54,358 nt of DNA from a virus (Duplodnaviria > Caudoviricetes): positions 1 through 54,358 of the IMG/VR virus record IMGVR_UViG_3300046703_000036, one strand, 5' to 3'. The notes under the pieces were generated by a model, which saw only the letters and a list, made by a program, of their open reading frames with translations, searched no databases and had not been told where the DNA came from. Both the position numbers and the translations under genes were made by a program. This document shows positions 1 through 54,358 of the stretch, one piece after another; position 1 is the first letter of the stretch; every line of letters begins with the position of its first letter.

Positions 1-127
1 GAAGACATTGAATTGGTGACATCGGCCGAACCTATCAAATATTAACACAAAACACGAATCATAAGCGAGTGATTTGTACAATACGACACAGATATTAGAA
101 CAACGCGAAAAGGACACGGTGAGGAAC
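1..127. repeat. Terminal direct repeat, copy 1 (exact 127 nt; probable assembly circularisation overlap)
   Basis: 1-127 is identical to 54085-54211; identity breaks at 128/54212. 127 is a common assembler k-mer size. Confidence 0.95.
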
Positions 128-289
128 ATGAACATAAAGCGAAGGATTGACAACGAAATAGGCGACATGATGTTCGTTGTATTTATAGTGATACTTAGCA
201 CGTTCGAGGCATACGACTATCTTAAGAGCAAGGCAACGGGCAAGGAATGGCGACCGCGCATAGAGAGGCAATACGAGGTCAACGAATGA
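128..289 (+). CDS. Small membrane protein (allele A)
   Basis: GGTGAGG Shine-Dalgarno (SD) before ATG128; hydrophobic stretch MMFVVFIVILSTF; a diverged in-frame copy starts at 54213. Confidence 0.75.
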   Translation: MNIKRRIDNEIGDMMFVVFIVILSTFEAYDYLKSKATGKEWRPRIERQYEVNE

Positions 290-453
290 CCGTAACGATA
301 AAGCGAACGGCGATCCCGCTCGAATACAAAGGAGAAACAGTCGCGTATCTGTCAGATATAATAATGAACAATATGTCTATGCCTCACGGGACTATCGTCT
401 TTAAGGATTGGGACGCGGCCACAAAGATGATTGAGGAGTTGAGGAAGTTATGA
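286..453 (+). CDS. Hypothetical protein
   Basis: ATGA overlap with the upstream stop; GAGG SD. Confidence 0.6.
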   Translation: MTVTIKRTAIPLEYKGETVAYLSDIIMNNMSMPHGTIVFKDWDAATKMIEELRKL

Positions 454-662
454 GCGATAAGATACGAACGGCTATTTGCCCGGCTTGTAATAACGAAGTC
501 GAGTTTAAGAACGGCATGCATCAATGCCAAGAACTAAAGGAGTTCCCGTATTGTGGAGGGTTCGCCTATATCCTCGAGGACGTTGACCCGGACATAGCGT
601 CAGCATTCCATTTAAAGGAACTATCGGGACTCATTAGTTGCTTAAGCGGAGACAAAGAATGA
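450..662 (+). CDS. Small zinc-ribbon-like protein
   Basis: CPAC...C...C pattern; ATGA coupling. Confidence 0.6.
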   Translation: MSDKIRTAICPACNNEVEFKNGMHQCQELKEFPYCGGFAYILEDVDPDIASAFHLKELSGLISCLSGDKE

Positions 663-1117
663 AACGATGCAATAGTGAATACTCATACGACTTAATCAAA
701 GGCTGCAAATACGGGGACGATAGACCAGCAACCAAGTGGAATAAAGACCGCGACTTAATCGGCTTCTTTTGTAAGTGTCCCAACAAGTGCGAGACGTGCT
801 ATGTTGGCTCGGGACGTCAAGCGGTTTACATGCATCCCGACTTACATGCACAATACGAAGCGTCGTATCTCTGCAACATACGGGGCAACGTAGCCAAGGG
901 AGCCAAGGATGAGCGGCTCGAGATCCCTCGAACCAAGTGTTCACGTTGCGGACACAAGAAGCCAGCCGACGCATACAAGACATGCCAAGAGTGTCGAGAC
1001 AGAGGCAAGAGATCAAGGGATAAGGACGAGGAGAAGCGTAGAGAACTAAGGAAAAAGAATAGGGTCGATTGGAAGGCTACACAAAAAGGGGTCACAAAGC
1101 ATGAGGCGATTCTTTAG
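659..1117 (+). CDS. Cys-rich zinc-finger protein with basic C-terminus
   Basis: CSRC...CQEC motif; ATGA coupling at 659. Confidence 0.6.
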   Translation: MKRCNSEYSYDLIKGCKYGDDRPATKWNKDRDLIGFFCKCPNKCETCYVGSGRQAVYMHPDLHAQYEASYLCNIRGNVAKGAKDERLEIPRTKCSRCGHKKPADAYKTCQECRDRGKRSRDKDEEKRRELRKKNRVDWKATQKGVTKHEAIL

Positions 1118-1628
1118 GCGTCTAATCTATGGGCGGAGATATAGCAAGCCAAGCGATAGACTATTCCAAGACCATATACTCGAGGAGCAGCATTATAGGG
1201 AATGGAGTGAGAATCCCCCGCAAGGCGGATCTTGTTTAAGTGTAAACTGTGGAGTCCCCCCCTCGATTTATAAGCAGCCTAAACGAGACGCTTATGGGAA
1301 CGTGCTCGATGACGAAGGTTATCTCAAGGGAAGTCGAGCGCAACTTTATCTCACTTTTAAAGACGCCAAATCAAAGGAGGAAGCACAACACAAGCTTGAA
1401 TCAGCGCATGATCTCAAACTAGGTGGAGTGTGGCTACCAAAAGGATCGGCCGCAACATACCTTCAACTCAAGCAAGACAAAGACATCATTGACAAGATGG
1501 TTGATCCCGAGGACGAGCGCAATATGAGCGTCGCAGAAAGTATGTTCGGCCCCGTAATAATAGCGGGCATGGTCGCAAGCGGAAGTCTCTTATTAGCGGC
1601 CGTCTTTCAATGGGCGTTAACTCTTTAA
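1101..1628 (+). CDS. Hypothetical protein with C-terminal transmembrane helix
   Basis: 175-aa ORF with a hydrophobic C-terminus. Confidence 0.65.
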   Translation: MRRFFRRLIYGRRYSKPSDRLFQDHILEEQHYREWSENPPQGGSCLSVNCGVPPSIYKQPKRDAYGNVLDDEGYLKGSRAQLYLTFKDAKSKEEAQHKLESAHDLKLGGVWLPKGSAATYLQLKQDKDIIDKMVDPEDERNMSVAESMFGPVIIAGMVASGSLLLAAVFQWALTL

Positions 1629-1649
1629 GATATAACGATCATTAAGGCT

Positions 1650-1830
1650 TGTCGAGTTAGGCTATTTCTCGACACATGATTGGGGGGCATAGGACATGAA
1701 ACGGGAGCGGCTTTTAAATCGTGGTTAATTTCACCGACTTCCTCCCGCACACCCCGGGCGTTTTCACATGCTCCTATGCCTCCGTCAACACGGGCCGGGA
1801 TGTTTAACCATTTTCCTCTCGGCCTCCTTT
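1650..1830 (+). ncRNA. Candidate structured non-coding RNA
   Basis: ORF-free; hairpin TGTCGAG/CTCGACA, long stem 1683-1703/1759-1783, hairpin 1793-1824 followed by a pyrimidine tract. Confidence 0.45.
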
Positions 1831-1887
1831 ACGCTTAATCTATACTATTTTTACGTTTAACTAAAATATTTTCCTTAGAAGATTGAT

Positions 1888-1903
1888 AAAACTTTAACTT
1901 ATA
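1888..1903 (+). promoter_or_regulatory. Candidate archaeal BRE/TATA promoter for the structural operon (leaderless portal mRNA)
   Basis: AAAACTTTAACTTATA about 20-30 nt upstream of GTG1923; no SD before the start. Confidence 0.5.
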
Positions 1904-1922
1904 TCGTCCTCCTATTTTATAT

Positions 1923-3404
1923 GTGCCTAACTTACGGACTCCTAATAACAAGCAATCTCTTATATCCCGTATCAGGAAGGCTGTCCCTATACCCGCCGGG
2001 CGGGGCTCAAGACAAGGCGGTTCTTTTTTCTCTGAGTTCTTAGGAGCACAACGTCAAGCGGGTAGCGTTAAGCGTGGAGTTCCCGAATTCTTAGCGGCTT
2101 ATAACTCACTTCCTTGGTATAGAGCGGGCATTAACAAGATAGCGTCCTCAGTCTCAGCCGTTGAATGGCTGGCATTGACGCAAGACCCCGAGACGGAACA
2201 ACTCGTCCCGGTCGAGGACATCATTAATCAGAAGCACCCGCTCGAGATGTTCTTTGAACAACCGCATCCTTATTTCTCTTGGCAAACTATTCAATTTATA
2301 TGGGCTGTTCACTTAAAGACAGCCGGAGAAGCGTTTGGTATATGGGACGACAACTCAGAGGGCCGACAGATATGGCCCGTTAATCCGACAACTATCACCA
2401 AACTCCCGACTCCCGATGAACCCTTTTTTATTATGTCACTCTCAACGGGACAACATGAGATCCCCGTTGATGAGATGCTTTGGTTATTAGACCCCGACCC
2501 AACTGCTCCTTATGCTCGAGGCTCGGGTATTGCGCAAGCGTTAGACGACGAACTATCGACCGATGAGGAAGCAGCAAAAACAATACGGGCATTCTTTGAG
2601 AACCAAGCAAGACCCGATGTACTAATCACAGGACGCGGCCTCAACCCCGAGAAGACAAAGAAGATTGAGGAGGAATGGAAAGAGAAGCAAAGCGGTTTTT
2701 GGAATGCGTTTAAGCCTCACTTCATGTCAGAACAAGTCGACATCCGTGAGTTTAAGCAAGACTTCCAATCAATGCAATTCATCGAGTTAAGGAAATACGA
2801 ACGAGACACAATCATTCAGGTCTTTGGGATTCCTCCCGAGATCATCGGCATTTTACAGAACTCAAATCGAGCAACCATTGAAGCAGCGGACTTGTTTTTT
2901 GCGAGATACACGCTCGACCCTATATTGCGACAAATGCGTGAGGCGTATCAAAAGCAAATCGTCCCCAAGTTTGACGACACGGGCCTTATTGAGCTTGATT
3001 ATATCAGTCCGATTCAAGAAGACAAGGAATACAATCTTAAGATTATGCAAGCGGCTCCGTACGCATTCCTCGTTGACGAGGTGCGTGAGTTGGCTGGACA
3101 AGAAGCGTTCCCGAACGGCTTGGGCGAGAAGATCCCTATGCCTCTTAATCTTACTATGACATCTATCGACGAGGGAGACGAGGAACCAAACCTCGCACCT
3201 ATACCGGGCGAGACGATCGAACCAAATCCGAACGCACCCGCACCAACCGAACCGGGTCAAGGAACGCCGCCCGAACAAATGCCAACCGAGCCAACACAAG
3301 CACCAATGCAACCACTCATGCCCCCGACAGCGGCAAGTTACAAAAAGAAGGGCCGGAGAATCAGGACGGGGCGAGGCGCTATCATACGCATAAGGAGGGG
3401 CTAA
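1923..3404 (+). CDS. Portal protein, HK97 family
   Basis: FFENQARP, MQFIELRKY...IIQVFGIPP..IG...NSNRATIE and VDEVRELAG motifs; Pro-rich tail; lies before protease and capsid. Confidence 0.95.
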   Translation: MPNLRTPNNKQSLISRIRKAVPIPAGRGSRQGGSFFSEFLGAQRQAGSVKRGVPEFLAAYNSLPWYRAGINKIASSVSAVEWLALTQDPETEQLVPVEDIINQKHPLEMFFEQPHPYFSWQTIQFIWAVHLKTAGEAFGIWDDNSEGRQIWPVNPTTITKLPTPDEPFFIMSLSTGQHEIPVDEMLWLLDPDPTAPYARGSGIAQALDDELSTDEEAAKTIRAFFENQARPDVLITGRGLNPEKTKKIEEEWKEKQSGFWNAFKPHFMSEQVDIREFKQDFQSMQFIELRKYERDTIIQVFGIPPEIIGILQNSNRATIEAADLFFARYTLDPILRQMREAYQKQIVPKFDDTGLIELDYISPIQEDKEYNLKIMQAAPYAFLVDEVRELAGQEAFPNGLGEKIPMPLNLTMTSIDEGDEEPNLAPIPGETIEPNPNAPAPTEPGQGTPPEQMPTEPTQAPMQPLMPPTAASYKKKGRRIRTGRGAIIRIRRG

Positions 3405-3556
3405 TGGTCGACTACATAATTGACACAACGCCCGAGGAACAGAGGGAGGCTTGGCGCGAGATGTTCAAGGCGCTTATGACGTACCCATATCGAGGGACGT
3501 ATTCTTACGATTATAGGGAGGGAGTTGAACTAAATGACAGAGAGCAAGGACGTTAA
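3404..3556 (+). CDS. Small hypothetical protein (50 aa, not in ORF track)
   Basis: AAGGAGG SD; TAATG overlap with the portal stop; MVDYIIDTTPEEQREAW... Confidence 0.55.
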   Translation: MVDYIIDTTPEEQREAWREMFKALMTYPYRGTYSYDYREGVELNDREQGR

Positions 3557-5096
3557 ACACGGGACTCCAATATACAAGGTCTATAAAGTCAGCGACGTTG
3601 AGGTCGAGGGCGATCCTAATAATGACAACGCTCCACTTACGTTCACCATAACAACGGACGTCACTGACAGAGACAAGGACATCGTTGACCCGGCCGGAGC
3701 AGTCGTTGAGAATTACAGCAAGAACGCTGTCATGCAATGGGCTCACCAATATGAGGAACTACCCGTCGGGAAATCAGTCGAGATGTTCGCGACCAAGATC
3801 AAGGCAGTTAAGGACGGACAAGAGCAAGACTTTAACGCTATCAAAGCGCGTGTAGTCTTTCAACCCGATTCAAATTATCATGACTCTTACACGGGCATAC
3901 GTGGATCTATGGTTCGGCGTATGTATGTGACCGGCTTTTTGAACGCGGTCTCTATTGGCTTCGATCCTTTGGAGTGGGAACCCATTGAGGAGAAAGGAGA
4001 GAAGACCCCTTCCGAATTACTTGGCATGGTTCCGAATAACGGGACACGCTTCGTCAAGTGGGACTTGCTTGAGTTCTCGGCCGTCCCCGTTCCCGCAAAC
4101 CCACAAGCACTCGTCGACCGCAATTATGATTCGGTCGCTAAAGCGCAGTTGAGACGGGTCGCGGCCGACGTTCTCGAGCAGTGTAAAGAGGGCGAATGTC
4201 CCCGATTAACGAAGGGAGTTATACCTTACAAACAAACGCCCAAGGCTCCCGAAGGTGAAGCATGGCAAGGCCCGGCCGAAGTCGCAGCCGCAAGCATTGA
4301 CGATTTAAAGGTTATGTGTACGTGGTTCGACTCGAGCAAGGCAACGGCCGACCTCACAAAGGGCGACTTCAAACTCCCGCATCACAAACAGCAAGGCTAC
4401 GCACTCGTTCGACAAGGTTTGATCGGGGCGGGCAACGCACTCACGGGGGCTCGAGGTGGAGTCAATATACCGGCCGGAGATGAGGCCGGAGTTAAGTCAC
4501 ACTTAGAGAAGCATTATGCCGAGTTTCAACTCGACGCACCTTGGAATAAATCACTCGAGGAGGATTCTATGGAGTTAAAACATACAGTAGCGGACGACAG
4601 ATTTGTCGAGCAGATTAAAGCAATAATCATAAAAGAGGGCCGAGTCCTCTCGGGTAAAAACGAGACGGATCTCAAGGACGGAGTTGCACAGATTAACGCG
4701 GGCGTCAAGAAGGTTAATGACGTTCTCGGCAAGGTAAACAGCGGAGGGCAATCAGAACCAACCGCACCGACAACGCCGCCCACTCCACCCGCACAAGAAC
4801 CTAAGTCAATGTTTACAGTGAGCTTCCCGCTTGGCCATGAAGCTTCATATCTAAAGAATGAGGCCGAGTTAGCGGAGGAAGTAGTTGAGGAGGAGGAACA
4901 AGAAGTGACACTCACACCAAAACCCGCCGAGGTTCAATCTGAGAATCCCGACGAGGACATCTATATTATCGACGAGACGGTCTATGACGAGGAACTCCAA
5001 GCCTATATCACTCAAGTTAGGGATGAGGTTAAGGAGGAATTAGAGACGGACGATAATCAAAGCGACCTCGCAACGCAACGCGAGGAACCAACCTAA
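3534..5096 (+). CDS. Prohead maturation protease (HK97 family) with extra middle domain and acidic C-terminus
   Basis: DRDKDIV, QWAH (His), VSIGF and LLEFSAVPVPANP (Ser) motifs. Confidence 0.92.
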   Translation: MTESKDVKHGTPIYKVYKVSDVEVEGDPNNDNAPLTFTITTDVTDRDKDIVDPAGAVVENYSKNAVMQWAHQYEELPVGKSVEMFATKIKAVKDGQEQDFNAIKARVVFQPDSNYHDSYTGIRGSMVRRMYVTGFLNAVSIGFDPLEWEPIEEKGEKTPSELLGMVPNNGTRFVKWDLLEFSAVPVPANPQALVDRNYDSVAKAQLRRVAADVLEQCKEGECPRLTKGVIPYKQTPKAPEGEAWQGPAEVAAASIDDLKVMCTWFDSSKATADLTKGDFKLPHHKQQGYALVRQGLIGAGNALTGARGGVNIPAGDEAGVKSHLEKHYAEFQLDAPWNKSLEEDSMELKHTVADDRFVEQIKAIIIKEGRVLSGKNETDLKDGVAQINAGVKKVNDVLGKVNSGGQSEPTAPTTPPTPPAQEPKSMFTVSFPLGHEASYLKNEAELAEEVVEEEEQEVTLTPKPAEVQSENPDEDIYIIDETVYDEELQAYITQVRDEVKEELETDDNQSDLATQREEPT

Positions 5097-5110
5097 AGGA
5101 GGTTTAGTAT

Positions 5111-6304
5111 ATGGCCGAGATAAAACTGACCCGGGCTCAGATCAAAGAAAAGATCTTAGAGGACACGGGCAAAGATGTTAAGGAGGCGGTCAAGGACGCA
5201 ACGAAGCAGCAAAATCTCGCGTTGCGAAGTATGTTGGCCGACGAACAGAAATATCGAGAGGCGAATGTTGGGGAGAAGATTGATCCTATTGGAGGTTTAA
5301 TCATTGCTCTCGCAGCGAACAAGGGCTCACCAAGCGACGCCGCTAAGTGGGCGAGCAGAAAATACGGTGAGAAGTCTAAAATTGTCAAGGCTCTCAACAC
5401 GACAACCGACACAGCGGGAGGCTTTTTAGTCCCGGAGGTTCTAAGTCCCGAGGTTATAGAGCTACTCTCTGCAACGACAGTCATGAGAAAGATGGGTTGC
5501 CGCGTTATGCAATTGGTCAACGGACAACTCACGATCCCGCGAATGACCGGGGGAGCAACGGCCGCTTACATCAGTGAGGGGACGAGCATCACTTCGAGTC
5601 AAGAGACCTTTGGACAAATCAATCTCCAAGGCCACAAACTCGCGGCTCAAGTACCAATCAGCAACGATCTCTTAAAGTTCGCGACCGCAAACGCCGATCA
5701 AATCGTTCGACAAGACCTCGTCTTGCGAATGGCTCTCAGAGAAGACCTCGCCTTTATGGAAGGTGACGGGACTCTTGCAACGCCGGTCGGTCTAAGGAAC
5801 CAAATGACAGCGGCTAACGCTATCGCAATGACAGCAACGCCGACAGCCGTGACCGCAACGACGGACGCGGGGAGGATGATTAACCTTCTCGACAACGCTA
5901 ACGTCCCCGATACAAAGCGCGGTTGGATCATGAGACCGAGCGTTAAGAATTGGCTATCAACTGTCAGAGAAGCGACCGGGGCTCTTGCATTCCCCGAGGC
6001 ACAGAAGGGCGTCTTTTGGGGCTACCCAATAGCAACGACAACCGCTATCACTATTGATGCGGCCGGGCCTCCGACACAGTCGAGAGTCTATCTTGCAGAG
6101 TTCCCCGAGCTGATTATCGGCGACGCTATGACGCTAAGGATCGACGCAAGCGACACAGCCGCATATTCGGACTCAACGGGAGCGGTCGTAAGTTCGTTCT
6201 CGAGAGACGAGACAATCGTTCGGGCAATCAGCATGCACGACTTTGGCATGAGACATGCTGGAGCAGCCGCAGCGTTAACCGGATGCACATGGGGCGGGGC
6301 ATAA
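5111..6304 (+). CDS. Major capsid protein, HK97 fold
   Basis: TAGGFLVPE, AAYISEG, KLAAQVPISNDLL and EDLAFMEGDG motifs; strong AAGGAGGT SD. Confidence 0.96.
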   Translation: MAEIKLTRAQIKEKILEDTGKDVKEAVKDATKQQNLALRSMLADEQKYREANVGEKIDPIGGLIIALAANKGSPSDAAKWASRKYGEKSKIVKALNTTTDTAGGFLVPEVLSPEVIELLSATTVMRKMGCRVMQLVNGQLTIPRMTGGATAAYISEGTSITSSQETFGQINLQGHKLAAQVPISNDLLKFATANADQIVRQDLVLRMALREDLAFMEGDGTLATPVGLRNQMTAANAIAMTATPTAVTATTDAGRMINLLDNANVPDTKRGWIMRPSVKNWLSTVREATGALAFPEAQKGVFWGYPIATTTAITIDAAGPPTQSRVYLAEFPELIIGDAMTLRIDASDTAAYSDSTGAVVSSFSRDETIVRAISMHDFGMRHAGAAAALTGCTWGGA

Positions 6305-6346
6305 TTAAGCTCCACTCTCCTTTATTTTTAGAGGAGGTATAGCAAC

Positions 6347-6814
6347 ATGGGCAAATCAAACGTCTTACAAAACGTGGTTACGAAGGTTATTGACGTTGCA
6401 CAAACGCTGACAGCGAACGCGACGCATGCGAACTTGAGTCCGGCCTTGACGGTCGGAGTTCATAAGGAGTTCAATGAGGTCAAGGCAATATTCCCGTTTG
6501 TCGCAGCCGGAGCGGGCGGAACTAAGTCCGTCACGATAGAGATTCAAAGCGACACGGGAGCAGCGTCCGCATATCAAGCGGTCGCGACGTCAGTAGTCGG
6601 AACGGATGCGGGGCATGGTTATATCGCGACGACCGGGAACGGCGTTGCCGAAGTCTCTTGCAGCATGAACGATGTTAGAATCGGAGCGAATATTAAGGTC
6701 TATGTGCATTATCTCGGGACAAGCACCGACACATGCATAGGGCCGACACTGCTTCAATTCTACAACGCTCGAGAGGAGCCGCCCCTTAACGCGACCATGA
6801 CAACGTTAGCATAG
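6347..6814 (+). CDS. Putative capsid decoration/minor head protein
   Basis: Directly after the capsid gene; Thr/Ala/Gly-rich; paralogous to 6827-7306 (shared AREEP motif). Confidence 0.6.
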   Translation: MGKSNVLQNVVTKVIDVAQTLTANATHANLSPALTVGVHKEFNEVKAIFPFVAAGAGGTKSVTIEIQSDTGAASAYQAVATSVVGTDAGHGYIATTGNGVAEVSCSMNDVRIGANIKVYVHYLGTSTDTCIGPTLLQFYNAREEPPLNATMTTLA

Positions 6815-6826
6815 GAGGTCTAAAGA

Positions 6827-7306
6827 ATGACGTGGAAAAGGAATTGTTTAAAGAATACAGTGACCAAGCTAATCGGAGCGTCAACGGCGCTTACGATCGG
6901 CGGAACAGTCACACACTCAAGCACTCCGTTCGACCTCGGCCTCGACAAGAAGTATTCGGGCGCTAAGATCATCTATTACGGAGCGCATACCGGGACGATC
7001 GCGCTTGACGTTCAAATGACTGTCAACACGGGGCCGACTAATGCACTCGCAACCGGAGCCGCAACGACAATAACGGCCAAGGGAACGGCTGTAAACACGG
7101 GTCACGCGGGCTCGGGAGGAACGGTTATTCTTGAGTCATACGTTGACTTCGCCGACCAACATATTGACCGATGGATCGGAGTCGATATATTAGCGACAGC
7201 CGGTTCGGGAACCGATGGATTAACGGGGATCATATTAATGGTTCTCGAAGCAGCGAGAGAGGAACCGACGTCAACGCTTGGTACAAATACCATGACGACG
7301 GCGTAA
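6827..7306 (+). CDS. Putative capsid decoration/minor head protein (paralog of 6347-6814)
   Basis: L(Q/K)N.VTK.I N-terminus and AREEP...TMT C-terminus shared with the upstream gene. Confidence 0.6.
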   Translation: MTWKRNCLKNTVTKLIGASTALTIGGTVTHSSTPFDLGLDKKYSGAKIIYYGAHTGTIALDVQMTVNTGPTNALATGAATTITAKGTAVNTGHAGSGGTVILESYVDFADQHIDRWIGVDILATAGSGTDGLTGIILMVLEAAREEPTSTLGTNTMTTA

Positions 7307-7350
7307 GGAGAGCAACAAACTCTCCACTCCTTTATTTTTGGAGGTGAAGC

Positions 7351-7551
7351 ATGTCGACAACAACATGGACTATAACAGTCGAGACGACCGGCGTTCAAAT
7401 GGCCGCATACATCGCTATGCGATTAAATCAAGACGCTGTAACCGTAACGATCGAGCAAGCAGTACAAGAACTGCTCACTATGGGCGGCATAAATACAGCC
7501 GGGACAAGTTCGGGGCCGACGATCAAGCATCACGGCAACGACTTCCAATAA
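7351..7551 (+). CDS. Small virion-module protein
   Basis: GGAGGTGA SD before ATG7351. Confidence 0.65.
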   Translation: MSTTTWTITVETTGVQMAAYIAMRLNQDAVTVTIEQAVQELLTMGGINTAGTSSGPTIKHHGNDFQ

Positions 7552-7564
7552 GGGGCGCGATATA

Positions 7565-7783
7565 ATGCAACTTATAACATTTTGCCAAGAATACAGCGGC
7601 TATCATAAAGGGGCAAGCCAATACTTTGAGGAAGTTCTTGCGGCTCAACTAATAGCGGCGGGAATTGCCAAGGACGCATACATGAAAGAAGTCGAGGAAC
7701 CCGAGGTCAAGGTCGAGGAGAAAAAGGCCGTTGAGAAGCCTATCAAAGACAAGATGATCCGGTCTCCTAAACGTAAGAAGTAA
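7565..7783 (+). CDS. Small head-module protein with basic C-terminus
   Basis: KPIKDKMIRSPKRKK tail, typical of small genes following HK97-type capsid genes. Confidence 0.65.
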   Translation: MQLITFCQEYSGYHKGASQYFEEVLAAQLIAAGIAKDAYMKEVEEPEVKVEEKKAVEKPIKDKMIRSPKRKK

Positions 7784-7795
7784 GGAGGCAAGAAC

Positions 7796-8515
7796 ATGGC
7801 GGACGCATCAGGGAACGAGAGGTCAAGCTTCGCGGCTAATGTAATTGACACAGAGCAGATATTTGACGCTTGTATAACGGCGGTCAAACTCGCGACCGAC
7901 TCAGTGATAACGGCAAAGATTCAAGATGACGCGGTCACAAGCGATAAGATCGCTCCGGGAGTCCTCACTCAGCATGTGCGGAACATGGTCGCTTATGCTG
8001 CGATAGGACACACGACAGTAACAACACCGATCGGGACGATTCCGGCGGGGGCTCTCATAAAAGGATGTATCGTATCAATCACGGAAGCTTACAATGGTAC
8101 AACTCCCTCTATTGATATTGGGGTGGCTGGCGATCATGATTCGCTACTTCCGACTGCAAGCATAGCGAGATCACTCAATTCAATAAGCGGAGAAGACCCG
8201 GCGACTTATGGAGTCGAACTATGGGTTCCGGGAGTTCAAACAGCAATAGCACAAACGACGACGGCAAGCGATTGGGCGTTAAGCGCGTTGACCGTTGACT
8301 CTGGGACACACGCTATGGCCTCGCATACACAGGCAACGACGGCGGGGGATTATACAGTCACGGCTTCCCCAATCGTCACGACATACGGACATCCGAGAAA
8401 GAAATATCTCGCGGCCGATACGGTTTATAATGCGTACACAGCGGCGGGAACGGGTACGACAACGGGAACGGCCGACGTTTTTATTCTATATGATAGGGTG
8501 GTGATGGCAGATTGA
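7796..8515 (+). CDS. Putative head fibre/spike protein
   Basis: ITAVKLATDSVITAKIQDDAVTSDKIA fibre-type repeat; C-terminal domain paralogous to 8512-8928. Confidence 0.55.
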   Translation: MADASGNERSSFAANVIDTEQIFDACITAVKLATDSVITAKIQDDAVTSDKIAPGVLTQHVRNMVAYAAIGHTTVTTPIGTIPAGALIKGCIVSITEAYNGTTPSIDIGVAGDHDSLLPTASIARSLNSISGEDPATYGVELWVPGVQTAIAQTTTASDWALSALTVDSGTHAMASHTQATTAGDYTVTASPIVTTYGHPRKKYLAADTVYNAYTAAGTGTTTGTADVFILYDRVVMAD

Positions 8516-8928
8516 CCGACGTTGATCCTATAACTTACGGCGTCCCGGTGCGAATCATCGGAACGTCTAATGCAGTAACGACACATATCACGCACGACGG
8601 AGGCACAACGCAGCCGATCGCGACGTTCTCAGCGGGAACCATTATCGAGCATTGCCTTCTCGTAGTAACGGAAGCAATCAACGGGACGGCGACCGTTAAT
8701 ATCGGAATAGCAACGAACACCGATGGCATGCTTCCCGACGCTTCAATAACCAAGACACTCGCAGCGGTAAACGGAGAAGATGAGGCCGATTTGGGCGACC
8801 TTCTCTATGCAACGCACAAGCACGTCTATTATTGTGCGGCTGCAACGATCGTCAATGCGACGCTCGGTTCTTTAGGAACGACAACGACCGGCGAGGCGGA
8901 CGTGATTATCACATATAGAGCGCCTTAG
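8512..8928 (+). CDS. Putative decoration protein (paralog of the 7796 C-terminal domain)
   Basis: Shared TEA.NGT...IG....D..LP.ASI...L....GED.A pattern. Confidence 0.55.
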   Translation: MTDVDPITYGVPVRIIGTSNAVTTHITHDGGTTQPIATFSAGTIIEHCLLVVTEAINGTATVNIGIATNTDGMLPDASITKTLAAVNGEDEADLGDLLYATHKHVYYCAAATIVNATLGSLGTTTTGEADVIITYRAP

Positions 8929-8942
8929 AGAATCGCCAATAA

Positions 8943-9245
8943 ATGACCGAGACACAGTTCATTAAGTCCGAGGAACGGGGCAAGAAATACGAGGTAGAGT
9001 TCGAGGTCTTTGACCCAAAGGTCAAGATCAAGAATAATGTTTACCCGTTGCCTTGGGAGTTTCATAATTGCGGGACTTGCAGGAGTGCGAGATTCTTGCA
9101 AAAACCGGAGCCGGGAGTATTGCGCGTTAAGTGTTTGCTCTCGGGACTTTGGATTGACGAGAACGAGGGAACATTTGACAACGGTTGCCCGGGACACAGA
9201 AGGGCAATTCCAAGACGTGAGATAATAGGAGGAGTAACATTATGA
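8943..9245 (+). CDS. Small Cys-rich protein
   Basis: CGTC...C...C pattern; 100 aa. Confidence 0.55.
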   Translation: MTETQFIKSEERGKKYEVEFEVFDPKVKIKNNVYPLPWEFHNCGTCRSARFLQKPEPGVLRVKCLLSGLWIDENEGTFDNGCPGHRRAIPRREIIGGVTL

Positions 9246-9688
9246 CGGGAGCTATGTATAGAGGGGGCGTGATCCGACTACTCGGACACGGAACGGAGCG
9301 AATCGGTTGGATCTCAGCCGGAGATAGTTTTTACGCGGCTCTATCAAAGACCGCATACGCACCGACTTACACGGACACAAGTTATGCAACGATCGCGGCT
9401 GCAATGGAAGTCGCGAATGGCAACGGTTACGCGACCAAAGGCAAGACAATCGCGCAGGTCACACCGGCTTATGAGTCCGATACTTACGACTATATCAAAT
9501 GCGATTCGGCCGATCCGGCTGCTTGGACGACTGCAACATTCATCACCGATGGCTCGGTCATTTGGGACGACACCGCAACGAACGACCCGGTCGTATGTTG
9601 GCTTGACTTTGGAGGCGATAAGAGCGTCACGGCGGGAACCTTGACGGTCGTATTTGACGCACACGGCGTATTTAGATTTAAGGTCTAA
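9242..9688 (+). CDS. Virion structural protein (minor tail/fibre-anchoring type)
   Basis: EV..GNGY...GKT and LDFGGDKSVTAGTLTVVF pattern, common in siphovirus minor structural proteins. Confidence 0.65.
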   Translation: MTGAMYRGGVIRLLGHGTERIGWISAGDSFYAALSKTAYAPTYTDTSYATIAAAMEVANGNGYATKGKTIAQVTPAYESDTYDYIKCDSADPAAWTTATFITDGSVIWDDTATNDPVVCWLDFGGDKSVTAGTLTVVFDAHGVFRFKV

Positions 9689-9718
9689 TCGCTTTTGTTA
9701 AGCGGAGGGCCGTAAGAC

Positions 9719-11680
9719 TTGAGCCAATTTGCTATCTATACGTTCGCAGAGAATAGCGCGACCGTAACGAATCACGGCTCGGGCGGTTCGGGTTATAACG
9801 GACAAGCAAACCGCAATATGTACGCGGTTCGCAATGGCCACGGAACTTATGGCCCGTTCGGAGCGGCCGATCATATTATTGTCCCGGCGGGTGCGGCCAA
9901 TAACAACCAATTAATTCACTCTTGGGAGCTTGCTTTTTATGTAGTTGGCAACGGAGCGGACGCGACCTATGCTCACCTTTGGGATAAAGCATACGGCGGC
10001 TACATGCTCGAGATGCAAAAGTTCGGCGGATATTATCGCTTCACGCTTTATAGGGCAATAGCGGGAGGCGGCGGCTGCTTTTGGTCTTGGATGACGGGCT
10101 CGTTTAATATTGGGGAAGTGTATTATCTGCAAGTCGCGGCGAACATGCCCGCGAATCCGCAATCGGCGTCACTCGGGAACGTTCACTGTCATATCGGTTG
10201 GGGTAACAACGCCCCCGTTCATTGGAGCGACTCGAGCAAAATGGAGTTTGGTCGCAGTGGAGCGGGGACATCTTGGTTTAATGATTCGGGCCAAACCGTC
10301 ATGATCGGGAATTCCCCGGCAAACAATTACAACGCGAACGTTTACTTTTGGATCATACGCGAATACGATCAAATTATCAATTGGGATAACTCGGGCAATT
10401 GGGCGACAGATCACTTGCTTTGGAATCCGAATCAAGCGACGACGATATCATGCAACGCAAGCACGTTGACCCCGATACTCGGCGCGAATTACGTAGTCTC
10501 TGGGACACTGCAAACGACGGGCGGAACAAAGCTCGCATACAAACCGCTCACGGTATTTTACAGCCTCGACAATGGCGGGACATGGCAATGGACGGGCGAC
10601 GGTTGGACGAACACCGACGCGAATGGCAACTATTCCTATGCACAAACGGCCGTCGCGACCGAATGGGAGTATGTCGAATACTATGGAGGAACAGGTTACA
10701 ATTCATGCATAAGCCCGGTCATTAAAGTCTATGGACAAAAGATTCCGACGTCTCTCTCGTTAGCAACTTCTAATGCCAATCCTCCGCTTGGAGCGACATT
10801 CACACTCTCCGGGACATTGCGAGCAAATGGCGTAGCGTTCGCGAATCAATCTATTGACTTATGGGTCGCCTCAATGCAAAGCGGGCCATGGACTCACACA
10901 GTTGGAGCCGCAACTACTGACTCGAGCGGCAACTATTCTAAGAACATAACAGCGATCGCGGGGACTATGTATTATGGAGTTAGCTTCATAGAGATAGGCA
11001 ATTATGCGGGCTGCTCGTCCTCACCTCTTACAGTCCCGATCGCAACGATCACAAACGTCGACGTGACGATCAATGCAACGACGATCACGTCAGAGTCGGG
11101 CGTCAAATCTCCGACTGAATTTATCGCTGTCGATGGGACGGTCAACCTTAACGACATAGGAACAGATCATCACCATGAGCATGCGAGTGTTGATGCGAGC
11201 GTCCTTGACATAATACCTCAGATTGACTGTACTATCGTATCGGGGTGCGTTTATAGCAACGCGAGTCGCGAGGACTTCTTTGCTCCCGTCGTAGAAGCTG
11301 ACGCCGATACGGTTTGGCTTGACATCGAGGGAATGTATGAGGTAGTGATCCCCTTCGGCCCGATCGTCGAAGCAGAGGCGCTCAACATGCCCGTCGCACA
11401 ACTTAGCACAGAGGTTCATGCGGCCGTCATTGAATCAATCGCGGCGACTGCTCCCTTCTGTCCGACGCACATATCGCAAGTTCTCAACTTAACAACTATC
11501 GAAGCGGGCGAGTCCGAAGTGGTCGACCCATATTGCCATGTGAATAATCCCGAATGGATCACGACCGACGGCGAGATCTTAGAGGAGATCGAAGTCGACG
11601 CGACAATCGTGGAGACGGCATTCATCGGCGGGACTGTTATCGAATTGGAGGAAATTGAGATGGAGGTCTCTTACGAATGA
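9719..11680 (+). CDS. Multidomain adhesin: LamG/ConA-like domain, two Ig-like repeats, acidic repeats
   Basis: Trp/Gly/Asn-rich N-domain; tandem T.(I/L)S...S...P.LGA....SGTL...T.(T)D..GNYS repeats; acidic C-terminal repeats. Confidence 0.65.
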   Translation: MSQFAIYTFAENSATVTNHGSGGSGYNGQANRNMYAVRNGHGTYGPFGAADHIIVPAGAANNNQLIHSWELAFYVVGNGADATYAHLWDKAYGGYMLEMQKFGGYYRFTLYRAIAGGGGCFWSWMTGSFNIGEVYYLQVAANMPANPQSASLGNVHCHIGWGNNAPVHWSDSSKMEFGRSGAGTSWFNDSGQTVMIGNSPANNYNANVYFWIIREYDQIINWDNSGNWATDHLLWNPNQATTISCNASTLTPILGANYVVSGTLQTTGGTKLAYKPLTVFYSLDNGGTWQWTGDGWTNTDANGNYSYAQTAVATEWEYVEYYGGTGYNSCISPVIKVYGQKIPTSLSLATSNANPPLGATFTLSGTLRANGVAFANQSIDLWVASMQSGPWTHTVGAATTDSSGNYSKNITAIAGTMYYGVSFIEIGNYAGCSSSPLTVPIATITNVDVTINATTITSESGVKSPTEFIAVDGTVNLNDIGTDHHHEHASVDASVLDIIPQIDCTIVSGCVYSNASREDFFAPVVEADADTVWLDIEGMYEVVIPFGPIVEAEALNMPVAQLSTEVHAAVIESIAATAPFCPTHISQVLNLTTIEAGESEVVDPYCHVNNPEWITTDGEILEEIEVDATIVETAFIGGTVIELEEIEMEVSYE

Positions 11681-12045
11681 CGACCTTTGATATTCATATC
11701 GACGAACGGGCGTCGCTTACGGTTAAGGTAAACACCAAGAAGCCCGACGGAACTCCGAGGGACGTAACCGGGGCAACAATAGAGTGGAATGCGACGCATA
11801 ATGACGTTGAGGAGATAACAAAGACAACGGAAGACGGGACGATCCAATACGGGACGCCGGTCGAGGGAGAAATACGATACTTCGCGTTTACATTCTTACC
11901 AGACGATACGGTTCTCCCGGATGAATCGGAATACGGAACGCCCGTTCTCTATCGGCATGAGGCCCGGGTCTATCTAGATGCAAAGGAGTTCGTAGCGATT
12001 AGAGGGCGGCTGTTTATAACACCGTCGCAAACAGGGGAGGTTTAA
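11677..12045 (+). CDS. BppU-N-like adaptor domain protein
   Basis: DGTPRDVTGATIEW...RHEAR...RGRLFITP; paralogous to the C-terminus of 14962-15990. Confidence 0.55.
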   Translation: MTTFDIHIDERASLTVKVNTKKPDGTPRDVTGATIEWNATHNDVEEITKTTEDGTIQYGTPVEGEIRYFAFTFLPDDTVLPDESEYGTPVLYRHEARVYLDAKEFVAIRGRLFITPSQTGEV

Positions 12046-12046
12046 A

Positions 12047-13189
12047 ATGACAATAACAGTAACAGGCGGCCCGGCTTACGGGTTAAGTTGGAATAAAACA
12101 ACGCAGACTGATGGAAACGGTACTCGTGTAGCTTCCGCAGCGGGATTAACGGCGGGCGCTGACTTTAATGCTCTGTCGGGAGGCGCGTGGGGATTGCGTC
12201 GCTGTAACCTATGGGATGATGGCACCCCAACCGCTTATTATGGTGATAGGTGTTACACCGATACCGACATAGCGAATATGGGTCAGGCGATGGTACAGAT
12301 CCCTAAGTTCTATTATTATATGGAATATGACGCGGGAACAACGACTTATTATTGGTTCGTTACAACTAATGCTTCAACGACGATAGACGTGGGGTTAGGC
12401 ATTGGACCTCAGGCGGTTAAGATACACCCAGCATTTACGCGCAATACAGTAACTAAGAATGATATTTACTTAGGCGCGTATGAGGGGTTTGTTAATGCCC
12501 CCTCTGGTAAATTAGAATCTAAATCGGACGTAGCGCCGACAGCATCAATAAACATAGCGCAGTTTAGAATTGCCGCTCAATTACGCGCAGGTGTAGCTGA
12601 TAAGTGGGAAATAAACGACTATCTAACTACAAGCGCGGTTCAATTGTTAATCCTTATTGAATATGGTGGTTTCAATTCGGCGGCGTTACTTGGGCAGGGA
12701 CTTACTAATACCACGATTCAAAATACCGGACTTACTGCATCTTACGGGAATACTTCATATGGTGTTACAAGCGATGGCACGCATGCGATTAGTTATCGTG
12801 GAATTGAAAACTTCTATGGCAACGTCCATAAACATATCGACGGACTAAACATTAAAGCAGACCATAACCCATGGATAGCAGACCACGGTTTCGTAAGCGA
12901 TACATTCGCAGCGCCCTATGTTGATACAACGCTTACGTTGTATGCTTCTAGTGATTATGCCGGTGATATTGCGACAACCGCAACGATTGATTATGGGTTT
13001 TTACCATCGGCGGGTGGGGGTTCGGCTTCGACAAAACTTTGCAGCTATTACATGCAAATCACAGGAAACGCGCACGCGCTATTTGGTGGGCGCAAGGATT
13101 GGCCCATAGGTATGTTTTCAATACTGCCAATGCTTGTTGCAGTATCCGCGACAGCCGATTATGGCGCGCGCTTAATGTATATCGGGTAA
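12047..13189 (+). CDS. Receptor-binding protein with C-type-lectin (Mtd/FGE-like) fold
   Basis: MVQIPKFYY, YLGAYEG, YRGIENFYGNV and LFGG...YGARL motifs. Confidence 0.7.
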   Translation: MTITVTGGPAYGLSWNKTTQTDGNGTRVASAAGLTAGADFNALSGGAWGLRRCNLWDDGTPTAYYGDRCYTDTDIANMGQAMVQIPKFYYYMEYDAGTTTYYWFVTTNASTTIDVGLGIGPQAVKIHPAFTRNTVTKNDIYLGAYEGFVNAPSGKLESKSDVAPTASINIAQFRIAAQLRAGVADKWEINDYLTTSAVQLLILIEYGGFNSAALLGQGLTNTTIQNTGLTASYGNTSYGVTSDGTHAISYRGIENFYGNVHKHIDGLNIKADHNPWIADHGFVSDTFAAPYVDTTLTLYASSDYAGDIATTATIDYGFLPSAGGGSASTKLCSYYMQITGNAHALFGGRKDWPIGMFSILPMLVAVSATADYGARLMYIG

Positions 13190-14380
13190 GTGAGGCAATC
13201 AAAAAAGATGACCTATCCATCCAAGCGAATATTCGCTGCTGCAGGAACGTTTGAAGCTTTTACTGATGCCGAAGTAGCGTTTTTTGGCATTGAAGGATGG
13301 GAACCAATCCTGCCCTGCACGTTGGGGACTACTGGAGCACCGGCAACACCAACACTTGCAGAGATTGAGCCGACCATTCAAAGATACGCTGATGTAGGGT
13401 TACCAGTGTGGCTTGAAATCGAAACTAATATGAACGGCGGCACAGTAAAAGCCACGCCGTATTCCTACTATGATTTTATGCTTGCCGGTATGGCAACCGC
13501 CGATGCAGATGACCGTATAAGTGGGTTCGTATGGGAATATGGCTACGATAACGGCATCGAATGGTTGCGCGACCACACAGATAAAATATTGTCTATGCAA
13601 TATATTAAAATTGCGTGGGAGAATACGCCTTATTTTATAAATGATGACCATACCATCGACTATCGGCTTGGTCTTATCGATGAGTTGGTATGGGAAACGT
13701 TCGCTATGGATGAACTTGGTACAGCGATTATTGCATTTAATTATGTAATTGATAACTTCCCTAATATAAAATTAGGAATAAACCAGCAAACCGATGATAA
13801 TACTTACGTTTCATATTGGGGAGATGCGTGGAACCCTCTTGTAGGTCCATTTTATTCCTATGAAGAGCGCAAGAAACGCGCTCAGACGTTTATATATAAC
13901 TTAAAAGCGGCTACGCAACCGTTCAATGTATTACATCAATCATACGGGGGGGCCCCATCCGTCACAACGCAATGCGATTTCAGCGATTCGCTTGGTATGT
14001 TCGGCGCAGGGACGAAGGGCGTGGTAAATATGCGAGAAACAGGACTTAGTCCATTATATTCCCGTGTTAGTGAATGCGTAATGCATAGTGGTTCTTATAA
14101 TACACCCCTTACCCCCCCGATAGATGCGTTTGTAAACACCGGCAACGAACTAATACTTTTAAAAAGCTATGGAGTGGACTGTGCAGCACACGTGATAACC
14201 GTAACATCAACCGATACACTAACCCACGAAGATTATAAGCTCGCGTTATCGCCAAATAGGGGTACTGTTATAGGCCCGTTCCCGGCCGCACTTTTTGGGT
14301 CTCTTCCAACAATCACTTATGATAACACAAATTTGCATATCTCGATATTGAAGGCCGCGCTATATTCGGAGGTGTGTTAA
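13190..14380 (+). CDS. Putative glycoside-hydrolase-like domain fused to an 'NTG...GPF' domain
   Basis: Acidic/aromatic N-domain; C-terminal DAFVNTGNEL...IGPFP shared with 19100 and 19476. Confidence 0.5.
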   Translation: MRQSKKMTYPSKRIFAAAGTFEAFTDAEVAFFGIEGWEPILPCTLGTTGAPATPTLAEIEPTIQRYADVGLPVWLEIETNMNGGTVKATPYSYYDFMLAGMATADADDRISGFVWEYGYDNGIEWLRDHTDKILSMQYIKIAWENTPYFINDDHTIDYRLGLIDELVWETFAMDELGTAIIAFNYVIDNFPNIKLGINQQTDDNTYVSYWGDAWNPLVGPFYSYEERKKRAQTFIYNLKAATQPFNVLHQSYGGAPSVTTQCDFSDSLGMFGAGTKGVVNMRETGLSPLYSRVSECVMHSGSYNTPLTPPIDAFVNTGNELILLKSYGVDCAAHVITVTSTDTLTHEDYKLALSPNRGTVIGPFPAALFGSLPTITYDNTNLHISILKAALYSEVC

Positions 14381-14383
14381 ACG

Positions 14384-14965
14384 ATGACCGACACAATACC
14401 CGCAATCCTCACTTATGATGGCCCCACACCGACTTATATAGCGGTGAATATTACTGATGATATAACCGTTGATGCGAGAACTATCATTCACCTTTACAAC
14501 GATTCCGCCGTCAATGACGTTATTGTGTTTTATCTTAGCGATTTGCCTTGTCAAACCGTTTTGATTCCTCCGGGAGACGAATTAATTTTAGGGCTGTTCA
14601 ATGTTGACTCGTACGCTCCGACACTTACTATCATACACTCACAAACCGCCGACGTGACTATGACAGTCCTTACGATCGGGGGAATACAAACTCAATATTT
14701 GCAGCAAGACGGGCTTACTCCGAACTATTCTATTATGCCGCCCGCCGACACTTTTGAACACGCGGGCAACGAAATTATATGTATAAAAAATAGCGGTTAC
14801 GAGACCCCGCATGAATATACGTTAACTGTCGGTGAGAGCGAATACGTCTTGACAATCCCGGCGAATCGTTGTGCGTTTATTCGTCCCCCAATCCGGGCGA
14901 CGGAAATTCATTACGACACAGAATCAGATCTTGAGATCACTATATTAAAGGAGCCGACGACATGA
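14384..14965 (+). CDS. Virion protein with two 'NTG...GPF'-like domains
   Basis: Internal duplication (YDGPTPTY / QDGLTPNY). Confidence 0.55.
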   Translation: MTDTIPAILTYDGPTPTYIAVNITDDITVDARTIIHLYNDSAVNDVIVFYLSDLPCQTVLIPPGDELILGLFNVDSYAPTLTIIHSQTADVTMTVLTIGGIQTQYLQQDGLTPNYSIMPPADTFEHAGNEIICIKNSGYETPHEYTLTVGESEYVLTIPANRCAFIRPPIRATEIHYDTESDLEITILKEPTT

Positions 14966-15990
14966 CGACAGCGGCATTCCCGACGCAAGATATTTCAGAG
15001 GACGGATACATCCCGACTTATGATGCAGTAAGCGTCAGCGACAGTGTCCCAATAGTTCCGACGACATTTTGTCATTTGTTTAACGACAGCTTGACCGCCG
15101 ACGTTATCACTGTGTCAACGTTGTGCGATACAGATTCTTATACGGCAACGCTTCCGGCGGCCGTTGAGGGTATAGCCGGAGAGCTGTTCTTGGGGCCATT
15201 CGATATGGACACGTATGCTCAAGTCGTTAAGATAGCGCATTCGCACCCCGGGAGTGTGTCTATGGCCGCATTAAACGCACCGGCAGGAACATACATAGAG
15301 ACGACTGTCGTCGAGAGCGAAGCAACGTCGGTTAATCCGTCTCTCGTGATTGATGCAGATATAACGACCGTGGTCGCCGGGATTGAAGCGTCCGCCGACG
15401 TTGTTTATCCGCTCACGGTCGCCGACTACTTGGCTATTCCAGCTTCCGCCGAATCAGAGGCCGAGATTCTTGCTCCTTGTCAATTATGCCGCGTAAGCTC
15501 GACTATCACAACTACGACAATCGAAGCCGTCGCGGGCGACATTGCTCCGACAGCACCAATCTCAGTTCAAACAGGACTCCCGCTTCCCGCCGAAGTCTCA
15601 GCCTCGACAGGGATTCCGGCTATTATATCGGGAACTCCGGCAATTGATATTTCAATGGAGGAGGGGGCGACTCGCTCCATATTGATGAGCTTTAACAAAC
15701 AGAACGGCGATCCGTTCCCTCTGACTGATGTGACGATCGAATGGAATGCGACGTGTGAGGGAATAGTGAAGATCACAAAGACGACGCCTCACGCCTTGGA
15801 GATTATCGGCCCGGATAGCGGACTCGTTCGATTTGATCTTTTACCCGTCGATACGGAACTCACCGAGGTCGAGGACTTAGACACGCCGGTTATATTCCGA
15901 CATGAGGCCCGAATAACGACAGTCGATGCAAAAGAATACATTGGCGTGAGAGGACGAATGTTCATAACGCCTAAGATGATAACAGCATGA
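14962..15990 (+). CDS. Virion protein: 'GPF' domain, acidic repeats, BppU-N-like domain
   Basis: EDGYIPTY...LGPF; IE(S/A).A.V..P repeats; FRHEAR...RGRMFITP. Confidence 0.6.
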   Translation: MTTAAFPTQDISEDGYIPTYDAVSVSDSVPIVPTTFCHLFNDSLTADVITVSTLCDTDSYTATLPAAVEGIAGELFLGPFDMDTYAQVVKIAHSHPGSVSMAALNAPAGTYIETTVVESEATSVNPSLVIDADITTVVAGIEASADVVYPLTVADYLAIPASAESEAEILAPCQLCRVSSTITTTTIEAVAGDIAPTAPISVQTGLPLPAEVSASTGIPAIISGTPAIDISMEEGATRSILMSFNKQNGDPFPLTDVTIEWNATCEGIVKITKTTPHALEIIGPDSGLVRFDLLPVDTELTEVEDLDTPVIFRHEARITTVDAKEYIGVRGRMFITPKMITA

Positions 15991-16002
15991 AGGGAGGTTA
16001 CG

Positions 16003-16641
16003 ATGAGATACACGCTTAAAACAATAGAAGCGCCGACACAATATCCGGTCGAGACCGAGGCTATGATGCGATTCGTTAGACTCGACACGACCAACCCGGC
16101 ATATACGACGACCTCTGATGAGGGACTCTTTGTCGAGGACTTAATCGGGGCTGCGACGGCAATGCTCGAGGAACTCACGGGCCGGGCCTTTATGACTCAA
16201 GTCCTTGAGATGGTCATGACGCCGGTCTTGAGGCCGGGCGTGACGGCGGGCATGTCGACGTATGCTTATGAGCTGCTTCCCGACCCGATCAAACTATGGA
16301 GGCCGCCTTGTCAATTAGTCCTTGGGGTATATGCGACCGATCAAGCCGGGACATCATACGCACAAAGCAGCGCGAATTATACGGTCAACTACGATCAGCA
16401 ACCGGCCGAGATAACACTAAAAGAAGGGGGCGCGTGGAATTATTACAACCGGGGCGCTTACAAGATACGCTATGTCGCGGGTTACGGGGACACGATTGAC
16501 GACGTCCCACATCAGATACGGCAAGCGATCCGGGTCACTGTCGCACAGTGGTACGCACAACGGGAGAACATGGACTATTCGCTCCCGACGGCCGCCGTCG
16601 ACTTAATCTCAAATCTAGCCTTGGAGGTGCGTGACCTATAA
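16003..16641 (+). CDS. Head-tail adaptor (HK97 gp6 / phiE125 gp8-like)
   Basis: LIGAATAMLEELTGRAF, KIRYVAGYG and VPHQIRQAI...WYAQRE motifs. Confidence 0.9.
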   Translation: MRYTLKTIEAPTQYPVETEAMMRFVRLDTTNPAYTTTSDEGLFVEDLIGAATAMLEELTGRAFMTQVLEMVMTPVLRPGVTAGMSTYAYELLPDPIKLWRPPCQLVLGVYATDQAGTSYAQSSANYTVNYDQQPAEITLKEGGAWNYYNRGAYKIRYVAGYGDTIDDVPHQIRQAIRVTVAQWYAQRENMDYSLPTAAVDLISNLALEVRDL

Positions 16642-17057
16642 TGGTTTTGCCTAAATGGAAATGGACTCAGCAATCGCCGGGCCTCGCGAACCTCTGGTCT
16701 AAGATGAATCAGCGGGTCATAATCCAACAACAAAAGGGAACGGTCGACCTCGCGGGCGGGACTCCTCCCGACTTTGAGGACTACCTAACGGGGCCGGACG
16801 GACACGGAGTCGACGCTGAGATCAGGGAACCAAAGCCGGACGACATTATAATAGCTCTCGCAGCTAATATTAAACTCACACACGCGATAAAAGTCAGATA
16901 CGACAACAGAATCAAGGAAGATATGCAAATCAAATATTGGGACGACGGCGAGTATCACTATGCACGAATCAAGACGATAGTCGACCCGAACTTTAATCAC
17001 TTATACATGCTCTTGGGATGCGTCGAGGACGTCCCGCTTGCGGAGGCATATAGATAA
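16641..17057 (+). CDS. Head closure/stopper protein (SPP1 gp16-like)
   Basis: MNQRVIIQQ and THAIKVRY...IKEDMQI motifs; synteny. Confidence 0.85.
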   Translation: MVLPKWKWTQQSPGLANLWSKMNQRVIIQQQKGTVDLAGGTPPDFEDYLTGPDGHGVDAEIREPKPDDIIIALAANIKLTHAIKVRYDNRIKEDMQIKYWDDGEYHYARIKTIVDPNFNHLYMLLGCVEDVPLAEAYR

Positions 17058-17614
17058 TGGCCGGAGCAAAAGAACGGCTGGTCGATGCAAGTATCATCGG
17101 AGCGGACAAGCTCAAGGCTCAATTCGACTCAGCTCTCCCGAAGGTCAAGCAACAACTCGCGACCGATCTAAATAAGCTCGGATTCGACGCGGCTAATAAA
17201 CTGAGACAGCGGATCGCGGGGCCGCTCCCCCCGAGTGGCTATCCCGCCCGGAGGACGTCGCACATGATGACCGGGATTAGTGTCGAGAAGGCAAGCGCGA
17301 ACATGCCATTTGTGAATATCAGGTCTAAAGAAAAGTACTTCGGTTGGGTCAACGAGGGAACTCCGCCTCACGGCGTTAGCAAGGAGGGGCAAGCAGCAAT
17401 AGCACGATGGTCGATAGCGCACCCGTATTCGTATCAGGACAAAAAGTCGGGCAAGACCGTTAAAGTGTCCCCCGAAGCGAGCGCATATCTAATCTCCCGG
17501 GCAATCAAGAAGCGAGGAAGTCCGCCGAGACACATCACCGACGCGGTTATTCCGGGAATACAAGTAATAGCGAGACTCACCGTTGAGGCGGCTCTTGGGA
17601 GAGTGAACCTATGA
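17057..17614 (+). CDS. HK97 gp10-like neck protein
   Basis: YFGWVNEGTPPH and ISRAIKKRG motifs; synteny. Confidence 0.8.
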   Translation: MAGAKERLVDASIIGADKLKAQFDSALPKVKQQLATDLNKLGFDAANKLRQRIAGPLPPSGYPARRTSHMMTGISVEKASANMPFVNIRSKEKYFGWVNEGTPPHGVSKEGQAAIARWSIAHPYSYQDKKSGKTVKVSPEASAYLISRAIKKRGSPPRHITDAVIPGIQVIARLTVEAALGRVNL

Positions 17615-18075
17615 CAGTCACAGGAACGATAAAGAAAAACCCGCAATACGAATTAAGAATCTTTATTCGTGGGCTGCTCGACAACGCGATTTGGTATAAA
17701 GGGAAGACAGTCGCCGTATTCGAGGCCGTTCCGAAGGGCTATCCCCGGCCGTATATCGTCCTCGAGGATTGCACATGGGATAACGGGTCAACAAAGGACA
17801 AATTTGAGGAGGACTATGTTCTCAAGGTCGGCGTTTATACCGACTATGGGGGAACATTGGACAATTGCGCGATAATTAACGTCGTTTATGAGATACTCTC
17901 AACGAAATACAACGCGGGCGAACTGCAATTCGATACGGCAAGCGACTTTTGTGTTACTATATTTTGGTTCGGGAGTGGAGAGACGCGAGTCATGCGGGCG
18001 GAAGAAACAGGTTGGGAGGACGATCTCGAGCGAACGATGCTCGACCTTATGTTTAGAATTAAACAATTGAGGTGA
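17611..18075 (+). CDS. Tail terminator/completion protein (DUF3168-like)
   Basis: VFEAVP....PYIVL...W..GSTKD motif; synteny. Confidence 0.8.
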   Translation: MTVTGTIKKNPQYELRIFIRGLLDNAIWYKGKTVAVFEAVPKGYPRPYIVLEDCTWDNGSTKDKFEEDYVLKVGVYTDYGGTLDNCAIINVVYEILSTKYNAGELQFDTASDFCVTIFWFGSGETRVMRAEETGWEDDLERTMLDLMFRIKQLR

Positions 18076-18079
18076 TGAA

Positions 18080-18655
18080 TTGGTCAAGAAAAAGATTAAG
18101 ACAGTTAAAGCAGTCAAAGGGGCGGTCGAAGTCGTCGGAGCCTCAATTATGATTGAGAACGATGTTCCGTTCTCAGATAAATTAGAGGACTTTAAAGAGA
18201 ACCTCTCAGAAGCATTGGAGCCGATAACAGAGGAAGCTCCTAAGAGCGATATGTGGGCGCTATATCGTGTTTTAAAACAGCGATTAGAGGCCGAGGGCAT
18301 CTCCGTTAACGAGCCTCTCACAGTTACCCCACAAGTAACGATTGAAAAAGACTTTGTTAAAGATTGCATGGCTATGATCCCCGTCAATATGGTCGGAACC
18401 TTGCCGGAATTTGCTCCGTTCAATGTAGCGGCGCGAGTGACTTGTATCGTCGCGAAGGGCGACAACACAGGTCTCCGGTTGGATCTCCTTAAACAGTCGG
18501 TGAGAGCCGCCGTTATGCAAGAACCGTTAGACTTTGGATTGTTGTTCAAAGTCAATGTCGTAGTTACGGAGGAGGATGACTTTAGAGAAATCGGATTCCG
18601 TAAGAGCAGATTGACTCTCCATTTGGGAGTCGTAAGAACTAAACAAAAGAGGTGA
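18080..18655 (+). CDS. Hypothetical protein in tail module
   Basis: GAGGTGA SD; TTG start; 191 aa; no recognisable family. Confidence 0.65.
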   Translation: MVKKKIKTVKAVKGAVEVVGASIMIENDVPFSDKLEDFKENLSEALEPITEEAPKSDMWALYRVLKQRLEAEGISVNEPLTVTPQVTIEKDFVKDCMAMIPVNMVGTLPEFAPFNVAARVTCIVAKGDNTGLRLDLLKQSVRAAVMQEPLDFGLLFKVNVVVTEEDDFREIGFRKSRLTLHLGVVRTKQKR

Positions 18656-18662
18656 ATAATAT

Positions 18663-19085
18663 ATGACAAGTTGCTATCCCGCAAGTTTTGAGAACGGGAC
18701 GGACACTAGATTGTATGTAGACGCCGCTTTGTCCGGGACTACGTCTTGGACAAAGATAGGGGGCGAGACGACATGCAAGATTAGCATAAAACCAAAGAGC
18801 GCAGAAGGGACGAACAAGGATTCAACGGGAGGCTTGACGCTTCCGGTCGGTTACGATTGGAGCATGAGCGGCGAGTGTCAATGGGATCTTGACGACCCCG
18901 GACAAGTGCTTCTCCGAGCAATGCCTATCGGCCTTGAACTAAGGAGAATCGCATGGAGACCGAACGGTGCGGCCGTCGGTTATTACGGCTATGCAATGGT
19001 CGGTTGGGATGCTGACGCTCCACAAAGAGCGATCACAAAGATGACTATCTCGGTCGACGGTTGCGGAGACATAGTTTACGCTTAA
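18663..19085 (+). CDS. Major tail tube protein
   Basis: NGTDTRLYV...WTKIGG, TNKDS and DWSMSGE motifs (TP901-1-like tube); synteny. Confidence 0.8.
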   Translation: MTSCYPASFENGTDTRLYVDAALSGTTSWTKIGGETTCKISIKPKSAEGTNKDSTGGLTLPVGYDWSMSGECQWDLDDPGQVLLRAMPIGLELRRIAWRPNGAAVGYYGYAMVGWDADAPQRAITKMTISVDGCGDIVYA

Positions 19086-19099
19086 GGAGTGAGTAACAC

Positions 19100-19462
19100 A
19101 TGGTAGCCGTAGTACATACAGCACACATTTGCGAACTCGCGGGGCTCGACTTGACCGCTCACTTAACGGCGGCTGTGGCTCCCGGCGGGACGACCGGAGA
19201 CAGCTTCCCGAACACCGGGAGGACGCTCTTTGTACATCTCAATGCGGACGGATCGAACGCAAAGACCGTCACCTTTGGAGAGGGCTCTTGTAACTTTGGG
19301 ACAGATCACGACAAGCTTGTCTCGACAGCGACCAGCACTAACATGATTTATGGCCCGTTCCCGTTGAGCAAGTTCGGAACGTCTATCCCGGTTGCTTTTG
19401 GAGGAACCGGCGGAATCACCAATGTCAAGGTATTGATTCTTGAGGTTCCGTTCGTGAACTAA
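19100..19462 (+). CDS. Small virion protein ('NTG...GPF' domain)
   Basis: GDSFPNTGR...MIYGPFP. Confidence 0.65.
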   Translation: MVAVVHTAHICELAGLDLTAHLTAAVAPGGTTGDSFPNTGRTLFVHLNADGSNAKTVTFGEGSCNFGTDHDKLVSTATSTNMIYGPFPLSKFGTSIPVAFGGTGGITNVKVLILEVPFVN

Positions 19463-19475
19463 GGAGGTTTAAAAT

Positions 19476-19922
19476 ATGGTAGTAGCAACCGAAGTAGATT
19501 TGCCGGTTCAAACGGCGACGTATCACGATACGATCCCCGGGACTCCCGACGACGATCACGTCGGGCTCAACATGACGATGCACACGGTCGCCGGGGATGA
19601 CATAACATACGGGATCACATTCGAGAATACCGGCCGGGAGATCGTGATTGTCCGCAAGACAAACGCGACAGAGGCCGTCTTGACAATGGTCTCCGGGGCG
19701 TGTGACCAAGGGTACACGACACAGCATAATGTCGTTGGACATCAGCAAACCGGAGCAGTCACGCCGACGTATAAGATCCTCGGGCCGTTTGAGCCGTCCC
19801 GATGGAATACGACATACGGAACGCTTGCCGACGCGGTAACGAACCGGGCAAAGATAACGTTCAGCGGCGAGACGACCGGCCTCGAAATCGTGGTCGTTAG
19901 AGTCCCGTATTGCGGAACGTAA
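19476..19922 (+). CDS. Small virion protein ('NTG...GPF' domain, paralog)
   Basis: ITFENTGREI...ILGPFEP. Confidence 0.65.
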   Translation: MVVATEVDLPVQTATYHDTIPGTPDDDHVGLNMTMHTVAGDDITYGITFENTGREIVIVRKTNATEAVLTMVSGACDQGYTTQHNVVGHQQTGAVTPTYKILGPFEPSRWNTTYGTLADAVTNRAKITFSGETTGLEIVVVRVPYCGT

Positions 19923-19952
19923 GGAATTAAAAGGAGTTTAATAAGAATCGAC

Positions 19953-20399
19953 ATGGCGGCAAATCCGCATAAAGGAGAAGTCGAGATCGACTTGAGAAAG
20001 TCAGTCTCAAAGAATCTACTGCAACCTCGCGACCGTAAGACGGTCTATCTCAAATTTTCGATGGAAGCAGTCGGGAACATTGAACGAGATATACGGCGGG
20101 AAGTCGGAGGCGACATCTCGGTCTTTGAAATACTGATGCGTCTAAGGAAATTCCCTTGGAAGATCAGCATACTCGAGACCGCTGTCATGCTTCAACACGG
20201 CTTGGCCGATCAATTCCCTTCAATGAGCCTTGAATTAGCTTATCGGATATTAGATATTCAAGAGCTTGGAGTGCTCCTCAGCACAATCTTAGAAGCTTTG
20301 AACGTTTCATTTGAGGGGGCCATGCCCGAGGCAGTTCAAAAAGAGTTAGACCAAGAGCCGTTCATTGAGACAGTCGAGGAGGGCGAAGGAAAAAAGTAA
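19953..20399 (+). CDS. Tail assembly chaperone (gpG-like)
   Basis: MAANPHKGEVEI N-terminus; ends in slippery A AAA AAG; lies before the tape measure gene. Confidence 0.85.
   Translation: MAANPHKGEVEIDLRKSVSKNLLQPRDRKTVYLKFSMEAVGNIERDIRREVGGDISVFEILMRLRKFPWKISILETAVMLQHGLADQFPSMSLELAYRILDIQELGVLLSTILEALNVSFEGAMPEAVQKELDQEPFIETVEEGEGKK
20390..20396 (+). promoter_or_regulatory. -1 programmed ribosomal frameshift site (A AAA AAG)
   Basis: X XXY YYZ heptamer right before TAA20397; the -1 frame is open to 20926. Confidence 0.8.
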
Positions 20400-20926
20400 C
20401 TCTGCTCGACGTCGAGGCAATTAAGAACGTCGGGCTCGGGCATTTATGCTTGAGTCATATCGAACTGTTTGCCTTGACATACTTCCAATTTATCGAGCTT
20501 TATAGAGGTTGGGAGGAACGACAAAAACATGACTCGATTAAAAGGGCCGAGATCATTGCGACTCTGTACAACGTTAACCGAATGGACGAGTCCTCGAAGG
20601 TCGTCGAGATCGCTGACATTCTCCCTTGGTATTCGGATTATGCCGGGAACGGAAGGGGAACCGAACAAGATGTAATAGGCTTTGAACTATCTCGTCCGAT
20701 AGATGAGAGCGTTCCGCAACTCGAGCGAGTCACTAAGCGGCTTCTTGAGGAATGGGGGAGGAATCCCAACATGCCTCGCGACGCCCCGGAGTGGATCGAC
20801 GCCGAGCAACATGCGCAGCAAATTCTCGGGCCGGGCGGATTGGAGGGCGACACGGTGATGCTGCAAGGGGTCAAGATTAAAAAAGCAGATCCTAAAATAT
20901 GGGGAGAGAAATTCCCCGATTGGTGA
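20390..20926 (+). CDS. Tail assembly chaperone frameshift extension (gpT-like)
   Basis: Open -1 frame without its own SD; ELFALTYFQFIELYRG motif. Confidence 0.75.
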   Translation, partial: KKVTLLDVEAIKNVGLGHLCLSHIELFALTYFQFIELYRGWEERQKHDSIKRAEIIATLYNVNRMDESSKVVEIADILPWYSDYAGNGRGTEQDVIGFELSRPIDESVPQLERVTKRLLEEWGRNPNMPRDAPEWIDAEQHAQQILGPGGLEGDTVMLQGVKIKKADPKIWGEKFPDW

Positions 20927-20938
20927 GTTGAGACTAGC

Positions 20939-23900
20939 ATGGCAGGAATTACAGATATAATCGTCAAAATCGGCGCTGATATAAGCGGCTTGAGTAAGGG
21001 CTTTTCAGACGCGGGCAAACAAACCGGCGACTTTGAGAGCAAGATCAAGGGCATAGGCGGAAGCATGACAGCGGCCGGGGGCGCTATGACGGCCGGAGTC
21101 ACCGCCCCACTAATGGCGATTGGAGCGTTTGCTATGAAGTCCGCAAGCGACGTCGGAGGCGCGTTTAAGACAATCGAGAAGGCAACCGGGGCGACCGGGC
21201 CGCAACTTGTGTCGCTCAAAGGCACGTTTAAAGACGTGTTCGGGAGCATGCCGATCTCGGCCGGAGACGCTGCAACTGCAATTGGTAAGATCTCACCAAT
21301 ATTAACGACCCTAAATAATGGGATTGCTCCGACCCGGGAGTCGATGACCCAAGTTACGACCGCCTTTGAGGAGTTCGCCAAGGTCACGGGAACCGACATC
21401 ACGGCCGACGTCACGACGTTAGGGAAAGCATTTACAGCGTTCGGAGTCTCGGGAGACGAGATCCCGGGCATGCTTGGAGAGGTAAATGTCGCGGCTCAAA
21501 AGACGGGGGATTCTACTGATACTTTAATGGCGTCAGTATTGTCGGCCGCTCCGGTCTTCAATACGATGGGCTTCTCAATGACTGAGACGACGGCGCTTAT
21601 GGCTAAACTCGACATGAGTGGAGCAAAGGGTAAGGCGACAATCTCGGCGCTAAGCAAGGTCATGCAAGAGGCCGGAGAAGCGGGCAAATCTCCTAAATTA
21701 GTATTTAGCCAATTAAGCGAGGAACTCAAGAACGGGACGCACACGTCGGCCGAAGCAACTAAACTCTATAAGGAGTTGGGAGCAAAGGGATTCGCGAACT
21801 TATCAACGGCCGCTCGGTCGGGTGCGTTAGACATCGGAACCCTCACCAAAGCGATGAAAGAAGGCTCCGGCGGACTCGATGCACAATATAAGAAGACACT
21901 CACGTTCGGCGATAACTTAAAGATACTCACCAATAAACTCGAGGTCGCATTCCAACCGCTCGGGACGGCCATCTTTAACACGCTCGGCATGATCGTCGAT
22001 GCGGCAAAGCCCATCATTGACATAGTCACAAAGATAGCGGAAGCATTCGGCAACCTCCCGGCTCCGATTCAAATGGTCGTTGTTATCGTCGGGATGATAG
22101 CGGCCGCAATTGGCCCCGTCCTTATGGCTGTCGGAATGGCGCTCCCCGCAATCACAACGGCTATTGGAGCAATAACGGGACTGTTCGCAGAGGGAGGGAT
22201 ACTCGCCGGAATTGGAGGATTTATAGGAGAGTTAGGATTAGCGGGAGTTATGCTTAATCCTATTACAATCGCCGTCGCTGCTCTCGTCGGCTTATTTGTT
22301 TTGCTTTATACGCAGTCCGCAACATTCCGGGACGTGATAGGCCAAGCAGTCGCTAAGGTTCAAGAGTTGTTCGGCTTTATAATGAAACTCGGCGGGCTCC
22401 TATTAGGCGGCAAATGGGGAGAAGCGGGCGAGATGCTCAAAAAGGGATTCACCGACGCGGTGAACATGATTAAGAACATCAATTGGGGCGGCGTGAGAGA
22501 CACAATTCTTAAAATCTTCTCAGAAGTCGGGACGTCAATAATGAACTTCCTTAAGCCGGTCGGCAACATGATCGGCGGTTTATTTGATGGAATCAAGAAG
22601 GTCGATTGGGGCGGCATATTGGCCGGGGCTCTTGATGCGTTCGCAAACCTTCTCGATCAGGTCATGGGCATGGATTGGGGCGGCATAGTGACGGGCCTCA
22701 TTGATTCTCTTGTCGGGGCATTTGGTGGAGGCGGCGGAGGCGATGATAAAAAGAAGGCGGACGATGCGGCCAAAAAGACCGGGGACGCTGCAAAACAATT
22801 TGACATGGGCAAGACGTTGTCGACAAGCGTTGAGAAGGCGGCCCCGGATATACTCGGCAAACTTGGGAACGTCTTTGTCAAACTCGTCGCGACGTTACCC
22901 GTTATATTTCTTAAGATCACAACGGCTCTTGCGGCTGCTCTCATGAAGGTCAATTGGGGCGAGATCGCTAACAAACTTTGGGAAGCAATCAAGACCGCTC
23001 TCGGAGTGATCGTCACTTGGCTTGTCTCACAACCTTGGGCTCAATGGGCGATGACTGTGTGGAATGCTCTCACCGGGGCGGTTGGAAAAATAATCGTATG
23101 GTTACAAAGCCTTCCGTGGATTCAATATGCGACGACCGTTTGGAATGCACTTAAGACGGTGATCGGGACGATTGTTACATGGTTACAAAGCCTCCCTTGG
23201 GCGTCTTATGCTGCTACTGTTTGGAATGCTTTAAAAGGCGCGATAGGCGCGATAGTCGGTTGGCTGATAAGCCTCCCTTGGGCGTCTTATGCTGCTACTG
23301 TTTGGAATGCTTTAAAAGGCGCGATAGGCGCGATAATTGGCTGGCTTATCGGGCTTGATTGGGGCGGCGTCGCTAGAACGTTTTATAATGCAATAACCGG
23401 CGCTGTCGGCGGGATAATAGGTTGGCTCCGGGGGCTTGATTGGGGCGGCGTCGCGAGGACACTTTATAATGCAATAATCGGCGCTCTCGGCGGACTTCTC
23501 GGTTGGTTCTTGAGTATCAATTGGGGGCAAGTCGGGACGGCTCTATGGAATGCGATTCAGTCGATAGACATTCCCGGGAAGTTATCAAGCGCACTCAGCA
23601 CAATAGGCGACGGAATCGTCAACGCTTTAAAGAGCTTTTGGAATGACCATATCGCGGGACACTATGGGATCGGGCCACTTGGCTTTGACATTGCGCGAGT
23701 AGCGAGTGGAGGACTTATCAACGCTCAGCGGGGGGGCATGCTCGCGGTATTAGGCGAAGGTGGAGAGCGGGAATGGGTCGTTCCCGCGAGATATGAATGG
23801 GGCATCGATCCGGCGGTCAGATCTGCTTTGTCAACGCACCAATTTGCGACCGGAGGAGTTATTAGCGGGGCATATAGTTCGTCTATGTCATTCCCAAGAT

Positions 23901-24043
23901 CATCCGCACGATCGGGCGGAACGACGGCCGGAGCGACATATCAATACAACGCATACATCACGGTCGATTCAGAGAATATAAAGCGCGAAGTATTCAAAGG
24001 ATTCCGGGAGTTAGAAGATTATGCTCACCTTGGGAGGTTCTAA
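20939..24043 (+). CDS. Tail tape measure protein
   Basis: IIVKIGADIS and MTAGVTAPL motifs; Trp-periodic amphipathic repeats; GEGGEREWVVP. Confidence 0.95.
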   Translation: MAGITDIIVKIGADISGLSKGFSDAGKQTGDFESKIKGIGGSMTAAGGAMTAGVTAPLMAIGAFAMKSASDVGGAFKTIEKATGATGPQLVSLKGTFKDVFGSMPISAGDAATAIGKISPILTTLNNGIAPTRESMTQVTTAFEEFAKVTGTDITADVTTLGKAFTAFGVSGDEIPGMLGEVNVAAQKTGDSTDTLMASVLSAAPVFNTMGFSMTETTALMAKLDMSGAKGKATISALSKVMQEAGEAGKSPKLVFSQLSEELKNGTHTSAEATKLYKELGAKGFANLSTAARSGALDIGTLTKAMKEGSGGLDAQYKKTLTFGDNLKILTNKLEVAFQPLGTAIFNTLGMIVDAAKPIIDIVTKIAEAFGNLPAPIQMVVVIVGMIAAAIGPVLMAVGMALPAITTAIGAITGLFAEGGILAGIGGFIGELGLAGVMLNPITIAVAALVGLFVLLYTQSATFRDVIGQAVAKVQELFGFIMKLGGLLLGGKWGEAGEMLKKGFTDAVNMIKNINWGGVRDTILKIFSEVGTSIMNFLKPVGNMIGGLFDGIKKVDWGGILAGALDAFANLLDQVMGMDWGGIVTGLIDSLVGAFGGGGGGDDKKKADDAAKKTGDAAKQFDMGKTLSTSVEKAAPDILGKLGNVFVKLVATLPVIFLKITTALAAALMKVNWGEIANKLWEAIKTALGVIVTWLVSQPWAQWAMTVWNALTGAVGKIIVWLQSLPWIQYATTVWNALKTVIGTIVTWLQSLPWASYAATVWNALKGAIGAIVGWLISLPWASYAATVWNALKGAIGAIIGWLIGLDWGGVARTFYNAITGAVGGIIGWLRGLDWGGVARTLYNAIIGALGGLLGWFLSINWGQVGTALWNAIQSIDIPGKLSSALSTIGDGIVNALKSFWNDHIAGHYGIGPLGFDIARVASGGLINAQRGGMLAVLGEGGEREWVVPARYEWGIDPAVRSALSTHQFATGGVISGAYSSSMSFPRSSARSGGTTAGATYQYNAYITVDSENIKREVFKGFRELEDYAHLGRF
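23188..23335 (+). repeat. Exact 67-nt direct repeat (81-nt period) within tape-measure repeats
   Basis: 23188-23254 = 23269-23335; encodes part of the 27-aa WxxSLPWASYAATVWNALKGAIGAI unit. Confidence 0.9.
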
Positions 24044-24972
24044 TGTCGGAAGTTTGGGTAATTAAGACAAGCGACGGAGAGGAATACGGGTTTAAGACAC
24101 TCACCGACGACCCGATGGGGCTCACGTATGACGGACATTATCAACTCCTTAAGGGAGCACACGGGCATCATGGCATGTCTCGCAAATATTCATCTGACCC
24201 GGTTCCCGGAATGGCCGGGGAGGAATTGCGAGAGGAGCAGATCGAGATCCGTGAGATATACATGCCGATTCGGATTCACGGGACGGACGCGGCCGACCGG
24301 GATGAGAACAAGCAAGCACTCCGGCGCTCTATCTCCCGGGCATCATTCGAGCTTTGGATCACAAACGAACAAGGCGAGACGAGGGTCTTTTATTGTCGCT
24401 ATGGGGGGGGCTTTGATAAAATAGTCGACGATTGGACGAACAGCCCGACATTTATCAACGTCCCGCTTACATTAATATGCTTTGATCCGTATTGCTATGA
24501 CCTCCCGGGGAATGAGGTCACACATACGACAGAGTTTACGCTTCCGACACAATTGTTCTTTGATGCGAACCCTTGGTTCTCCTCTCCTTGGAGACTCTCG
24601 AGCGGTTCAGTCAATCGCGAATGGACGGTTTACAACGACGGCGACGAGGACGCTTATCCGGTTTGGACACTCGCCGGGCCGGGCCGGGCTCCGATACTAA
24701 AGAATCTCACGACCGGCAAATCATTCGCATTGGATTATGTTCTCGCGTCGAACGAATCAATAACGATCGACATGACCGCATGGACGGTCGTCGCGACAAT
24801 AGGGGTCGGCGACGCGGCTGTTATGACGAACGCTCGCAAATACATGATTAGAACCATGCGCGACATGTGGGCGTTGCAGCCCGGGCCGAACGATCTATCA
24901 ATCGAGATGTACGGCGGGGAGCAGGGAGCACAAGTCGAATTCAGCTTCTTAAAACGATTTGAGGGAATATAA
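24043..24972 (+). CDS. Distal tail (Dit) protein
   Basis: LICFDPY, VYNDGDEDAYPVWTLAGP and WALQPGPN motifs; follows the tape measure gene. Confidence 0.88.
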   Translation: MSEVWVIKTSDGEEYGFKTLTDDPMGLTYDGHYQLLKGAHGHHGMSRKYSSDPVPGMAGEELREEQIEIREIYMPIRIHGTDAADRDENKQALRRSISRASFELWITNEQGETRVFYCRYGGGFDKIVDDWTNSPTFINVPLTLICFDPYCYDLPGNEVTHTTEFTLPTQLFFDANPWFSSPWRLSSGSVNREWTVYNDGDEDAYPVWTLAGPGRAPILKNLTTGKSFALDYVLASNESITIDMTAWTVVATIGVGDAAVMTNARKYMIRTMRDMWALQPGPNDLSIEMYGGEQGAQVEFSFLKRFEGI

Positions 24973-24986
24973 GAGGACTAAAAGAC

Positions 24987-26498
24987 ATGCCGGAATCATC
25001 ACTTGTCGACGCGAATTGCGAGATCATCATAAGAGATGAGAACTTGGAGGACGCGGGAGCGATCCGTAACCTAATCAAGTTCGACTCGACGCTCAGATTA
25101 AACGAGGTCTCGAGCTGGCAAATCGACATGCACACTGACGACTTTATGGCTCTCAACGCGAACGGCGGATCGTTCGGGCTCGGGAGCGGGATCATGTTCA
25201 GACGCGACAACGTGCAAATCTTGAGCGGCCCCGTGATGCTCGTTAAACCTCATTATCTCGCGGGCAACCGGACGACGACCATATTCGGGGGCTGCGATAA
25301 CGCATGGCTGCAAACCCGTATCTGTTACCCCAAGGTTGAAGGAATGATCTACGAGGACGGGATGTATCGGTTCGCACAGAAGCGACTCGCCGATGGATTG
25401 ACGACAGTAACGACCGAAGTTATCGCAGTGGGCGACTCAAAGATGACAGTCAAAGACGCGAGCGGCTTCCTCCCCGGGGCGACGATTCAATTAGGAACCG
25501 GCGGGAAGACCAACATAGCGACAATCGACTATCCTCAAAACGTGCTTAACTTTAAAGCAGTGTTCTCGTCGACATACCCGATCGGGACGGCTATCACACA
25601 AAGCGGGACGGGAAGCTCTATCGTCGATGACCCGGCGTTCTTAGGTTATGACGTCCGAGTCGATAAAGCCGAGACGGTCATGAAAGAGCTTGTTTATTAT
25701 AATGCGGGAGCGGGGGCATGCGTGGATAAGTTCGGGTCTCGGGCTATTCCTCATTTGGTAGTTCCGACAAACTTCGGCCGGGGCAATACCGTTACGTCAA
25801 ACGTAAGGGGCGAGAATCTTCTGTCGCAAATACAAAGCCTCGCGATCATTGGTCAGCTCAACTTCCAAGTTACACAAGTCGACACAGATTTAGTCTTTGA
25901 CGTATTCATCGGGGAAGACCTTACCAAGAACGACGACCTTGTGTTCAGCGTAGAAGCTAGGAACCTAAAGGAATATGAGTTCAGCTTGGGGCTTCCCGAT
26001 GCAAATATGCTTATCGGAGTCGGGCCTTACATAATGCTAAGGGATGAAACCGGAAAATTTACGGCCAAAACTACACATAAAGGATTTTTCCCGTCCGCTG
26101 ATTTGGCTTCGATGGCTCAATTCGGCCGGTTCGAGGGTTGGATTAATGCCTCCCAAGGGAATGCAGGAGAAACGGCGGACGATATTAAGACCTATATGGA
26201 CTCACAAAATCAAATGACATTGCTAACGACTGCGAATAATTCGTCGCTCTCGATCTCGCTCCAAGAGACCGACCAAGTGAGGTTCCCTCGGGACTTCAAT
26301 GTCGGGTCTAAAGTAGTTATCATGATAGGCGACGAGCCGACCGAGCAAGTAGTGACTAACGTCAATTATTCAATACCCGGAGGCGCGGGCGGTTCGGGTT
26401 CGGCGGTCGCGGCATTCACACAGAAACAAATGAGCCGGGTTATGACACGACAGAACCGGCAAGGCGATTTAATAAAGCAACTAATGTTAAACAGTTGA
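24987..26498 (+). CDS. Baseplate hub/Tal-like minor tail protein (ReqiPepy6 gp37-like) with an insert
   Basis: LRLNEVSSWQI, AETVMKELV..NAG, RGENLL and RDFNVG motifs; follows Dit. Confidence 0.8.
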   Translation: MPESSLVDANCEIIIRDENLEDAGAIRNLIKFDSTLRLNEVSSWQIDMHTDDFMALNANGGSFGLGSGIMFRRDNVQILSGPVMLVKPHYLAGNRTTTIFGGCDNAWLQTRICYPKVEGMIYEDGMYRFAQKRLADGLTTVTTEVIAVGDSKMTVKDASGFLPGATIQLGTGGKTNIATIDYPQNVLNFKAVFSSTYPIGTAITQSGTGSSIVDDPAFLGYDVRVDKAETVMKELVYYNAGAGACVDKFGSRAIPHLVVPTNFGRGNTVTSNVRGENLLSQIQSLAIIGQLNFQVTQVDTDLVFDVFIGEDLTKNDDLVFSVEARNLKEYEFSLGLPDANMLIGVGPYIMLRDETGKFTAKTTHKGFFPSADLASMAQFGRFEGWINASQGNAGETADDIKTYMDSQNQMTLLTTANNSSLSISLQETDQVRFPRDFNVGSKVVIMIGDEPTEQVVTNVNYSIPGGAGGSGSAVAAFTQKQMSRVMTRQNRQGDLIKQLMLNS

Positions 26499-26508
26499 GG
26501 AGATAAGA

Positions 26509-28701
26509 ATGGTTGGAGGCCCGTTACGGATTGCAGCGCATGGAGGAATTGTCAGCGACGTCGGTTGGCTCAAGACTAAAGGTCTTGATGAGGTCGGCTT
26601 AGTTGTTTATAACGGCAATAATCCGTCTCCGGCGTTTATCAAGAATGCCGGGATTAAGTATGCTACTTTAAATCCTTGGAATGACTCGGGCGACCCGCCT
26701 TACAGCAACGGCGATCACTACGCGGGATATATGCAATCAATTAAATCGAACGGTTGGGACATGGTCGCGGGCGAAGGGCGAGGCGGAGACAACGTTCGCG
26801 TTTGTAATAATTATCTTTGGTATTGTAATTATGGAGGGATCGTCTCGGAGCAACAATATGATATGTACGCGTCCCCGTGGCTTCATCCTAAGAACGGGTC
26901 GCACGTTGACTATATTGAAACGTATAACAACGGCGGGGGGCTTGTCTTGGATTCGGCTTATAATTGCATTGCAGCCGCCAAGAACGCCGGATCGCAAGAG
27001 CTTGGGATATTGATAGGCGATTGGATGTGCTCGAGTAGAGGGATTGGGAGCGGAACATACATCGCATTTATTGACCGTTGTCGCAACGCCGGTCTCGCAG
27101 TTAATACTGCTCTATTTTGGTGCGGCTATAATTATGATATAACGTCTTCATTGAAAGGAAAATGCAATGAGGTCATGCAAGGATTGATAAATCATTATGG
27201 AATCCGACACGGGATTGGTTCGAGCGGCGGCGGAGGAGGCGGAACAACGCCGGTCACACCCGCACCAACTCCCGCACCCGGGACGGCCGGGAATTGTCCT
27301 TGTAAACATATATGGTGCGGGATCGTCGGAGCGCCGTCACTTTATACATTCACACAAACAAGCGCCGTCCCTATCGAACTCGGCGGGATACAAGGATGGG
27401 TCGACAACGCCGGGGGGTGGGTTCCCAACAAACCGGACGCGACAAGAATATCTATCGTTCAGAAGTCCCCAAACGGATCGCTTCAAACAATAGGAACAGT
27501 TACACCGGACGCAAAGGGCAACTTTAGAGCCTCGATAAAGGCTCCCGGGACGGGGACATATCACTATAACGCCAAGGGTGCGTCGGGCAATTGGGGCAAC
27601 GATTGTACAGTGGTTTGGCAGCAATTCGGAGCAAACCCGGCTCCGGGTTCCCCCGCGATAGACTTTGCGGGTTCGACTCCGGCCGCGTGTTCTCCAAATG
27701 GGAGCGACATCTCTGTCTTTGTAAGAGGGACAGACGCGGCAATATGGTTTAGAAGTTGGTATAGTGGATCATGGCATGATTGGACGAGCATCGGCGGTAT
27801 AACGGGAGCAATGACCGGCCCGGGCGCTGCTTCTTGGGGGAGTGGCCGCATGGACGTCTTCACGGGAGGAAGCAATAGCCACGTTTGGCATAAATTCAAT
27901 ACGTCGGGACAGTGGTCAGGTTGGGAGGATCTCAGCGGATTAATTACCTCGGATTGTGCGGCGACAAGCTCGGCATCGGGGCAATTGAGCGTCTTTGTTA
28001 GAGGGACGAACGGAGTTGTATATCACAAGAGATATGTCGGCGGCGCTTGGGGCTCTTGGGTCAGTATAACCGGACTTGTCAAAGAAGGGACTGCTCCGGC
28101 TGCTTGCTCATGGGGTGGAGAACGGATTGACGTCGTCGTAACGGGGACGGATAGCCACGTTTGGCATAATTCAACGGCCAACGGGACAACGTGGTCAGGT
28201 TGGGTCTCTATCGGAGGAACGACGGCGGCCTCTCCCGCGATCGCGACGCTCGGGAGTGGTCAACTCGCCGTATTTGTGCGGGGAACGGACGACGAGCTTT
28301 GGATGAAACAATATTCAGGCGGAGCATGGGGCGATTGGCTCGAGATGGGCGGGACGCTTGCATACGGGCCGGGTATTGGAGCTTGTGCAACGGCGACCGA
28401 ATATCACGTCTTTGTTATAGGAACGACGGGCTCCGTGTATCACACTTATGGATCGGCTGCTTGGACAGGTTGGCAAAACGTCGGGGGCAAAGTAGCTATA
28501 CCAGCGACGGAGCCCGAGATGGCGAGCGGCGGTTTGATTCCCGCGAACGATTCCGAGTCGATGGTTCCGCCGATCACGGTTCCCGACAAGGATGAGGATT
28601 TAACGTTGCCGCCGACCGATCCGGTTCCGACAACGCAACCGGAAGGGCTGACAGTGATATTGAGGGATCATAAAAAGAACTTAACGGAGGTTAATAAATG
28701 A
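26509..28701 (+). CDS. Tail-associated protein: putative glycosidase-like domain plus PLL-type beta-propeller lectin
   Basis: About six VFVRGT...W....WSGW.S(I/L)GG repeats; N-domain paralogous to 38829-39836. Confidence 0.7.
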   Translation: MVGGPLRIAAHGGIVSDVGWLKTKGLDEVGLVVYNGNNPSPAFIKNAGIKYATLNPWNDSGDPPYSNGDHYAGYMQSIKSNGWDMVAGEGRGGDNVRVCNNYLWYCNYGGIVSEQQYDMYASPWLHPKNGSHVDYIETYNNGGGLVLDSAYNCIAAAKNAGSQELGILIGDWMCSSRGIGSGTYIAFIDRCRNAGLAVNTALFWCGYNYDITSSLKGKCNEVMQGLINHYGIRHGIGSSGGGGGGTTPVTPAPTPAPGTAGNCPCKHIWCGIVGAPSLYTFTQTSAVPIELGGIQGWVDNAGGWVPNKPDATRISIVQKSPNGSLQTIGTVTPDAKGNFRASIKAPGTGTYHYNAKGASGNWGNDCTVVWQQFGANPAPGSPAIDFAGSTPAACSPNGSDISVFVRGTDAAIWFRSWYSGSWHDWTSIGGITGAMTGPGAASWGSGRMDVFTGGSNSHVWHKFNTSGQWSGWEDLSGLITSDCAATSSASGQLSVFVRGTNGVVYHKRYVGGAWGSWVSITGLVKEGTAPAACSWGGERIDVVVTGTDSHVWHNSTANGTTWSGWVSIGGTTAASPAIATLGSGQLAVFVRGTDDELWMKQYSGGAWGDWLEMGGTLAYGPGIGACATATEYHVFVIGTTGSVYHTYGSAAWTGWQNVGGKVAIPATEPEMASGGLIPANDSESMVPPITVPDKDEDLTLPPTDPVPTTQPEGLTVILRDHKKNLTEVNK

Positions 28702-30293
28702 CAGAAACATCATTCCCGTTCGGAACGGGGGCGGGCTCTACTATGTCGGAAGACACATGGGCCGCACAAATGAGATACGTCCTCGGAACGGGCGTCATAG
28801 CGGTTGCATTCCAAGATGAGGTAAACGAGTTACGAGTAACTGCCGGGACGGGGCTTCAAGTTCTTTTGGATTCCGGCAGCGCGTGGATACAAGGACACTA
28901 TTACAAAAACGACGCTTCAAAGCCGATAACAATTGCAGCTAACACAAACCCGGCAGGGACGCGGGCGGATCTGATAGTCCTCGAGTGCAAATGGGGGACG
29001 AATGCGGGAATAACTGCAAAAACCATCGCAGGAACGCCCGGGCTTGTGTGGCCCGCCGGGAGTGGCTCTTTAACGGGGCTACCAAAACCGGCGACATATC
29101 CCGGGGTATTGGTTCAACAATACTTGGTCAAATGGCAACTTCCGATCGCACAAGTCAACGTCGCGTATAATGCCTCCTCGATCACAGCGAACGATATACT
29201 CGATCAACGCTTATTCGTCAATGGTGGAGGAGTTCAATCGGACACATTTGTCGTCGCTTCCGACGGCGCTTCTCCGTTGATCCGGGCAAATACCAAATAC
29301 GTCGTCCCTTATGGCAGCATTCACGCCGAGGACGTAATAAATGCGGCTATCGCCGACGCTTATACTTATGGAGGCGGAACGGTCAAACTCAGTGAGGGCG
29401 ACTTCAATATATCGGGCTCAATCCTCCCTCTGTCAAACGTCAATCTCAGAGGACTCGGAACTCGATCGAGGATACTCGCAGCGCAAACAAGCATCTATCC
29501 GGCAATATACTGCAACACACAAAGCAATATCAAAATTAGCGACTTATATGTATATGGGAACGGAGTATCGTTATCGCCGGGAGCTTGTCCGGCGGTCGTT
29601 CCCTATGCGGACTTAATTTCGATCCATGACGGCTCTCTCGTTTGGGTCAAAGATTGTCACCTATTTAACGCTAGAGCGAGCGGCATCTATGTAGACACGA
29701 CCGGGACGGCATCGGCTTCTCACGGGCATAGGGTCGAGGGTTGCTTGATTCACGATTGCGCGTCGACCGGGATGCAATCCTCTGGTAACTCAATGATAAT
29801 CTCAAACAATCAATTCCTCGGGAACGGCCACGGGATCGTACTCGCGGGAGCGAATGCAAGTTGGGGTGCGAGCCTAACAAACGTTGCCAATAATATCGTC
29901 CGTGAGAACTATTACGACGGCATACGACTCGTCGGCCCGACAGGCTTTAACGTCACGCAAGCGATGGTTCATGGGAACTCGGTTATTAACAACGGTCAGA
30001 ACGCGCATAATGTGTATTCAAACATCTATCTATACGGAACCTTTTGCGCGTATAACTTCATAACCGGGAACACGATTCAAAGCTGGATGGCGAATAAAAC
30101 GGCTTATGGGATCTATGTCGACACGACTTGCTATGAGAATTCGATCATGAACAATCATGCGATAGCCGCGTCGATCGCAACGTCGACGAATATAAAGTGC
30201 GGGAGAGCGGCAAGTTCAAACACAGCGCCGAACAATATAAGATTTAATCACAGCGGAAGCGTCGCTCCAAACGGCTCAAGTTACGACGCATGA
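28698..30293 (+). CDS. Minor tail/tailspike protein with pectin-lyase-like beta-helix
   Basis: SGSAWIQGHYY baseplate-anchoring N-domain; INAAI...GGGTVKLSEG and Asn-ladder repeats. Confidence 0.82.
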   Translation: MTETSFPFGTGAGSTMSEDTWAAQMRYVLGTGVIAVAFQDEVNELRVTAGTGLQVLLDSGSAWIQGHYYKNDASKPITIAANTNPAGTRADLIVLECKWGTNAGITAKTIAGTPGLVWPAGSGSLTGLPKPATYPGVLVQQYLVKWQLPIAQVNVAYNASSITANDILDQRLFVNGGGVQSDTFVVASDGASPLIRANTKYVVPYGSIHAEDVINAAIADAYTYGGGTVKLSEGDFNISGSILPLSNVNLRGLGTRSRILAAQTSIYPAIYCNTQSNIKISDLYVYGNGVSLSPGACPAVVPYADLISIHDGSLVWVKDCHLFNARASGIYVDTTGTASASHGHRVEGCLIHDCASTGMQSSGNSMIISNNQFLGNGHGIVLAGANASWGASLTNVANNIVRENYYDGIRLVGPTGFNVTQAMVHGNSVINNGQNAHNVYSNIYLYGTFCAYNFITGNTIQSWMANKTAYGIYVDTTCYENSIMNNHAIAASIATSTNIKCGRAASSNTAPNNIRFNHSGSVAPNGSSYDA

Positions 30294-30305
30294 GGAGGAG
30301 GTAAC

Positions 30306-32312
30306 ATGACGGACGTAGTTATTGACGTGACTTGTATCGACTGCGAGTCGACCGAGGTCAGCGTGGCCCCGGTCATAGATTGGACGGGAATTGAGGATCA
30401 CACTTACGATGACCCGTCGATCGCACCGCTCGTAGAGAGTGAAGTCGTCGACCCGTTTATTGACTACGATCCAACGTTCTCCGGCCCGACGATCGAATGC
30501 GAAGCGAGCGTATGCGATCCCCGTGTCGCGTCCGATCATGGAATAGCGTCGATAGGCTCCGGGGCCGAGATGCTTTGGAGTAAGACAACTACATGGGCGG
30601 GGGGCATAGTCCCCGGCGACGGGAACGCTGTCGCTATCGCTCTCGGCGACACGGTTCACTTTGACGTCGATCAAGCGACTTACTTCGTCGGCCTTGATGG
30701 TCTCGTTGTTCACGGGACGCTTAAATTTATCACAAACGCCCCGGCAACCGGACATCCCGAACTCGACCCGGCAACACTCTCCCCTTGTCTCGCACTAAAA
30801 GACTCGACACAGGTCTCGGGCGAGGGGGCTCTTTATGTCGGGACTTCAACGACCGATCCGATCTCGGCTCCCGCTATCGGTGCGAATTATAGGGCGCTCT
30901 TAAGATGTTTGGGGACTGCTCCGCCGGGCGGCTTAATCGACGTCGGCGTATGTCACATGTATGGGTGGTTTGACACAATCAATTCAACGACGCTCGCAGT
31001 TGACCAAGCAACTCTCTCGACGACTATTACACTGACGGACAACCTCACGCTCACGGCCGGAGACACTATTATTATTGGAGCGGGAATTGACCAAGGAGTG
31101 TTTATCGAAGCGGCTGTCGGACGTTATACGGTCGCTAGTTATGACACAGCAACGAAGGTCGTCACGCTCACAGAAGCACTCACGGACGAGCGTCTTGCGG
31201 GAGACCCGGTCGCTCATATCTCACGGCCTATAAAGATCGAAGCAACACTCGCGGCCGCTGCGAATATCCCGCTCCTCGCGACGAGGATCGGCGTCTTCAC
31301 ACTCGAGGGCGTTTGGATCACGGGAGGGCTTCATGTCGCGAATACCTTACAAGACGATCACACACTCAACGCATGCACAGTAGACGGGAACTACATGCCC
31401 GCGTTCTATGGGAATACCGGGAACGTCATAATCTCAAACAGCACGTTCGTCGGCGGGCTCACTGATACGACGCATGGGGCTGCGATTGACAACATGCATG
31501 GAGAGGCATTCCTTGATACATGCGTGATCTTGGGAGGTGAGGTTGGAATATCCGATACAGCCGGAGCACAAGCAAAGGCCGTCACGATTCAAAACATGGC
31601 AACTGCTTGTCTCTCAGAGATACGGAGTTCTCTCTTTAAGAGCTGTATGATTCAAGGGTCGAACCTCGGATCGTTCAACGGCGGGGCAAATCAATATATC
31701 GATTGCACTTTGGACAATAACGTCGTCGACTTTGATTCCGAATATCAAGCGGTCACACATAGACTCACGCTCGGGAACCCGCTCAGTTTGGGGCTCCCGA
31801 TACAAACCTCCGAGATGCTTTGGTATAGTAATAACTCTTACGATCATAACCGGGAGCAAAGCACTCACCGGGTTTGGTGCGTGGGCGGCTATGCGTTTAT
31901 TCAAACGCTCGAGACGTACGCGGGGCTTCCGACTTGGGAGTTCGTCGTTCAAAATGCCGACTTGCCGATCTATTATGATACTCCGTTCATGGTCGTCGAG
32001 GGCCAAGCGTTCACAATCTCGGTCGCTATGAAAAAGTCATATCTTGGGGGGACAGCGGCATTCCAAATTATCGACCCGGCGGCCGATCCTCTGTTCGGAT
32101 TCGATGACGCTGCAATCGCTGAGATCAATCTCCCCGACGAGTCAGACCATTGGAGAGTCCTATCGTTGACATACTATCCGCAAGCGACGCAAACATTAAT
32201 CGCCCGGGTCTTGGCTCAAAACGTTGTCGCCGAGGGTAAAGTTCACGTACAACTCGGGGGTTTACGAGCTGTTCAGATAGTCGGAGACACGACAATTGTA
32301 GTGAATGTATAA
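30306..32312 (+). CDS. Tail fibre/adhesin with G8-like and beta-helix domains
   Basis: WS.TTTWAGGIVPGDG..V.I..G.TV.FD G8-like start; acidic N-terminal repeats. Confidence 0.65.
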   Translation: MTDVVIDVTCIDCESTEVSVAPVIDWTGIEDHTYDDPSIAPLVESEVVDPFIDYDPTFSGPTIECEASVCDPRVASDHGIASIGSGAEMLWSKTTTWAGGIVPGDGNAVAIALGDTVHFDVDQATYFVGLDGLVVHGTLKFITNAPATGHPELDPATLSPCLALKDSTQVSGEGALYVGTSTTDPISAPAIGANYRALLRCLGTAPPGGLIDVGVCHMYGWFDTINSTTLAVDQATLSTTITLTDNLTLTAGDTIIIGAGIDQGVFIEAAVGRYTVASYDTATKVVTLTEALTDERLAGDPVAHISRPIKIEATLAAAANIPLLATRIGVFTLEGVWITGGLHVANTLQDDHTLNACTVDGNYMPAFYGNTGNVIISNSTFVGGLTDTTHGAAIDNMHGEAFLDTCVILGGEVGISDTAGAQAKAVTIQNMATACLSEIRSSLFKSCMIQGSNLGSFNGGANQYIDCTLDNNVVDFDSEYQAVTHRLTLGNPLSLGLPIQTSEMLWYSNNSYDHNREQSTHRVWCVGGYAFIQTLETYAGLPTWEFVVQNADLPIYYDTPFMVVEGQAFTISVAMKKSYLGGTAAFQIIDPAADPLFGFDDAAIAEINLPDESDHWRVLSLTYYPQATQTLIARVLAQNVVAEGKVHVQLGGLRAVQIVGDTTIVVNV

Positions 32313-32327
32313 AAAGCGAGGCAAGAA

Positions 32328-32903
32328 GTGCGAAGCATGGATAAAACAATTTTTAAGAAAGCACACGTAGAGATAAACGCTCGGAGGGAAAAGCAATTGT
32401 CGGAGAATTCACCTAAACAAGAAGCAGCGCCAAAACATACGGATCACGAGCATGCAACAATAGAAGCACAGGTTCGATTAGACGCTATTGACAAAACTAT
32501 TGCGGAGATACGACAAACCGCTCACGAATCACAATTGGTAGCGCGAGAAAGCAGGGATGAATCGGTGCGGCAGGGGGTAGAAATAACCGGAATAGCAAAC
32601 TGGCAAAAAAGACAAAACGGTGAGATCTCAAGCATGGTTATATCATTTAATAACCTTTCAGTATCCGTTAATGATAAATTAGACGGGCTAAAGCTACAGA
32701 TTGATAAACTACATACAGCCCACTCAAATGAAATAGAACGTATTTGCGATCAATATGATGAAAAAATTGAAGCGGTGACTATTAACTCTCTAAAACAGAC
32801 AGCAAGCGATAGAGACACATTTCAACGTTGGCTTATTGCGATTATGGGGACTATTATTGCGGGTTTAATAATAACAGTCGTAAGTATTAGATTTGGGTTT
32901 TAA
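32328..32903 (+). CDS. Coiled-coil protein with C-terminal transmembrane helix (lysis-associated candidate)
   Basis: RQNG motif, heptad region and RWLIAIMGTIIAGLII; located after the tail genes. Confidence 0.6.
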   Translation: MRSMDKTIFKKAHVEINARREKQLSENSPKQEAAPKHTDHEHATIEAQVRLDAIDKTIAEIRQTAHESQLVARESRDESVRQGVEITGIANWQKRQNGEISSMVISFNNLSVSVNDKLDGLKLQIDKLHTAHSNEIERICDQYDEKIEAVTINSLKQTASDRDTFQRWLIAIMGTIIAGLIITVVSIRFGF

Positions 32904-32916
32904 AAAGGAGGTCAAC

Positions 32917-32997
32917 ATGAACGTAGATAACTTAGTGTATGTAGTGGTCGTAATAGTTATTCTATTGATACTATTGCGGGTTTTTGGACTCGTTTAA
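32917..32997 (+). CDS. 26-aa single-transmembrane peptide (not in ORF track)
   Basis: AAGGAGGT SD; MNVDNLVYVVVVIVILLILLRVFGLV. Confidence 0.7.
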   Translation: MNVDNLVYVVVVIVILLILLRVFGLV

Positions 32998-33012
32998 AAG
33001 GAGGTGATAAGC

Positions 33013-33222
33013 ATGAGTGGAGATGACCTAGGCACAGGAAAGAACATCCTTAAGTCTAAAACGTTTTGGGCGAACTTGTTATCAGCAATTGTGTTCGGGT
33101 ATTCTATTTTCTTTGGGAAAGTAGTTGACCCTATACTTCTTGCTCAGTTTATGGTATTTTACTTCTTCTTCCTAAATACCATATTGAGATTCGTAACAAA
33201 CGAGCCTATCGTGTGGAGTTAG
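33013..33222 (+). CDS. Holin-like two-transmembrane protein
   Basis: GKNILKSKTFWAN...NTILRFVTNEPI; AGGAGGTGA SD before ATG33013. Confidence 0.7.
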   Translation: MSGDDLGTGKNILKSKTFWANLLSAIVFGYSIFFGKVVDPILLAQFMVFYFFFLNTILRFVTNEPIVWS

Positions 33223-33229
33223 AACGATT

Positions 33230-33267
33230 GAGGCGGGTCGCATGTCGGCTCGACCTCTATTTTCTTT
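33230..33267 (+). terminator. Hairpin plus T-tract ending the structural/lysis operon
   Basis: GAGG-CGGGTCG/CGGCTCG-CCTC stem, then TATTTTCTTT. Confidence 0.6.
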
Positions 33268-33302
33268 GTCATTTGAAGGGATCAAAATAAGGATTAAAGC
33301 TT

Positions 33303-33761
33303 ATGGCAACGCCGAATTTTGGGTCACTTGTAAAAACCCAAGAGGACGAGGCCACATGTCGGAGAATCTACATGCGGCTTACCAAGATGGAGAAAGAGAT
33401 CACGGGCTCAAAGTTGCCGGGGACGGCGGGCGCTGAGTGTGAATCCGTCGAATCGACTGTTTGCGAAGTAACTAAAAGAATCCTTGAGGATAGAGGATTC
33501 GACCCGGAGAAGATTGATTCAACGTCGGACGAATGGCAAGAAGCCGAGGAGGACGCCGAGAAATTAGTTTATGTCCCGCACGTCTCACACCATGCCTCTC
33601 TTGTGGCCGTGTGTGTTGACGCTTTGATTGAAATTACCGTTGATATTGATACTATTGAGAACGACTATGCCCGTGAGTTCTTGAGACTTTATTATTATGA
33701 GGTCAAGAAGCCGGTTTGCATGAACGCTGATGCTCAAGCGTACTTTTTGAATTGTAAATAA
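33303..33761 (+). CDS. Hypothetical protein next to the origin-like gap
   Basis: 152-aa ORF; no family recognised. Confidence 0.55.
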   Translation: MATPNFGSLVKTQEDEATCRRIYMRLTKMEKEITGSKLPGTAGAECESVESTVCEVTKRILEDRGFDPEKIDSTSDEWQEAEEDAEKLVYVPHVSHHASLVAVCVDALIEITVDIDTIENDYAREFLRLYYYEVKKPVCMNADAQAYFLNCK

Positions 33762-34010
33762 CATAATAACGAGATAACAAAATCTTAGTCAATTCTCCAA
33801 AGAAAAAAAGGAAAAGTCAAAACACTCTCAAAAGATATGTCTCAAGATACGGAAAGGATATATAACCATAAAAGAAACAGATACACGCAACTTTTTTTAG
33901 GCGTTTATTAATATCGACTATTTTAGTCGTCTATATTGTCGGACGAGGTTAAACTTCTTGAGATTCTTTTTTTAACTTCGCGCTCACTTACAGATTTTAT
34001 TATGTTGTTA
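33760..34010. other. AT-rich non-coding region with nested inverted repeats (candidate origin or parS-like site)
   Basis: AACATAATAA/TTATTATGTT, TCTCAAGA/TCTTGAGA and CGACTA/TAGTCG pairs; A-rich left half, T-rich right half. Confidence 0.4.
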
Positions 34011-34056
34011 TTTTAAGATACTGTTAAATAGTGTTGTGCTCATATAGTCCTCAATC

Positions 34057-34467
34057 ATGGCAAGAACATTCGCTGTCAAGGACTCCGAAGTAACGAGACA
34101 TAGACTTCAAAAAGATATTCGAGATAGGACTCTCGAATGTTTTGTACCGCGTTGTTGGACTTTGAAAGATGAGACGGACAACGGTCAGATCTATCTCGAC
34201 CGAACTATGAACGACGGCGACGGCGGAATTTGGATTCAAATAAGAAGGTACCTCTTTTATGTCGCTTATGATTATGTCCCGGATCGCCGTAAGTTGCTCG
34301 CGCTTTGCGGGAATTATCGTTGTTGCAATCCCGGCCACATGACGTATAAGGGGCAAGTTATGTCTCCGAAAAAAATCGCGTGGTTTATCGACAAAGGTTG
34401 GCTCTCTGTAAAGGACGCTCATAAATGGCACGACTTTAATTTAGGAGACGAGAATGGCGACGAATGA
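34057..34467 (+). CDS. His-Me finger (HNH-like) protein, possibly inactive
   Basis: CW...NGQI and CGNYRCCNPGHM zinc-binding loop; TTAAATA box at 34024-34030 suggests a leaderless start. Confidence 0.6.
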   Translation: MARTFAVKDSEVTRHRLQKDIRDRTLECFVPRCWTLKDETDNGQIYLDRTMNDGDGGIWIQIRRYLFYVAYDYVPDRRKLLALCGNYRCCNPGHMTYKGQVMSPKKIAWFIDKGWLSVKDAHKWHDFNLGDENGDE

Positions 34468-34687
34468 ATTAGGAACCTATATGATAGCACAGAAAGGCGG
34501 GCCTTATGTCAAAATCGGCGCTGCTTTAAACGTAGCTAAACGAATACGCGACTTACAAATGGCGAGCCCGCTCGAGTTATACGTCGCGATGTGGATTCCG
34601 AACTTCGACATGGAGCGACAATTGCATAAGCAATTTAAAATTTATAAGATTCGAGGAGAGTGGTTTAGAGCAATAGATAGGATATAA
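34454..34687 (+). CDS. GIY-YIG (T5orf172/MUG113-like) domain protein
   Basis: YMI...YVKIG...KRIRDLQ.ASP...ERQLH..F...IRGEWF. Confidence 0.85.
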   Translation: MATNELGTYMIAQKGGPYVKIGAALNVAKRIRDLQMASPLELYVAMWIPNFDMERQLHKQFKIYKIRGEWFRAIDRI

Positions 34688-34702
34688 TAACTTAATAACA
34701 AC

Positions 34703-34745
34703 TTATAAATACTATTAAGTATATTAGTATATTGCAGGGAACTGC
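34703..34745 (+). promoter_or_regulatory. TATA box plus 5' GNRA hairpin
   Basis: TTATAAAT at 34703-34710; GCAG-GGAA-CTGC at 34734-34745; GAGGTGA SD follows. Confidence 0.6.
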
Positions 34746-34759
34746 GAGAGGTGAAAATA

Positions 34760-35098
34760 ATGGGAGCACACAAATTTGAAACAACGGCTTTCGGAAAGAC
34801 TGTTGAAGAAGCATACATTCACGCATGCAACGAAGCTACGTGGGGATGCGGTCACGATCCTTACAACGGAACAATCAGCACGACCCAGGGATTTGTAGTA
34901 ATTACTCCAAAACCTCGCAGACAAACGTGGAAAGTTGTAAAGGAATACATGAATATTAAGGACGGAATCATAGAGAAGTGGGGTAAGTGTGGAGCCATAA
35001 TTCTGAAAGGTAAAGAAGCAAAGCAATACAGAGAAAGTCACAATCTTGTCGGAAAGAAGGGACTTGTTGTTCTATTCTTTGGGTGGGCTGCAAGTTAA
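34760..35098 (+). CDS. Hypothetical phage protein (MGA..F / YNGTIST / FFGWAA type)
   Basis: SD before ATG34760; the motif pattern resembles small phage early proteins. Confidence 0.7.
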   Translation: MGAHKFETTAFGKTVEEAYIHACNEATWGCGHDPYNGTISTTQGFVVITPKPRRQTWKVVKEYMNIKDGIIEKWGKCGAIILKGKEAKQYRESHNLVGKKGLVVLFFGWAAS

Positions 35099-35245
35099 AT
35101 AACTTAATGAGGGGGAGAATAAAATGACCAAACAGAATGAGAAAGTACAGAAAGTAAACACTGGCAAGTACACGATGACATGGGAAGAATGTCAAGGAGC
35201 ACACGAAAGAGCGCGAGACGTTCTAAACTTACTAGCTGATGACCT

Positions 35246-35524
35246 ATGAACGAAGCACGAATGGAGAATGTTCACGACTGCGACAGCTGTGAGCGGGTCA
35301 CATTGGAAACGGCAAAAGAATACCTGTGCCCCGATTGCTCAACTGAATACGACGCAGAAATCAAACACCTTAACAGTGAAATAGACATCTGGAAAGAAAC
35401 GTCAAAAGTGCATTACAAAGCAATGGTGAAAGCAAAACTCGCGCTAAAGAAAGCAAACGAAACGTGTGAGTTCTTGCGAATGGAAGTGAATCGTAAGGAC
35501 CAACAAATGAAGTTCTTGAGGTGA
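35246..35524 (+). CDS. Zinc-finger plus coiled-coil protein
   Basis: CDSC...CPDC followed by heptads. Confidence 0.6.
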   Translation: MNEARMENVHDCDSCERVTLETAKEYLCPDCSTEYDAEIKHLNSEIDIWKETSKVHYKAMVKAKLALKKANETCEFLRMEVNRKDQQMKFLR

Positions 35525-35530
35525 GGAAAA

Positions 35531-36550
35531 ATGACAACAAAATACGAACTATTAGAAATCCCGATGGATTCGATAAAGCCATCAGAGGACAATCCTCGTA
35601 AGACCTTTGACGAGGACAGACTAAAGGAACTTGCAGAGTCGATTAAAAATGTCGATCTTCTGGAAGAGATAAGCGTCCGTTCAACAGGTAATGGTGATTA
35701 TGAAATCATCAATGGTGAGCGGAGATACAGAGCTGAGAAGTCAATCGGTGCTGCGACGTTGAGGGCGAAGGTCTATCATGTCGATGAGCTACAAGCTCAA
35801 GAGATGCGCCTTACTGAGCTTTCACAGCAAGAGCAAGTTGACCAATTAGAAATTGAGAACGCAGTTTACTTCTATTGGTTAGCCAAGAAAAAAGTAAACC
35901 CAAAGCTTATTGCAGAAGATTTAGTGCCGATGACCGGCTTCTCAAACAGCACGATAAGTAGATTTATTAAAGCTGGAAAAGAGCGGTTCTCTGAACACGA
36001 CGACGAAATTTCGCGCGACGCGAAATCTGATTTGTTAGAAGTTTCGGCTTTCGACCTTCAAACACTTCGGCCAATTAAAGACACAAAGCCACACGTATAT
36101 GAGGCATACCTACACGCTCGCGCAACCGAGATGGTGTCAGCAGAACGCCTGCGCGAACTCGTTAAAGAGGCAGTTGAACTAGAGGGAGACACAGTAGAAA
36201 AAATAGCACACAGCAGAAGCAAGAGAAAAACACAGAAGCAAGAACCTAAACCCGAACCAGAGTCTGAAACTGAACCTGAAGCATCGGAAGAAGAAGCGAC
36301 CGATGAAGACGTAGATGAGGCAGGGCCAGATGAAGAAGACATGGAGCATCTAAACGATCTCAAATATGATAGTGAGATGGTCGATAAGTTTTTTGACCTA
36401 CACGCATTAGTGCTGGCAAAAGTCCGTACTGAGAACATAGATCGCATGCAAAATGTCGAGAAAAAAGACCAATGTCTTACTTATGTGAGTAGGATAAAAG
36501 GAATTTGCCAAAGCGTTCTTAATGAGCAAGGATGGGGTGAACTAACATGA
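35531..36550 (+). CDS. ParB/Sulfiredoxin-like N-domain protein, copy 1
   Basis: NPRKTFDE..LKELAESIK and YEIINGERRYRA (box II); HTH-like region; acidic linker. Confidence 0.9.
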   Translation: MTTKYELLEIPMDSIKPSEDNPRKTFDEDRLKELAESIKNVDLLEEISVRSTGNGDYEIINGERRYRAEKSIGAATLRAKVYHVDELQAQEMRLTELSQQEQVDQLEIENAVYFYWLAKKKVNPKLIAEDLVPMTGFSNSTISRFIKAGKERFSEHDDEISRDAKSDLLEVSAFDLQTLRPIKDTKPHVYEAYLHARATEMVSAERLRELVKEAVELEGDTVEKIAHSRSKRKTQKQEPKPEPESETEPEASEEEATDEDVDEAGPDEEDMEHLNDLKYDSEMVDKFFDLHALVLAKVRTENIDRMQNVEKKDQCLTYVSRIKGICQSVLNEQGWGELT

Positions 36551-37251
36551 AAAAGGTGAGATACGACATACACTCCAAACCAAAAGAGCCGCGGGTAAAC
36601 ACGGTTAAGAAGAAAAACCGCTATGATGTGAAGCTTGAAAAGATGGAAAAGCATCACGATGCGTTTGATAAACTTAGCCGTGAACAGCTCTGTAAGGAGT
36701 GCGATGTTAAGGCCGATGAATGGCCTAACTTATGGCACAGGATCAGCTTTTGGTTTAAGCACTTCAACAATGAGGTAGAATACAGAAAGGAGCAATACGG
36801 GGGCGAACTGCCAGAAATCGCGTATTATCAGTTAATCGAAAGATTCTATAATAGGTACAGACAGCGCCCACGACAATGCGATCCCGAAACATCGCTGTAT
36901 CAGGTTCCAGAGTGGACACATAAAGGAGAACTAGACACGCTTAAAATAGCGAAGCAAGCTAAGGGGCTTAATCGAGTGATCAGAGTTGCGGATAATCTAC
37001 GAGAAGATTTGCCGCTACAAATCTCGACGGCAGAGCTGCTAAGTGACGCAAAAGCACTCCTAGCTAAATCCACTGACTGTTCAATAGTCGATCAGGAGTT
37101 AGGCAAATGTCCGAAATGTAAGGGACCAATCGGCAGCATGTTTGTCGCGTGTCCTCGATGCGGTCGCGACTTAACAACAAGAGAAGGGGCTACGTCAGAG
37201 GATACACTAGAATATAGCGAACAAGCTGGACGGTTCCTTAACAAGAGGTAA
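36547..37251 (+). CDS. ParB-partner hypothetical protein, copy 1 (with C-terminal zinc ribbon)
   Basis: ATGA-coupled to ParB; aligns by eye with 48097-48621; CPKC...CPRC. Confidence 0.7.
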   Translation: MKKVRYDIHSKPKEPRVNTVKKKNRYDVKLEKMEKHHDAFDKLSREQLCKECDVKADEWPNLWHRISFWFKHFNNEVEYRKEQYGGELPEIAYYQLIERFYNRYRQRPRQCDPETSLYQVPEWTHKGELDTLKIAKQAKGLNRVIRVADNLREDLPLQISTAELLSDAKALLAKSTDCSIVDQELGKCPKCKGPIGSMFVACPRCGRDLTTREGATSEDTLEYSEQAGRFLNKR

Positions 37252-37255
37252 CACT

Positions 37256-37453
37256 ATGGGATACGCAAGCAAAGAATGGCTAGACAAACATGTGCAAGTA
37301 AGCATACCTAGAAAAGCACATACATGGCTAACAAAGAGAGCAGGACAAATACAAAATGAGACAGGACAAAGGATGGCAATAGGTGATGTTATCCTTCTGT
37401 TGATAGAAGCGATGGAACAATACGACGAGGAAAATCAAGTAGTATTCAAATAG
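37256..37453 (+). CDS. RHH-like small DNA-binding protein
   Basis: VQVSIPRKAHTWL...IGDVILLLI. Confidence 0.5.
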   Translation: MGYASKEWLDKHVQVSIPRKAHTWLTKRAGQIQNETGQRMAIGDVILLLIEAMEQYDEENQVVFK

Positions 37454-37496
37454 AGGAATGTGAATCGAATTAAAAACGAGGTAAGGTGAAAGAATT

Positions 37497-37622
37497 ATGG
37501 CAAAGCAATTAATGGCAAGGATCTTCACGCCCGAGGAGGCGCGTCTATTCTTGAAGTATTGGGTCGTCGTATTATCGGCGGCCGGGACATATCTCTTATT
37601 CTTTGGAATAAGCAAACTGTAA
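37497..37622 (+). CDS. Small membrane protein (41 aa, not in ORF track)
   Basis: GGTGAAAGAATTATG start; C-terminal hydrophobic helix. Confidence 0.6.
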   Translation: MAKQLMARIFTPEEARLFLKYWVVVLSAAGTYLLFFGISKL

Positions 37623-37633
37623 AGGAGTGGATC

Positions 37634-37942
37634 ATGGAAGACACAGAAAGCATAGAGGAATGCCGACACGGAGGTTGCGACGACTGCGACGAGGAGGTTC
37701 TCAGTCATGCGACCTTCCGACTAAACAGCAATGCGGGCAACATCAACGTCGTTATTGATGACGGAGCAGCGTATGATAACGCGATTCAAATGCTCAAAGG
37801 CATAAAGCCCATCTTACGACTAAAAGGGCGAACCCTTTGGAGTTTAAACGACACAGCGCAATTCGCCTTAGTGGTAACGAACCTATTGCTCGCCGTGATG
37901 ATTCTAATCTTATTTTTTAGATTAGGGACTTTTGGATTATAG
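37634..37942 (+). CDS. Membrane-anchored hypothetical protein
   Basis: AAGGAG SD; C-terminal transmembrane helix. Confidence 0.6.
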   Translation: MEDTESIEECRHGGCDDCDEEVLSHATFRLNSNAGNINVVIDDGAAYDNAIQMLKGIKPILRLKGRTLWSLNDTAQFALVVTNLLLAVMILILFFRLGTFGL

Positions 37943-37955
37943 GAGGTGAAAGAAC

Positions 37956-38228
37956 ATGAACGAACAACCAATGCAACAAACAATAAACGTAACGGGGGGG
38001 CCGTCTCGAAAGAGCCCGGTCTTAGCGGCTATTCTAGGTTTGCTCATAGTGGGCGTGGGCTTATTCTACGTCGGTAAATGGTGGGCTGGTCTCGGTCTTA
38101 TAATCGCGACCATAATAGGCTCAGTGTTTACGGGATTCCTTTTAGCGCCCGTCTTTTGGATAATAAGCGCCGTGTGGTCTTACATGGCCGCAAAGGACTA
38201 TAATAGGCGAGCGGGCTACCCGGGATAA
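37956..38228 (+). CDS. TM2-domain-like membrane protein
   Basis: KSPVLAAILGLLIVGVGLFYVGKWWAG motif. Confidence 0.75.
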   Translation: MNEQPMQQTINVTGGPSRKSPVLAAILGLLIVGVGLFYVGKWWAGLGLIIATIIGSVFTGFLLAPVFWIISAVWSYMAAKDYNRRAGYPG

Positions 38229-38232
38229 GCTA

Positions 38233-38403
38233 ATGGAGAACGCTTCAACACAACTCTCCGCACTCGAGATAATAATGCGGATAACCGAGCACACGAATAA
38301 TTGCCCGGTATATAGCGACTGCGACAACGCGGGCGTTATTGGAGAGTGTAACGAGTGCGACTGCCCGAAGCAATCGAGATTCAAACAAAGGAGCAAACAG
38401 TAA
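38233..38403 (+). CDS. Small Cys-rich protein (56 aa, not in ORF track)
   Basis: CPVYSDC...CNECDC; fills the gap before the terminator. Confidence 0.5.
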   Translation: MENASTQLSALEIIMRITEHTNNCPVYSDCDNAGVIGECNECDCPKQSRFKQRSKQ

Positions 38404-38429
38404 GGCGCTTCACGGCGTCTTTTTTCTTT
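38403..38429 (+). terminator. Hairpin plus T-tract
   Basis: AGGCGC-TTCACG-GCGTCT, then a T-rich run. Confidence 0.6.
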
Positions 38430-38586
38430 GGAGGAGTGGTCTAGCGGAACGATTCTTGGCGAAGGCATGCTCATCTGTGGTTTAATGAACAGATCAAACG
38501 TTGCAGCGTACACAGCGCGGGTCGACGCGGGTGCGTGGGCATGCCCGGCGGTTCAAGAGACAAGGGTTCAACTCCCTTCTCCTCCA
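38430..38586 (+). ncRNA. tRNA-like RNA with a large structured insert in place of the anticodon loop
   Basis: Acceptor GGAGGAG/CTCCTCC plus A73; D-arm with A14, G15, G18, G19, A21; stem CTTGG/TCAAG; variable loop AGAC; T-arm AAGGG-TTCAACT-CCCTT; no U33-type anticodon loop. Confidence 0.8.
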
Positions 38587-38650
38587 CTTTTAACGAAAAT
38601 TATATGCCTTAGAGGCTTCATATTTAAACCCGGTTGGACGAGGTGAGTAG

Positions 38651-38658
38651 TTATATAA
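38651..38658 (+). promoter_or_regulatory. TATA box for the candidate small RNA
   Basis: TTATATAA about 25 nt upstream of the stem start at 38683. Confidence 0.6.
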
Positions 38659-38681
38659 CAGTGAGCATACCCAATATAGCA

Positions 38682-38772
38682 TGTCGACGGAGCAAAAGCC
38701 ATAATTCTTTCACCAATCAACGGCTTGTTTTACGTCCTATCTCTGTCGACCCTCACCTATGTTCTCCTTTTA
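38682..38772 (+). ncRNA. Candidate antisense small RNA complementary to viral ribosome-binding sites
   Basis: Stems 38683-38692/38741-38750 and 38696-38700/38722-38726; 38698-38714 is the exact reverse complement of 37485-37501. Confidence 0.6.
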
Positions 38773-38828
38773 GTATATTACTATTAGGGTATTACCATTA
38801 GGTATATAACAAAAAGCGGAGGCTATCT

Positions 38829-39836
38829 ATGGCGATATGGTTGGGGGTCGGAGGCGGTGCGTGGAGCGTCAACGAAGCAAACTGCAAGGCTCTTTTTGAC
38901 TTAGGCGCGAGAGACGTTCAAGCGGTCATGCCCGATTTAAACGTGCATGCGGCCGAACTCGCAGCTATTAAAAAATTTGGTATGACGGCGACATCAGATA
39001 TTGAGGTTCCCTTATGGGTTAATACGGGAATGAACCCGAACGTCGACATCTCATGGGCAAAGCCGCAACTTCAAGCACAAAAGAACGCGGGTTGGCAGTA
39101 CTTCTCAAGTGAGGGTTTGGGGCGGGGCCAAGTCGATGTAATACGCTCGGTCGCTCCTTTTTTGAACTATGGTTCCGAGAACGGGGCCAATATGTACGCG
39201 GGACAATATAATCACGCGACCGACTCGCACTATGCGAACCTTTTGGAATCTTATCACAAGTGGGCGATCAATGACTATTACGCGAGCGCAGCGATCGCCA
39301 AACAGAACTCGCCGAGGTTTGGAATCACGCTCATGATGTATGCGGCCGACCTCGAGACGGACATCAATGCACTCTTAAACTATATCGACAAAGTTGGGAA
39401 CGTTCAAGAGGTCTTATTATGGTGCGGGCTCAATGACACGGTCATGAAGGTCTTTAGCTCTCCATGGATAGACATAGTCAAAGCAATTAAAGCAAAATAC
39501 GGATTCAGAACCGACACTCCTTGGGCGGCTGTTACACCTCCGCCTCCGCCTCCGCCGCCTCCACAAGACGTCATTCTCAAAGCCGATGCTTATACGTTTG
39601 TTAGAGGAACGAACTCGGCCGTATATGTTAAAGGGCTGGTCAATGGTAAATGGACGCCCGCTTGGACAAGCATCGGCGGAATTGCGACGGGCGCTCCTCA
39701 GCAAACAAAAGCACCCGACGGAACGGTCTTTGTCTTTGTCCGAGGAAGCGACGGGGCTCAATGGTATAAGTCAGTTGACCCGACGACCGGGAAGTTCTCG
39801 GCGTGGGCGACCTTGAGCGGATTATTAGCACCCTAA
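38829..39836 (+). CDS. Putative glycosidase-like protein with poly-Pro linker and PLL-type lectin repeats
   Basis: Paralog of the 26509 N-domain (GW....EG.G, NYG, ESY/ETY, WCG); two FVRG repeats. Confidence 0.65.
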   Translation: MAIWLGVGGGAWSVNEANCKALFDLGARDVQAVMPDLNVHAAELAAIKKFGMTATSDIEVPLWVNTGMNPNVDISWAKPQLQAQKNAGWQYFSSEGLGRGQVDVIRSVAPFLNYGSENGANMYAGQYNHATDSHYANLLESYHKWAINDYYASAAIAKQNSPRFGITLMMYAADLETDINALLNYIDKVGNVQEVLLWCGLNDTVMKVFSSPWIDIVKAIKAKYGFRTDTPWAAVTPPPPPPPPPQDVILKADAYTFVRGTNSAVYVKGLVNGKWTPAWTSIGGIATGAPQQTKAPDGTVFVFVRGSDGAQWYKSVDPTTGKFSAWATLSGLLAP

Positions 39837-39838
39837 AC

Positions 39839-40051
39839 ATGGCCTCAAGAACCGCGATAAAGTGTCGCAGTTGCGGGAAGCCGATCCTATTACTCCAAAA
39901 CTTAACGTTTGTCGACGAAGGAACGGTGAGAATCCTTTGTCCCTTTTGTCAGCACCCGCAAGACCTCGAGTCACGCGACCCAAGCAACCCGGGCCTTGAT
40001 GCCTTAATACGGGATAAGATGGTCAGAGACATCGATGAGAGGACAATATGA
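39839..40051 (+). CDS. Zinc-ribbon protein
   Basis: CRSC...CPFC. Confidence 0.6.
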   Translation: MASRTAIKCRSCGKPILLLQNLTFVDEGTVRILCPFCQHPQDLESRDPSNPGLDALIRDKMVRDIDERTI

Positions 40052-40290
40052 CACAGCCGGAGATATATCATGCTCTACGAAGTGCGGATCGACCGTTGAC
40101 TGCTCAGCAAATCGCGATAACATACGGGCATGAGATCACAAAGGTTCAAGACCAGCTCCGGCGACTCTTAAAAAAAGGTTGCATAGAGCGACGAGAGTCT
40201 TATAATCGAACCCGAACTTATGTTTATTGGATAAAGGAGGAGGTGAACACACATGGCAAACGTAAAGCCACAAGCGAAATTAGACAATAG
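40048..40290 (+). CDS. Winged helix-turn-helix protein
   Basis: PLTAQQIA...VQDQLRRLLKKGCIER...YVYW. Confidence 0.75.
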   Translation: MTQPEIYHALRSADRPLTAQQIAITYGHEITKVQDQLRRLLKKGCIERRESYNRTRTYVYWIKEEVNTHGKRKATSEIRQ

Positions 40291-40747
40291 GCGACGCGAG
40301 TTCTATACGCGCATGTCTCAAGGAGAAGACCTATGCGACGTCGTCCGGTCTATATCGGCGAAGTACGGAGTCACCGACAACCGACTCTATCACGATTGGA
40401 AAGACCGGGGGACTTGGGGCGACTATGTCCTTATCGAATTCGAGGAGGAATTCATAGTTCAAGACTACCTCCAAGAGATTCGCGAGATCGAGAAGACCCT
40501 TTGGGAAATAGCGCTCAACTCTCCCGACGATAAGTCCCGCATTGCAGCACTCGCACAACTCAAGGATATTAAGTTTAAGCGGCTTACAGCGAACCAAGAA
40601 CTCGGACGCATACACAAAGAGCCGGTCAAGATACAGATACAAGAACACATCGACCGGATATATTCGACGATACAAGAGGTCGCGGGGGACGACAAGGTTC
40701 TCCAAGGCCGTATAATAGACAAGATGTTGTATGAGCGTGGCAATTAA
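40253..40747 (+). CDS. Putative terminase small subunit
   Basis: N-terminal HTH (ISAKYGVTDNRLYHDW) and RIAAL helix; directly upstream of the terminase ATPase. Confidence 0.7.
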   Translation: MANVKPQAKLDNRRREFYTRMSQGEDLCDVVRSISAKYGVTDNRLYHDWKDRGTWGDYVLIEFEEEFIVQDYLQEIREIEKTLWEIALNSPDDKSRIAALAQLKDIKFKRLTANQELGRIHKEPVKIQIQEHIDRIYSTIQEVAGDDKVLQGRIIDKMLYERGN

Positions 40748-41567
40748 AGATATAGGGGCAATACCTCCACAAACGCCGAGGATAGACAACCCGACTCTCG
40801 AGGACTTAGTCGCACTAAGCAAGAGTCCGGTTCACTTCGCCCGGGCGGTCGGGTTCCCGAACTTAGACCCGTGGCAAGAGGAAGTCCTCAACTCTGACAG
40901 CAACCGCGTGATCTTGAATTGTTGCCGACAATCGGGCAAGAGTGCAATGGCTTCGATTATCGCTATCACGCATGCACTCTACACGCCCGGGTCAATGGTA
41001 ATAATAATCTCGCACACGTTACAGCAAGCGGGCGAGACATTCCGCAAGGTTCACGACTACTATAAACGAGTCGCCCGCCCGGTGATAAGTATAACGGAGT
41101 CCGTTCACCGATTAGAACTATCGAACGGGTCTCGGGTGGTCACACTTACGGGCAAGGCTCCCGACTCTATTCGAGGGTTCTCAAACGTCTCTCTCCTTAT
41201 CGTCGACGAGGCTTCGCAAGTCCCCGACGAGTCCTATCACGCCGCGAGACCAATGCTCGCCGTCAGCGAGGGCCGGATCATCTTGCTATCGACCCCTCAC
41301 GGGAAGCAAGGCTTTTTCTATGACACGTGGGCGAATAAGGAAGGCTGGCTCAAGATCGAGATTAACGCCGACCAAGTCCCGAGGTTCACAAAAGCGTTTA
41401 TTTGGGATGAGAAGATGACTATGGTCGGTTGGTTCTTTAGGCAAGAATATTACAACGAATTCGCCGAAGGCATAACAAGCGTCTTTAGAGCAGAGGATAT
41501 TAAGGCGGCTCTCAATCATCCCGAGCTTAAAGTGTTAGATATAGACATGAGTCTTGATGACCTATGA
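40731..41567 (+). CDS. terL: Terminase large subunit, ATPase domain only
   Basis: Q motif (DPWQ), Walker A CRQSGKS, Walker B LLIVDEA, coupling motif LSTP, RQEY. Confidence 0.92.
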   Translation: MSVAIKDIGAIPPQTPRIDNPTLEDLVALSKSPVHFARAVGFPNLDPWQEEVLNSDSNRVILNCCRQSGKSAMASIIAITHALYTPGSMVIIISHTLQQAGETFRKVHDYYKRVARPVISITESVHRLELSNGSRVVTLTGKAPDSIRGFSNVSLLIVDEASQVPDESYHAARPMLAVSEGRIILLSTPHGKQGFFYDTWANKEGWLKIEINADQVPRFTKAFIWDEKMTMVGWFFRQEYYNEFAEGITSVFRAEDIKAALNHPELKVLDIDMSLDDL

Positions 41568-41728
41568 TAAATCAATCAAATCAATCCGTCAAAAATTGTA
41601 TAACATGCGGGAATCTCCGACTCCTTGATGAGTCTTATATATGCATGGCAGGGGAGGAACGCCCCGAATTAAAAGACATGCTCGGCGAGTGTCCGCAATG
41701 GAAGCCGTTTAGAGGGGACGCTTCTTAA
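41564..41728 (+). CDS. 54-aa Cys-rich protein between the terminase halves (not in ORF track)
   Basis: ATGA overlap upstream and TAATG overlap downstream; CITC...C...C. Confidence 0.65.
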   Translation: MINQSNQSVKNCITCGNLRLLDESYICMAGEERPELKDMLGECPQWKPFRGDAS

Positions 41729-42495
41729 TGCCGAGATTGTCTTGGATGCCGGGCGATCCGTTTGACGTCGAGGCGCTCTATGACGACCTTGACGCTCCTA
41801 GGAAAAAGGCCCGGGACGACGAACTCATGGAGAAGTCGACCGAATGGAGGACGACCGAATACGGGAACTATAACAAAAGCATCTTTGTCGGCGTTGACCT
41901 TGGCAAAAAGTCCGACTATACGGCGATCGTCTTCTTGTGTCCCTTCTTACCGATCAATCCCGAGGAAGATCAAACCCGGTTCGTTTATCATATTTCAAAG
42001 ATCGACCGGCTCCCGCTCGAGACCCCTTATCCTATTGTCGCGAGGCTGCTCCGCAAGATCAATAAGCAGCTCCTCAAACATCCGCACGTCAATTATGTTT
42101 ACTACGTCATAGATGAGGGGGGCGTCGGAACGGCCGTCGCCGATCAGGTTATCGAGCTTATTCCAAGCGCCGACATTTATCGCGTTACACTTACCGGGGG
42201 GCTCCGTCCTAAATGGCAAGACCAAAGGAACGTCAGTCTCCCAAAGCCACAAATGGCGTCGACATTGATCGCGTTGTTTGAGTCGCGGCGCTTATGGGTA
42301 GCTCCCGACTTAAAAAATACAGTCGACGAACTAGAGAGGGAACTCATGACATACGAGAGGAAGATCACAGCGGCCGGACACGATCAGTTCGGCGCTATGA
42401 AAATTGGCGAGCATGACGATATTGCTTCGGCAATCGGACTCGCTGCTTGGATTGCGGAGGACTTACAAGGCGGGAGTGTCCCGCTTATATGGTGA
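41728..42495 (+). CDS. terL: Terminase large subunit, RNase H-like nuclease domain only
   Basis: FVGVDLGKKSDYTAI, IDEGGVG and HDDIASA motifs. Confidence 0.9.
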   Translation: MPRLSWMPGDPFDVEALYDDLDAPRKKARDDELMEKSTEWRTTEYGNYNKSIFVGVDLGKKSDYTAIVFLCPFLPINPEEDQTRFVYHISKIDRLPLETPYPIVARLLRKINKQLLKHPHVNYVYYVIDEGGVGTAVADQVIELIPSADIYRVTLTGGLRPKWQDQRNVSLPKPQMASTLIALFESRRLWVAPDLKNTVDELERELMTYERKITAAGHDQFGAMKIGEHDDIASAIGLAAWIAEDLQGGSVPLIW

Positions 42496-42504
42496 GGTGA
42501 TAGC

Positions 42505-42666
42505 ATACAACAAAAAACAAAATGGCGGTTTGAGGTCGTAAATATCCCGCCTAAAAAGGTCGAAGTTCCCAAGGACGAACAACATATAAAGGAATTCTCC
42601 AAACAAATGAGGGAGCTTCGCGAGTGGAATAGACGACTTAAAGAATCAAGGAGGAGAAGATTATAG
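42505..42666 (+). CDS. Small basic protein with probable ATA start
   Basis: GAGGTGA SD followed by TAGC-ATA; in-frame TGA at 42493; no canonical start near the SD. Confidence 0.45.
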   Translation: MQQKTKWRFEVVNIPPKKVEVPKDEQHIKEFSKQMRELREWNRRLKESRRRRL

Positions 42667-43514
42667 AACGAAAAGGTTTAGGGTGGAGGAAGCAACTTCC
42701 CGACCCAAAAGATTATAAATTTACGGCAAGGCCCGAACAACTCGCGGCTATCCCGACGAGTGCGGATCTAAGGGCGGGCGGTTCCCCAATAAAAGACCAA
42801 GGCCCGACGTCCTCATGCACCGGGCAAGCGGCGGCGTCTCTGTTTGAGTGGCATCAAAAGGCTAAGCACGGGAGCTTCACTCCGGCGTCGGTGCGTTTTA
42901 TTTACAAAGAGAGCCGGGATCTCGAGGGCATCACGGGCGACGAAGGGTCAACGCTGAGAGCGACAGCCAAGGTCATGGCCGATGAGGGGGTTGCTCCGAG
43001 TGCTTTATTCCCTTGGAATCCGAGCCGAATAGACGAGGAGCCGAACGCCGACGTCAAAGCAGCGGCCATGAAGCAGCAAGTCACGAATTATTATGGCGTC
43101 AACGGATTGACCGACCTCAAGGCGGCTCTCGGAGTCGTGCAAATGCCCGTCATGATCGGGTTCACGTGCTTCTATAATCCGAACGACGACAACGCTCCGT
43201 CCGTATTTAATCCCGGCCCCGGAGGTTTGATTCCAATTCCAAACCTCACGACCGACAAGGTTGCGGGAGGTCACGCCGTCGAGGCATGCGGCTTTAACGA
43301 CGCCGGGGCCTATGTAACAATCAAGAACTCTTGGGGCGAGACATGGGGGGAAAACGGTTACGGAAGGCTCCCCTATTGGTATTGGAATAAGGAACTTGTC
43401 GACGATTGTCAGCTCATAGCCGAGGAGGAAGACTTGAATCCGCCGCTCCCGCCGACTCCCGATCCGACTCCTAAGACATTATGTCAAAAGATTAAGGAGT
43501 GGCTAACAGCATGA
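42660..43514 (+). CDS. Papain-like cysteine peptidase (C1A family); probable ATT/ATA start
   Basis: GW...LPD.KD and DQGPTSSC (catalytic Cys) lie upstream of the first GTG (42891); GGHAV (His), KNSWG (Asn). Confidence 0.88.
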   Translation: MIERKGLGWRKQLPDPKDYKFTARPEQLAAIPTSADLRAGGSPIKDQGPTSSCTGQAAASLFEWHQKAKHGSFTPASVRFIYKESRDLEGITGDEGSTLRATAKVMADEGVAPSALFPWNPSRIDEEPNADVKAAAMKQQVTNYYGVNGLTDLKAALGVVQMPVMIGFTCFYNPNDDNAPSVFNPGPGGLIPIPNLTTDKVAGGHAVEACGFNDAGAYVTIKNSWGETWGENGYGRLPYWYWNKELVDDCQLIAEEEDLNPPLPPTPDPTPKTLCQKIKEWLTA

Positions 43515-43648
43515 GCAAATCGATCACCATATCGGACGCGACTTATACGCTGATTAAACAACTGAAGTACCAAGCGACCAGAGCACAAGACAAGACCGTA
43601 ACGTTCGGTCAAGTCGTCGATTGTTTAATTGAACTCGCGAGAAAATGA
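43511..43648 (+). CDS. Archaeal-type RHH/VapB-like protein (not in ORF track)
   Basis: MSKSITISDATYTLIK...TFGQVVDCLI; ATGA coupling at both ends. Confidence 0.7.
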   Translation: MSKSITISDATYTLIKQLKYQATRAQDKTVTFGQVVDCLIELARK

Positions 43649-44442
43649 TCGACAACGAGACCGCCGAGGGGATCAACTTCTCGGCGCTTTGGCTCAGTGA
43701 TCGCGAGTTATATAAGCAGATACTTAGGGACAACGCGGCGGCATATTTTAAGACTCCCGAGGAGCCCGCTCTATTGGAGGCGATTGATCGTCTTATCGAC
43801 GACCTCTCCAAGGACGGGCCTCCCGAGTATGTCATAGCCGACGTCGTCATTGACGGCGGGCCGGGTTCAATCAATAACCTCCTCTGTTCAGATTGTCCCG
43901 CGACGTGTTGTCTTGAGAGCAACTATATCAGCGTCGGGAACGGCGACCTTCGGGCAATAGCTAAGTATCTCGGCATGCCGTGGAAAAAGTGTGCGAAAAA
44001 GCATTTAAGGCCGACGTCCGGGGAGTTCCGTGAGTGGTTCTATGAGAAGACCAAAGGCAAACCCGAGCCTTGGATTCTAAGGAACGTCGACCCTTGTGAG
44101 TTCTTAGTCGACGGGCGTTGTCAAATATACCCGGTTCGGCCGAACGGCTGTCGATGGTACCCGCTTATATGGAAAAAGCCCGACGGCTATGGCGTGGAGA
44201 TACATCAGGTTTGTCGCTATCCACTCAACATAATAATCTCCGAGATCGTCGGTCAATTCGAGCCGAAGCATTGGAAAGATCCGCAACCTTGGATGCACTT
44301 CATAAGGAAGCGGGCCGCATATACCTTTGAGACAGAGGGCAAGAAGCCCGGCTTAACACAAGAGGAACGAATCGAGTGCTATAAGAAGGGGAACGAGTCT
44401 ATATGGAGGAGGGTTACGAATGAGAGAAGATATGACAAATAG
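43645..44442 (+). CDS. YkgJ-like cysteine-cluster protein
   Basis: CSDCPATCC and PCEFL...CQIYPVRPNGCRWYP. Confidence 0.85.
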   Translation: MIDNETAEGINFSALWLSDRELYKQILRDNAAAYFKTPEEPALLEAIDRLIDDLSKDGPPEYVIADVVIDGGPGSINNLLCSDCPATCCLESNYISVGNGDLRAIAKYLGMPWKKCAKKHLRPTSGEFREWFYEKTKGKPEPWILRNVDPCEFLVDGRCQIYPVRPNGCRWYPLIWKKPDGYGVEIHQVCRYPLNIIISEIVGQFEPKHWKDPQPWMHFIRKRAAYTFETEGKKPGLTQEERIECYKKGNESIWRRVTNERRYDK

Positions 44443-44575
44443 GATCTCTGAGGAATGGGGCGACCCTAAAGAGGAGCAGGAAGGCTCGAAAGTAGCGATT
44501 GTTCTCTTGTCATTTGCGTTTATTGTCGGCATTCTATTCGACCATTATTTTATAATTGGTTATTTACACTTATAG
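44432..44575 (+). CDS. Small membrane protein (not in ORF track)
   Basis: 47 aa; hydrophobic C-terminal half. Confidence 0.5.
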   Translation: MTNRISEEWGDPKEEQEGSKVAIVLLSFAFIVGILFDHYFIIGYLHL

Positions 44576-44741
44576 GGAGGTGAGCGTGTTAGTCGAATCA
44601 AGCCGAATAAGCGAGATTGTCATTTATGCAAGCACTTTATCACTCCCGCGTCATGCGAGATAGACAGGGAATGCGATGGCGTCGGGTGGTGCGAGAAGTT
44701 TGTTAACTACTACATTGAACGAATCTTAACCGGGGGATAGA

Positions 44742-45095
44742 GTGACCGAGTTTAAAGAGTGTCAAGAATGCTATGGAGTTTGTTGTACAGCATACTCTCT
44801 AACTCCACTTAGGACGGGCGAGGCCGCCCGTATAGCGGCATATCTCGACATGACAGAGGCGGACTTCCGTGAGCGTTACCTTTGGAAGCCTCGATACGTC
44901 GCAAACGACCGGGAGATGGAAGCAATAACTCCCGCAAATCCATGTCCTTTTTGGCAAATGGGGCAATGTGCTATCCATGAAGTCAAACCCGAGACGTGTG
45001 CGAATTACGGGCCGGGGGATAAGACTCTCGAGGAATGCGCGGAATATCACAAATATCGGATGAGGCATGACGAAACGGGACGATCGACGGCATAA
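44742..45095 (+). CDS. YkgJ-like cysteine-cluster protein (second copy)
   Basis: CQECYGVCC and PCPF...CAIHEVKPETCANY. Confidence 0.85.
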   Translation: MTEFKECQECYGVCCTAYSLTPLRTGEAARIAAYLDMTEADFRERYLWKPRYVANDREMEAITPANPCPFWQMGQCAIHEVKPETCANYGPGDKTLEECAEYHKYRMRHDETGRSTA

Positions 45096-45909
45096 GTTCG
45101 CGATAGCAATGGCTGCTCATAGGAAGCTATGGGCGAGGATCGCGTTTAATCAACTTAGCAAGGCGGCCAAGTTTGATAAAGCACACGTCCGACAGATCAT
45201 GCGGGCAACCTCCGACTCTGAGGCCGCTTTAAAACATATCAAAACTTACTTTGAAGGCCCGTCCCGCGTCTATTGGGCGAGTGTATTAAGAACCGTATGG
45301 AAAACAACAGGAAAAGAGGCGTCGCAAGTAGTCAATGACCTCATAACGGGCAAAGACTTTATGCGTTCGTTGACCGGAGTGACTCTCTATGGCCCGCAAC
45401 GCAAAGACGGGGCTTTGGAAGCAGCGTCCGCCGGGTCTTCTTGGGATCAAATCGTTGAGCAGAAAATCACCGCAAGAGCGAACAAGGTTAAAGGGGTAAC
45501 TGATACAACTTACGAACAAATCAAGAGAGTTATGCTCGCCGGGCATGACGAAGGCGCGACTCACTATGAGATAGGGCAACGGATCGAGGAGCATCTCGAC
45601 GAACTTTGGCCCGGGCGTGGAGAGGCAATCTCAAGGACAGAAGTAAACGGGGCAATGAATACGGCCATGCTCTCAGAAGCGCAACAAATCTCTCCAGAAT
45701 TAAACAAGGTTTGGTCTTGCACTATGTCTATAAACTCACGTCAATCTCACATGGACGCTGACGGGCAATCAGTCCCGCAAGGCGAACCGTTCAACATAGA
45801 CGGCGAGGACATGGAGGAACCGGGAGACGATTCAGCGAGTCCCGAGAACGTTATAAATTGTGAATGTACTATGTTTTTTGAACAGCCCGAGGAGGGTTCT
45901 AATGAATAA
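45067..45909 (+). CDS. Minor head protein, MuF/SPP1 gp7 family
   Basis: ISRTEV, KVW...RQSH..ADGQ and PGD....ENVINCEC motifs. Confidence 0.9.
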   Translation: MTKRDDRRHKFAIAMAAHRKLWARIAFNQLSKAAKFDKAHVRQIMRATSDSEAALKHIKTYFEGPSRVYWASVLRTVWKTTGKEASQVVNDLITGKDFMRSLTGVTLYGPQRKDGALEAASAGSSWDQIVEQKITARANKVKGVTDTTYEQIKRVMLAGHDEGATHYEIGQRIEEHLDELWPGRGEAISRTEVNGAMNTAMLSEAQQISPELNKVWSCTMSINSRQSHMDADGQSVPQGEPFNIDGEDMEEPGDDSASPENVINCECTMFFEQPEEGSNE

Positions 45910-46129
45910 AACCGAGTGTAATTTCCCTAAAGACGAGTTTCAAATCATCATGCCGCAAGGCTGCGAGAAATGCAAAAAGCCTTTAGACGATTGTCGTTGC
46001 CCCGAATATCCCGCTATGGACGGGATTCATTGGTACGAGGGCGAATGGCTTTGCGAGGCTTGCTTGCATGAGATCGGCTGCAAAGAGTTCTTAGGTGACT
46101 TCTCCAAAAGAGGAGCGAGGAGAGAATGA
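45902..46129 (+). CDS. Small Cys-rich protein
   Basis: CEKC...CRC...CEAC. Confidence 0.55.
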   Translation: MNKTECNFPKDEFQIIMPQGCEKCKKPLDDCRCPEYPAMDGIHWYEGEWLCEACLHEIGCKEFLGDFSKRGARRE

Positions 46130-46269
46130 AAGACGGAGACAGAGGGGACGGTTCAGCGGACGGCCCGATCAAGTTCTTTAAGCCCGGCTATTGTCACTTT
46201 TGCGGCTGCGAGACGTTGATTGATATAGCGTCGAACCGTTGTGCGGACTGTCATAGGAGGAAAGAATGA
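46126..46269 (+). CDS. Small zinc-ribbon protein (not in ORF track)
   Basis: CHFC...CADC; ATGA coupling. Confidence 0.5.
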   Translation: MKDGDRGDGSADGPIKFFKPGYCHFCGCETLIDIASNRCADCHRRKE

Positions 46270-46472
46270 GTCGCAAAGAAGACGAATACGATGACGTGGT
46301 CAAATCTATGTCAAATCACTGGCGGCTTGACTTGCTCGAAGCTAAAGTCAAAAATCTCGAGAAGATGATCGAGAGTCATTGCGGGAATTGCGGGCCGCAA
46401 AGCAGGGCATTTAAGACCGTTCACGTCAGCTTTAAAGACGGCAAACCCGACCGAGAGATCCCTATTGAATAA
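46266..46472 (+). CDS. Hypothetical protein
   Basis: AGGAGG SD; 68 aa. Confidence 0.55.
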   Translation: MSRKEDEYDDVVKSMSNHWRLDLLEAKVKNLEKMIESHCGNCGPQSRAFKTVHVSFKDGKPDREIPIE

Positions 46473-46474
46473 TC

Positions 46475-46969
46475 ATGCCCGGGACATCTCCTTGGGAGAC
46501 GACCCTCGTCGGTCGTATCAACGACTATTTTAAAGACACGCAACAACCCGGGATAGCGTTCCGACTCAAGCAAAGCCACTTTTATACGCAATACGTCGAC
46601 GTCCTTGTCGATCACGGGAGCCGGGCGTTCTATCTCGCTATTGAGTGTAAGTCGATTGATCCCAAGAAGACCAAGAAGTTCTATTTTAGTTCATGGACGG
46701 TCGACAAGAAAGGAGTGCATCAAATAGACCGGATCTCTGAGTTCTTGGAGAAGGGACAACGCTTCGGAATCCTTGCAGCCGAGATACGACGCGGCCAAGG
46801 ACACACTAACGAGGTCTATCTCGCCCCTTGGCATCATGTTAAGTATGCTTATGACAACGGCGTCAAAGGGTTCTCTCCGAAGGATCTCGCCGAGAAATAT
46901 CCCCGACTGCTCAAGGATGAGGGCGTCCTTAATCTTGAGTATTGCTTGCATTGCCTTCGACAGTTTTGA
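46475..46969 (+). CDS. PD-(D/E)xK nuclease, Holliday-junction-resolvase (RecU/Hjc)-like
   Basis: VDVLVD...AIECKS catalytic motif and HQI; resembles a family I recall from Methanomicrobia (unverified). Confidence 0.75.
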   Translation: MPGTSPWETTLVGRINDYFKDTQQPGIAFRLKQSHFYTQYVDVLVDHGSRAFYLAIECKSIDPKKTKKFYFSSWTVDKKGVHQIDRISEFLEKGQRFGILAAEIRRGQGHTNEVYLAPWHHVKYAYDNGVKGFSPKDLAEKYPRLLKDEGVLNLEYCLHCLRQF

Positions 46970-47012
46970 TTGTCACCAACCTTTTTGAAGGATTGGGTAT
47001 ATAGTGGTAGCT

Positions 47013-47138
47013 ATGGAATCCATAACAAACATTCCAATAAATGTAGAGACCCGGGAACTTCTTAAGAAGCGTGGCTCCAAGGGGGATACTTACGACGCGA
47101 TCATCCGGGAACTTTTGGATAAGGTGAAAGAAGTATGA
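47013..47138 (+). CDS. Archaeal RHH/antitoxin-like regulator (not in ORF track)
   Basis: TNIPINVETRELLKKRGSKGDTYDAIIRELL; leaderless after AACCTTTTTGAAG; ATGA-coupled to ParB copy 2. Confidence 0.8.
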   Translation: MESITNIPINVETRELLKKRGSKGDTYDAIIRELLDKVKEV

Positions 47139-48097
47139 CACAAGCAATATATGAGACAGTCGAGTTGCCGATCGACGACGTTAAGCCGTCAACACACAAC
47201 CCGAGAAAAACATTCGACAAAGAGCAACTCGATATATTAAGGGACTCGATCAAACAACACGCGATCCTTGAGCCGATCCTTGTCCGCAAGGAAGGTCTTG
47301 AGATCATAGACGGCGAGAGACGTTGGAGGTCTTTAAGGGGCAACGGTGCGGCAACCATCGTCGCTCGAATCTATGACGTCGACGAACCAACGGCCGCCGA
47401 GATACGACTAACCGCACAAATGCAACGGGTCGATTTAAGCGACCGTGAGAAGGAAGACGCTCTTTATGAGTTGTGGATTGAAGGGAGCGAGACCGGCCGA
47501 TATGAGACACAGAGAGACATGGCAAAAGCGACAGGAATTAATATTCAGACTCTTAAGCGGTTTATTTCGGCAAAAGGAGAAAGGGCCGCACTACAGGATG
47601 AGGGAATCGAAAATGTCTCAGCGATTGATTTAAGCGAAACACACATACTCAAAGAATCAGACCCCGACGCTCGCAACGAACTACTCATGCAACGGCAAGA
47701 AGGGAACATAACATGGGACGAGATGCGAGAACTAAAGAACATAATCGCCGAGAAGGATCACGGAGATAAATCAGCAAAGGAAATTATTGATGAGTTCAAG
47801 ACAATCAAACAAGAGCAAAAGGCCGAGACTCGGGACGCTTTAAAACGTCGGAAGCTCCAAGGACAAGGGGTCGAGGACATCGTTGTCACCAAAGGGGTGC
47901 AAGAATTCGAGGAGTTCACGTCGGAGAGTCGATTGCTCAAAGACTATCAAGACACATACTCTCGCGTTTGGAGTTCGTTCAGAGTCGACGTCCTCAAGAA
48001 CATGAAGGACGAATCAAAACAAAAGGCATGCGTGAACCTCGTTTGGAAGGTATATAAAGCGTCCGAGGAGGTTCTTAACGAGATGGGGGTTCTCTGA
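47135..48097 (+). CDS. ParB/Sulfiredoxin-like N-domain protein, copy 2
   Basis: NPRKTFD, ILEPILVR and EIIDGERRWRS; HTH TQRDMAKATG. Confidence 0.9.
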   Translation: MTQAIYETVELPIDDVKPSTHNPRKTFDKEQLDILRDSIKQHAILEPILVRKEGLEIIDGERRWRSLRGNGAATIVARIYDVDEPTAAEIRLTAQMQRVDLSDREKEDALYELWIEGSETGRYETQRDMAKATGINIQTLKRFISAKGERAALQDEGIENVSAIDLSETHILKESDPDARNELLMQRQEGNITWDEMRELKNIIAEKDHGDKSAKEIIDEFKTIKQEQKAETRDALKRRKLQGQGVEDIVVTKGVQEFEEFTSESRLLKDYQDTYSRVWSSFRVDVLKNMKDESKQKACVNLVWKVYKASEEVLNEMGVL

Positions 48098-48621
48098 TGG
48101 ATGTCGCACCCAAGGTAAAAAAGCCGACAGTTCATTGGAAACCGCAATGTCGTGTTTTAAAGCGTTGGTTGGATAAACACGCCGGAACATTTTTCAATAA
48201 AGCCTCTTTAAAGGCCGACCTTAGACTGAGTGAGAAGGAATGGTCAAAGACGTACCAATGTTTAACATATTGGCGCGATAAGTTCCGAGACTATATGGCG
48301 TATCGTTATGACCGAGGGAAGATGAACGGCCCCGATCACGCCGCACTCCTTGAGGTTGCATATCGGGACTTCTATGCCGAATGGGGCATGCAACCGTTCT
48401 ATAATGACGGCGTCGAGTATTATGTCCCGGATCTTAGAGATAAGATCGTCATAGACAATAGGCGCTTAATTCGCAAAGCATACGGGATCGAGACCGTTGC
48501 TCGTGAGTCGTTGCATAGTAACGTCACGTTAAGGGACGGGACTCCAATGACTGCAATAATCGGGGACATCGAACAGATCAAGCAAAAATTACTCGACGGA
48601 ATGGATAGCAAAAGGGGTTAA
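48097..48621 (+). CDS. ParB-partner hypothetical protein, copy 2
   Basis: TGATG-coupled to ParB; homologous to 36547-37251. Confidence 0.7.
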   Translation: MDVAPKVKKPTVHWKPQCRVLKRWLDKHAGTFFNKASLKADLRLSEKEWSKTYQCLTYWRDKFRDYMAYRYDRGKMNGPDHAALLEVAYRDFYAEWGMQPFYNDGVEYYVPDLRDKIVIDNRRLIRKAYGIETVARESLHSNVTLRDGTPMTAIIGDIEQIKQKLLDGMDSKRG

Positions 48622-48638
48622 TCAAACCTCTCTTTTTT
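48612..48638 (+). terminator. Hairpin plus poly-T terminator
   Basis: AGGGGTT/AACCTCT stem, then a T run. Confidence 0.6.
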
Positions 48639-48668
48639 TCCACTATTGAATACATACAATACATACAC

Positions 48669-48727
48669 TTATATACTGAAGGGTGCATGTATAGTATTAG
48701 ACAAGCGGGACGGGGCAACCCGGCCCG
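48669..48727 (+). promoter_or_regulatory. TATA box plus 5' GNRA hairpin
   Basis: TTATATAC at 48669; CGGG-GCAA-CCCG at 48711-48722 with outer CGGG/CCCG. Confidence 0.6.
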
Positions 48728-48744
48728 GGAGTGGTGAACAAAAA

Positions 48745-49014
48745 ATGACTCAAAATCTTGGGACTTGTATAAGGTGCGACGCAAAGACTCTTAATCACGA
48801 CCGTCTTGACAGCGGATACGTCTTTTTTATCTGTGAAGACTGCGAGCGCGTCCGCAACCGAAGCGCAATCGAGGAGCTTAGAACGGTCTTAGTCGACAAT
48901 AAACTCCCCGACGAGACGACCTTTAACCACTGCGAGCATGAGGAGTGTCACGGTTGCTCACTCAGCATGGCACACTGCGACGGATGCCCGACGAAGCACC
49001 CGGAGAAGTTCTAA
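48745..49014 (+). CDS. Cys-rich protein
   Basis: GGTGA SD before ATG48745; several CxxC motifs. Confidence 0.65.
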   Translation: MTQNLGTCIRCDAKTLNHDRLDSGYVFFICEDCERVRNRSAIEELRTVLVDNKLPDETTFNHCEHEECHGCSLSMAHCDGCPTKHPEKF

Positions 49015-49036
49015 GGGGGCCAAGGCTCCCTTTTTT
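49013..49036 (+). terminator. Hairpin plus T-tract
   Basis: G-rich/C-rich stem around CCAAG, followed by TTTTTT. Confidence 0.55.
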
Positions 49037-49052
49037 ATTGAGGTGATGAAAA

Positions 49053-49250
49053 ATGGCTAAGTTTTTAAAAGAGTGTGAATACTGCGGCCGCACGTTTGAC
49101 CCCGATGAGGACTACGACGACGGCGGCTATTACTCTGAGGAATATTGCTCCGCTCGTTGTGAGTCGGCGGATGAATCATTCCGAGCCGCTCAGGACGCGG
49201 CCGACGCCAAATTTGTCGAGATGGCATACGGCCCCGAGGACGTGTTTTAA
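49053..49250 (+). CDS. Zinc-finger (CxxC...YCS..C) protein
   Basis: CEYCG...YCSARC. Confidence 0.7.
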   Translation: MAKFLKECEYCGRTFDPDEDYDDGGYYSEEYCSARCESADESFRAAQDAADAKFVEMAYGPEDVF

Positions 49251-49376
49251 ATGTATTGCACATGGTACGGACGCGACGTAACGGGGCGCTTCTGCGAGGA
49301 TTGCCCCCGTTACACTAACGTCGTCGATCGCGACGGCGTATTGGAATGCTTGCATATTAGGGAACGGGAGACATAA
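49251..49376 (+). CDS. Small Cys-rich protein (not in ORF track)
   Basis: TAAATG junction; MYC...CEDC...C. Confidence 0.5.
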   Translation: MYCTWYGRDVTGRFCEDCPRYTNVVDRDGVLECLHIRERET

Positions 49377-49425
49377 CGTTACTAATATATACATAGAAGA
49401 CTATTATAGGTGAGGTGAAAGACTT

Positions 49426-49605
49426 ATGGCAAAAGTATTCGTTGAACTATCCGACGGCGACTCAGTTCAAAAGAGAGGTCTTATTGAAATCTCCCGGGAG
49501 AACTATGAGAAGCTCGAGAAGATACGTGAAGACACAGAGATCGCGAGCGGACGCAAGACCACAATAGACGACGTCTTATTCGAGCTGACTTATGGCCGCT
49601 ATTAA
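49426..49605 (+). CDS. RHH-like protein (not in ORF track)
   Basis: GAGGTGA SD; IEISRENYEKL...TIDDVL. Confidence 0.6.
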   Translation: MAKVFVELSDGDSVQKRGLIEISRENYEKLEKIREDTEIASGRKTTIDDVLFELTYGRY

Positions 49606-49876
49606 GCAATACAAGCGGAGCCTCGACATCACAGAGCCGACCGGCCCGCTCTCGTTTGGGACGATATGCGTCGGCAAGTTTGGCGAGTCTTTGGACTGTT
49701 ACGTCCCGATTGAATTATGCTCTATTTGTGAGTGGGGCTCGACTAACATCAATCATGGCCGTTACTGCTCGCACCCCGACGCATTAAAGAATTGGAGGAG
49801 GTTGCTCAATGAGCAGCATGAAAAAGCATTTTTCAGAGTATTTAAAAGAGAGAAAAATCACGGGCGACGAGATTAG
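49592..49876 (+). CDS. Cys-rich hypothetical protein
   Basis: C...CSIC...CSHP. Confidence 0.5.
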   Translation: MAAIKQYKRSLDITEPTGPLSFGTICVGKFGESLDCYVPIELCSICEWGSTNINHGRYCSHPDALKNWRRLLNEQHEKAFFRVFKREKNHGRRD

Positions 49877-50087
49877 ACTCGACGTCATACACGACTTTTT
49901 AGCTCTCTATGAGTTGCCTATGTTTATCAGTGTCCCCGACGCCGGGGCTCTTATCGGGGTCTCAAGGAACGAAGCCTATAAGATGGCAAGAGACGGCCGA
50001 CTCCCGATCGTGCATGTCACCGGCCCCGGACGCAAGAGAATCATGGTTAACACACGCAAGTTTTTGGAATTATTGGAGGAATCATGA
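49809..50087 (+). CDS. Excisionase-like (MerR-type HTH) DNA-binding protein
   Basis: ISVPDAGALIGVSRNEAYKMARDGRLP. Confidence 0.8.
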   Translation: MSSMKKHFSEYLKERKITGDEIRLDVIHDFLALYELPMFISVPDAGALIGVSRNEAYKMARDGRLPIVHVTGPGRKRIMVNTRKFLELLEES

Positions 50088-50323
50088 CACTCAACGACGA
50101 AATAGAACAACTGAGAATCGAACCATATAAGCAAGACCGACAACTGCTTGTCAAGATCAAGGACATGCTCGAGGACAACGGGTTTAAGTCTACCTTTTTG
50201 GACACGACAATCTTTGAGCCCGCTAACTTAGTATTTAAAAAAGAGGAGAGCCCGATAACCGTCAAGATATTCCTATCGCGAGAGCTGCGAGGCTCTTTAA
50301 TCTTTGAGGGTTTGAAACGTTAA
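50084..50323 (+). CDS. Hypothetical protein
   Basis: GGAGG SD; ATGA coupling. Confidence 0.6.
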   Translation: MTLNDEIEQLRIEPYKQDRQLLVKIKDMLEDNGFKSTFLDTTIFEPANLVFKKEESPITVKIFLSRELRGSLIFEGLKR

Positions 50324-50338
50324 GGAGGTGAAAGAATT

Positions 50339-50461
50339 ATGGATAGGGTTGCTCAAGTTGCTCAAACGAGCGAAGCAGATACGAAATACCTATTGGACTT
50401 GATAGACGAAATCGAAGCACGACTCGAGAGAATCGAGATGAATAAGGGGTGGGGAAATTGA
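50339..50461 (+). CDS. Small helical protein (not in ORF track)
   Basis: AAGGAGGTGAAAGAATTATG start. Confidence 0.6.
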   Translation: MDRVAQVAQTSEADTKYLLDLIDEIEARLERIEMNKGWGN

Positions 50462-50629
50462 CATTTGAAGACACAATAGGACTCGACGAATACGACTTTG
50501 TGTTCGTCACAACGATGGAAGACGACGACCGGATTCAAGTGATAATTCGCAAAAACAAACAAGACGTCGGCTTTTGTTTTATTAGCCGAACGATCTTAAA
50601 GGGGCTCGTAAAAGCTCCGAGGTGAGGAC

Positions 50630-51028
50630 ATGGACGACACACTCGCGGGGCCGATTATAGCGGCCAAACGCAAGGAATTAGACGACGCAGCGGACGAGAT
50701 TTTAAAGTTGTCCGAGGACATAGCTCGGGACGATCTTCTCGCAAGCGAGTTCAAGGATCAAATCGCACTTAAAGAGGCGACGATCCGGGTCGGCGTATCA
50801 ACGGCCATGAACAAGGAGACGGGGAGAGCCCGCTATCCTAACATTGACGCACAAAACGCCGAGACACTTATCGAGTTAGAGGACGAGATCGACTATTCAA
50901 CTATCAAGAACACGCTCCTCGACACGCTCTTGGGAATTGAGATCAAGAAGGCGAAGCGAACCCGGCTCGAGCAGAGAAGACACGACGTAAGAACAGAGGT
51001 CGAACTAACGGCCGCACTATTGAGGTGA
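50630..51028 (+). CDS. Coiled-coil hypothetical protein
   Basis: GAGGTGAGG SD; heptad pattern. Confidence 0.7.
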   Translation: MDDTLAGPIIAAKRKELDDAADEILKLSEDIARDDLLASEFKDQIALKEATIRVGVSTAMNKETGRARYPNIDAQNAETLIELEDEIDYSTIKNTLLDTLLGIEIKKAKRTRLEQRRHDVRTEVELTAALLR

Positions 51029-51032
51029 AATA

Positions 51033-52004
51033 ATGGTTGATATAATAGAGAACAAGATCCCGACGGAGTTCGTCGGAGGATATATATTAGACAAATACGG
51101 CGTTGAGGTCGGGGAGCTATGCCGAGAAGCAAGGGCTCCCGAGGGGCTTATTATGAACCTCCTCATGTTCGGCCCCGACGCACTCGCCGACGCTTACCGG
51201 CTCGGATCTCCCGAAGTGGTCGAAGCAGCATGCAAGGTCTTTTACTCAAAGGCCGGAATACCCCGAGGAATCTTTTGGATGCGTCTCGATGACACAGTCT
51301 ATAAGCTTAGAGAGTCTATGAAGCAACCAGCATTTAAGGCGGTCGATGAATCGGAAGCATACGACGAAAGCTTCCCGATAACGACGATAGTGCCTAAAGA
51401 GTCGGCGGTTAAGATCCCCGGGCATAGGGCATCAAAAGGCAAGAAGCTAAGCAGCACGACTTTGGCGAAGCGAATGGTCACATCGCTCCATAACGATCAA
51501 AACAAAAAGAAGGGGCAAACGATCCGCCTAACGCCCGCGAGAGCTGCTCTTGCAGCCCGAGGGATCTCAGTCGACACGGTTCGGGCAAAGATGGGCGTCT
51601 CGACAAATATTGTCTACCCTCTATTTGATGGAATGGCCCCGTCGATTAAGAACGTCGATCTTATCAAGAGGGCCAAGAAAAATATGGCCGACTACTTGAT
51701 TAAAGACCTTGGCTTGCCGCTTGATCCTAGAGACGTGTTTAAGCTGAGGAATTTTGTTTGGGATGATAAAGCGTTCCGCTTTGTGCAACCGTCTAAAAAG
51801 AGCAAAGCGACGTCTATCGGCTTTGAGCCTTTGACTCCCGATGAGGCAAAGGTTCTCAGCGGGCAAATCAAAAAGAGCGAGTTGGACAAAATAACATGGT
51901 CTCCTCCGACTACGTTCAAACCCGACGTCGTTTATGTCTTTGACGACCCGGGAGACAAACTCGGCATATTGACCCGGATCAAGAATTGGTTTAAGGGGGA
52001 CTGA
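51033..52004 (+). CDS. Hypothetical protein, possible DNA-binding region
   Basis: 323 aa; HTH-like RGISVDTVRAKMGVSTNIVY. Confidence 0.7.
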   Translation: MVDIIENKIPTEFVGGYILDKYGVEVGELCREARAPEGLIMNLLMFGPDALADAYRLGSPEVVEAACKVFYSKAGIPRGIFWMRLDDTVYKLRESMKQPAFKAVDESEAYDESFPITTIVPKESAVKIPGHRASKGKKLSSTTLAKRMVTSLHNDQNKKKGQTIRLTPARAALAARGISVDTVRAKMGVSTNIVYPLFDGMAPSIKNVDLIKRAKKNMADYLIKDLGLPLDPRDVFKLRNFVWDDKAFRFVQPSKKSKATSIGFEPLTPDEAKVLSGQIKKSELDKITWSPPTTFKPDVVYVFDDPGDKLGILTRIKNWFKGD

Positions 52005-52132
52005 AATATGGACGAGATAACCAAGTTTCAAGAGGCTTGTTTACTATTACTCGCGGCATTGCTATCGGCCCCGTTTGTTTTTGTGTGGGGCATTGCGACC
52101 GTGATTGATTGGATCGCTAAGAAGGCGGCAAT

Positions 52133-52330
52133 ATGACCCAAGAGGAAGTCTTCAACGTGCTTAAAGCGACACGGCGAGCACTCACAAAAGACGAGATCGC
52201 CGGAGTAATAGGTACGACCTCAAACAACGTCTCACAGAACCTTATTAGACTACGAAAAAGGCGCGAGGTTGAAGTGGTAAGAGGCCCGGGCAAATTCAGA
52301 TACACGCTCAAAGCCGGACTTAGGGACTAA
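52133..52330 (+). CDS. Winged helix-turn-helix protein
   Basis: ALTKDEIAGVIGTTSNNVSQNLIRLRK; similar to 40048. Confidence 0.75.
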   Translation: MTQEEVFNVLKATRRALTKDEIAGVIGTTSNNVSQNLIRLRKRREVEVVRGPGKFRYTLKAGLRD

Positions 52331-52335
52331 AGAGA

Positions 52336-52509
52336 ATGACAATCGACGAACTCCATGTCTTGGTCATAGCGTTAACAATAGGCGGCGCTTCGATGTTCAT
52401 AGGGGGCTCACTCATACTCAATACGGGAAACCTCATGGGCCTCGTCTTTATGACCTTTGGATTCGCCGTTCCTGTTCTAACGTTTGTGATTATGGAGAAC
52501 ACAAGATGA
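52336..52509 (+). CDS. Two-transmembrane small protein (not in ORF track)
   Basis: Two hydrophobic segments. Confidence 0.5.
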   Translation: MTIDELHVLVIALTIGGASMFIGGSLILNTGNLMGLVFMTFGFAVPVLTFVIMENTR

Positions 52510-52667
52510 GCGTAACGTATCTTTTAAGCGTCGCGATAAGTGGTTTATCATTTGGAGTCGGAGCTTACTTTGTCACATCAAAGCTGCTCTATGCGTTCTT
52601 ATTTATGGGCGTATCGCTCGCGGCCTTACTCTATGCGAAGCGCCTCGAGGAGGGTTTAATTGAATGA
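52506..52667 (+). CDS. Two-transmembrane small protein (not in ORF track)
   Basis: ATGA coupling at both ends; hydrophobic. Confidence 0.5.
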   Translation: MSVTYLLSVAISGLSFGVGAYFVTSKLLYAFLFMGVSLAALLYAKRLEEGLIE

Positions 52668-52861
52668 CAAGTGGAGCAATGTCTAACTCAAACAAGTCGC
52701 GCAATTGGAGGGAGCGCAAGGTTCACGACGGTTATTTGCGCGTCACCATTTGGCTCGAGCCCGATTATGCTGCAAGACTCTCTCAGTATGCCTTTAAAGA
52801 GATGGTTCCCAAAGGAGTCGCGGCCGAGAAGCTCATTAAGAAGTGTTTGGAGGCTAAATGA
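52664..52861 (+). CDS. RHH-like protein
   Basis: RVTIWLEPDYAARL...AAEKLI. Confidence 0.55.
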   Translation: MTSGAMSNSNKSRNWRERKVHDGYLRVTIWLEPDYAARLSQYAFKEMVPKGVAAEKLIKKCLEAK

Positions 52862-52956
52862 CTTTTATTGAACTTCTTGAATGGCTTGAGGAGCAAGGAG
52901 TACACATTAGAACGGTTTGCTTATGGTCTAAAGAAAAAGAAGGCGAAATAAAATGA
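52858..52956 (+). CDS. 32-aa protein ending EKEGEIK (not in ORF track)
   Basis: ATGA coupling at both ends; ends in the recurrent junction motif. Confidence 0.45.
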   Translation: MTFIELLEWLEEQGVHIRTVCLWSKEKEGEIK

Positions 52957-53093
52957 CTAATTGTCCTAGATGCGGTCAAGAAATATTTACAACGCTTTCA
53001 TTAACTGATTGGGTGGGTAATACCATTATCCAGCCGTGTTGTTATAATTGTTACCAAGCGGAACGGGTAAGGCAAGAAAAAGAAGGCGAATAA
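52953..53093 (+). CDS. Zinc-ribbon microprotein ending EKEGE (not in ORF track)
   Basis: CPRC...CYNC; ends in the recurrent junction motif. Confidence 0.6.
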   Translation: MTNCPRCGQEIFTTLSLTDWVGNTIIQPCCYNCYQAERVRQEKEGE

Positions 53094-53378
53094 ATGACAG
53101 CCGGACAAGTATCAGCACAAGAAGGCAAGCAACGACACAAGGTAAAACATACGAGCGTCACACTCACAAGAGACCGCTATAATAAGGTCGTTGAATACGC
53201 AAGAGAGGAGAATATCTACATAACGCAAGCACTCGAGCGCATAGTAGACCAATACTTCGAGGTTAGACAAGGCTTTAAGGAACTTCAAGAAGCGTCAGAA
53301 GCGGAGTATAAGGCGAAGTTACGTCAGCGCGAGGCATGGCTAACTGACTATCTTAACAAGAGGCGACAAAATGAGTGA
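53094..53378 (+). CDS. RHH plus coiled-coil protein
   Basis: TSVTLTRDRYNKV...ITQALERIV. Confidence 0.6.
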   Translation: MTAGQVSAQEGKQRHKVKHTSVTLTRDRYNKVVEYAREENIYITQALERIVDQYFEVRQGFKELQEASEAEYKAKLRQREAWLTDYLNKRRQNE

Positions 53379-54129
53379 CGGAGCATACACATACTTCCTT
53401 AAGAAGTATTTCGACGTTTGGAAAGACGAATGGAAGCTCGATTTAGACAAGGCCGACGTAAAGGTCATGCTCTTAAAGCCCGGTTACAATCCGAGTTGGA
53501 CTCGCGACAAGTTCGTCGAGCAGATCAAAAAGCATGAGATCAAGAAGGGCATGGTCAAGAAAAAGGTTCCGCAAGAGGTCAAACGCGATCCGCTTACATA
53601 TTTCAGTCATTGGACGACAGTGGACAAGACCGAGGAAGTTGAAATAGAAGTCCCAAACGGCTACGACGAAGGCGGCAAGAGCATCGGCCCGCTTGGCTCA
53701 TATCAAAGGCAGCAACGTTGTTTAAATGTATTTGACGAGTGGGAAGATTGGACGGTCACAACACTATATGCTAAAAAGGAGGCCGTCGGTTGGGGCATGG
53801 ACGACACGCTCGAGGAATACCCGAACAAAGCAACGTTAGTCGTCGGCTCAATGGTCTTCTATCTAAACAACGGGACGGACAAGAACTCAGTATTAATCAC
53901 TCACTGCGAACTTGGCCATAAATGCGAGAACGGATCGTTTAACATAGTGTTTAATCCCCGGGGAATCGCAAAAGCAAGCATCTTAAACGGCGACAAGAAG
54001 ACGCTCTTTGCGGATAGGGGCATTCATTGGACACAAGGTCGGGGATGTCGTAAAAAGAAAAGGGAGTATTCACCGGAAGCCATGGAAGACATTGAATTGG
54101 TGACATCGGCCGAACCTATCAAATATTAA
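53371..54129 (+). CDS. Diverged homolog of structural protein 9242-9688
   Basis: VKVMLL...Y.P, NGY..GGK.I and NGSFNIVF..GI align with 9242; carries charged insertions. Confidence 0.6.
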   Translation: MSDGAYTYFLKKYFDVWKDEWKLDLDKADVKVMLLKPGYNPSWTRDKFVEQIKKHEIKKGMVKKKVPQEVKRDPLTYFSHWTTVDKTEEVEIEVPNGYDEGGKSIGPLGSYQRQQRCLNVFDEWEDWTVTTLYAKKEAVGWGMDDTLEEYPNKATLVVGSMVFYLNNGTDKNSVLITHCELGHKCENGSFNIVFNPRGIAKASILNGDKKTLFADRGIHWTQGRGCRKKKREYSPEAMEDIELVTSAEPIKY

Positions 54130-54211
54130 CACAAAACACGAATCATAAGCGAGTGATTTGTACAATACGACACAGATATTAGAACAACGCGAAAAGGACA
54201 CGGTGAGGAAC
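54085..54211. repeat. Terminal direct repeat, copy 2
   Basis: Identical to 1-127. Confidence 0.95.
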
Positions 54212-54212
54212 T

Positions 54213-54358
54213 ATGAGCATAAAGCGAAGGATTGACAACGAAATAGGCGAGATAGAGTTCGTTGTCTTTGTATTGTCGCTTGGCATAGTCGAGGCATACG
54301 ACTATCTTAAGAGCAAGGCAACGGGCAAGAAATGGATGTTAGAAAAAGAAGGCGAATA
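54213..54358 (+). CDS. Small membrane protein (allele B), cut at the probable stop codon by the window end
   Basis: MSIKRRIDNEIGEIEFVVFVLSLGIVEAYDYLKSKATGKKWMLEKEGE, then TA. Confidence 0.7.
   Translation, partial: MSIKRRIDNEIGEIEFVVFVLSLGIVEAYDYLKSKATGKKWMLEKEGE

Follow-up and report, generated by a model that had tools for sequence, protein, structure and literature searches.

A conserved candidate RNA hairpin in an uncultivated tailed virus, with a loop complementary to the start regions of four genes of the same genome

Phage antisense RNAs that mask a ribosome-binding site (RBS) are represented by few models, namely the c4 RNA of P1 and P7, the sar RNA of P22 and the Tant RNA of phiH, and each of these acts on one or two nearby targets. 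In the case of c4, the complementary copies lie upstream within the RNA's own precursor, and the masked site is the RBS of icd. The literature on c4 reportedly includes the work of Citron and Schuster in 1992 and that of Hartmann and colleagues in 1995. Other phage systems, such as the PR'-6S RNA-tR' region of lambda, gene e of T4 and RegA/RegB of T4, make use of late leaders or RBS-sequestering hairpins that act in cis or via proteins, and we know of none among these lambda and T4 systems that carries an exact complement of the start regions of distant genes.

Related RNAs have been described in archaea and their viruses. The sRNA41 and sRNA154 of M. mazei are trans-acting small RNAs (sRNAs) whose anti-RBS loops mask RBSs, several of them within polycistronic mRNAs (PMC5867862). 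Tant is described as an antisense RNA of a haloarchaeal tailed virus which removes or neutralizes the RBS region of an early transcript (PMC4284463).

Here we analyzed a virus DNA of 54,358 nucleotides, the whole of which is called the window in this text. All of the 86 genes called in the window (86/86) are on the plus strand, and therefore transcription of the plus strand through the intergenic spacer considered here is the default expectation. The gene that follows this spacer is the first gene of a block running to TerS/TerL. A first-pass annotation of the window had proposed that a small RNA from this spacer silences the translation of a dispersed set of genes. The features of the spacer and of its possible partners are listed in Table 1.

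Table 1. Positions of the features in and around the spacer and of the gene starts complementary to its loop
Feature	Position	Strand	Remarks
Terminator-like hairpin AAGGCGCTTCACGGCGTCTT and T-run	38402-38430	+	Closes the upstream small-gene cluster; terminator scan lists 38402-38421
tRNA-like element	38430-38587	+	Insertion specific to the window lineage; outside the conserved element
Minus-strand ORF	38568-38702	-	44 codons; judged not to be a gene
Box A AACGAAAATTATATGCC	38592-38608	+	Conserved A/T box of promoter-like type, some 35 nt ahead of the SD-like sequence; promoter role putative
Box B CATATTTAAACCCGG	38619-38633	+	A/T box, conserved by alignment
SD-like GAGGTGAG	38640-38647	+	Not followed by a start codon; contributes the 5' strand to the outer helix
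Box C TAGTTATATAACA	38648-38660	+	Inside the structure; 12/13 identical to 38799-38811; includes TTATATAA at 38651-38658
Main hairpin	38683-38750	+	Arms GTCGACGGAG (38683-38692) and CTCTGTCGAC (38741-38750)
Inner stem	38696-38700 / 38722-38726	+	AAGCC / GGCTT; closes the 21-nt loop
Anti-RBS 17-mer GCCATAATTCTTTCACC	38698-38714	+	In the open loop of the 10-bp hairpin
Anti-SD CTCACCT	38752-38758	+	Like the 3' end of 16S rRNA; contributes the 3' strand to the outer helix; 1 nt past the stem
U-rich tail TCCTTTTA	38765-38772	+	Possible 3' end or attenuator; not among the results of the terminator scan
Box C2 TAGGTATATAACA	38799-38811	+	Lies 18 nt ahead of the next gene's ATG
Downstream gene	38829-39836	+	TIM-barrel glycosidase-like domain, poly-Pro linker, PLL-lectin blades
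Target 1 (17/17)	37485-37501	+	Start of 41-aa membrane protein gene (37497-37622); duplex -29.5 kcal/mol
Target 2 (16/17)	49414-49430	+	Start of 59-aa gene (ATG 49426); duplex -26.6 kcal/mol
Target 3 (16/17)	50327-50343	+	Start of 40-aa gene (ATG 50339); duplex -25.7 kcal/mol
Target 4 (15/17)	47123-47139	+	Start of second ParB-N-domain gene (47135), 320 aa; duplex -19.1 kcal/mol
Weaker partner (10/10)	37945-37954	+	Start of 90-aa two-TM protein gene; duplex -15.6

The 17-mer GGTGAAAGAATTATGGC is found at the starts of four plus-strand genes, and the segment of the spacer listed in Table 1 as the anti-RBS 17-mer is the exact complement of the SD, spacer, ATG and GC of the gene at 37497. When we searched the whole window for the 17-mer with up to 3 mismatches, five matches were obtained: those at 37485 (plus strand) and 38698 (minus strand) had no mismatch, those at 50327 and 49414 (both plus strand) had one, and that at 47123 (plus strand) had two. 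Shuffling of the whole window gave 0.25 expected matches, and five were reached in none of 100 shuffles. SDs of the type GGAGGTGA and A-rich spacers are present at nearly all genes of the window, and a stricter null was taken from the position profile of 85 gene starts with 1000 simulations. Against this profile, the number of start pairs identical at 16 or more of 17 positions was 2 (0.004 expected), that of pairs identical at 15 or more was 4 (0.134 expected), and the probability of the motif itself was about 1.5e-7. Then we scanned the plus strand for complements of the 17-mers of all 85 gene starts. Complementarity of at least 16/17 was found only at the spacer segment, which matches the four genes at 17, 16, 16 and 15 of 17 positions.

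We calculated the duplex energies of the loop alone with the same 85 gene starts. The four starts named as targets in Table 1 were the best four, and the best duplex obtained across 300 shuffled loops was -24.1 kcal/mol. Thus the gene starts that the first-pass annotation had listed do rank as the top predicted partners of the loop, and its shorter match of ten nucleotides out of ten, the weaker partner in Table 1, was found again. That is, the loop offers a predicted accessible segment complementary to the SD and start codon of mRNAs encoded elsewhere, as is expected of a trans-acting anti-RBS RNA. A generic anti-SD effect of the loop was not significant, with 34 sites at -10 or below against 23 for shuffled loops and 14% of shuffles equal. 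We also tried duplexfold with the whole RNA (92 nt against 50-nt start regions), which gave inflated energies without discrimination, shuffles being equal, and loop-only duplexes were used instead.

In a wider sequence search, the exact 17-mer had 10 single unrelated matches, which is the chance level, and the exact loop word had none. The sequencing runs found for the virus were 6 peat metagenomes and included no RNA run. The region 38400-38830 showed no variation across 4 DNA runs, and one X2 contig spanning 37056-39006 had no differences, so that a population signal was lacking. In a variant contig, the 41-aa membrane protein gene carried two synonymous changes and one change of I to V.

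The structure of the spacer was then considered. TTATATAA, the stem arms, the inner stem, the 21-nt loop and CTCACCT all lie where the first-pass annotation had placed them, and both of its ORF lengths hold. Its hairpin is real, but the whole element is larger than that annotation had it and extends over about 38592-38772, roughly 140-180 nt. TTATATAA, its TATA sequence, belongs to box C, which lies inside the structure and is variable in relatives (TCTATATACC versus TCTATACATC in the R records described below), and the conserved promoter-like boxes lie further upstream. Box A can also be read as a BRE/TATA-like sequence.

The main stem consists, on the plus strand, of nine Watson-Crick pairs and one G.U pair. 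The predicted plus-strand fold of 38675-38775 had a dG of -19.1 (z -2.24; 4 of 200 shuffles as stable), and the minus-strand fold of the same region had a z of -1.51 (13/200). The mean unpaired probability predicted for 38701-38714 in the loop was 0.95, and in the predicted fold the SD-like sequence pairs with CTCACCT. Anti-SD 5-mers are enriched in 38681-38780, which is in the top 0.76% of 100-nt windows. The plus-strand ORF here has 7 codons, starting from the ATG at 38681. An intrinsic terminator would have a G+C-rich stem, a loop of 3-8 nt and a T-run immediately behind it. The main hairpin does not have this form: it encloses 48 nt, a T4 run comes 19 nt later, and the terminator scan omits it. 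Since no clean terminator follows the hairpin, a discrete sRNA is only putative. A search of the whole window against Rfam 15, which we take to include the C4 antisense RNA family, gave no match at gathering scores, and a search of 38300-38900 with E up to 10 gave five weak matches, none of them on the hairpin (tmRNA at 20.2 bits on the tRNA-like element, mascRNA, GlsR5, isrK and permuted tmRNA).

To see the element in relatives, we compared three lineages: that of the window (W), R (L063-L065, including records G262 and G263) and S (L077), the relatives being four records of which two are near-identical. R and S show genome-wide synteny with the window, and all three lineages have a homologous intergenic element in the same position, ahead of the lectin-like gene, which is itself followed by the terminase genes. 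Global alignment of the elements gave z values of 6.15 (W-R), 3.93 (W-S) and 7.93 (R-S), and in each comparison none of 500 shuffles was as good. In a manual alignment of the main hairpin, all 30 cells (30/30) are paired across the three lineages, and both sides have changed at four of the ten stem pairs. The four G.U cells all have the G in the 5' arm (4/4), and each would be a C.A mismatch on the minus strand. The compensatory changes and this asymmetry argue that the hairpin is a conserved structured RNA of the plus strand, in agreement with the RNA-type structure that the first-pass annotation had drawn.

Other parts of the element are shared as well. No lineage shows any change in the AGGUGAG:CUCACCU core, and CTCACCT keeps its position in R and S. 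The relatives have GCGGGGCAAACCCGC and T8 at the place of the terminator-like hairpin, and box A aligns with TCGACAACTATAAGGC in R and GAAACTATAAGTG in S. Nothing in the elements of S and R passed the criteria of a sigma-70 promoter scan; TTGACC-N17-TATAAG can be seen by eye in the S element. The CAU-N7-anti-SD stretch is partly base-paired in R and S, and part of it may be no more than an effect of the pyrimidine-rich 3' arm.

A covariance model built from R and S aligns the arms, the SD-like sequence and the tail of the window exactly as in the manual alignment, but gave only a weak score of 4.1 bits (E 0.071) on the 201-nt syntenic stretch of the window. The same model missed the window element in a search of 29 sources and in the whole window with filters off. 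Its search of L004 and of 24 TerL relatives at a greater distance (L081-L104) yielded a single marginal match, in L101 (E 0.19). MAFFT misplaces the 3' arm of the window, and RNAalifold counts were therefore left out for the window. In the metagenome locus L004, only the downstream gene is shared (59% identity) and an HNH endonuclease gene replaces the element. No close relatives were found in IMG/VR by the 335-aa protein, ParB or portal, TerL-N giving matches of only 24-26%, and blastn against a phage collection gave no match.

The relation between loop and targets is kept less well. Co-variation of loop and targets in relatives was a check named by the first-pass annotation, and the co-variation seen is weak, with an outlier target in one R record and none in S. 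For the loop of G263, one partner is an outlier, namely the start region of a gene of 89 aa; the duplex has 5+7+6 bp and an energy of -26.6, whereas the second-best partner gave -17.9, and a single shuffle of 200 did equally well. The loop of G262 has no outlier target (92.5% of shuffles as good); judging from block coordinates, the site that matches the G263 outlier target probably falls at the record ends there. The S loop has no outlier target either, its best duplex being -23.9 with 34.5% of shuffles as good. The motifs are particular to each lineage: that of the window has no match in R, and for that of R, 3 mismatches had to be allowed before a match in the window was obtained. Except for the membrane-protein gene, the homologues of the window target genes in R and S have no matching family motif, and the S homologue of the 41-aa membrane protein gene lies directly upstream of the S element. 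By these comparisons, only the window lineage has the exact anti-RBS loop.

We think that a plus-strand leader or small RNA masks these four start sites in the manner of c4 of P1 or sRNA41 of M. mazei, and we put the probability of this reading at roughly 45%. The proposed action is as follows. The conserved element lies between the terminator and the lectin-like/TerS/TerL block in a small clade of peat siphoviruses, and in the window lineage it carries the exact complement of the 17-mer at its apex. We infer that it is transcribed from the plus strand, and the product would be a short RNA close to its promoter or else the 5' leader of the mRNA that follows; because the element heads the lectin-like/terminase block, it may be an mRNA leader and not the free sRNA of about 90 nt that the first-pass annotation had in mind. 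In this RNA, AGGUGAG would be paired with CUCACCU, which resembles the 3' end of 16S rRNA, right after the conserved hairpin of 10-11 bp. In vivo, the open 21-nt loop would pair with the SD-spacer-AUG block of four of the virus's own genes and block 30S binding, and by this repression the dispersed small non-structural genes would be turned down together. A perfect match of 17 nt is atypical among trans-acting sRNAs.

A more general form of the masking reading can be formulated. A fixed scaffold at the head of the packaging block, made of the SD decoy paired with the mimic of the 16S 3' end and of the covarying hairpin, would carry a retargetable apical loop. By drift or rewriting, this loop would come to match the starts of different accessory genes of each lineage's own genome, the case of the window being a four-gene regulon with one shared 17-nt block, and the RNA would be a riboregulator with a programmable loop and its own decoy of a ribosome site. 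We regard this general form as rather unlikely.

The main rival is that the element acts purely in cis on the lectin-like/terminase ("late") block, as a promoter-proximal structured leader or an attenuator whose position would be comparable to that of the PR'-6S RNA-tR' region of lambda, and in which the helix of SD-like and anti-SD sequences together with the hairpin would control read-through or downstream translation, the 17-nt match being a by-product specific to the lineage. It is possible, if somewhat doubtful to us. In its favor, what is conserved among the lineages is the architecture and the position before the same gene block, not the loop-target relation. U-rich stretches also follow the outer helix in all three lineages (the tail of the window corresponds to T6 in S and to a U-rich stretch in R), and the last 25 nt or so before the ATG are nearly identical between W and S. 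UUCYUUCA in the loop is common to W and R, and thus this motif may go back to a common ancestor instead of having been copied recently from a start region. However, a cis-acting leader leaves unexplained both the exact 17/17 complement, unique in the genome, and the four-gene family that exceeds the profile null. In addition, the loop is complementary to the start of the downstream gene itself over only about 6 nt, and the whole-leader fold was no more stable than shuffles (z -0.41).

The next rival is that the inverted sequences are sites on the DNA, namely operator, recombination or packaging sites, where a protein would read AGGTGAG...CTCACCT, the arms or the 17-mer pair. The half-sites AGGTGAG and CTCACCT are about 109-111 bp apart in all lineages, the 17-mers at 37485 and 38698 form perfect inverted repeats around 1196 bp, and the window encodes two ParB-N-domain proteins and wHTH/HTH proteins. 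Even so, we hold sites of this kind to be improbable. A symmetric protein site does not predict that all four arm asymmetries are G.U-compatible on the plus strand only. Moreover, all four direct copies of the 17-mer are in register with SD and ATG, a register that indicates translation. Neither an integrase or resolvase nor, at the 17-mer pair, a target-site duplication was found.

It could also be supposed that an RNA-binding protein uses the direct copies as a translational operator, as RegA does in T4, or that they are an optimal start spread by recombination, and that the inverted copy is unrelated to their regulation. The family is A/U-rich around the AUG and precedes small non-structural genes, and in a related contig the similarity ends 11 nt upstream of the motif (loose end 37474) with the motif itself unchanged. 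We consider such an origin quite improbable; it does not account for an exact inverted copy in the loop of a conserved hairpin, and no RegA-like protein was found by Pfam in 60 proteins of the window.

Among the findings that could overturn its proposal, the first-pass annotation itself had named conservation of the minus-strand ORF for which the inverted motif would serve as RBS. Such a gene, or a minus-strand transcript loaded with ribosomes, has in its favor a full SD followed by 7 nt, ATG and 44 open codons (by estimate, about 12% of random ATGs are followed by an ORF as long), and the A/T boxes are near-palindromic and could fire both ways. Yet after the equivalent ATG the ORF has 44 codons in W, 10 in R and 6 in S, without peptide similarity. 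The ORF has no homologue among the searched proteins of 24-77 aa and is missing from a collection of 15 billion proteins in which four of seven other queried ORFs of the window are present. Neither the conserved ORF or peptide nor the homologues expected of a small protein-coding gene were thus seen. Its coding score was 0.073 per codon, which is within the top 6% of antisense open windows, against at least 0.139 in all of the 14 small genes. Furthermore, it extends into the tRNA-like element, the stem would have C.A mismatches on its strand, and none of the called genes is on that strand. From these results a real minus-strand gene appears very improbable. Finally, strong SDs and A-rich spacers do make the starts alike in this genome, but a mere chance resemblance can practically be dismissed because the shuffles, the gene-start profile and the complement scan of 85 starts all speak against it.

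The first-pass annotation had assumed an archaeal tailed virus, and our results lend no clear support to this assumption. By similarity, the hallmark genes look bacterial: the major capsid protein is 42% identical to that of Burkholderia phages, and TerL-N shares 42% identity with Meiothermus phages, the value for a haloarchaeal virus being 31%. Terminators made of a hairpin and a T-run are present. In 261 Methanomassiliicoccales genomes there was no close provirus, portal matches being found in only 8 of the 261 at 20-27% identity, and when 60 proteins of the window and 10 of R were compared with Pfam and NCBIfam, no marker specific to a domain turned up.

The tRNA-like element is located 95 nt upstream of the hairpin, in the window only; it was absent from L063-L065 and, on reading by eye, from the L077 element. 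ARAGORN found no tRNA in it by default and, with introns allowed, gave a tRNA-Arg(GCG) with an 86-nt intron at 32/33. In this tRNA model, position 33 is a G where a tRNA has U, the D arm is weak, and by reading no bulge-helix-bulge could be drawn around the intron, which does not fit a tRNA; its score with the tmRNA model of Rfam is under the gathering score of 47. Its 3' end is common to many bacterial tRNA-Ala/Ser genes and archaeal tRNA-Leu. A role as attP was considered and rejected, as the search for a recombinase of the tyrosine or serine type was negative and a 3' end so widely shared is not distinctive.

In an uncultivated clade, then, a conserved structured RNA appears to stand at the boundary between accessory and packaging genes, and in one lineage its loop is complementary to four scattered gene starts. 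If it acts in trans, it would be a simple viral post-transcriptional regulon that can be read from sequence, and start motifs shared within a phage could be operators and not just strong RBSs, which bears on annotation. The regulator and the operators are only 17 nt each, and the case is therefore directly testable with reporters. If it acts as a cis leader only, it would still be a new conserved RNA motif for the clade.

Several described systems come near to this element, although the first-pass annotation knew of no equivalent in archaeal tailed viruses: c4 of P1/P7, Tant of phiH, and sRNA41 and sRNA154 of M. mazei. The element resembles the lambda and T4 systems in its position at the head of a lysis/packaging block; the proposed timing of gene sets through SD:anti-SD pairing and recognition of start sites is also common to them. 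Tant differs in that it is encoded in cis opposite a single target, whereas the element here is on the same strand as its distant targets. Like sRNA41 and sRNA154, the proposed RNA bears an anti-RBS sequence in a loop; those RNAs are cellular and have limited complementarity, in contrast to the perfect 17 nt found here, and for this virus an archaeal host is only putative. The proposed RNA is also like c4 in the immI operon of P1/P7, a phage RNA from the same strand as its targets, with loops complementary to a ribosome-binding region and repression in trans. No sequence or Rfam similarity to c4 was found, and the genes behind the element are those of a lectin-like/terminase block in place of an antirepressor operon. 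Here, unlike in c4, four dispersed targets share one 17-mer.

The + strand of this 54-kb siphovirus genome carries 86 of 86 called ORFs, nearly all of which have an GGAGGTGA-type Shine-Dalgarno (SD) sequence and an A-rich spacer. The first-pass annotation had proposed a candidate small RNA (38651-38772) antisense to an SD-plus-ATG motif shared by several genes. All of its coordinates were correct on re-reading of the window sequence, and the four direct copies of the 17-mer GGTGAAAGAATTATGGC are real gene start regions; the only exact copy on the minus strand lies in the hairpin loop. Five matches were observed against 0.25 expected, a number reached in none of 100 shuffles. Since gene starts in the window look alike, we used a position profile from 85 starts as a null. 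With this null, 17-mer pairs of at least 16/17 numbered 2 against 0.004 expected, and those of at least 15/17 numbered 4 against 0.134. When the complements of the 85 start 17-mers were scanned on the + strand, at least 16/17 was reached only at the loop segment, with scores of 17, 16, 16 and 15. The five sites have nothing in common beyond a core of ~17-20 nt.

Coordinates of the features discussed (window positions unless another locus is named)
Feature	Position	Strand	Remark
17-mer copy	37485	+	exact; start of 41-aa membrane protein gene (37497)
17-mer copy	50327	+	one mismatch; start of 40-aa gene (50339)
17-mer copy	49414	+	one mismatch; start of 59-aa gene (49426)
17-mer copy	47123	+	two mismatches; start of second ParB-N-domain gene (47135)
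17-mer copy in loop	38698-38714	-	exact
Stretch matched by variant contig	37474-37590		run X3
Covariance-model alignment	38638-38763	+	
tRNA-like element	38430-38587	+	
Downstream lectin-like gene	38829-39836	+	
Terminase ATPase ORF	40731-41567	+	278 aa
ORF between terminase ORFs	41564-41728	+	54 aa
Terminase nuclease ORF	41728-42495	+	255 aa
Terminal direct repeat	1-245; 54085-54358		
AAGGTGAGAC sites, lineage S	L077 2589-2711; G265rc 32450, 32673, 32785, 45128		
Three extra ORFs, lineage R	L069 1321-2289 (G264 about 16970-17938)		
tRNA-Leu(CAG) gene, L037	2261-2347		second copy of 3' part at 2880-2960

A variant contig of a related strain from a peat metagenome run departs from the window's sequence before 37474 and leaves the 17-mer unchanged, so that a mosaic boundary lies directly before the 17-mer. 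Four changes fall within the 41-aa ORF, and because they include two synonymous ones and one I>V codon, this tiny gene is under purifying selection.

The fold described for the + strand was reproduced: a stem of 10 bp and, within it, an AAGCC/GGCUU stem that closes a 21-nt loop (z -2.24), with an unpaired probability of 0.95 for the loop bases. In loop-only duplexes the four start regions ranked, as had been predicted, as the best 4 of 85 partners (-29.5, -26.6, -25.7 and -19.1); among 300 shuffled loops, no value was better than -24.1. The loop showed no significant generic anti-SD effect over the 85 start regions and 300 shuffled loops. We favor, at a probability of about 45%, a reading in which a + strand RNA, free or as an mRNA leader, represses dispersed small accessory genes together. 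Pairing of the open loop with the common initiation block would occlude 30S binding, and the helix between the SD-like and anti-SD segments may serve as a closing stem or a decoy. We demonstrate the sequence relations, the conservation of the hairpin and its strand asymmetry, and we infer the transcription of this RNA, its ends and the repression.

Single-protein scans for relatives gave nothing close, and one metagenome contig has only the downstream gene in common with the window. An alignment-based scan located lineage R (loci L063, L064, L065; records G263, G264, G262), and TerL alignment located lineage S (L077, record G265). R shows genome-wide synteny with the window at about 40-70% amino-acid identity. 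In both, a homologous spacer precedes the positional counterpart of the downstream gene, which is a 51% identical homologue in R and a 391-aa protein with only the PLL-lectin C-terminus in common in S. Global alignment of the spacers gave z values of 6.15 (window-R), 3.93 (window-S) and 7.93 (R-S), each equalled in 0 of 500 shuffles. The common plan has, in this order, a terminator hairpin with a T-run; box A (AAAATTATATGCC in the window, AACTATAAG in R and S); box B; an SD-like AGGUGAG that no start codon follows; a short variable hairpin; the main hairpin of 10-11 bp; CUCACCU, 1-3 nt past the stem; and a U-rich stretch. The 'TATA' of the first-pass annotation sits inside the short variable hairpin. 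The element belongs to no Rfam family.

The tRNA-like element has a perfect 7-bp acceptor stem and a T arm, with an 86-121-nt insert in place of the normal anticodon arm. ARAGORN reads it as tRNA-Arg(GCG), with G at position 33, only if introns are allowed, and with the Rfam tmRNA model it reaches 20.2 bits, under the gathering score. Since R lacks it and reading of the S element did not reveal it, it is an insertion of the window lineage, placed in the T-run that follows the terminator. Possibly it directs processing of the putative RNA, which lies 95 nt farther along. The product of the downstream gene has a TIM-barrel glycosidase-like domain, a 9-proline run and a PLL-type lectin propeller of ~80 aa (E 2e-23 to Photorhabdus lectins). 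Since no classical endolysin family was found among 60 window proteins scanned against Pfam, it may be a lysin or depolymerase.

The main alternative, which we consider rather unlikely, is that the element acts purely in cis, as a leader or attenuator for the lectin-like/terminase block, and that the loop match in the window is a by-product. The lambda late leader has a similar position. The expected co-variation of loop and targets was seen weakly: an outlier partner was found in G263, but none stood out in G262 or S. Among 65 starts, the G263 outlier is an 89-aa gene (5+7+6 bp, -26.6; next best -17.9), equalled in 1 of 200 shuffles; for G262, block coordinates suggest that this site lies at the ends of the record. 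The window motif is absent from R, and the R motif has matches in the window only at 3 mismatches. Lineage S has four sites for the 10-mer AAGGTGAGAC, where 0.11 would be expected: two are in the start regions of a 40-aa membrane gene and a 94-aa gene, the third is in the 5' strand of the element, and the fourth, as the complement, is in its tail. This set parallels the window's motif family, through the tail instead of the loop. Since the S homologue of the window's 41-aa gene (15/35 identical) lies directly upstream of the S element, the window's perfect target is probably a gene that ancestrally adjoined the element. Three ORFs that are missing from the window, of 64 aa, 89 aa (zinc-ribbon) and 159 aa (read as HNH-like), lie in R between the portal and protease/scaffold genes; the start of the second is the outlier partner of the R loop.

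The hairpin is conserved, and asymmetrically between the strands. When the arms of the three lineages on which this comparison rests were aligned by hand on the invariant CGAC/GUCG core, pairing held in 30/30 cells (10 pairs x 3 lineages), with both-side changes at pairs 2, 7, 8 and 9. In each of the four G.U cells the G belongs to the 5' arm, so that a minus-strand RNA would have C.A mismatches there. The outer helix AGGUGAG:CUCACCU is kept, and one flank pair is G-C in R and A-U in S. MAFFT/RNAalifold puts the window's 3' arm in the wrong place. In searches at genome scale, an R+S covariance model missed the window element; limited to the 201-nt syntenic stretch, it gave exactly the alignment made by hand, though at a score of only 4.1 bits (E 0.071). 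A site acting at the DNA level is improbable, and a protein operator is slightly more so.

We also considered the 44-aa minus-strand ORF, which would use the motif as its own ribosome-binding site. Its coding score is intermediate between genes and antisense noise. The + strand of R and of S likewise reads CAU, 7 nt and an anti-SD. No homologue was found among proteins of 24-77 aa, and the ORF is absent from a 15-billion-protein collection in which the 40-, 59-, 90- and 335-aa window proteins are present. The decisive point is that the ORF from the equivalent ATG runs for 10 codons in R and for 6 in S, with no similarity; the ORF is not conserved, and we regard a protein-coding reading as very unlikely. 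Chance resemblance of loop and start regions has a negligible probability.

The archaeal virus assumed at first is unsupported, and we lean towards a bacterial host. The MCP shares 42% identity with Burkholderia phages, TerL-N shares 42% with Meiothermus phages and 31% with a haloarchaeal virus, and hairpin-plus-T-run terminators are at sensible locations. The nearest clusters of the downstream protein are bacterial, as leads only, and the 3' end of the tRNA-like element is generic. No close provirus was found in 261 Methanomassiliicoccales genomes. On the archaeal side, box A can also be read as BRE/TATA-like. In a Methanomassiliicoccales MAG locus, the 3' ~55 nt of a tRNA-Leu(CAG) gene recur about 600 nt later, as is typical where an element has integrated into a tRNA gene; this repeat has no relation to the window virus. 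The large terminase occupies two ORFs, with a Meiothermus phage protein annotated 'terminase, ATPase subunit' as best phage match (42%), and tblastx gives two blocks likewise in the relatives. The first ~245 nt of the window recur near its 3' end as a near-identical direct repeat, interrupted by a 1-nt change of offset and by short identity gaps, yet the record is classed as 'linear, 82% complete'.

No described equivalent in archaeal tailed viruses had been known to the first-pass annotation. The logic of the anti-RBS loop agrees with that of P1/P7 c4 RNA, which is trans-acting (PMC8546580) and is processed by RNase P (PMC11143913), of M. mazei sRNA41/sRNA154 (PMC5867862), and of phiH Tant (PMC4284463).
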